The position numbers were made by a program, and so were the translations under genes. Below are positions 1 through 26,527 of a stretch of 26,527 nt of DNA, in pieces; position 1 is the first letter of the stretch; every line of letters begins with the position of its first letter. The notes below the pieces were generated by a model. It saw only the letters and a list, made by a program, of their open reading frames with translations, had not been told where the DNA came from and searched no databases. The DNA is from a virus (lineage: Duplodnaviria; Caudoviricetes), in IMG/VR virus record IMGVR_UViG_3300017766_003993, positions 1 through 26,527 of that record; one strand, written 5' to 3'.

Positions 1-535
1 GCCCGGTGACGAACGTCGCCGTGGTGTTCACGATGTTGTCGACCAGCAGCGAGCCGATCACGTCCGCCGAGCGGGCCAGACGGAACGGCAGGCCGAGGCG
101 GTCGCCGATGCCGATGTTCACCGTCGACGCCGCCGCGCCGGGCGGGATCGTCACGCGGGTGACTTCCTTGAACGCCTTGACCCCGACCACAGCGGTGGTG
201 CCGTTGAGGGTGAAGTCCTCGATCATCGGCTGGCCGTAGACATCCTCGCCTTCCACCCGAACGACCTGAGTGTGAGCGGTGGTGCCGGCCACCATCGTGA
301 GGTTGCGGGCCACGTCGATGGCCCCGAGCCCGGAGGTCAGCACGACCGTCGAGTTCGTGAACGTGGTCACGCCGTTGGAAATGGCCGTCGCACTGGCCGT
401 CACCGGAACGCCGAGATCGACGAACTGCACCGTGGAAAGCCGGACTCCCGGGCCACCATCGGCCCGGTATCCAGACTGCTGCGCGTTGCCGGCGAAAACC
501 TCGTCGGCGCGCGTGAGCGTTGCTCTCTGCGTCAT
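1..535 (-). CDS. Virion structural protein, runs off the left edge (missing from the ORF track)
   Basis: ATG at 535 with GGAGG SD upstream; open to base 1: MTQRATLTRADEVFAGN...VRVEGEDVYGQPMIEDFTLNGTTAVVGVKAFKEVTRV. T/V/G-rich, directly downstream of the capsid gene. Confidence 0.75.
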   Translation of the reverse strand, partial: MTQRATLTRADEVFAGNAQQSGYRADGGPGVRLSTVQFVDLGVPVTASATAISNGVTTFTNSTVVLTSGLGAIDVARNLTMVAGTTAHTQVVRVEGEDVYGQPMIEDFTLNGTTAVVGVKAFKEVTRVTIPPGAAASTVNIGIGDRLGLPFRLARSADVIGSLLVDNIVNTTATFVTG

Positions 536-550
536 GGCTGATCCCTCCGT

Positions 551-1456
551 TTAGCCGCGACCCGCAACCGCAGTGCGCGGGTCCGACCAGCCGTTCGAGT
601 ACCGCTCGCGGGCGCGGAACCGCATGTTGCCCGAGTCGCTCTCCGGCAGCGCCTTCATCTTGACCGACGCACGAACGAAGTGCTTGAGGCCGTCGGGGAT
701 GTCGGTGTGCAGGAACCACGCGGTCGGGTTCGTGTAGTACGGCGACACGATGGCACCGGACGGGATCAGCGACATCTTGTTGATGACGTTGATGTCGTTG
801 TCCGAGGTCTGCGTGCGGTACGGCGAGTTCAGGATTCGCGCGATGACGAACTGAAGTTCGGTCGGCACGCTGATCTTGACCGCGCGGGCGGCGATGAACA
901 GGCCGGCTTCATCGCGGAATTCGCCGATGATGTTGATGGCCTGTTCGAGCGACGACTCCGCAAGCTGCGAACCGTCGAGCAGGTTCGAGAAGGTTTCGCC
1001 GTTCGCCAGCGGGTGCGCCGCCGAGAACAGGGCCTGCCCGTCGCCGCCCGTGAAGGACGAGTCGAAGCCGCGATTCAGGATCGCCGCGCACTTCACTTCC
1101 TTGGTTTCGCGGAGCGAGCGCGCAAGCTGCTTCGTGTACCGCTGCATCAGGTTGCCGTAGAGGTTGTCCTCCTGAGCTTCCTCGGTGATCTCGAAGCCGA
1201 GCGCGATGGTCTGGTGGATGTAACGCGAGGTGTAGACCTCACGGCCACGGTCGAACTTGATGCCCGCGCCTTCGCCCTTTTCCTCGGCATAGCCGAGCGG
1301 CTGCGTCATCACTTCTTCTTCGTAGCTGCGGCCGGAGTTGCTGACCTCGAAAATCTGCCGCCAGATTTCGGGGCGCGACTTGTATTCCATGCCGAGAACA
1401 GCGTTCAGGCCGGGAACAAGCTGCTTGGGGTTGATGGCGCGATTTGTGAGTGCCAT
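551..1456 (-). CDS. Major capsid protein
   Basis: 301 aa. KQLVPGLNAVLGMEY, SYEEEV, HQTIALGFEITEEAQEDNLY and RARERYSNGWSDPR are motifs of a widespread phage capsid family. AGGAG SD; head-module position. Confidence 0.9.
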   Translation of the reverse strand: MALTNRAINPKQLVPGLNAVLGMEYKSRPEIWRQIFEVSNSGRSYEEEVMTQPLGYAEEKGEGAGIKFDRGREVYTSRYIHQTIALGFEITEEAQEDNLYGNLMQRYTKQLARSLRETKEVKCAAILNRGFDSSFTGGDGQALFSAAHPLANGETFSNLLDGSQLAESSLEQAINIIGEFRDEAGLFIAARAVKISVPTELQFVIARILNSPYRTQTSDNDINVINKMSLIPSGAIVSPYYTNPTAWFLHTDIPDGLKHFVRASVKMKALPESDSGNMRFRARERYSNGWSDPRTAVAGRG

Positions 1457-1468
1457 GTCTGTTTCTCC

Positions 1469-2029
1469 TTAGACGCCGGCCGTGGTCTTGAGTTCGTGCT
1501 CGTTGATGAGCACGAGCAGCTTTGCGTTCGTGGTGACTTCGTTGATGTCGTCACGAACGTAGTCGTAGATGCGAACCTGCGCCGACGCGGTGGTGAACGT
1601 GGCGCTGTCCACTTCCGCTGTCGACAGGCCCGACGAGTTCACGCCGTTGGCGGTCAGGTCGGCGTTGGCACCGACGTTGGCCTCGGCGAAGCCGGCGCTC
1701 GCCTGCACGGCGAACAGGATGGCCGGGTCGTCGTAGATCAGGGCGACGGCATCGACCGAACCCTTGGTGACGGTGCCGCTGGTCCAGTTCGGCGCGTACT
1801 GCGGCTGGCCGGTGGAGTCGACCCACTCGACGCCAGCGAACACGCCACGGATCGCGTCGCCCGGGGCCGCAAGCTGGACGCGCTTGCCGGTTCCGGTGCT
1901 CTTGACGGGGGCACCATTCCCGATGTTTTCGGCCAGACCCGACGCGACTCGATAGGTTTCGAGCCGCATGTCGTTTCCGAACAGGTGTCGAACGGCGGTG
2001 AGGCCGGTCGGATTGTCGATGTTCGCCAT
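1469..2029 (-). CDS. Capsid-associated/decoration-type protein
   Basis: 186 aa, MANIDNPTGL...IRGVFAGVEWVDSTG...YDDPAILFAVQ. This type of gene typically precedes this capsid family. Confidence 0.7.
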   Translation of the reverse strand: MANIDNPTGLTAVRHLFGNDMRLETYRVASGLAENIGNGAPVKSTGTGKRVQLAAPGDAIRGVFAGVEWVDSTGQPQYAPNWTSGTVTKGSVDAVALIYDDPAILFAVQASAGFAEANVGANADLTANGVNSSGLSTAEVDSATFTTASAQVRIYDYVRDDINEVTTNAKLLVLINEHELKTTAGV

Positions 2030-2053
2030 GATGTTTTGCTCCGGCAGGGTTTG

Positions 2054-2599
2054 TTAGTCGTCGGCTTCGTCGTCCGGCGGCGCGGAGCGGAGTTCGGTGG
2101 AACTGCGCTTCTCGGCCACGAACAGGCGGTCGCCTTTGCGTGCGCTCTCAGCGGCAAGGCGTCTGTCGATTCGATCCTCCTGCTGCCCCGCGAGGCCGGC
2201 GTAGTAGGCGTCGCGCTGCCGCTTCATGCGGAGGGGAATCTTCATCAGCACCATGTCGCGGACCCCGATAAGGGTCTTGTTCCCACCGAATCGAGCATCT
2301 TCGATGGTTGGCGCGAAGTAGTCGCGCGGCACGTCCGCTGTCGTGGCGAACTGATACCCTTCGCGCAGTGCGCTGGCAACATTCTTGGTGTCATCCTACG
2401 CTCCCGACATCGAGCGAATCCAAGTGAAGTGCCACCCGGCCGGAGCAGGCGGGGTTTCGAGTACCTTCGGCGGCTGCCAATCCATGTTCGGAATCGGCAC
2501 CTCACCGCTGATTGCATCGTGGGCCTGTCCAGTTGGTGTGTCAATCTGGATCGTGTGCGAGATCGCTTGCTGTCTCGTCGCGTCTTTACGGTTTTCCAT
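2054..2599 (-). CDS. Conserved head-module protein interrupted by an in-frame TAG (2396-2398); readthrough gene or pseudogene
   Basis: ORFs 2396-2602 and 2054-2332 are in the same frame with one TAG between them: WQPPKVLETPPAPAGWHFTWIRSMSGA*DDTKNVASALREGY...IGVRDMVLMKIP...RDAYY. The ATG overlaps the scaffold TGA. Confidence 0.75.
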
Positions 2600-3480
2600 C
2601 ACAGGCCCTCTTTTCTCTTGTTGAATGCGTATTCCTTCAGGTGATCCTTGTTCTGAGGATCGAGCCCTGTCATTCGCATGATCTCGAAGTCGTCCTTGTT
2701 CAGACGAACCGAGCCCTTGCGTGCGGCCACGGTGCCGCGCGGGGCGGCGGTGTTCGGGACCGGCGTGGTCTGCCGGCGCGGGCCGCCGATGTCCTGCGGC
2801 GTCAGGCGCGTCTTGGCCGCGATGCGCTTGTTCATTTCTCGGTAGTAGGCCGGCGAGTCCGGGGACCAGCCTTCCTCGACGAGCGACCGGTCGATGGCGC
2901 GGGCGAGCAGGGACTCAGCCTCGAAGCCCTTGCGGTCGAACCACGAGGAATTGCGCGCCATCCACTCCTGCGCCGGGGCCGGCGGCTGGTAGCCGGCCTG
3001 CGCGGGCTGCTGCTGGCGAACGGCCGGAGCCGGGTCCTCGTCCGGGGTCATGTCGATGACGCGGCGATCCACCTTCAGATCGGTGAGCGCCTCGGTGGCT
3101 TCGAGGATCGCGTCGGCGTCGCCCGCCTCGGTGGCGGCCTTCAGCTTCGCCCGGGTCTGCGCGATCTTGCCGTCGATGTCCTGAAGCCGGGACTGCTTGC
3201 CCGCCTTGGCCGCGCGAACCTGCGCGTCGGTGAGGTAGCTCGTGACGCCGGAAAGCTGCTGTTCGAGCAGGGCGATTCGGCGGTCGCGCGGGTCCGGAGC
3301 CGGCGGCTCGTCGTCGTCGGCCGGCGGGTCGACCGGATCGGCCGGCGGCTCGGGGTCGCGGGCGGCCGGCGCGGTGGCCTTGGGCTCCCCGCCTTCGAGG
3401 TCGATCTCGATTTCTTCGGGGAGCAGGTTTGCGTCGTCATCGTCATCCAGATTGACGATGTTCGTGTATTCCTTCGGCAT
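2599..3480 (-). CDS. Head scaffolding protein (putative)
   Basis: 293 aa. Acidic/Pro-rich N-terminus, coiled coil, WMARNSSWF and EGWSPDSPAYY motifs, basic C-terminus; upstream of the capsid genes. Confidence 0.7.
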   Translation of the reverse strand: MPKEYTNIVNLDDDDDANLLPEEIEIDLEGGEPKATAPAARDPEPPADPVDPPADDDEPPAPDPRDRRIALLEQQLSGVTSYLTDAQVRAAKAGKQSRLQDIDGKIAQTRAKLKAATEAGDADAILEATEALTDLKVDRRVIDMTPDEDPAPAVRQQQPAQAGYQPPAPAQEWMARNSSWFDRKGFEAESLLARAIDRSLVEEGWSPDSPAYYREMNKRIAAKTRLTPQDIGGPRRQTTPVPNTAAPRGTVAARKGSVRLNKDDFEIMRMTGLDPQNKDHLKEYAFNKRKEGL

Positions 3481-3498
3481 TGTTGTTTGTCCGTTTGT

Positions 3499-3849
3499 TT
3501 AGATGTAGCCGCGAATCTCTTGCGCGTCATCCTCGGAAATGACGGCGATGATTTCGTAGTCGTTGCACATCTGGAAAACTCGGCCGTCCTTGGTGCGGAT
3601 CGGGACGCCGAACTTCCGCGAGGTCATCACCCACGCCCCCGGCACGATGTCGGCCGCATGGACCGCGTAGTCGTGACCGCCGGCCGTCTTGGTCTTGAAG
3701 GCCATCGGGCCAAGCTCGACCACCTTGCCGACCATCGTCAGCAGTTGCTCGCGTTCGAGCACGTCATCCGCGAGGATGATGCCGCCGGGCGACTTGGCTT
3801 CGGGCTTCTTGATTTCCAGAAGGACATTCCAGAAAAGCGGTTTAATCAT
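3499..3849 (-). CDS. GroES/Cpn10-like co-chaperonin
   Basis: MIKPLFWNVLLE...KSPGGIILAD (mobile loop)...GKVVELGPMAF...PGAWV...FG...NDYEIIAVI follows the Cpn10 pattern. Confidence 0.85.
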   Translation of the reverse strand: MIKPLFWNVLLEIKKPEAKSPGGIILADDVLEREQLLTMVGKVVELGPMAFKTKTAGGHDYAVHAADIVPGAWVMTSRKFGVPIRTKDGRVFQMCNDYEIIAVISEDDAQEIRGYI

Positions 3850-4048
3850 CTGAATCCTCTTTAAAGATTTTGTGATGTAGTTCTCGGATTAGTTCTGCGC
3901 TTCTTTGATATGCGCGAATTTCTCCAACCTTTTCCCTGTATGAGGGCCAGTCAGCGACGGCCCCACGGGAAAGAACAGTGCTGGCATCCGAAGCCCGTTT
4001 TTCGAGTTCGGATGCCAGTTTCAGCAGGCTATTGGCTGAGTCAGCCAA
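3842..4048 (-). CDS. Small hypothetical protein of the head module
   Basis: 68 aa, TTG start abutting the upstream stop; LSRGAVADWPSYREKVGEIRAY; overlaps the GroES-like start. Confidence 0.65.
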   Translation of the reverse strand: MADSANSLLKLASELEKRASDASTVLSRGAVADWPSYREKVGEIRAYQRSAELIRELHHKIFKEDSDD

Positions 4049-4159
4049 TTAGCAGCCGCTCTTGTTCTTCTTGTTGGTCGGCATCGGCATTCCGCCCTTC
4101 TTGCCCGGCATCTTGCCTTTCGGCATGCCGCCCTTCTTGCCACCTTCGTATCCCTTCAT
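4049..4159 (-). CDS. 36-aa Lys/Gly/Met-rich micro-protein
   Basis: MKGYEGGKKGGMPKGKMPGKKGGMPMPTNKKNKSGC*; fills the gap between neighbours exactly; GAGGA SD upstream. Confidence 0.6.
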   Translation of the reverse strand: MKGYEGGKKGGMPKGKMPGKKGGMPMPTNKKNKSGC

Positions 4160-4160
4160 G

Positions 4161-4391
4161 TCATTTCCTCGCGGGTTTGGGTTTGCCAACTAACTTCGCT
4201 CTTTCCTCATCGAGAACCGCCTCGATCTGCGCGGCTCTCGACTGCGGACCATCATAGAGCAGACCCAACAAATACAAAAGCTGTTGATAGTCCACTCCCA
4301 ACTCTTTGCTTGCGGCGTTGAATTTGCCGGCCGGGACGTGCTTGATCCCCCGGCTCCGCAGGAATGCGTTTGCCGCCGCGATCTCAGACAT
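4161..4391 (-). CDS. Hypothetical protein
   Basis: 76 aa; start overlaps the portal stop; GGAG upstream. Confidence 0.6.
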   Translation of the reverse strand: MSEIAAANAFLRSRGIKHVPAGKFNAASKELGVDYQQLLYLLGLLYDGPQSRAAQIEAVLDEERAKLVGKPKPARK

Positions 4392-6531
4392 TGACCGGCT
4401 CCGCTTCCGGCGGCGGCATCATCTGAGGCACGAGCGGCGGAAGCGGGTACTGCGCGGCCACGGCCTCGGGCGGCTGGCCGGTCTGCGCCGCCATCATGTC
4501 GATCATCCGCTTGTATTTGAACGCGGCGTGCTCGGCGATGTGCGCCAGCATCGCGGGCTCGATGGCCTTCTGCCCCTCGGGCGGCAGAGCCCGGGCGAAA
4601 TTCAGGTGCGCGCTGATGTGGGCGTCGTGCTCCTGATCCTCGAACGCCTTTACCGGCTTCGAGGTGAGCAGGTTCATGTTCTCGGAAACAGGGTCCATCG
4701 GCTCCGGTTCTTCCTCATCTTCTTCTTCCATGAAAAAGAGTTCGGGATTCGGAACCCTCATCGCCCTCATAAGATTGAGGTCGGCGAGCTTTCTTGCTTT
4801 CTTACCGTAGACTTCGGGATCGGCTCTGACAATCTGCTGTGCAGACTGAGCCATTGCGATACGCTGAGTGTTGCTTGTGATCGTCGGATCACTTACCGGC
4901 ATCACGTCGATGCGCGCGTCGAGATCGGCCTGAAGATCAGCGCCGCCTTCCACGGGATAGGGATACTGTTCATTAGTGATGATGAACAGTTCTTGCAAAA
5001 TCTTCAGTTCTGTGGCGAAAGCACGGTGAATGCGCTTGTGGATCGCCGAGAAAACCTTGCTGCCCTGCTCGATCAGCGCGAGGGTGGTGCCGACCGGGCC
5101 GGTGTTCGGGCCCTCGCCGACCATCGCCTCGGTCGTGCTGCTGAACCGCTGCGCCGACTCGATGAGCATTCTCATCGTCAGCATGAGGGTCTGGCTCGGC
5201 TCCTTGAACGGCGGGGTGTAGAACGCCTTTTGCAGTTCCTCCGGCGTCATTTCCACTTCCTTCCAGACGCCGTGCTCGATTTCGAGATCGACGCGCTTGC
5301 CGCCGCCCTGCTTGGCGACGAACCCGCCCTGAAGGTTGTTCAGCGCCGCCGCGTCGATGATCGAGCGCAGCATGCTGCCGGCGCTGGCCGCCAGATTGCC
5401 GAGGACGTGGTAGAGCCCGAGCCCGTAGAAGCCGAGTCCCTGAAGGTATTTGTAGCTGGCGAACCAGATGCGCTTCATCTTGCGCTGGTCGTCGATCTTC
5501 CAGTTTCGGTAGATCGACAAAACCTTGTTTGTTTGTTTTTCTATGGTGACGATGTACGGAAGCGCGATCTCGTCGGAGCCGAGGCTGTCGCCGTCGATCA
5601 TGATGTCGCAGTGCGCTTCGTACAGTTCCGGAACTTCGTCGGTCGACGACGATCCGGAGCGGCGGTCGGCTTCATCTTCCGCAGCTTTTTCTTCGTTCTT
5701 CTCGATGTGTCCGAAGTCAGAAGCGTTGAATTCGTACTTCTTGAAGTGACCGCTTGCCATTGACCGCTTGAGGTCGTTCAGCGGCATGTTGTAGCGGTGG
5801 ATGATGTATTCGGCGTCGGCGAGCGACGATGCCTCGTAGGGAACGAGCAGGTTGCCGGCGGTGACGAACCGGGCCTTGGCCTTGCCGGTGAGCGGGCACC
5901 TGAACAGCTTGCGGAAAACGTGGCCTTCGAGCGCGACGCGGAACATCATCTTGTCGCTGTCGTCGTAGTAGCCCTCGTCGACTTCGGTCAGGTAGTAGTT
6001 GAAGAACCCGGCGACGCGCTCGCCGCGCTCGATGACATCCATCGTCGCGTTCGGGATCGTCTTGGCCTTCACGGGGCCGGCGCTCGGGAAGAATTCCTCG
6101 ATGGCCCGACTCTGGAACTGCACGGCGGACTCGGCCACGAGCGGATGGGTGACGGTGGACGCGCCATCGAACGGCCGGTCGTCGGCGTCGAGCGTGGCGA
6201 TGCCGAGCGTTTCCATGCCCTTTTCGAGGCACTTGTACCAGTCGGCCCGGTCCTCGATGGCGGCGTCCGCCCACTCGATGATCTGGTTGGCGATCCGGTC
6301 AAGCTCGCGCTGGTCCAGCGTTTCGGCGAGGTTGGCGGTGAACTCCGCGTCGCTGGCCGGAGCCTCGTCGTCGTCCTCGCTCTGGCCCTCGTCGCCTTCC
6401 AGTTCGAGGATGATCCCCTCCTGAGCAAGCTCGGCGGCGAGCCCCGCCGGGCGGCTTTCTTCGAGGACGACCTCGATCTCAGTAGGCAGTGCTGCGGTTG
6501 CGACTTCGCTTTCTTCGGGCAGCCCGTTCAT
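4384..6531 (-). CDS. Portal protein
   Basis: 715 aa. FTANLAE, PFDGASTVTHPLVAESAVQFQSRAIEEFFPSAGPVK, GLGFYGLGL and PVGTTLALIEQGSKVFSAIHKRIH motifs; directly after the terminase. Confidence 0.9.
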   Translation of the reverse strand: MNGLPEESEVATAALPTEIEVVLEESRPAGLAAELAQEGIILELEGDEGQSEDDDEAPASDAEFTANLAETLDQRELDRIANQIIEWADAAIEDRADWYKCLEKGMETLGIATLDADDRPFDGASTVTHPLVAESAVQFQSRAIEEFFPSAGPVKAKTIPNATMDVIERGERVAGFFNYYLTEVDEGYYDDSDKMMFRVALEGHVFRKLFRCPLTGKAKARFVTAGNLLVPYEASSLADAEYIIHRYNMPLNDLKRSMASGHFKKYEFNASDFGHIEKNEEKAAEDEADRRSGSSSTDEVPELYEAHCDIMIDGDSLGSDEIALPYIVTIEKQTNKVLSIYRNWKIDDQRKMKRIWFASYKYLQGLGFYGLGLYHVLGNLAASAGSMLRSIIDAAALNNLQGGFVAKQGGGKRVDLEIEHGVWKEVEMTPEELQKAFYTPPFKEPSQTLMLTMRMLIESAQRFSSTTEAMVGEGPNTGPVGTTLALIEQGSKVFSAIHKRIHRAFATELKILQELFIITNEQYPYPVEGGADLQADLDARIDVMPVSDPTITSNTQRIAMAQSAQQIVRADPEVYGKKARKLADLNLMRAMRVPNPELFFMEEEDEEEPEPMDPVSENMNLLTSKPVKAFEDQEHDAHISAHLNFARALPPEGQKAIEPAMLAHIAEHAAFKYKRMIDMMAAQTGQPPEAVAAQYPLPPLVPQMMPPPEAEPVNV

Positions 6532-8563
6532 CTTCTTCCTCGTCGTCGTGCCACTGTGTTGCGATGTTGCCCCGCACCCTCAGGTGGGCCAGCGCCAGAC
6601 CGACACACCCGTATAGCGCCTGATCGTCCCCATGAGGGAACCGCGCTAGTCTAGCGCGCAATTTGTTCCCCGCTGGTGAGTTTCTGACCCATCCTACTCC
6701 CTGCCGCAGAACGGACGATCCGACTGCGACAACATCCTCGACCTTCTCGAAAGCCGCCTTCCTCACCAAGAGATTGCGCACTCCACGCAAATCCTTCAGA
6801 AGAATCGAGGCTCTTGCTGGAATGTAGAAATAATCAGGCTCGTACAGCTTCCAAAGGCTTTCGGCACTTTCGAGGAAGTTGTAGACGCCTTCTCCGGTTA
6901 TGCACCGAAGAATCATCATGTGAGCGATGTCTTTTGTTTCGTTGATCGACTTCTTTGTGTCGATGTCCGGAACGAACACTCCACATGCAGCGATGGCCCA
7001 CTGTTCATCTTCGTGCCATGCGTACAGCGTGATGTAATTCATGTCTGGCAGAGACTCGGCCTTCGGCTTCAGCTTGACCGGCTTGAAGCGCCAGACTCTC
7101 CACAAGTCGGCATCCATGAGTCCGTTTTCAACGGGCTCGCTGAATGTAATGGCAAGAGCGTCCGCGATGTTCGGGCTATTGTGCCCGCGCTCTTTCGCGT
7201 CCTCCTTGCTCTCGATCTGTAGCTGACCGTTAGGTTTGTATTTGTATTTGAATACAGAAAGCTCGCTTCGGAGTAGCTGGTCGTCAGGAATAGAGGCATC
7301 CCCGAGCCACTCCCTCATTCCGTCGTAGCACTCGGCGCGCTTGTTGGCGTACCGCTTTTCCTCGATGGCCGTCCGCCGGAAGTCGACCCCGCGCACGCCC
7401 GGGAACCGCTGTTCGAGAATGCCCTTCAGGTGGTAGCCGACGCCGATCACGTCGATGAACGTCGCGTCCGGCTTCAGCTTCTCGATGATCTTGCCGACCA
7501 TGCCGGCGGCGTGGGACGGCTCGCGCTCGTTGATGAGCCAGCGCCCGAGGAACTTCTTGCCCTTGCGCGCGATCACCGCCGTGGGGTCAGTGCCGCCACC
7601 GCCCGGGTCGACGCCGACCACGAGCGGGCCGTCGGGCTCGCGCTCGCGCTGGACGGCCGCATCCACCACGTCGGGAGTGATGAAGGCTCCCTCGGCGTCG
7701 CTGAACACGTCGGCGACGGACATCGGGTACTCGCGGCGGAACAGGCGCTCGCCGTCGGCACCGTAGCTGGCGATCTTCTTCCGCCGCCAAGCAAGGTTCC
7801 GCTCGGTTAGTCGCGGATACGTCGACAGCATTTTCTTTTCTTCTTCCGTCAGAACGATTTGCTCGTTGCTGGCGTATTGAGGTTCGAGCCACCATTCGAG
7901 GAACACAAGCTCGAAGTCAGATGTCCCGGCTATAGCTGCCATGCACTGCGAATGGAACCAGTCGCCCGGGCCGTTGCCGGTCGACTCAATCCAAATTTCG
8001 GTGCCGTCCACGTCGGCGACACCCGTCATCAAGCCTCGGGCGATTTCGGTCGGGTTGTCGTAGTAGGCGGCTTCCGACAGGTGGAGGTACTGCGGCGTGA
8101 ATCCTCGACCGATGTTCTTGGAGCCGGCGGTTCCTACGGCGTAGCCTGAGTCGAGCGAGTCGAACGAAAGCTCTTTCGCGCTGTTAGTCGAAGCCTTCGG
8201 AACCAAATCTCTCGGAGCGTTTGTGTAGAAACGCTCCGCCATTTCAAAGATTTCGTCGGTCGTACCCTGATCGTGGGCCGCGACGAATGCCTTGACGCCT
8301 TTGATTGTTGTGATCTGATTGAAGAATCTGCCCTGAACATACGTCGATGTTCCGGTTTTTCTTCCTTTCGCAACGATGATGCGGACTCGTCCTTTCGTGC
8401 GAAGCTGTCTTTCGGCTACTTCGTGAAGTTTCTTCTGCTGCTCGCTGAGAACAAACGGCACGAGGCCGCCCTGAGGCGGCTTGAGTTTCAGTACGCTTTC
8501 GGCGTAGAAACTGAAGTCCGTTGCGAGGCGTTGGAGAACCTCTAATTTCTCTTGCGTCAGCAT
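6479..8563 (-). CDS. Terminase large subunit with an extra C-terminal degenerate nuclease-like domain
   Basis: 694 aa from ATG 8563. Walker A KGRKTGTST, Walker B LHLSEAA, coupling motif ESTGNG, nuclease motifs VVGVDPGGGGTD and SPNIADALAITF, then about 210 extra residues. Confidence 0.9.
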   Translation of the reverse strand: MLTQEKLEVLQRLATDFSFYAESVLKLKPPQGGLVPFVLSEQQKKLHEVAERQLRTKGRVRIIVAKGRKTGTSTYVQGRFFNQITTIKGVKAFVAAHDQGTTDEIFEMAERFYTNAPRDLVPKASTNSAKELSFDSLDSGYAVGTAGSKNIGRGFTPQYLHLSEAAYYDNPTEIARGLMTGVADVDGTEIWIESTGNGPGDWFHSQCMAAIAGTSDFELVFLEWWLEPQYASNEQIVLTEEEKKMLSTYPRLTERNLAWRRKKIASYGADGERLFRREYPMSVADVFSDAEGAFITPDVVDAAVQREREPDGPLVVGVDPGGGGTDPTAVIARKGKKFLGRWLINEREPSHAAGMVGKIIEKLKPDATFIDVIGVGYHLKGILEQRFPGVRGVDFRRTAIEEKRYANKRAECYDGMREWLGDASIPDDQLLRSELSVFKYKYKPNGQLQIESKEDAKERGHNSPNIADALAITFSEPVENGLMDADLWRVWRFKPVKLKPKAESLPDMNYITLYAWHEDEQWAIAACGVFVPDIDTKKSINETKDIAHMMILRCITGEGVYNFLESAESLWKLYEPDYFYIPARASILLKDLRGVRNLLVRKAAFEKVEDVVAVGSSVLRQGVGWVRNSPAGNKLRARLARFPHGDDQALYGCVGLALAHLRVRGNIATQWHDDEEEDERAARRKRSRNRSTAY

Positions 8564-8573
8564 TCCCGTACTC

Positions 8574-8602
8574 TTGTAAAGGGCTTTACGATGCCCTACA
8601 CT
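8574..8602 (+). promoter_or_regulatory. Sigma70-type promoter for the replication module
   Basis: TTGTAA-N17-TACACT; overlapped by the inverted repeat GTAAAG-GG-CTTTAC. Confidence 0.6.
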
Positions 8603-8626
8603 ACCCCCCACCCAACAGGAGCGACC

Positions 8627-9442
8627 ATGCCCGAATTCCGTCAGCACCCCCTATCCGCCGCGTTCCCTCCGATGAGCGAGGATGAATACTCCGCCCTCAA
8701 GGCGGACATTCAAGAGAACGGGCAAAGGCACCCGGCAATCGTGATCGCGGAGCCCGATGGCGCATTCAGCGTACTCGACGGCTGGCACCGCGTACAGGCA
8801 TGCCTCGACGCTGGCCGGGAGCCGCTCACCCGCGAGTATGACGGCGCCGACCCGGTGGCGTTCGTCATCAGCGCGAACCTGCACCGTCGACACCTCACCT
8901 CGGGCCAGCGCGCACAGGCCGTCGTGCTCTGCAACGAGTGGGTAGCGAAGCCGGGCTCCGCCCTCAGGGCGGAACCCTCCGGCGTCACCGCCTCGCAGAT
9001 GGCACAGCAGGCACAGGTCGGCGTGCGCGTGATCGAGCGCGCCAAGCAGGTTCAGCGCGCCGACCCGCAGCTTGCACAGCAGGTTGTCGCCGGGGCGGTG
9101 TCCCTCAACGCGGCGGCCAAGCAGGCAGCCGGGGAGCCGCCGGCCGCTGCCGCCAAGCGGGTGGTCGCCGCCATCCCGACGCAGAGCGAGATCGAGAAGC
9201 GCGACACCGAGATCGCAAGCCTCAAGGCCCGGATCGACGAATTGACCGAGGCGCTGGCCGAAATGACCGACGCCGCCGAGATTCTCGCCGGCATTCAGGA
9301 GGGCAAGGACACCATCGAAATGCTCAAAGCCTCGAAGAACTACGCGAGGGCTGTCGAGCGAACAAGAAACGATCTTCAGCAGGAAAACGCTCGACTCAAG
9401 AACGAAATCAAGATGCTGAGAAGGAAATATGAAAGAGATTAA
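8627..9442 (+). CDS. ParB/Srx-like N-terminal domain protein with HTH and C-terminal coiled coil
   Basis: AGGAG SD; HPLSAAFPPM...LKADIQENGQRHP...LDGWHRVQA (GxxRxxA)...SANLHRRHLTSGQRA; HTH-like TASQMAQQAQVGVRVIERAK. Confidence 0.85.
   Translation: MPEFRQHPLSAAFPPMSEDEYSALKADIQENGQRHPAIVIAEPDGAFSVLDGWHRVQACLDAGREPLTREYDGADPVAFVISANLHRRHLTSGQRAQAVVLCNEWVAKPGSALRAEPSGVTASQMAQQAQVGVRVIERAKQVQRADPQLAQQVVAGAVSLNAAAKQAAGEPPAAAAKRVVAAIPTQSEIEKRDTEIASLKARIDELTEALAEMTDAAEILAGIQEGKDTIEMLKASKNYARAVERTRNDLQQENARLKNEIKMLRRKYERD
8954..8976. repeat. 23-bp palindromic site, copy 1 (inside the ParB-like gene)
   Basis: GGCTCCGCCCTCAGGGCGGAACC; near-identical copies at 24673 and 26287. Confidence 0.85.
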
Positions 9443-11003
9443 TCTGTACCCGCATCAGGTACTCGCCAAGGAAGAACTCCGCAGCGGCTTCCGGCAGGGG
9501 AAGAAGAAGCAGCTTCTCGTCGCCGCCACCGCGTTTGGCAAGACCGTCACGGCCGCGTCTATGATTCAGGACGCTGATCGCAAGGGCACCAAGACCTACT
9601 TCGTTGTGGATCGCGTGCAGCTTGTGAATCAGGCTTCTGCCACCCTCGACCGATACGGCATTGACCACGGCGTCAGGCAGGCCGATCACTGGCGATTCCG
9701 TCCATATCTGAACGTGCAGGTATGCTCCGCTCAGACTCTTGAGCGGACAAGAAACTTCAAGATCGACGACGGTCTGATCTTCATTGACGAAGCTCACTCT
9801 ACGCGAGCGTTCGTCACGAAGATGCTCGAACAAACAAATGCGTTTGTTATTGGGCTGACCGCGACCCCGTTCACCAAGGGCCTCGGCAAAATCTATCATC
9901 GCGTCGTCAACCCGACGACTACGAACAAGCTCATCAACGAGGGATTCCTCACGCCGATCAAGGCTTATGCCTGCATCGAAGCGGACATGAGCGGCGCGAA
10001 GATCATTGCCGGTGAGTATTCCGACAAGGAAATCGAGGAACGCGGCAGCAAGATCGTCGGCGACATCGTTGCAGAGTGGACACAAAAGACCAGCCTGCAC
10101 TTCGGCGGGCCGGTCAAGACGATTGTTTTCTCCGCCACCGTCGCTCACGGCGAAGAAATCTGTCGGGCATTCAAGAAGTCAGGACACAACTTCGCTCAAA
10201 TCAGTTTCCAGACATCGGAAACCGAGCGCGTTGAAATCCTGCGTGAGTTTGCCAAGCCTGACTCTCAATACATCGGCCTTGTTTCGGTCGATGCTCTCGC
10301 CAAGGGTTTCGATCAGGTCGACATCATGTGCGGAATCTGCGCACGACCGCTGCGCAAGTCGTTCTCGACTCATGTGCAGATGATCGGCCGCGTCATGCGT
10401 GTTGCTCCGGGCACGATTAAGGAGAGGTTTGGATATGCGCTCTGGCTCGATCACTCCGGAAATTATCTCAGGTTTCAGCGCGATCTCGACGACCTGTTCG
10501 AGAACGGCGTCGGCGAACTCGACGACGGCGAGAAGGACAACACCGTTCGCAAGGAACCGACCGAGAAGGAAAAGAAGGAGATCGTTTGTTCGTGCGGCGC
10601 GATCCTTGAGCCTCAGGACAAGGTATGCACGGCCTGCGGCAAGGAGCGCGTCCGCCGGTCGCTGATCGAGGTGGCTGCGGGCAAGATGGTCGAGGTCGGC
10701 GCGAACGTGCACGCCAAGACGAACCGCAAGCTCGCGCCGTGGATGGCGGATCACGATGGCGTGTGGGGCATGCTCGTCGCCAAGAGCAACGAAACCTCCC
10801 GGCGCGCGGGAGGCCGCGACAACGACGACGCCGCGCGCAAGCTCCGCCGGGCGAAGTGGTGGGCGTGGTACGGCTGCGAGCCGCCGCACAAATGGGGCGA
10901 GGCAGAGGATGAGGTGATGCCCTCGGCGGAGTTTGAAAACCGCTGGCTCCGCGACAGAATCGCATTCGCAAAAGCTACTCAGAAAGCAAGAACAGCCGCC
11001 TAA
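9429..11003 (+). CDS. Superfamily II (DEAH) DNA helicase with a zinc finger
   Basis: ATAFGKT, IDEAH, GLTATP, LAKGFD, QMIGRVMR; CSCG...CTACG. Confidence 0.9.
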   Translation: MKEINLYPHQVLAKEELRSGFRQGKKKQLLVAATAFGKTVTAASMIQDADRKGTKTYFVVDRVQLVNQASATLDRYGIDHGVRQADHWRFRPYLNVQVCSAQTLERTRNFKIDDGLIFIDEAHSTRAFVTKMLEQTNAFVIGLTATPFTKGLGKIYHRVVNPTTTNKLINEGFLTPIKAYACIEADMSGAKIIAGEYSDKEIEERGSKIVGDIVAEWTQKTSLHFGGPVKTIVFSATVAHGEEICRAFKKSGHNFAQISFQTSETERVEILREFAKPDSQYIGLVSVDALAKGFDQVDIMCGICARPLRKSFSTHVQMIGRVMRVAPGTIKERFGYALWLDHSGNYLRFQRDLDDLFENGVGELDDGEKDNTVRKEPTEKEKKEIVCSCGAILEPQDKVCTACGKERVRRSLIEVAAGKMVEVGANVHAKTNRKLAPWMADHDGVWGMLVAKSNETSRRAGGRDNDDAARKLRRAKWWAWYGCEPPHKWGEAEDEVMPSAEFENRWLRDRIAFAKATQKARTAA

Positions 11004-11929
11004 TGGACGACGAACTTCTAGCTCAGAGCGCCCTGACTTATGTCGACCCGCACGACCGTGATACTTGGGTCCGCATGGGCATCGCCATCAAGGGCCGCTT
11101 CGGTGAATCTGGAAAGTGGATTTGGATGGATTGGAGCGAGACTGCATCCAACTTCAACAAACGCGCCGCCGAGTCCGTTTGGAAGTCCATGCGGGTGTCG
11201 GGCGGGCTCGGGCTCTTGATCGCCGAGGCCCGCAAGGGCGGCTGGACCGGCAAGGTCACCGAGGGCATGTCCCGTGAGGAACTCGCGGCCAAGCGCGCCG
11301 AGTCGGAGCGCCGCGCCGCCGCCGCCGAAGCGGAGCGTCAGGCTTCCTACGCCCGCGTGCGGGCCCTGTCCGAGGCGTTCCTGTCGAAGGCGACCCGCTG
11401 CAAGCATCCCTACCTCGCGCGCAAGGGCTTCCCGAACGTGTGGGTTCCGGTGCGCGGGAACCTGATCGTGCTCGCCATGCGCGACCTCCGCACCGATGAA
11501 CTCTGGAACATCCAGAAGATCGACCCCGAGGGCGGCAAGTTCTACCAGCGGGACGGCCGGGCCAAGGGGCTCGTGCTGCGGATGCCGTTCGGCACGGGCC
11601 CGCGCGTCTACGTCGAGGGCTTCGCCACCGGCCTTTCGGTGCGCGCCGCCATGAAGGCGGCCGAGATCGAGGGGAGCGTCGTGGTCACCTTCTCGGCCGG
11701 CAATCTGGCCTACGTCGCCCGGGAAGAAGCGCACCCGCTCGGCTTCGTCGTGGCCGACAACGACGCCAAGGGCGCGGGCCTGAAGGCGGCGAAGGACTCA
11801 GGGCTCCGGTACTGGATGCCGCCGGATACCGGCACCGACGCCAACGACTTCCATGCCGCCTACGGCCTCGCCAACCTGAAACTCGAACTCGGCCGCGAAC
11901 TGCTGCCGATGGTGAGTCAGCCCTCGTAG
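11003..11929 (+). CDS. DNA primase (PriCT-2-like N-terminus plus TOPRIM domain)
   Basis: DRDTWVRMGIAIK...W..WS; HPYLARKG; VEGFATGLS, FSAGNL, ADND and TDAND TOPRIM motifs. Confidence 0.88.
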   Translation: MDDELLAQSALTYVDPHDRDTWVRMGIAIKGRFGESGKWIWMDWSETASNFNKRAAESVWKSMRVSGGLGLLIAEARKGGWTGKVTEGMSREELAAKRAESERRAAAAEAERQASYARVRALSEAFLSKATRCKHPYLARKGFPNVWVPVRGNLIVLAMRDLRTDELWNIQKIDPEGGKFYQRDGRAKGLVLRMPFGTGPRVYVEGFATGLSVRAAMKAAEIEGSVVVTFSAGNLAYVAREEAHPLGFVVADNDAKGAGLKAAKDSGLRYWMPPDTGTDANDFHAAYGLANLKLELGRELLPMVSQPS

Positions 11930-12279
11930 CCCCGGAGAAGGCTCTCTTGCTTGTCGACCAGCGCATTCTGTGCGGCCAGAAGCTCGGCCTCGGACCCGTA
12001 GCGAGCGTGGTACTGCCGCCGGCTCCGGGCGAGGCTCGGGCCAAACGCGGCCTCCATTTGTCGTTCGTTCAGCCCGTTCTTCGTGATGCCCCGGTGGTGC
12101 CACGGGCAGCAGGCGTAGGTCGCGTCGTGCCCCACGCGCCGGCCACCGGTAACGACGTGCTGGATGTCCGGCGGCTCACCGAACCGGCCGTCGAGGATGC
12201 AGGGCACGCACCCCAATTCCGAGGCGATCCGCCACCTTTCGACCTGTTCCGCATTGGCTTTTCCGGTGGAGTGGTGCAT
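11917..12279 (-). CDS. Ref-like (RecA-dependent) HNH nuclease
   Basis: LGCVPC...IQHV...H...CCPWHHRG...GPSL...YGSEAELL resembles the phage P1 Ref family. Confidence 0.75.
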   Translation of the reverse strand: MHHSTGKANAEQVERWRIASELGCVPCILDGRFGEPPDIQHVVTGGRRVGHDATYACCPWHHRGITKNGLNERQMEAAFGPSLARSRRQYHARYGSEAELLAAQNALVDKQESLLRGYEG

Positions 12280-12310
12280 TATTCGTCAATCCTCGTCAAG
12301 AACTAGACAA

Positions 12311-12568
12311 ATGCTATACCAGAACAGAGTCGCCCGCTACCAGAAACGGAACATCGAGCTACTGATCGAGCACGTCGAGCACTTCAAGTCCTACGCCGAA
12401 CTCGCCGAGGTCGAGAAGGTGACGCGGCAGCGCGTGTTTCAGCGCGTCGTCAGCGCGGCCAAGCGGCTGATGCGGATGGACAGCGACGACCAGCGCGCCG
12501 CCGAGCTTGGCCGGGCCTCCTTCAATGGGGCCATCGCCGAGTTTTGCCGTCGCATGGGCAACAAATGA
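12311..12568 (+). CDS. Small HTH protein (sigma region-4-like)
   Basis: SYAELAEVEKVTRQRVFQRVVSAAKRL resembles a sigma region 4.2 HTH; stop overlaps the next ATG. Confidence 0.6.
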   Translation: MLYQNRVARYQKRNIELLIEHVEHFKSYAELAEVEKVTRQRVFQRVVSAAKRLMRMDSDDQRAAELGRASFNGAIAEFCRRMGNK

Positions 12569-13005
12569 GCGTCGAAATCTACGTCACAGGTCATCACGAA
12601 TTCAGCAAAGCATGTGCTGAGATTCAGAAACATGTCGAAGCTGGCGGCGCAAAGGTCACGATCTCATCAATCGACGCCAGAACTGCCAAGCAGAACCGCA
12701 TGTTGCACGCAACAATCGGCGACATCGCCCGGCAAGTGACGTGGTACGGCAAAAAACTCAAGGTTGCGGAGTGGAAGATCATCTTCACGGCCGCAGTCGA
12801 GAAGCAAGAGGCTATTCCGGGCATCGACGGCGGGTTTGTTGTCCTCGGGAAGCAGACATCAAGCATGTCGAAGGCCATGTTTTCGTCGGTCATCACTGTT
12901 GCCCTCGCGTTTGGCGAGGAAAAGGGCGTGCAGTGGGGTTGCGAAAACTGGAAATCCATCGTCGAAACCTACCTCAAAGAAAACGGATACACGAAAGAAC
13001 TATGA
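12565..13005 (+). CDS. ninB: NinB/Orf family recombination protein
   Basis: RTAKQNRMLHATIGDIARQVTWYG...WKIIF...PGIDGGFVVLGKQTSSMSKAMFS...AFGEEKGVQW. Confidence 0.85.
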   Translation: MSVEIYVTGHHEFSKACAEIQKHVEAGGAKVTISSIDARTAKQNRMLHATIGDIARQVTWYGKKLKVAEWKIIFTAAVEKQEAIPGIDGGFVVLGKQTSSMSKAMFSSVITVALAFGEEKGVQWGCENWKSIVETYLKENGYTKEL

Positions 13006-13532
13006 ATTACACGGAACTGCTGTTGGGCGCTGGAAATAACGACAAAAAGAAGCTGGTCCCGCGCGGCCTGCCGCTGGAATTCCAGAATCCGTACCGAGTC
13101 GACATCGACCCGGCGTGCGGCCCCGACCTCGTGTTCGATCTGAACGGGATCGAGGGCGGCATGAGGGGGCTCCCCTTCACCGATGGTCATTTCGACGAGA
13201 TTCACGCCTATGACGTGCTCGAACACGTCGGCCAGCAAGGCGACTGGCGCGGGTTCTTCCGCCTGTTCAGCGAGCTTCATCGCGTCCTGAAGGCGGGCGG
13301 CGTGCTGTGCGCGATCACCCCGAGCATCCAGAGCCGTTGGGCGTGGGGCGACCCGGGCCACAGCCGCATCATCCAGCCCGAAACCCTCGTGTTCCTGTCG
13401 CAGCGGCAGTACCGGGAACAGGTCGGCGTCACCCCGATGACCGACTACCGGCATGTCTGGAAGCGGGACTTCGAGGTGCTCTACTCGAACGACGACGGAC
13501 AGCGCCATGCGTTCGTGCTGCGCGCCGCTTGA
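13002..13532 (+). CDS. Class I SAM-dependent methyltransferase
   Basis: LLLGAG, VDID, DL, LPFTDGHFDEIHAYDVLEH, ELHRVLKAGG and DPGH motifs. Confidence 0.85.
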   Translation: MNYTELLLGAGNNDKKKLVPRGLPLEFQNPYRVDIDPACGPDLVFDLNGIEGGMRGLPFTDGHFDEIHAYDVLEHVGQQGDWRGFFRLFSELHRVLKAGGVLCAITPSIQSRWAWGDPGHSRIIQPETLVFLSQRQYREQVGVTPMTDYRHVWKRDFEVLYSNDDGQRHAFVLRAA

Positions 13533-13557
13533 CGTGGCGCGAAACCTCGCCTAAACT
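13529..13557 (+). promoter_or_regulatory. Sigma70-type promoter
   Basis: TTGACG-N17-TAAACT. Confidence 0.65.
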
Positions 13558-13582
13558 GTTTCTGAGCCTGTAGGGCCGCACT

Positions 13583-13607
13583 GCCCCGCTAACCCGGGGC
13601 TTTTTTT
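13583..13607 (+). terminator. Rho-independent terminator
   Basis: GCCCCG-CTAACC-CGGGGC followed by T7. Confidence 0.8.
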
Positions 13608-13631
13608 AACTACCGGAGTAAAGAGGTTTAC

Positions 13632-14324
13632 ATGAAAGTCTATCATGCAATCGCGGCAGTAAGCGGTGAACTGTCAAAGGTCGGCATCAGCAAGGACCGA
13701 TACAACGAGCAGCAGCGTTTCAACTTTCGCGGCATCGACGACTTCTTCAATGCGCTTTCGATGCCGCTGGCTAAGAACAAGCTCATCATCTTCCCGCGCT
13801 ACTACGACCGAGAAGTCATCGAGCGCACCTCCAAGAGCGGCTCCGCCGTCTACTACGTCAGCCTGAAGTGCGACTTCACTTTCGTCTGTGCCGACGATGG
13901 CTCAGTTCACACAGCGACCATTGTCTCCGAGGCAATGGACATGGCCGACAAGGCAACTAACAAAGCCATGTCGGCGGCCTACAAATACATGGCCGCTCAG
14001 GTGTTCTGCATCCCGGTCGAGGGTCTGGACGACTCCGACGCCGATCAGGGCGGCACCGAAACCATCGCCGGCACCGCGAAGATTCCGGCAAACGCGAAGC
14101 TGTCGGCGGAGCAGGTTGAGCAGATCGAAGCTCTGCTTCTGACCCTGCACGACAACGATGCCGAGGCCGTGATGAACGCCGGTCGCGCCATCATCAACCA
14201 TCTGACGAATGCGACCGATGGAACGTGGAGCGATGTTGATGCTTCGCGCTACGGCAGCATCGTCAGCAGCATCAACAAGAAGCTGATCGCCAAAGCCAAC
14301 GCCAAGGAACAGGAGGGCAAGTAA
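13632..14324 (+). CDS. erf: ERF-family single-strand annealing protein
   Basis: GISKDRYNEQQRFNFRGIDD...EAMDMADKATNKAMSAAYKY...F.IP..D.D; GAGG SD. Confidence 0.85.
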   Translation: MKVYHAIAAVSGELSKVGISKDRYNEQQRFNFRGIDDFFNALSMPLAKNKLIIFPRYYDREVIERTSKSGSAVYYVSLKCDFTFVCADDGSVHTATIVSEAMDMADKATNKAMSAAYKYMAAQVFCIPVEGLDDSDADQGGTETIAGTAKIPANAKLSAEQVEQIEALLLTLHDNDAEAVMNAGRAIINHLTNATDGTWSDVDASRYGSIVSSINKKLIAKANAKEQEGK

Positions 14325-15247
14325 TGTCAACCGTGACAATCAGTAATCGAACCAAAGTTCAGAAGATGGTTCAGGGCTCGCCGGAATGGCATAAGTTCCG
14401 GTCGCATCACTGCAATGCTTCGGAGTCGGCGGCGGCGATGAACCGGTCGCCCTTCATCCCGAGGAACATGCAGCAGCTTACGGAGGTGCGCGCCGGGCTC
14501 CGCAAGGTGTTCATCACCTCGGCGATGAACTACGGCCACGAGCACGAGCCGGCCGTGCGCGACTACCTCGAAGCGACGTACCTCGAAATCATCCAGCCCG
14601 AGGTATGGGAGTGCAACGCCCACTACATCGACAGCTTGGGGGTGGAGCACAACATCCCGCTGGCCTGCTCGGTGGACGGCCGCGACATGAACGGCGTGAT
14701 CTACGAGATCAAGTGCCCGGCCTCGCCGACGAGCGAAACCGTGACCAAGGCCAAGGACGGCCTGATCCCGGACTACTACCGCGATCAGGTGCAGCAACAG
14801 CTTCTCGTGACCGGCTGCCGCGAGTGCTGCTTCGCCGTCCGTGACCCGGCCGACGGTCAGGTCTACACGATCTGGCTGAAGGCCGACGAGGAACATCAGC
14901 GCCGGATCGTGGAGGCGTGGATTGCCGTTTGGCCGTTCCTGCGCGACGGCAAGACCATCGTCACGCCCGAGGGCGACCTCGAATTCGACAGCCTGTGCGA
15001 GGCTTACGTCGCCCTCAAGCAGAAGTTCTCCGAGGTGGATGCCGCTCTCGAAGCCATCAAGGACAAGCTGATCGCTCGCGTCCCGTCGGACGAGTCCTCG
15101 ATGACCTCGAAAACTTACGGTCTGACCGTAACGAAACAGACACGCGCGGGAACCATCAACTACAAGAAGATTCCCGAACTGAAAGGGGTCGATCTCGACC
15201 TATACCGCTCCGAAGCTACGGAGTTCTGGACAATCAAGGTGAAGTGA
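14324..15247 (+). CDS. YqaJ-like (lambda exonuclease family) nuclease
   Basis: QGSPEWHKFR...NASE...GHEHEP...CSVDG...YEIKCP...YYRDQVQQQLLVTG. Confidence 0.88.
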   Translation: MSTVTISNRTKVQKMVQGSPEWHKFRSHHCNASESAAAMNRSPFIPRNMQQLTEVRAGLRKVFITSAMNYGHEHEPAVRDYLEATYLEIIQPEVWECNAHYIDSLGVEHNIPLACSVDGRDMNGVIYEIKCPASPTSETVTKAKDGLIPDYYRDQVQQQLLVTGCRECCFAVRDPADGQVYTIWLKADEEHQRRIVEAWIAVWPFLRDGKTIVTPEGDLEFDSLCEAYVALKQKFSEVDAALEAIKDKLIARVPSDESSMTSKTYGLTVTKQTRAGTINYKKIPELKGVDLDLYRSEATEFWTIKVK

Positions 15248-15248
15248 A

Positions 15249-15680
15249 ATGAACAAGCACATGATCATCGGCTACGTCGGCAAGGACCCGGAAATCCGGC
15301 GGTTCCCCGATGGCGGCGCGCTCGCCAGCTTCTCGGTCGCCACCTCGCACCGCTACAAGGACAAGCAGAGCGGCGAGCGCGTCGAACAAACCGACTGGCA
15401 CAACTGCGTGGTCAGCGGCCCGCTGGTCGATTCCGTCGTCGCCAACTACATCAAGAAGGGCACGCGGCTTTTCCTCTCCGGCCGCAGCGTCACGCGGAAG
15501 TGGCAGGACAAGACCTCGGGGCAGGACCGCTACACGACCGAGATCAAGGTCGACGAACTGGAACTGCTGTCGAGCAAGGACGAGGGCGGCCAGAAGCAGC
15601 CCGAGCAGCAGCGGCAGGCCCCGGCCCGGCAGGCTGCCGCGCCCGCCGCCAAGGTCGACGACGACGACATCCCGTTCTAA
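15249..15680 (+). CDS. ssb: Single-stranded DNA-binding protein
   Basis: MNKHMIIGYVGKDPE...TDWHN...YTTEI; acidic tail DDDDIPF. Confidence 0.95.
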   Translation: MNKHMIIGYVGKDPEIRRFPDGGALASFSVATSHRYKDKQSGERVEQTDWHNCVVSGPLVDSVVANYIKKGTRLFLSGRSVTRKWQDKTSGQDRYTTEIKVDELELLSSKDEGGQKQPEQQRQAPARQAAAPAAKVDDDDIPF

Positions 15681-15729
15681 CAACAAGTAACAAACAAGCA
15701 ACAAACAAACTAACTAAGGAGAAGTCAAG

Positions 15730-16239
15730 ATGAGCAACAAAAACCTTGCGGATTTCGCACACCACTACATCTCGTGGGGGACCGACCGCCTGATCTGCGG
15801 CCCCGAGGGTCAGGGCACGGCCGTCGGGCAGGCGAAGAAGATGCTCGAAGAAGCCGGCGAGCTTGTCCTCGCTCTGGCGCAGCGCGACGACCGCGAGATC
15901 GCCGACGGCATCGGCGACGTGTTCGTCACGCTCGTGATGATCTGCGAGCGCCACTACACCGGCCAGAACTGGATCGCGCGCCTGTGCGGGGCGTCGACCG
16001 ACTACCTCTACACCGCCGCCATGCAGGGCGTCGGCGCGGTGGCCGTCCGCGTCCTGACCGCCGTCGGCGAGGAATCGCTCGACGTGCTGCCGGCCTGCTG
16101 CGCGATGATGCGCGAGATCACCGCCATTGCCCGGGCGAACAACCTCACCGTCGAGGAATGCGCCCAACTGGCGTGGGACGAGATCAAGGACCGCAAGGGC
16201 AAGATGGTCAACGGCAAGTTCGTCAAGGAGGCACAGTGA
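15730..16239 (+). CDS. MazG-like nucleotide pyrophosphohydrolase
   Basis: KMLEEAGEL...EIADGIGDVFVTL...AWDEIKDRKGKMVNGKFVKE; AAGGAG SD. Confidence 0.85.
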   Translation: MSNKNLADFAHHYISWGTDRLICGPEGQGTAVGQAKKMLEEAGELVLALAQRDDREIADGIGDVFVTLVMICERHYTGQNWIARLCGASTDYLYTAAMQGVGAVAVRVLTAVGEESLDVLPACCAMMREITAIARANNLTVEECAQLAWDEIKDRKGKMVNGKFVKEAQ

Positions 16240-16652
16240 TGACCACGATCCACGAAACCGTGTTCGGCCCGTTGCCGGAGCCGCAGGACTTCGGTGACGC
16301 CAAGGGGCGCATCTTCGGCCGCGAGCAGCTACTCGGCCGCACGTCTGCGCCCATCCCTGCTACCAGCGCGGCCGGCTTCCTACACCGGGCCGGTGAAACC
16401 ATGCGGGATCGCGGCCAGACCTACGACCGCCCGGGCGGCGAGCGCAGCGGTGGTGCGGCGGCGGCAGCCTTCAACGCGATCACCGGCCGCACCGGGCCGG
16501 CGGCGCTGACCGGTGCCGACGTGTACCTGCTGCTTCAGGTGCTCAAGGACGTGCGCCAGTGGCGGCACCCGGAGCGTCACTACGACTCCGCGCTCGACGC
16601 GGTGGCCTATGCGGCGCTGAAGGCCGAGGAAGTGATGCGGGGCGGCTCGTGA
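16239..16652 (+). CDS. DUF6378-like phage protein
   Basis: RDRGQTYD...ERS...FNAITG...LLQVLKDVR...DSALDAVAYAAL. Confidence 0.65.
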   Translation: MTTIHETVFGPLPEPQDFGDAKGRIFGREQLLGRTSAPIPATSAAGFLHRAGETMRDRGQTYDRPGGERSGGAAAAAFNAITGRTGPAALTGADVYLLLQVLKDVRQWRHPERHYDSALDAVAYAALKAEEVMRGGS

Positions 16653-16822
16653 TGGCCCGGCCGCGCAAGGAGTGGCCGGAGGGCCTGAAGAAGCGCGCCC
16701 ACGAGATCAAGGCGAAGTACGGCTTCGGCGTCCACCTGATCTCGACGATGCTCGGCGCGGAGTACGGGATTCATGTGACTCCCGGCAGCGTCCGGAGAAT
16801 CCTCGAAAAACCGGCTGACTAA
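16652..16822 (+). CDS. Small HTH-like protein (56 aa)
   Basis: MARPRKEW...GVHLISTMLGAEYGIHVTPGSVRRIL; TGATG coupling. Confidence 0.6.
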   Translation: MARPRKEWPEGLKKRAHEIKAKYGFGVHLISTMLGAEYGIHVTPGSVRRILEKPAD

Positions 16823-16836
16823 CGTATGGACTAATG

Positions 16837-16865
16837 AAAAAGCCCGGAGCGATCCGGGCTTTTTT
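16837..16865. terminator. Bidirectional Rho-independent terminator
   Basis: A5-GCCCGGA-GCGA-TCCGGGC-T6 between convergent units. Confidence 0.9.
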
Positions 16866-16867
16866 GT

Positions 16868-16943
16868 TGGTGCCGATGGCAGGGCTCGAACCCGCGACCT
16901 GTCGTTTACAAAACGACTGCTCTACCGACTGAGCTACAAGGGC
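16868..16943 (-). tRNA. tRNA-Thr(UGU), two acceptor-stem mismatches
   Basis: GCCCTTGTAGCTCAGTCGGTAGAGCA-GTCGT-TTTGTAA-ACGAC...GGTTCGAG...CATCGGC-A-CCA. Confidence 0.9.
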
Positions 16944-16945
16944 AA

Positions 16946-17022
16946 TGGCGCATCGTGTTGGACTCGAACCAACGGCCCTCGGCTTAGAAGGCCGATGCTC
17001 TATCCATCTGAGCTAACGACGC
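16946..17022 (-). tRNA. tRNA-Arg(UCU)
   Basis: Cloverleaf; anticodon arm TCGGC-CTTCTAA-GCCGA; encoded CCA. Confidence 0.95.
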
Positions 17023-17026
17023 AGCT

Positions 17027-17101
17027 TGGAGCGACGCCCGGGACTCGAACCCGGACCCCTCGCTTGGAAGGCGAGGATTCTCACCATTGAACTAGCATCG
17101 C
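17027..17101 (-). tRNA. tRNA-Gly(UCC)
   Basis: Cloverleaf; CTCGC-CTTCCAA-GCGAG; U73 and CCA. Confidence 0.95.
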
Positions 17102-17105
17102 AAAC

Positions 17106-17181
17106 TGGTAGCGGTGGATGGAATTGAACCATCTATTTCCACCTTATGAGGGTGGCGGCCTACCGGTGGCCCACAACCGCA
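17106..17181 (-). tRNA. tRNA with CAU anticodon (Met; Ile2 not excluded), irregular acceptor stem
   Basis: CCACC-CTCATAA-GGTGG arm, T-loop TTCAATT, CCA. The acceptor stem needs a bulge and a terminal mismatch. Confidence 0.8.
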
Positions 17182-17191
17182 ATAAACTGAA

Positions 17192-17357
17192 AAGAGCGGC
17201 CGGTACTGATTTCCGGCATGAATTTATACTATAAGGAACTTGGCGACCTTCCCCATCCGCTGACGAGTTACTCCCGATCTCACGGACTATATCCGTGCGT
17301 ATTACTCTCATCGCCCCTGCCGCGCAGGGCCGCGTATCAGCCTACGCATTCGCTCTT
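17192..17357 (-). ncRNA. c4 antisense-like RNA with a 114-nt central insert
   Basis: AAGAGCG-AAT-GCGTA-GGCTGA-TACGC...GCCGG-AAATCAGTA-CCGGC-CGCTCTT matches my recollection of the phage c4 RNA scaffold. Confidence 0.7.
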
Positions 17358-17362
17358 ACGGC

Positions 17363-17463
17363 TGGTGACTGCTGCGATGCGTCCATCGCGGAGTCTCCGG
17401 AGTCGAACCGGACGTGCGCTCTGCCGTTTAGGCTTGTCGCTCGCCACCTACTCACAATCACCA
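17363..17463 (-). ncRNA. Structured RNA containing a tRNA T-arm
   Basis: 9-bp closing stem TGGTGATTG/CAGTCACCA; internal TCCGG-TTCGACT-CCGGA; no D or anticodon arm. Confidence 0.55.
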
Positions 17464-17471
17464 TGCGTAAA

Positions 17472-17613
17472 AGCATCCCGTATCGCCGGGATAACGCGCC
17501 TGAATCAGGCTTGCAGGAGTTGGACAAACCCCATCAGGTGCCGACGTTCCTCGACCTTCGGCTGCGGGTCCATCTTCCGCCCCCAATCTGGACGGCCCCG
17601 ATGGCGGGGTGCT
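17472..17613. ncRNA. Candidate multi-branched structured RNA
   Basis: Ends AGCATCCCG/CGGGGTGCT are complementary; several internal stems. Confidence 0.35.
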
Positions 17614-17616
17614 GTG

Positions 17617-17729
17617 TGGCTGAAAGCGGCGAGACTCGAACTCGCGTCATGGTCAGGGTCGTTCAGGGCATTTCCTCCCTGCTCGAATATTCCCTGATTT
17701 CCGGCTCTGCCGCCTGAGCTACGCTTTCA
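17617..17729 (-). ncRNA. tRNA-like RNA with an 8-bp acceptor stem and a 52-nt arm replacing the anticodon arm
   Basis: TGAAAGCG-TA-GCTC-AGGCGGCA-GAGC-C-[52 nt]-ATGAC-GCGAG-TTCGAGT-CTCGC-CGCTTTCA-G-CCA. Confidence 0.8.
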
Positions 17730-17732
17730 AGT

Positions 17733-17796
17733 GATGGCGTTTGAAAGATTGGTGCGGGTGGTCCACCCTCCCCACAAGCCAATATCAAACGCCATC
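17733..17796. ncRNA. Long hairpin
   Basis: Perfect 12-bp stem GATGGCGTTTGA/TCAAACGCCATC plus inner ATTGG/CCAAT. Confidence 0.5.
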
Positions 17797-17885
17797 CTTG
17801 AAAGCTCTCCGTGTTGCCGGAGAAACGCAGCTTCATCCTGTCCTATCGTCGGACTCGATGCCATTCGCGCACCGTGATTCAGCGA

Positions 17886-17950
17886 TCAGCCGGCCCTTGT
17901 GTTGCGCTTACAGCGGCATTCCGGATGCTGCTGTCACAAGGGCCGGCTGA
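17886..17950. ncRNA. Long bulged hairpin
   Basis: Perfect 16-bp stem TCAGCCGGCCCTTGTG/CACAAGGGCCGGCTGA, 8-nt bulge, 11-bp inner stem. Confidence 0.55.
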
Positions 17951-17995
17951 ACTTCTAGGGGCGTAAGCGTGTGTCCGTTTCCCTAATATGTCGCC

Positions 17996-18024
17996 AGCTT
18001 ACTGGCCTCGATTGCCGTTGTCAA
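17996..18024 (-). promoter_or_regulatory. Sigma70-type promoter for the tRNA/ncRNA unit
   Basis: TTGACA-N17-TAAGCT on the minus strand. Confidence 0.75.
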
Positions 18025-18226
18025 GCCCATTTTCACGGCGATGTCGGATTTTTGCTGCTGCCGCGATGCAGCGTGCTCGTGCCATTGCCTTCCCGGCAGT
18101 TTCGTCGAAGCGTTCGGGGTCGGCACAAGCAGAGTGACAAACGACGTGATAGCCGTTTTCGATCTCCATGCACGCCACGATGACGGTCGTCCCGGGAAAT
18201 CTGTAGTAGTTGATCTTTTCGCTCAT
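17999..18226 (-). CDS. Gp49/Gp66-like small phage protein
   Basis: MSEKINYYRFPGTTVIVACMEIENGYHVVCHSACADPERFDETAGKAMA. Confidence 0.7.
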   Translation of the reverse strand: MSEKINYYRFPGTTVIVACMEIENGYHVVCHSACADPERFDETAGKAMARARCIAAAAKIRHRRENGLDNGNRGQ

Positions 18227-18489
18227 TTGTTTTGTTTGTTCGGTATGTTGATGAACCATCCGGCGTCCAGAACGATGAACTTGCCGCCGCCGTCCCGGCA
18301 CTTGAGCAGCACCCCGCTTTCGCAGTGGCCGCCGTAGCCGACTTCCAGCACAGTGATCGGGGCGCGGAGCCGGTTGATCGGGGCTTGCCGCTCGTTGTAC
18401 CGAGGATCGAGCGCGAGGACGTGGCCCTCGCGTATCTCCTTGGCCGTTTCCCGATCATACGGCTTCGACGCCGGCAGCGCATCACTCAT
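18223..18489 (-). CDS. Hypothetical protein
   Basis: 88 aa from ATG 18489; GAGGG SD; stop overlaps the next ATG. Confidence 0.65.
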   Translation of the reverse strand: MSDALPASKPYDRETAKEIREGHVLALDPRYNERQAPINRLRAPITVLEVGYGGHCESGVLLKCRDGGGKFIVLDAGWFINIPNKQNK

Positions 18490-18490
18490 T

Positions 18491-19057
18491 TCAATCCCTC
18501 TCGACAAGGCGAAGCGTGACGGAAGATTGATTATTTGCAATAATCGTTCTTCCAATTTTCTCAACAATGCCGTCGTTGATTAGCTGTATCGCATACAGAC
18601 TGATTTTCCGACGATTGATGCCTGTTGCTTCAGCGATTCCGGCTTGAGTTTTCGGCCCGCTTTGCAGTTCCGCGATGATGGCACCGGTCACCATCTGCTT
18701 GACCGTTTTCTTGCCGTGCGAGCGCGGCGTCTTGGGTGCCCGGCGGCGCGCGGATCGGGCCTCATCCTCGGGGGACTTCGCTGCGATCAGGGCTCGAACC
18801 GGCTCGGCCAGCATAACGCAGTCGGGCCGCCCCGCCGTCGGCCTGATGTCGACCACCCCGCGCGACACGAGCACGGCGAGAGCGACCAAAACGTGTTGTT
18901 TGTTGATTTTTTGCTTTTCAGCTACCCGCTCCGCGATTCCCCCTATGGTAATGGGGCACTCGATTATCGAAAGAATGTCGATAATGTCGTCCCATTTGTC
19001 GTTTTTTGCTATCGGTTCGTCAATGCTCGTTGGCAATTTCGAGAAGGATGTCGGCAT
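18491..19057 (-). CDS. Winged-helix DNA-binding protein (two wHTH-like domains)
   Basis: PITIGGIAERV...LVSRGVV and PKTQAGIAEATGINRRKISLYAIQLINDGIVEK. Confidence 0.65.
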   Translation of the reverse strand: MPTSFSKLPTSIDEPIAKNDKWDDIIDILSIIECPITIGGIAERVAEKQKINKQHVLVALAVLVSRGVVDIRPTAGRPDCVMLAEPVRALIAAKSPEDEARSARRRAPKTPRSHGKKTVKQMVTGAIIAELQSGPKTQAGIAEATGINRRKISLYAIQLINDGIVEKIGRTIIANNQSSVTLRLVERD

Positions 19058-19316
19058 GGCATGGTTGGTTTGTGGGGCATCGGCAGGCCAGCGTCTTGCC
19101 GCGAAGCTGGCTGACGATCAATTCGCGGAACTCGGGGGTGATGCTACGCCGGAACGCCTGAAGGGCCTCGACCCGCGCCGTGGCGATGCTGGTCCTGCCC
19201 GACATCGTGCTCAACGCGGTCCTGAGGGTGTAGGGGTTCTGCCAGCGGGTGCCCCGGGAAACGTCGACGACGCCCTCGGGGCGCGGCTGGCCGACCCTGA
19301 TCTGGACTCTGTTCAT
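19020..19316 (-). CDS. DUF4326-like protein
   Basis: VDVSRGTRWQNPY...LRGKTLACRCPTNQPCHADILLEIAN. Confidence 0.75.
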   Translation of the reverse strand: MNRVQIRVGQPRPEGVVDVSRGTRWQNPYTLRTALSTMSGRTSIATARVEALQAFRRSITPEFRELIVSQLRGKTLACRCPTNQPCHADILLEIANEH

Positions 19317-19660
19317 TCTTCCCTCCGGGTGTAGCCGGCGCGGCCACGGAACGGCGTCGGGCCCTCGTGCTCCTTCGGGGTCGCGGCGCTCTGCGGGCAG
19401 TCCGTCAGAATCGGGTGCTTCTCGTTGCAGATGAAGCACGTCCCCTGCATGTCCCGGGCGAGGTTCAGCGGCTCCGGCTTGTCCCGCTTGTTCCAGTCCT
19501 GAGTCGCGTAGTGCCCAAGCGGGTGCGACTGAGAAACGCGCACCTCAGGGCCTCGGGCTCCGCAGTTATGGCAGGCGATCCACTCCCACCGCACGACATG
19601 ATCGGAGGCCCTTTCGAGGTTCTTGCTGCCGCAGAAGGGGCAGGGCAGGAGATCAGCCAC
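19313..19660 (-). CDS. Lar-family (restriction alleviation-like) zinc-finger protein
   Basis: LLPCPFCGS...IACHNCGARGP...WNKR. Confidence 0.7.
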   Translation of the reverse strand: MADLLPCPFCGSKNLERASDHVVRWEWIACHNCGARGPEVRVSQSHPLGHYATQDWNKRDKPEPLNLARDMQGTCFICNEKHPILTDCPQSAATPKEHEGPTPFRGRAGYTRREE

Positions 19661-20429
19661 GGGGCACCTCCGGCGCGGCTATGGCCGCAGCTATCTTCGT
19701 TGCGAATCGCCGGATTTCGTAGGGGGTCGGCGTGGCCTCATGCCCCCACTCGAACGCGGGGATTCCTTCAGGAGCAAGAACACCGATGATTGCATCGACA
19801 ACATTGCTCGGCGCGGCCGGCGCTGGCGGGGCGGTGTAGAGCGCAACGAGATGAATCGCGGTTCCTCTGAAAAGTCCGTTCTCTCCGATGGCATCATTGA
19901 TCCAGTCGTTGACTTCCTGCCGCGCTGCCATGCCGCCATTCGCGGCGTCTGCGCGCATGAACATGCGGATGGTGCCGTCAGTATCCGCCGCAGCCCAATA
20001 CGCCACCTCGCCGCGCTGCTCGGGCTGCGGGGCGGTGTAGAGCGGCGTCCGATCCGGCAGATCAAGGAACTTCTCGTTTGCCCACTCGATGCCGCCACGG
20101 TACTGATTGTGGGCGATGTAGCCGACCACCTCGCCGCGCCGCTCGGGCTGCGCGCGTATCCACGCAAGCACTTCGCGCAGGGACTCCGCATCGCCCGATT
20201 CCAGTTCGCAACTGTAGTCGCCGGCCTTCATCAGCACGGCAGATCGCGCGTCGAGGATCGCGGCGGCACGCTCCATCGCTGCGATGTGGTGCGGCTCAAG
20301 GCCGGCCGGCGGCGGCTGCTCGGGCTGCGCGAGGGCTTCGCGGGCCGCTGCAACAGTGCGCGGCCAAAGCCCATGTTCTTCGCACAACTCCGTCAGGTGC
20401 TGTAACGCCTCCCGCATCTTGTCGCTCAC
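19653..20429 (-). CDS. Modular accessory protein with internal repeats
   Basis: GTG start with GGAG SD; repeated QPE(Q/R)RGEV and LYTAP segments. Confidence 0.65.
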   Translation of the reverse strand: MSDKMREALQHLTELCEEHGLWPRTVAAAREALAQPEQPPPAGLEPHHIAAMERAAAILDARSAVLMKAGDYSCELESGDAESLREVLAWIRAQPERRGEVVGYIAHNQYRGGIEWANEKFLDLPDRTPLYTAPQPEQRGEVAYWAAADTDGTIRMFMRADAANGGMAARQEVNDWINDAIGENGLFRGTAIHLVALYTAPPAPAAPSNVVDAIIGVLAPEGIPAFEWGHEATPTPYEIRRFATKIAAAIAAPEVPRG

Positions 20430-20626
20430 TGGTTGTTCTCCGAGTCTTTGAGCGCCCAATCGCGCCGACGCTTTTCGATTTCGCTGTGGTCCGGTTCCGC
20501 GCTGTACGGGGCGCTCGGGGTTCGTGTTGGATTCAAACCTGCAAGTGAGCACCAATCGCACTTGTTGCAACCCCAGTGAAGGTTATCTTCCCAGATGTCG
20601 TTACTGCCGCAGTTCGGGCAACTCAC
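20426..20626 (-). CDS. Small zinc-ribbon protein
   Basis: SCPNCGSNDIW...GCNKCDW; GTGA overlaps at both ends. Confidence 0.6.
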   Translation of the reverse strand: MSCPNCGSNDIWEDNLHWGCNKCDWCSLAGLNPTRTPSAPYSAEPDHSEIEKRRRDWALKDSENNQ

Positions 20627-21021
20627 TTGAAGCCCTCCATGCTCGGGCGGACGATGAAGGCAGTTCCGACCGGGTATTTCTTGTAGAAATCTGAAATCGG
20701 AAGATCGCCCCAATCAACAAACGGGTAGCCCCCTTCTTCTGCTACCACAGCCACCGGCTCCCGCTCGCACAGGGCCCGGAGCTTGGCCTCGGCGGCTTCG
20801 GCTCGCGCCAGTGCCGCCTTGTGCGCCTCGACGTAGGTCAGCATGCCCTCGGCCGTAGTCTCAGCGATGCCGAAGAAAAGACGCTTCCACTCTTGGTCCC
20901 GCTCGTTCTCGGCCAGCAGCCGGCGGACGATCTCGGCCCCGTAGTTGTGGGCCTTGGCGTGCGGGTAGCGCATTTCGTCCAGTTCCAGCCACTTGCGCGC
21001 TTCTTCGTGTAGTTCATTCAT
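20623..21021 (-). CDS. Hypothetical protein
   Basis: 132 aa; GGAG SD; RAEAAEAKL coiled coil and an EPVA module. Confidence 0.65.
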   Translation of the reverse strand: MNELHEEARKWLELDEMRYPHAKAHNYGAEIVRRLLAENERDQEWKRLFFGIAETTAEGMLTYVEAHKAALARAEAAEAKLRALCEREPVAVVAEEGGYPFVDWGDLPISDFYKKYPVGTAFIVRPSMEGFK

Positions 21022-21245
21022 TACTTTTTCTCCAATGCTTGTTGCTGCGGCTCGAATGCACGACCGATCTCGGGCTCGTACATATTCTTGTTCAGCATGT
21101 CGTCGGTGATGGTGAATCGCTGAATCTCACCGTGACACTGAGCCTCATAGGTAAACGTGTAGTCGTGATCGTTGCGCCAGCAGGTGACTTTCTTCACCGG
21201 CACGCCGCAGACGGCACAGATGGGGTTCGGCCTTGCGCCCCTCAC
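21021..21245 (-). CDS. Hypothetical Cys-containing protein
   Basis: PICAVCGVPV...AQCHGE; probable GTG start coupled to the upstream stop. Confidence 0.55.
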   Translation of the reverse strand: MRGARPNPICAVCGVPVKKVTCWRNDHDYTFTYEAQCHGEIQRFTITDDMLNKNMYEPEIGRAFEPQQQALEKK

Positions 21246-21496
21246 GGGATCGCCACTGCCAATGCAACGGCAGCGCCCACGAGTCCGCCGACGATAAAGC
21301 ATGCAATTGACGCGATGCGTGCTTTTTCGTACTTTGCCTTGTATTCGGCTTTTTCTAATTCAGCCCATCCTAGTTTCGTGTTGATGCGATTGAGTCGATC
21401 AGCGCAGAATTTGCGCATTTCGACAGCAATTTCGAGCTTTGCTTTCAACTGCTCGTAACTGATTTCGCCATCTTTCGGCTCCATCGTGCCGCTCAC
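21242..21496 (-). CDS. Coiled-coil protein with a C-terminal transmembrane helix (paralog 2)
   Basis: Ends IASIACFIVGGLVGAAVALAVAIP. Confidence 0.6.
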   Translation of the reverse strand: MSGTMEPKDGEISYEQLKAKLEIAVEMRKFCADRLNRINTKLGWAELEKAEYKAKYEKARIASIACFIVGGLVGAAVALAVAIP

Positions 21497-21843
21497 AGGT
21501 ACACGGCCGCGAGGGCGGCGGCAGCGCCGGCCAGCACGCCGATGACCGCGCCGAACTCGGCCGCTCGGGTGGCAGTCATCCACTTGTTGAACAGGTCTTT
21601 GCTGTTCTTGTTTGCAGACTCAAGAGCTTCGAGAGTCTCCTTGTGCATGCCGATGGCGGCCTTGGTCTTTTCGAGTTGATCGGCCCAATGATTGTGGGCG
21701 TGATTCATCCTCTCGCGGTAGAAGTCGGCGGCCGACTTGGCGGCTTCCATCTTCGCCTTCATCTTCTCGTACTTCAGAGCGCGCTCCTTGATCTGCATGA
21801 GCCGCTCGCGGTCGCGCTTGCGCTTTTCTTCGATATTTCTCAC
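21493..21843 (-). CDS. Coiled-coil protein with a C-terminal transmembrane helix (paralog 1)
   Basis: GGAG SD; ends FGAVIGVLAGAAAALAAVYL. Confidence 0.65.
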   Translation of the reverse strand: MRNIEEKRKRDRERLMQIKERALKYEKMKAKMEAAKSAADFYRERMNHAHNHWADQLEKTKAAIGMHKETLEALESANKNSKDLFNKWMTATRAAEFGAVIGVLAGAAAALAAVYL

Positions 21844-22046
21844 TGCATTTCTCCGATTACTTTCGTCTTGCCGTTGGTTGCGTGACCGCTTTGGTGGAAC
21901 CATGCGCCGAACGGAAGCGTGTGGCCCGGCGGCTTGTAGCTGTCATACAGCCCGAGATAGAGCGGTTCTCCGAGGTGATTCACGACATGAATCACTTTGA
22001 GAGTGTCGCCGTCGCTGTCGATATACTGCTTGCCTACTTTGAGCAT
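21840..22046 (-). CDS. Hypothetical protein
   Basis: MLKVGKQYIDSDG...; GGAGG SD. Confidence 0.6.
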   Translation of the reverse strand: MLKVGKQYIDSDGDTLKVIHVVNHLGEPLYLGLYDSYKPPGHTLPFGAWFHQSGHATNGKTKVIGEMQ

Positions 22047-22056
22047 ACTCCCTCCG

Positions 22057-22227
22057 TCAATCTCTTGACGGATCATCCCACTCCAAGGCCCGGCCTGTCA
22101 AGCGCCTTTCTGCCTTGTGGGTGGCGCGCTTCGCGGCCTTGCCCGGGATGCCGCCGCCCTTGTTTCCGGGTCTGGCCGACCAGTATTCGTAGCCCATTTC
22201 CTTGCTGCCTTTCTTCGTTCTGCTCAT
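22057..22227 (-). CDS. Small basic hypothetical protein
   Basis: MSRTKKGSKEMGYEYWSARPGN...THKAERR; ATGA coupling. Confidence 0.6.
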   Translation of the reverse strand: MSRTKKGSKEMGYEYWSARPGNKGGGIPGKAAKRATHKAERRLTGRALEWDDPSRD

Positions 22228-22442
22228 TTCAGAATCCAGAATCCGGGAACTCGGTAGACGGTGCCCGTATCGAGATCGACTGTCTCGTATTCGGGGAGAT
22301 TGTTGATCTGGTACTCGAACCGGGGAACAACGGACGAGCGGCCACCGCACACGGCGATGGCCCCCGTCCGCTCGGCCGAGGGTGATTCCTCGATCCGGCC
22401 GTCGTCGAACAGCAGCGTGAACAACAAACAGGTGAAGAACAT
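22224..22442 (-). CDS. Hypothetical protein
   Basis: 72 aa, fills the gap in the gene chain. Confidence 0.5.
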   Translation of the reverse strand: MFFTCLLFTLLFDDGRIEESPSAERTGAIAVCGGRSSVVPRFEYQINNLPEYETVDLDTGTVYRVPGFWILK

Positions 22443-22444
22443 TA

Positions 22445-22696
22445 TTAGTTAATCTCGACTTCTCGCATCGCTTCTGCCTTCAGCAACTCGATGGCCCCGA
22501 TCAGGGCAAACACCGAAGCCCCCTGCTTGATGTCACGAGCCGTCACGACTTCACCATCGCCACTCACGATTGCGATGCTGATAGCCGAAACTCTGCCCTC
22601 GTTCGCCATCTTGATGGCTTCATTCAGCAGTTCGAGGGCCTCCAAGTTCGGGCCATTCGCCGGCTTGCCGGTGCTGATCTCAACAATCTTCGCCAT
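22445..22696 (-). CDS. Hypothetical protein
   Basis: 83 aa; GAGGA SD; LLNEAIKMANEGRVSAISIAIV...LIGAIELLK. Confidence 0.65.
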   Translation of the reverse strand: MAKIVEISTGKPANGPNLEALELLNEAIKMANEGRVSAISIAIVSGDGEVVTARDIKQGASVFALIGAIELLKAEAMREVEIN

Positions 22697-22808
22697 CTTC
22701 TTCCTCGTCGTTGTCGTTCATGGAGCCCTCATCCTCCCACCAGCAACCACGGCAGCAGTAGCCGCCGATGGTTGCCTGATTCTCACAGCCCGGGCGGAGA
22801 CAAATCAC
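22680..22808 (-). CDS. 42-aa Cys-rich acidic micro-protein
   Basis: MICLRPGCENQATIGGYCCRGCWWEDEGSMNDNDEEEDGEDC; GTG overlaps the upstream TGA; GGAGG SD. Confidence 0.5.
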   Translation of the reverse strand: MICLRPGCENQATIGGYCCRGCWWEDEGSMNDNDEEEDGEDC

Positions 22809-23293
22809 TTTTTCTTCCTCCAACCCCAAGGCGCGCAAGGCTCATTGGTGCCGAAAGTAGTAAAGACATGGTGACACCTCTTGCTGCGCTCACCGTTCTT
22901 CTTCAGTTCCCGAAGAACAGTGTCACCGGGGTTGGGCTTGTTGCTGCCGACAAAATCATCGCCTACGCGGAACAACTCCACAACGGCAATCTTGCCGGTG
23001 GCAGTTTCGCGTCTGTCCCAAGGATTGCCGGTCCTGAATTCTTCGTACACCTCGCCAATCGGCAGCAGCGCACCAAGCCCCTTCGCCGCTTCTGCATCCC
23101 GAGCATCACGGAGCGCGACCTCTGCGTCAGCCAGATTCTTCGTGACGCGATCCCATTCCTCCCGATACTTCTCGTGGATTTGGCGCTTCAGCTTGTCCAC
23201 TTCTTCCGAGATTTCGTCGAAACGCTTGTCGCGCACCTTGTCGCGCGCCATCTTGGCCGCTGCGAGGCTGTTCTCTAGTTCCTTGATGTTCAT
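22805..23293 (-). CDS. Hypothetical protein with an N-terminal coiled coil
   Basis: 162 aa; ATGA coupling. Confidence 0.65.
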   Translation of the reverse strand: MNIKELENSLAAAKMARDKVRDKRFDEISEEVDKLKRQIHEKYREEWDRVTKNLADAEVALRDARDAEAAKGLGALLPIGEVYEEFRTGNPWDRRETATGKIAVVELFRVGDDFVGSNKPNPGDTVLRELKKNGERSKRCHHVFTTFGTNEPCAPWGWRKKK

Positions 23294-23619
23294 TCGATGA
23301 TCTCGATTACTCGGAATACTCTCTTGCGGGCGCTGCCGGGGAAGCAGTTATCCGCGTCTGCCTTGCTCGTGTGAATCGTCAGGTCGTTGTCGGAATACTC
23401 ATTGACCCAAAACTCGCGCGGCTCTCTGAACTCCGCGATGAGGTCTGGCGCGAGCCCGCCGTCAGACCCTCCATCCTCGTTGTACCAGATGACGTTGCTC
23501 GCCAGATTCTTTCTCACGCCAACATATGGAAAATCTTTCGAGAAAGATTCCTCCTTGGCAAGAATCTTGACGTTGGGGCCGTGCTCTGCCTTGTACCACT
23601 TTCCTACTTCGATCTTCAT
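23290..23619 (-). CDS. Hypothetical protein
   Basis: MKIEVGKWYKAEHG...DLIAEFREPREFWVNEY; AGGAG SD; TAATG coupling. Confidence 0.7.
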   Translation of the reverse strand: MKIEVGKWYKAEHGPNVKILAKEESFSKDFPYVGVRKNLASNVIWYNEDGGSDGGLAPDLIAEFREPREFWVNEYSDNDLTIHTSKADADNCFPGSARKRVFRVIEIIE

Positions 23620-24335
23620 TAATACTCTCCTGTCTGCAAAAACTTCGGAATCTCGAACCGGTGGGCCCTGAACTCGTTGCCCGTTTCCGGCTCGATCATG
23701 GTCAGTCGACCGTCGGCCAGAAACGAGCCGGTGTCGATGAAAACGTGGGACTCGACGCGCAACGTCCGATGCACGGGCGTGTGGCCGACGAAGGTCGTGG
23801 AAAGCCCATCCTGCTTGCCGTCGGGGAACCCCTGCGCGATGGACCGGCCCCACAGGATCGTCTGAATCTGATCCCGGTTGAACTCGCCCTTGTCGATGTC
23901 GGCGTCGGAGCCGAAGAACTCGGCGTGCAGGACGTTGAAGCGGCCACGACGCCCGTTGACGACGATGACGAGCGGCAGCCCGAGCGCGAGCTTGAAGGCT
24001 TCCTCGCGCTCATCCGCCGTCGTGTTGAGCCACCACTTCCCGCCATTCTGCATCCAGCTTGTCGGGTTGCCCTTGCGCGTCCGGATCAGCATGTCCTCGT
24101 GATTCGCCCGCACCGCATGAAACCACGGCTCGCCGGCCAGACGCAGCGCCCCGAGCGAATCGGGCCCGCGATCCACGAGATCGCCCACGCTGAACAGCCG
24201 ATCCACCTCGCGCGAGAACCCCGCCTTGCGCATCAGCAGATGGAGCAACGCCGTGTGCCCATGGATGTCACCCACGACGAAATCACGACCCTGCTCGTTG
24301 GGGCCAAACACCTTCACCATCGGACTCGTAAACAT
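23619..24335 (-). CDS. NinI-like Ser/Thr protein phosphatase (metallophosphoesterase)
   Basis: GDIHG, VGDLVDRGPDS, RANHE, GHTP and IDTG motifs, as in lambda phosphatase. Confidence 0.9.
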   Translation of the reverse strand: MFTSPMVKVFGPNEQGRDFVVGDIHGHTALLHLLMRKAGFSREVDRLFSVGDLVDRGPDSLGALRLAGEPWFHAVRANHEDMLIRTRKGNPTSWMQNGGKWWLNTTADEREEAFKLALGLPLVIVVNGRRGRFNVLHAEFFGSDADIDKGEFNRDQIQTILWGRSIAQGFPDGKQDGLSTTFVGHTPVHRTLRVESHVFIDTGSFLADGRLTMIEPETGNEFRAHRFEIPKFLQTGEY

Positions 24336-24404
24336 GCCTACTCCTGATCGAAACCGGACACCGCGTTCAATTTTCTTGCACGCGGTATCCAGAAATCCCG
24401 GGTT

Positions 24405-24608
24405 TTAACCGACCTCGCTGAACGCGGCGATCCGCGCGCCGAGCACCGCACTCAGGGCGCACATCAGATGGCGCTGAGTGTTCATCCGCTCCTGCTCGGC
24501 CAGCGGCATGCCGGCGAACGTGCGGCTGTTGCTGAACAGGATCAGCGACTCAAGCCGGTCGTCCAGTTCCTTCTTCTCGTCGACAACCCTCTGCTGATAC
24601 GCCTGCAT
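24405..24608 (-). CDS. Small conserved phage protein (crAss001_48-like)
   Basis: MQAYQQRVVDEKKELDDRLESL...Q..LM..LSAVLGARI; strong AAGGAGGTGA SD. Confidence 0.75.
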   Translation of the reverse strand: MQAYQQRVVDEKKELDDRLESLILFSNSRTFAGMPLAEQERMNTQRHLMCALSAVLGARIAAFSEVG

Positions 24609-24635
24609 GACTCACCTCCTTGGTTGGGAGACATG

Positions 24636-24664
24636 AGTGTAAAGGGGCGCGTCGAGCCTGTCAA
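24636..24664 (-). promoter_or_regulatory. Sigma70-type promoter for the leftward accessory operon
   Basis: TTGACA-N17-TACACT on the minus strand. Confidence 0.8.
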
Positions 24665-24672
24665 GGGCTGAC

Positions 24673-24695
24673 GGCTCCGCCCTGAGGGCGGAACC
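24673..24695. repeat. 23-bp palindromic site, copy 2 (between divergent promoters)
   Basis: GGCTCCGCCCTGAGGGCGGAACC; 22/23 identical to copy 1. Confidence 0.85.
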
Positions 24696-24706
24696 CCAAA
24701 TAAGGC

Positions 24707-24735
24707 TTGCATCTTGGCCCGCCGCGCCCCACAAT
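24707..24735 (+). promoter_or_regulatory. Sigma70-type promoter for the helicase gene
   Basis: TTGCAT-N17-CACAAT. Confidence 0.55.
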
Positions 24736-24764
24736 GTCAAGACGTTTACACCAGCGAGTAGCTC

Positions 24765-25850
24765 ATGGAATGGTCACCGCAGCAAAGCGACGCTCTGAAA
24801 AAAATTCAGAACTGGCTCAATAACAAGAGAGGCCCGCAAATCTTCCGACTGTTCGGGTTCGCTGGCGTCGGCAAAACCACACTGGCACGAGAAGTCGAGT
24901 CGATGACTGACAAGGTGCTATACGCCACCTTCACCGGCAAGGCCGCGCTCGTCCTGCGCAGAAAGGGATGCGAAGGCGCGACCACCATCCACAGCCTGAT
25001 CTACAAGGTCAAGATCAACCCCATCACGAAAAAGCCCGAATTCACCATCAACCAAGACAGCGAACTAAGAAGGGCTCGCGTGCTTGTCCTCGACGAGGTG
25101 TCGATGGTGGGCGAAGAACTCGCAAAGGACCTACTCAGCTTTGGCGTGAAAATCCTCGCACTCGGCGATCCTTTCCAGCTTCCGCCCGTCAAGGACTCCG
25201 GCTATTTCACCAATGCGAAGCCCGACCACCTGCTCACGGAAATCCACAGACAGGCGAAAGACAATCCCATCATCCGCATGTCGATGGACATTCGAGAGGG
25301 CAAGACACTCGAATACGGCCAGTACGGCGAGAGCCGGGTGATCCCTCGCTCCGCGCTCGGGCAGCGCCGCGTTCTGGCCGCCGACCAAGTTCTCTGCGGC
25401 CTGAACAACTCCCGGCGCTCCTTCAACATGAAGCTCCGCTCGATGAAGGGCATCGAGTCCCCCGACCCGGTAGTCGGCGACCGGCTCGTCTGCCTGCGCA
25501 ACAACCGGGAGAAGGCCCTCCTGAACGGCGGGCTCTGGACCGTGGAGAGCATCGCGTCGACGCGGCCCGTGGTCGACATGATCGTTCGCCCCGACGACGA
25601 AGCCCCTCCTACCCGCGTCGAGGTGCCTATCCAGTTCTTCCAAGGGAGAGAGAACGACCTGTCGTGGCAGGAGAAGTTGGGCATGGACCAGTTCGACTTC
25701 GGCTACGCCCTCACCGTCCACAAGTCACAGGGCAGCCAGTGGAACGACATCGTGCTGTTCGACGAGTCCCAATCCTTCCGCGACGACGCGGCGCGCTGGC
25801 TCTACACAGGCGTGACCCGCGCGGCCAGCCGGATCGACGTGGTGAAGTGA
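24765..25850 (+). CDS. RecD/Dda-like superfamily 1B helicase
   Basis: GFAGVGKTT, TFTGKAA, TIHSLIY, DEVSMV, GDPFQLPPV, LTEIHRQ, YALTVHKSQGSQW, YTGVTRA. Confidence 0.92.
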   Translation: MEWSPQQSDALKKIQNWLNNKRGPQIFRLFGFAGVGKTTLAREVESMTDKVLYATFTGKAALVLRRKGCEGATTIHSLIYKVKINPITKKPEFTINQDSELRRARVLVLDEVSMVGEELAKDLLSFGVKILALGDPFQLPPVKDSGYFTNAKPDHLLTEIHRQAKDNPIIRMSMDIREGKTLEYGQYGESRVIPRSALGQRRVLAADQVLCGLNNSRRSFNMKLRSMKGIESPDPVVGDRLVCLRNNREKALLNGGLWTVESIASTRPVVDMIVRPDDEAPPTRVEVPIQFFQGRENDLSWQEKLGMDQFDFGYALTVHKSQGSQWNDIVLFDESQSFRDDAARWLYTGVTRAASRIDVVK

Positions 25851-25859
25851 GGCTCCGCC

Positions 25860-26252
25860 CTATCTGAAGGCGAGGCGCGACCTCGGGAAGTCGCCGAGGT
25901 TCGGAGGCGGCAGGGCTGCCGGCATCTGCATTTGCGCAGACGCACCCTGCCCGATGTCCGCGCCGGTCGTGAAGGCGCGGTTCACGTCGACCGCCGAGCG
26001 CATCGAGCGCAGCGCCGGCAGGTTCACCATGTTGGCCGTCGGTATCAGGGCGGAGCGGCCTGCCTTCAGGAAGCCCATGCCCGGGATGATCGAGGCGGCG
26101 GCCAGCGCACCCTCGGCTTGGTCGCCCCGCTCAAGAGCCCGCTGGTAGTCCCACACCGCCATTGCCTGTCCAACTCCCGGAGCCAGAGACAGGGCCCCAC
26201 GAAGCATCGGGTTCTGTTCGGCCCACAGGTAGTAGTCGTCGCGGATGTTCAT
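25860..26252 (-). CDS. Orphan protein with a pre-toxin (PT-TG-like) motif
   Basis: 130 aa from ATG 26252; LSLAPGVGQAMAVWDYQRALERGDQAEGALAAASIIPGMG. TATAGT lies 6 nt before the ATG (possibly leaderless). Confidence 0.6.
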   Translation of the reverse strand: MNIRDDYYLWAEQNPMLRGALSLAPGVGQAMAVWDYQRALERGDQAEGALAAASIIPGMGFLKAGRSALIPTANMVNLPALRSMRSAVDVNRAFTTGADIGQGASAQMQMPAALPPPNLGDFPRSRLAFR

Positions 26253-26286
26253 GTCCCAACTATAGGACAGAGCGGAGATTAGGTGA

Positions 26287-26309
26287 GGCTCCGCCCCGGA
26301 GGCGGAACC
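26287..26309. repeat. 23-bp palindromic site, copy 3
   Basis: GGCTCCGCCCCGGAGGCGGAACC; same 9-bp arms, different centre. Confidence 0.8.
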
Positions 26310-26357
26310 ACCCCCCTCGACGCGCCGCTGGCCGATCCCACAGGGAGAGAGGGATAG

Positions 26358-26527
26358 AAGGGGAGATAGCTGCTCGGCATGGGAGGGGGAGCGGGGCTCG
26401 CCTTCAACCCACCCCTTGACATCAAGAGCCAAGGCGGAGCGGGGTCGGTGGACAAACCCACCCCTTGACATCGACGGATGAGGGGGTGCGGGAGAGGCGG
26501 ACAGACCCACCCCTTGACGCCAAGAAA
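26358..26527. repeat. Degenerate 49-bp tandem repeat, runs off the right edge
   Basis: Core ACCCACCCCTTGAC at 26407, 26456 and 26505; the intervening G-rich segments resemble each other. Confidence 0.8.

What the first reader, a model, noticed from the sequence alone, without database searches (positions are those of the whole stretch)
16837..18024. Self-contained ~1.15 kb non-coding operon: four tRNAs plus a string of non-tRNA structured RNAs
Seen: a consensus promoter (17996-18024) and a terminator (16837-16865) bracket a region with no credible CDS. About 800 nt upstream of the tRNAs is tiled by end-paired domains, mostly separated by 3-10 nt like the tRNAs themselves (17192-17357, 17363-17463, 17472-17613, 17617-17729, 17733-17796, 17886-17950). 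Three have tRNA-like parts. Inference: a polycistronic precursor processed by tRNA maturation enzymes into a set of tRNA mimics, decoys or regulatory RNAs, possibly countering tRNA-targeting defences.
Basis: partly seen in the sequence, partly recalled or inferred. Interest (0 to 1): 0.75.

Follow-up and report, generated by a model that had tools for sequence, protein, structure and literature searches.

The report
Widespread unnamed tRNA-shaped phage RNA
Just upstream of this phage's four tRNA genes lies a string of sequences predicted to fold as RNAs, one of which belongs to a family with strong base-pair covariation that we could not find described, occurs in many phages including the lab phage P1, and is likely cut out as a tRNA-shaped RNA that would bind a host tRNA-handling protein rather than read codons.

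Summary
Window 16837-18024 (-) is a freshwater-phage unit with a perfect -35/weak -10 promoter, six end-paired domains, four tRNAs and a terminator hairpin. The last domain (d6, 17192-17357) belongs to a conserved family with no Rfam match. It has a free-sequence acceptor-like stem, two near-invariant arms in the D- and T-arm positions whose loops are complementary, and a 28-122-nt variable middle. In 41 sequences 14 of 24 pairs change on both sides (0/500 shuffles). In 44 unfiltered GTDB hits the acceptor pairs at 95% against 52% for shuffled partners. Members sit in tRNA operons, lysis leaders and early operons of proteobacterial (pro)phages. One lies in phage P1's tRNA operon, where only antisense ORFs are annotated. 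d3 is a tRNA body with CCA whose anticodon arm is replaced. d1, d2, d4 and d5 have no homologues found, so they remain unproven. Closest precedent: T4 RNAs C and D, whose function is unknown. Expression, processing and any anti-defence role are untested. Verdict: new variant of a known kind, directly testable in P1/E. coli.

The parts
17996..18024 (-). Probable sigma-70 promoter, TTGACA-17 nt-TAAGCT; overlaps the stop codon of the upstream Phage_gp49_66 ORF
   Evidence: Sequence; ORF family; not called by the consensus scanner
17886..17950 (-). d1: hairpin with a perfect 16-bp outer stem; no homologue found
   Evidence: z -7.8; pair probability about 1 in the precursor; searches
17800..17885 (-). 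Spacer with small hairpins, not end-paired
   Evidence: z -1.3
17733..17796 (-). d2: hairpin with a perfect 12-bp outer stem; no homologue found
   Evidence: z -5.6
17617..17729 (-). d3: tRNA body (8-bp acceptor stem, G discriminator, encoded CCA, D-arm, T-arm) whose anticodon arm is replaced by a long irregular hairpin; no anticodon assignable
   Evidence: Rfam tRNA 39.3 bits against gathering score 29, 54 nt unaligned; missed by ARAGORN and the fast scan; fold
17472..17613 (-). d4: multi-hairpin domain closed by 8 of 9 pairs; weakest support; no homologue found
   Evidence: z -1.3; closing stem not populated in the precursor ensemble
17363..17463 (-). d5: 9-bp closing stem ending in ACCA, with an internal canonical T-arm (loop starts 17407); no homologue found
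   Evidence: searches
17192..17357 (-). d6: member of the conserved tRNA-shaped family. 7-bp acceptor-like stem; D-position arm 17347-17332 (loop GGCUGA); 114-nt variable middle; T-position arm 17217-17199 (loop AAAUCAGUA); predicted 5-bp loop-loop pairing
   Evidence: Homologues; covariation; model R1 71.9 bits (the window is in the training set)
17107..17181 (-). tRNA-Met(CAT), irregular (bulged acceptor stem, U1:U72), CCA encoded
17027..17101 (-). tRNA-Gly(TCC)
16946..17022 (-). tRNA-Arg(TCT)
16868..16943 (-). tRNA-Thr(TGT)
16837..16865 (.). Probable bidirectional intrinsic terminator (GC hairpin between an A run and a T run) between convergent units
   Evidence: z -4.5; inverted repeat I2; not listed by the scanner

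Best explanation
The region is likely one polycistronic phage transcript that host tRNA-maturation nucleases would cut into four tRNAs plus several folded RNAs, and its last cassette (d6) belongs to a covarying, widespread phage RNA family that is predicted to fold like a tRNA and likely acts in trans as a non-decoding ligand or decoy for a host tRNA-handling protein. Shown: the anatomy, the family, its covariation and its spread. Inferred: (1) the acceptor-like stem stacks on the T-position arm (7+5 bp here, as in tRNA); (2) the two loops pair (GCUGA with UCAGY) in place of the D/T elbow; (3) RNase P and exonucleases release it; (4) the invariant arms are the binding surface, because acceptor sequence, 3' CCA and the anticodon-position middle are all free to vary. 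Odds: conserved structured RNA about 0.95; released as a discrete RNA about 0.7; trans ligand/decoy about 0.45; specifically anti-defence about 0.2. d3 is likely a second non-decoding tRNA mimic. d1, d2, d4 and d5 are likely further cassettes, but this is unproven.
For: Covariation: 14 of 24 pairs change on both sides and 95.8% of cells pair, 0/500 shuffles, slid controls 28-47%. Unfiltered test on all 44 GTDB hits: acceptor positions 2-7 pair at 95% against 52.5% (max 63%) with shuffled partners; the unconstrained loop position facing G is C or U in 44 of 44. G-U pairs are tolerated, which points to RNA. All 16 of 71 members with a tRNA within 700 nt are on its strand, and no locus had an opposite-strand tRNA. 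The middle varies from 28 to 122 nt with little shared sequence. Neighbours differ (lysis, Q, CI, recombinases, terminase, tRNAs; 29 of 40 loci have a PHROG neighbour), which argues against control of one gene. In the window and in STGO-35-1 only short RNA elements/tRNA and a terminator follow. Abutting cassettes recur in P1, STGO-35-1, 24-32N, ZC08 and CASP1. Precedent: T4 RNAC/RNAD are made from the tRNA region (PMC3014915, PMC9697503).
Against: No expression, end-mapping or cleavage data. No binding partner or defence link was found. Four of the five loop-loop pairs never vary and were largely fixed by my search patterns; both A-U cases at the fifth come from the scan that fixed the U, so the loop-loop pairing is consistent but not proven. 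A3 was filtered for acceptor stems of 6 bp or more. 55 of 71 members lack a nearby tRNA, and many lie in operon leaders, as a cis element would. Only 25 of 71 have CCA near the 3' end, and d6 here ends UUCA. In the predicted precursor the closing stems of d3 and d4 have probability about 0 and d6 about 0.4, though the true tRNAs score as poorly. No homologues were found for five of the six domains.
Confidence: 0.5

Rival explanations
1. The d6 family acts in cis: a tRNA-shaped processing or stability signal, or a nascent-RNA antiterminator, that shapes expression of the downstream part of long phage operons.
For: Many members lie in lysis leaders after Q or at the head of early operons; 55 of 71 have no tRNA nearby; several have a ribosome-binding site and ATG 20-35 nt downstream.
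Against: In the window it precedes only four tRNAs, which carry their own processing signals, and a terminator. P1 holds two cassettes of this shape in one string. Near-invariant arms exceed what an RNase P site needs (own knowledge).
Confidence: 0.27
2. The conserved arms are a stabilising tRNA-like scaffold, and the variable middle is the cargo: a base-pairing small RNA or aptamer that differs between phages.
For: The middle is 28-122 nt, only weakly structured (mean z -0.74) and mostly unshared; the same middle recurs in a few pairs of different genomes.
Against: No exact match of 11 nt or more links the d6 middle to the rest of the held contig, which is only 43% of the genome. Host targets were not searched because the host is unknown.
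Confidence: 0.15
3. Only d6 and the tRNAs are functional. d1-d5 are lineage-specific filler, decaying tRNA genes or, for d3, an intron-bearing tRNA like those of Lak phages.
For: No homologue of d1, d2, d3-middle, d4 or d5; tiling is only marginal against shuffles; tRNA 'introns' are reported in Lak phages (PMC6784885).
Against: d1 and d2 keep perfect 16- and 12-bp stems. d3 keeps an intact acceptor, D-arm, T-arm and CCA. By inspection no excision from d3 gives a 5-bp stem with a 7-nt loop, and its proximal bulge is on the wrong strand for a bulge-helix-bulge site (rule recalled). The closest phage relatives could not be read.
Confidence: 0.3
4. The 800 nt are one large ornate RNA of the GOLLD/ROOL kind.
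For: About 800 nt, freshwater, next to tRNAs, as described for GOLLD/ROOL (PMC12286853).
Against: No match to RF02032 or RF03087; d6 travels on its own with other neighbours.
Confidence: 0.03

Closest known systems
Phage T4 RNAC/RNAD (species 1 and 2 RNAs)
   Same: Non-tRNA small RNAs abutting tRNAs in a phage tRNA operon; function unknown (PMC3014915, PMC9697503); rnaC folds with an end stem and a T-arm.
   Different: No homology: model R1 finds nothing in T4; pairwise z 2.6 at most. rnaC has a canonical T-loop; d6 has its own complementary loop pair and also occurs outside tRNA operons.
PAK_P3 sRNA2 (Pseudomonas phage)
   Same: Abundant ~100-nt late RNA between two phage tRNAs that shares 11 nt with the T-loop (PMC4933390).
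   Different: R1 finds no match in PAK_P3.
Lak-phage 'intron' tRNAs and polycistrons of irregular tRNAs (allo-tRNA, E-loop tRNA)
   Same: Oversized or irregular tRNA bodies in phages and mobile DNA (PMC6784885, PMC5389517); d3 is of this architectural class, which is common in IMG/VR.
   Different: d3's insert matches none of 120 loci examined and yields no anticodon; d6 lacks the tRNA D- and T-loop consensus altogether.
Bacterial Y RNA YrlA (RF02553)
   Same: Non-decoding RNA with a tRNA-like elbow, found in some phages (recalled).
   Different: Only sub-threshold matches, best 30.3 against 69 bits and lying across true tRNAs; no Ro60 gene seen in the window.
GOLLD / ROOL
   Same: Phage RNAs of unknown function near tRNA islands (PMC12286853).
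   Different: No match; modular small cassettes rather than one large RNA.

Membership tests
tRNA (d3) | Acceptor stem, D-arm, T-arm, 3' CCA | tested here: met
   39.3 bits against gathering 29; CCA at 17619-17617
tRNA (d3) | 5-bp anticodon stem with 7-nt loop | tested here: not met
   54 nt unaligned to the model; ARAGORN does not call it
tRNA (d3) | Aminoacylation and decoding | not testable with these tools
   needs a bench assay
tRNA (d6) | Score above Rfam tRNA gathering threshold; T-loop consensus | tested here: not met
   no hit on d6 at E<=10 or on the family element in 20 member loci at E<=0.05
T4 RNAC/RNAD | Sequence or structural homology | tested here: not met
T4 RNAC/RNAD | Located in a phage tRNA operon | tested here: met
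T4 RNAC/RNAD | Stable discrete RNA in infected cells | not testable with these tools
   no RNA holder listed
GOLLD (RF02032) | Match to the conserved 3' region | tested here: not met
ROOL (RF03087) | Covariance-model match | tested here: inconclusive
   no match, but no control genome rang
C4 antisense RNA (RF01695) | Model match and a downstream cis target in icd/ant | tested here: not met
   no match in the region; P1 c4 aligns at z 2.4 at most; no icd/ant ORF annotated
YrlA Y RNA (RF02553) | Score of 69 bits or more | tested here: not met
   best 30.3 bits, across true tRNAs
Theta / HDV-like ribozyme | Nested double pseudoknot with catalytic C at a tRNA 3' end | tested here: inconclusive
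   own descriptor found 0 hits but had no positive control; no Rfam ribozyme hit
tmRNA | tRNA-like domain plus tag reading frame | tested here: not met
   no ARAGORN or Rfam tmRNA call in the window
csRNA candidates of Fremin et al. 2023 | Identity with one of 8,495 DNA-virus candidates | tested here: inconclusive
   motifs absent from the four readable supplements; alignment archives and PDFs unreadable

The most novel reading that the evidence does not exclude
Proteobacterial phages, P1 among them, carry overlooked operons of modular tRNA-shaped RNAs with re-engineered elbows (loop-loop pairing instead of D/T loops) and swappable anticodon-position modules. These form an RNA-only counter-defence or host-takeover toolkit that titrates tRNA-binding host proteins such as anticodon nucleases or tRNA-modifying toxins.
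Probability: 0.2. Interest if true: 0.9.

Novelty: new variant of a known kind. Interest (0 to 1): 0.7.

Why it matters
The function of the non-tRNA RNAs in phage tRNA operons has been open since T4 RNAs C and D were described in the 1970s (PMC4933390). Here is a family with sharp covariation, near-invariant arms and a copy in P1, a classic genetic model, where the record annotates only antisense ORFs (plp, upl). BLAST also finds pieces of it in 1,147 of 5,426 complete E. coli genomes. Deletion, complementation, probing and pull-down can be done in laboratory E. coli. A tRNA shape with an alternative elbow would also be a new structural motif.

Tried and rejected
Whole-region blastn of phages and plasmids gave only weak hits, none recognised at the time; homologues appeared only with single-domain queries. 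Patterns for d3, tRNA-Met and d5 found no homologue; L001 is a chance hit in a coding region. Close phage relatives (terminase 57-85%, helicase 73-75%) lie mostly in collections whose DNA could not be fetched. Scans returned one 5.6-kb fragment without the operon (L126 = L206) and the window's own contig, and nothing in genomes. A 19/20 match of d4 to L206 is antisense to that phage's portal gene, and the window's portal lacks the site, so I treat it as chance. MW202545.1, a capsid relative, has a tRNA cluster but no family member. My recalled resemblance of d5 to P1 c4 was wrong. The strict tiling test was not significant. The first parser found nothing through a bug; the tRNA-distance counts were faulty and were redone. 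No RNA holder was listed. Codons read by the four tRNAs are rare in the phage's genes (7-11% of their families), so codon compensation gains no clear support. The P1 genome paper was not held, so its text on this region was not seen.

Full report
Setting. The window is a 43%-complete virus record; the one run that holds it is a freshwater metagenome. It encodes capsid, portal, terminase, helicase, primase, Erf, YqaJ, SSB and MazG. Its capsid is 49-50% identical to those of HTVC023P and a few other cultured phages. The host is unknown; the spread of the RNA family below suggests a proteobacterium (inference).

Observation. On the minus strand, TTGACA-17-TAAGCT (18024-17996) precedes six end-paired domains, four CCA-encoding tRNAs and an A6-hairpin-T5 terminator. 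The scanner called neither signal. A blind tiling search recovered five domains as one chain ending at tRNA-Met, reached by 9 of 200 shuffles; a stricter version was not significant (30 of 60), and unanchored chains of 5 or more are common (73 of 200). The T-arms in d3 and d5 (0 of 200 shuffles), the perfect stems of d1 and d2, and a 12-mer shared by d3 and d6 (1 of 200) are beyond chance. Rfam gives only tRNA hits, including d3 at 39.3 bits. GOLLD, ROOL, C4 and YrlA were not met.

d6 is a conserved family. blastn with d6 alone hit 51 phage records at two short places, often intergenic. All eight hits I fetched carried both arms. A 15-mer scan of IMG/VR gave 89 loci, of which about 23 are members and the rest chance. 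A two-arm pattern gave 44 GTDB contigs, mostly proteobacterial. The consensus is: acceptor-like stem, AAU, a 5-bp arm with loop GGCUGA, a variable middle, a 5-bp arm with loop ARAUCAGYR, and the acceptor strand stacked directly behind it. I aligned 41 of 53 parser rows, leaving out duplicates, near-duplicates, two chance rows and the very long stems; the parser had required an acceptor of 6 bp or more. On this alignment 95.8% of cells pair and 14 of 24 pairs change on both sides, with 0 of 500 shuffles reaching any measure and slid controls at 28-47%. Because that set was filtered, I tested all 44 GTDB hits unfiltered: acceptor positions 2-7 pair at 95% against 52.5 +/- 2.9% (maximum 63% in 2,000 partner shuffles). 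The loops are complementary (GCUGA with UCAGY). Four of these pairs are invariant and partly imposed by my patterns. The free position facing G is C or U in 44 of 44. The two A-U cases come from the scan that fixed U. So the loop-loop elbow is predicted, not proven. The middle is 28-122 nt, weakly structured (mean z -0.74), and 26 of 70 middles share a 10-mer with another.

Spread and context. Model R1 finds one member each in P1 (69814-69921), ZC08 and 24-32N, and none in T4, MW202545.1 or PAK_P3. It finds 4 of 150 sampled genomes of the phylum of G001, besides G001 itself; only 22 candidates per genome were scored, so this is a lower bound. blastn with one member matches 1,147 of 5,426 E. 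coli genomes at E<=1; 11 of the 20 rows shown had two pieces, and the rest were not checked. Of 71 distinct members, 16 have a same-strand tRNA within 700 nt (10 of 27 phage, 6 of 44 GTDB), 4 within 40 nt, and none has an opposite-strand tRNA; 25 have CCA near the 3' end against 9% background, a figure that C-rich acceptor strands may inflate. I scanned 63 of 79 flanking ORFs from 40 of 44 GTDB loci: 29 loci have a PHROG neighbour, including lysis genes, Q, CI, recombinases, terminase and integrase. In P1 the member lies downstream of trnA and trnT in a string of end-paired cassettes, where the record annotates only the antisense ORFs plp and upl. STGO-35-1, 24-32N, ZC08 and CASP1 have similar strings.

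Other domains. d3 has an 8-bp acceptor with G and CCA, a D-arm and a T-arm, and a long hairpin in place of the anticodon arm. tRNA bodies with enlarged anticodon regions are common: about 1,000 IMG/VR stretches, and most of the 120 examined have perfect acceptor and T stems, though none shares d3's insert and some are eukaryote-type intron tRNAs of giant viruses. d1, d2, d4 and d5 have no homologue in the searches made. The closest phages could not be read, so this is lack of data, not evidence of neutrality.

Mechanism. Conservation is concentrated in the two arms that would form the elbow, while acceptor identity, CCA and the anticodon-position middle vary. That argues against charging and decoding and for recognition of shape plus elbow sequence by a partner (inference). 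A 12-bp acceptor/T stack with short spacers is what RNase P and tRNA 3' nucleases act on (own knowledge), so release from the precursor is likely. I favour a trans-acting ligand or decoy for a host tRNA-handling protein. Phage tRNAs are known to counter anticodon nucleases such as PARIS (PMC11455837, passages), but nothing here links d6 to a defence. A cis processing, stability or antitermination role (0.27) and a scaffold-plus-cargo role (0.15) remain open.

Prior description. No Rfam 15 family matches the element in 20 member loci. Six motif strings occur in no paper of the library, and a P1 tRNA-region search returned none. Subscription papers and figures are not covered, and the P1 genome paper was not held. 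Of Fremin et al. 2023 (PMC10690425) I saw passages and searched four supplements; its alignment archives and PDFs were unreadable and may hold this family. I saw passages only of PMC3014915, PMC9697503, PMC4933390, PMC5389517, PMC6784885, PMC12286853, PMC10879173, PMC11455837, PMC12386605, PMC13192938 and PMC11109978. Earlier scan notes hold no look-alike sequence; two describe other RNAs beside phage tRNAs.

Verdict. The feature is real. It works like the T4 RNAC/RNAD situation but is not homologous to those RNAs: a new variant of a known kind, with one well-supported and apparently unnamed family that can be tested in P1. Interest 0.7.

Noticed in passing
L439:1765-1888 (phage P1): A second cassette with the d6 architecture (9-bp end stem, AAU, two arms) but other loops (GCUAAG and AAGCA); possibly a paralogous subfamily that R1 does not detect.
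   Followed up: no
L439:1197-1270, 1422-1503, 1702-1761; L387:1313-1421; L389:1328-1397: Further end-paired cassettes in these tRNA operons. Those at L439:1702, L387 and L389 share the same outer stem with different interiors; two P1 cassettes share an internal 18-mer.
   Followed up: partly
L387:1078-1218 and L389:1116-1238: tmRNA-like element with a tag-like frame ending in two alanines and two stops, heading the RNA strings of phages STGO-35-1 and 24-32N; sub-threshold match to tmRNA_permuted.
   Followed up: no
L005, L007, L030, L034, L037, L051, L070, L083, L102, L121 and others: Recurring phage tRNA bodies whose anticodon arm is replaced by an A-rich run, a hairpin and ACAGCAA, several per cluster with different acceptors; only tRNA hits in Rfam. 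May relate to the Lak 'introns'.
   Followed up: partly
L216, L221, L224, L225, L237, L241, L252, L256: A tRNA-like element with acceptor, D- and T-arms but no anticodon arm at all.
   Followed up: no
L065, L069: tRNA bodies whose anticodon arm looks like an H-type pseudoknot.
   Followed up: no
window 17694-17705 and 17206-17217: The first 12 nt of d6's T-position arm recur at the start of d3's replaced anticodon arm: a recombination scar or a shared binding site; unexplained.
   Followed up: partly
window 6479-8563 (-): Terminase large subunit of a small clade (about 695 aa) with an extra ~200-aa C-terminal region missing from the ~500-aa relatives; no Pfam hit.
   Followed up: partly
window 26400-26510 (+): Two repeats 49 nt apart, each with a C-run followed by TTGACA; possible tandem promoters or operators.
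   Followed up: no
L003:5415-5532: Capsid relative MW202545.1 has six unannotated tRNAs followed by a Betaproteobacteria-1 RNA (RF02932, 100 bits).
   Followed up: no
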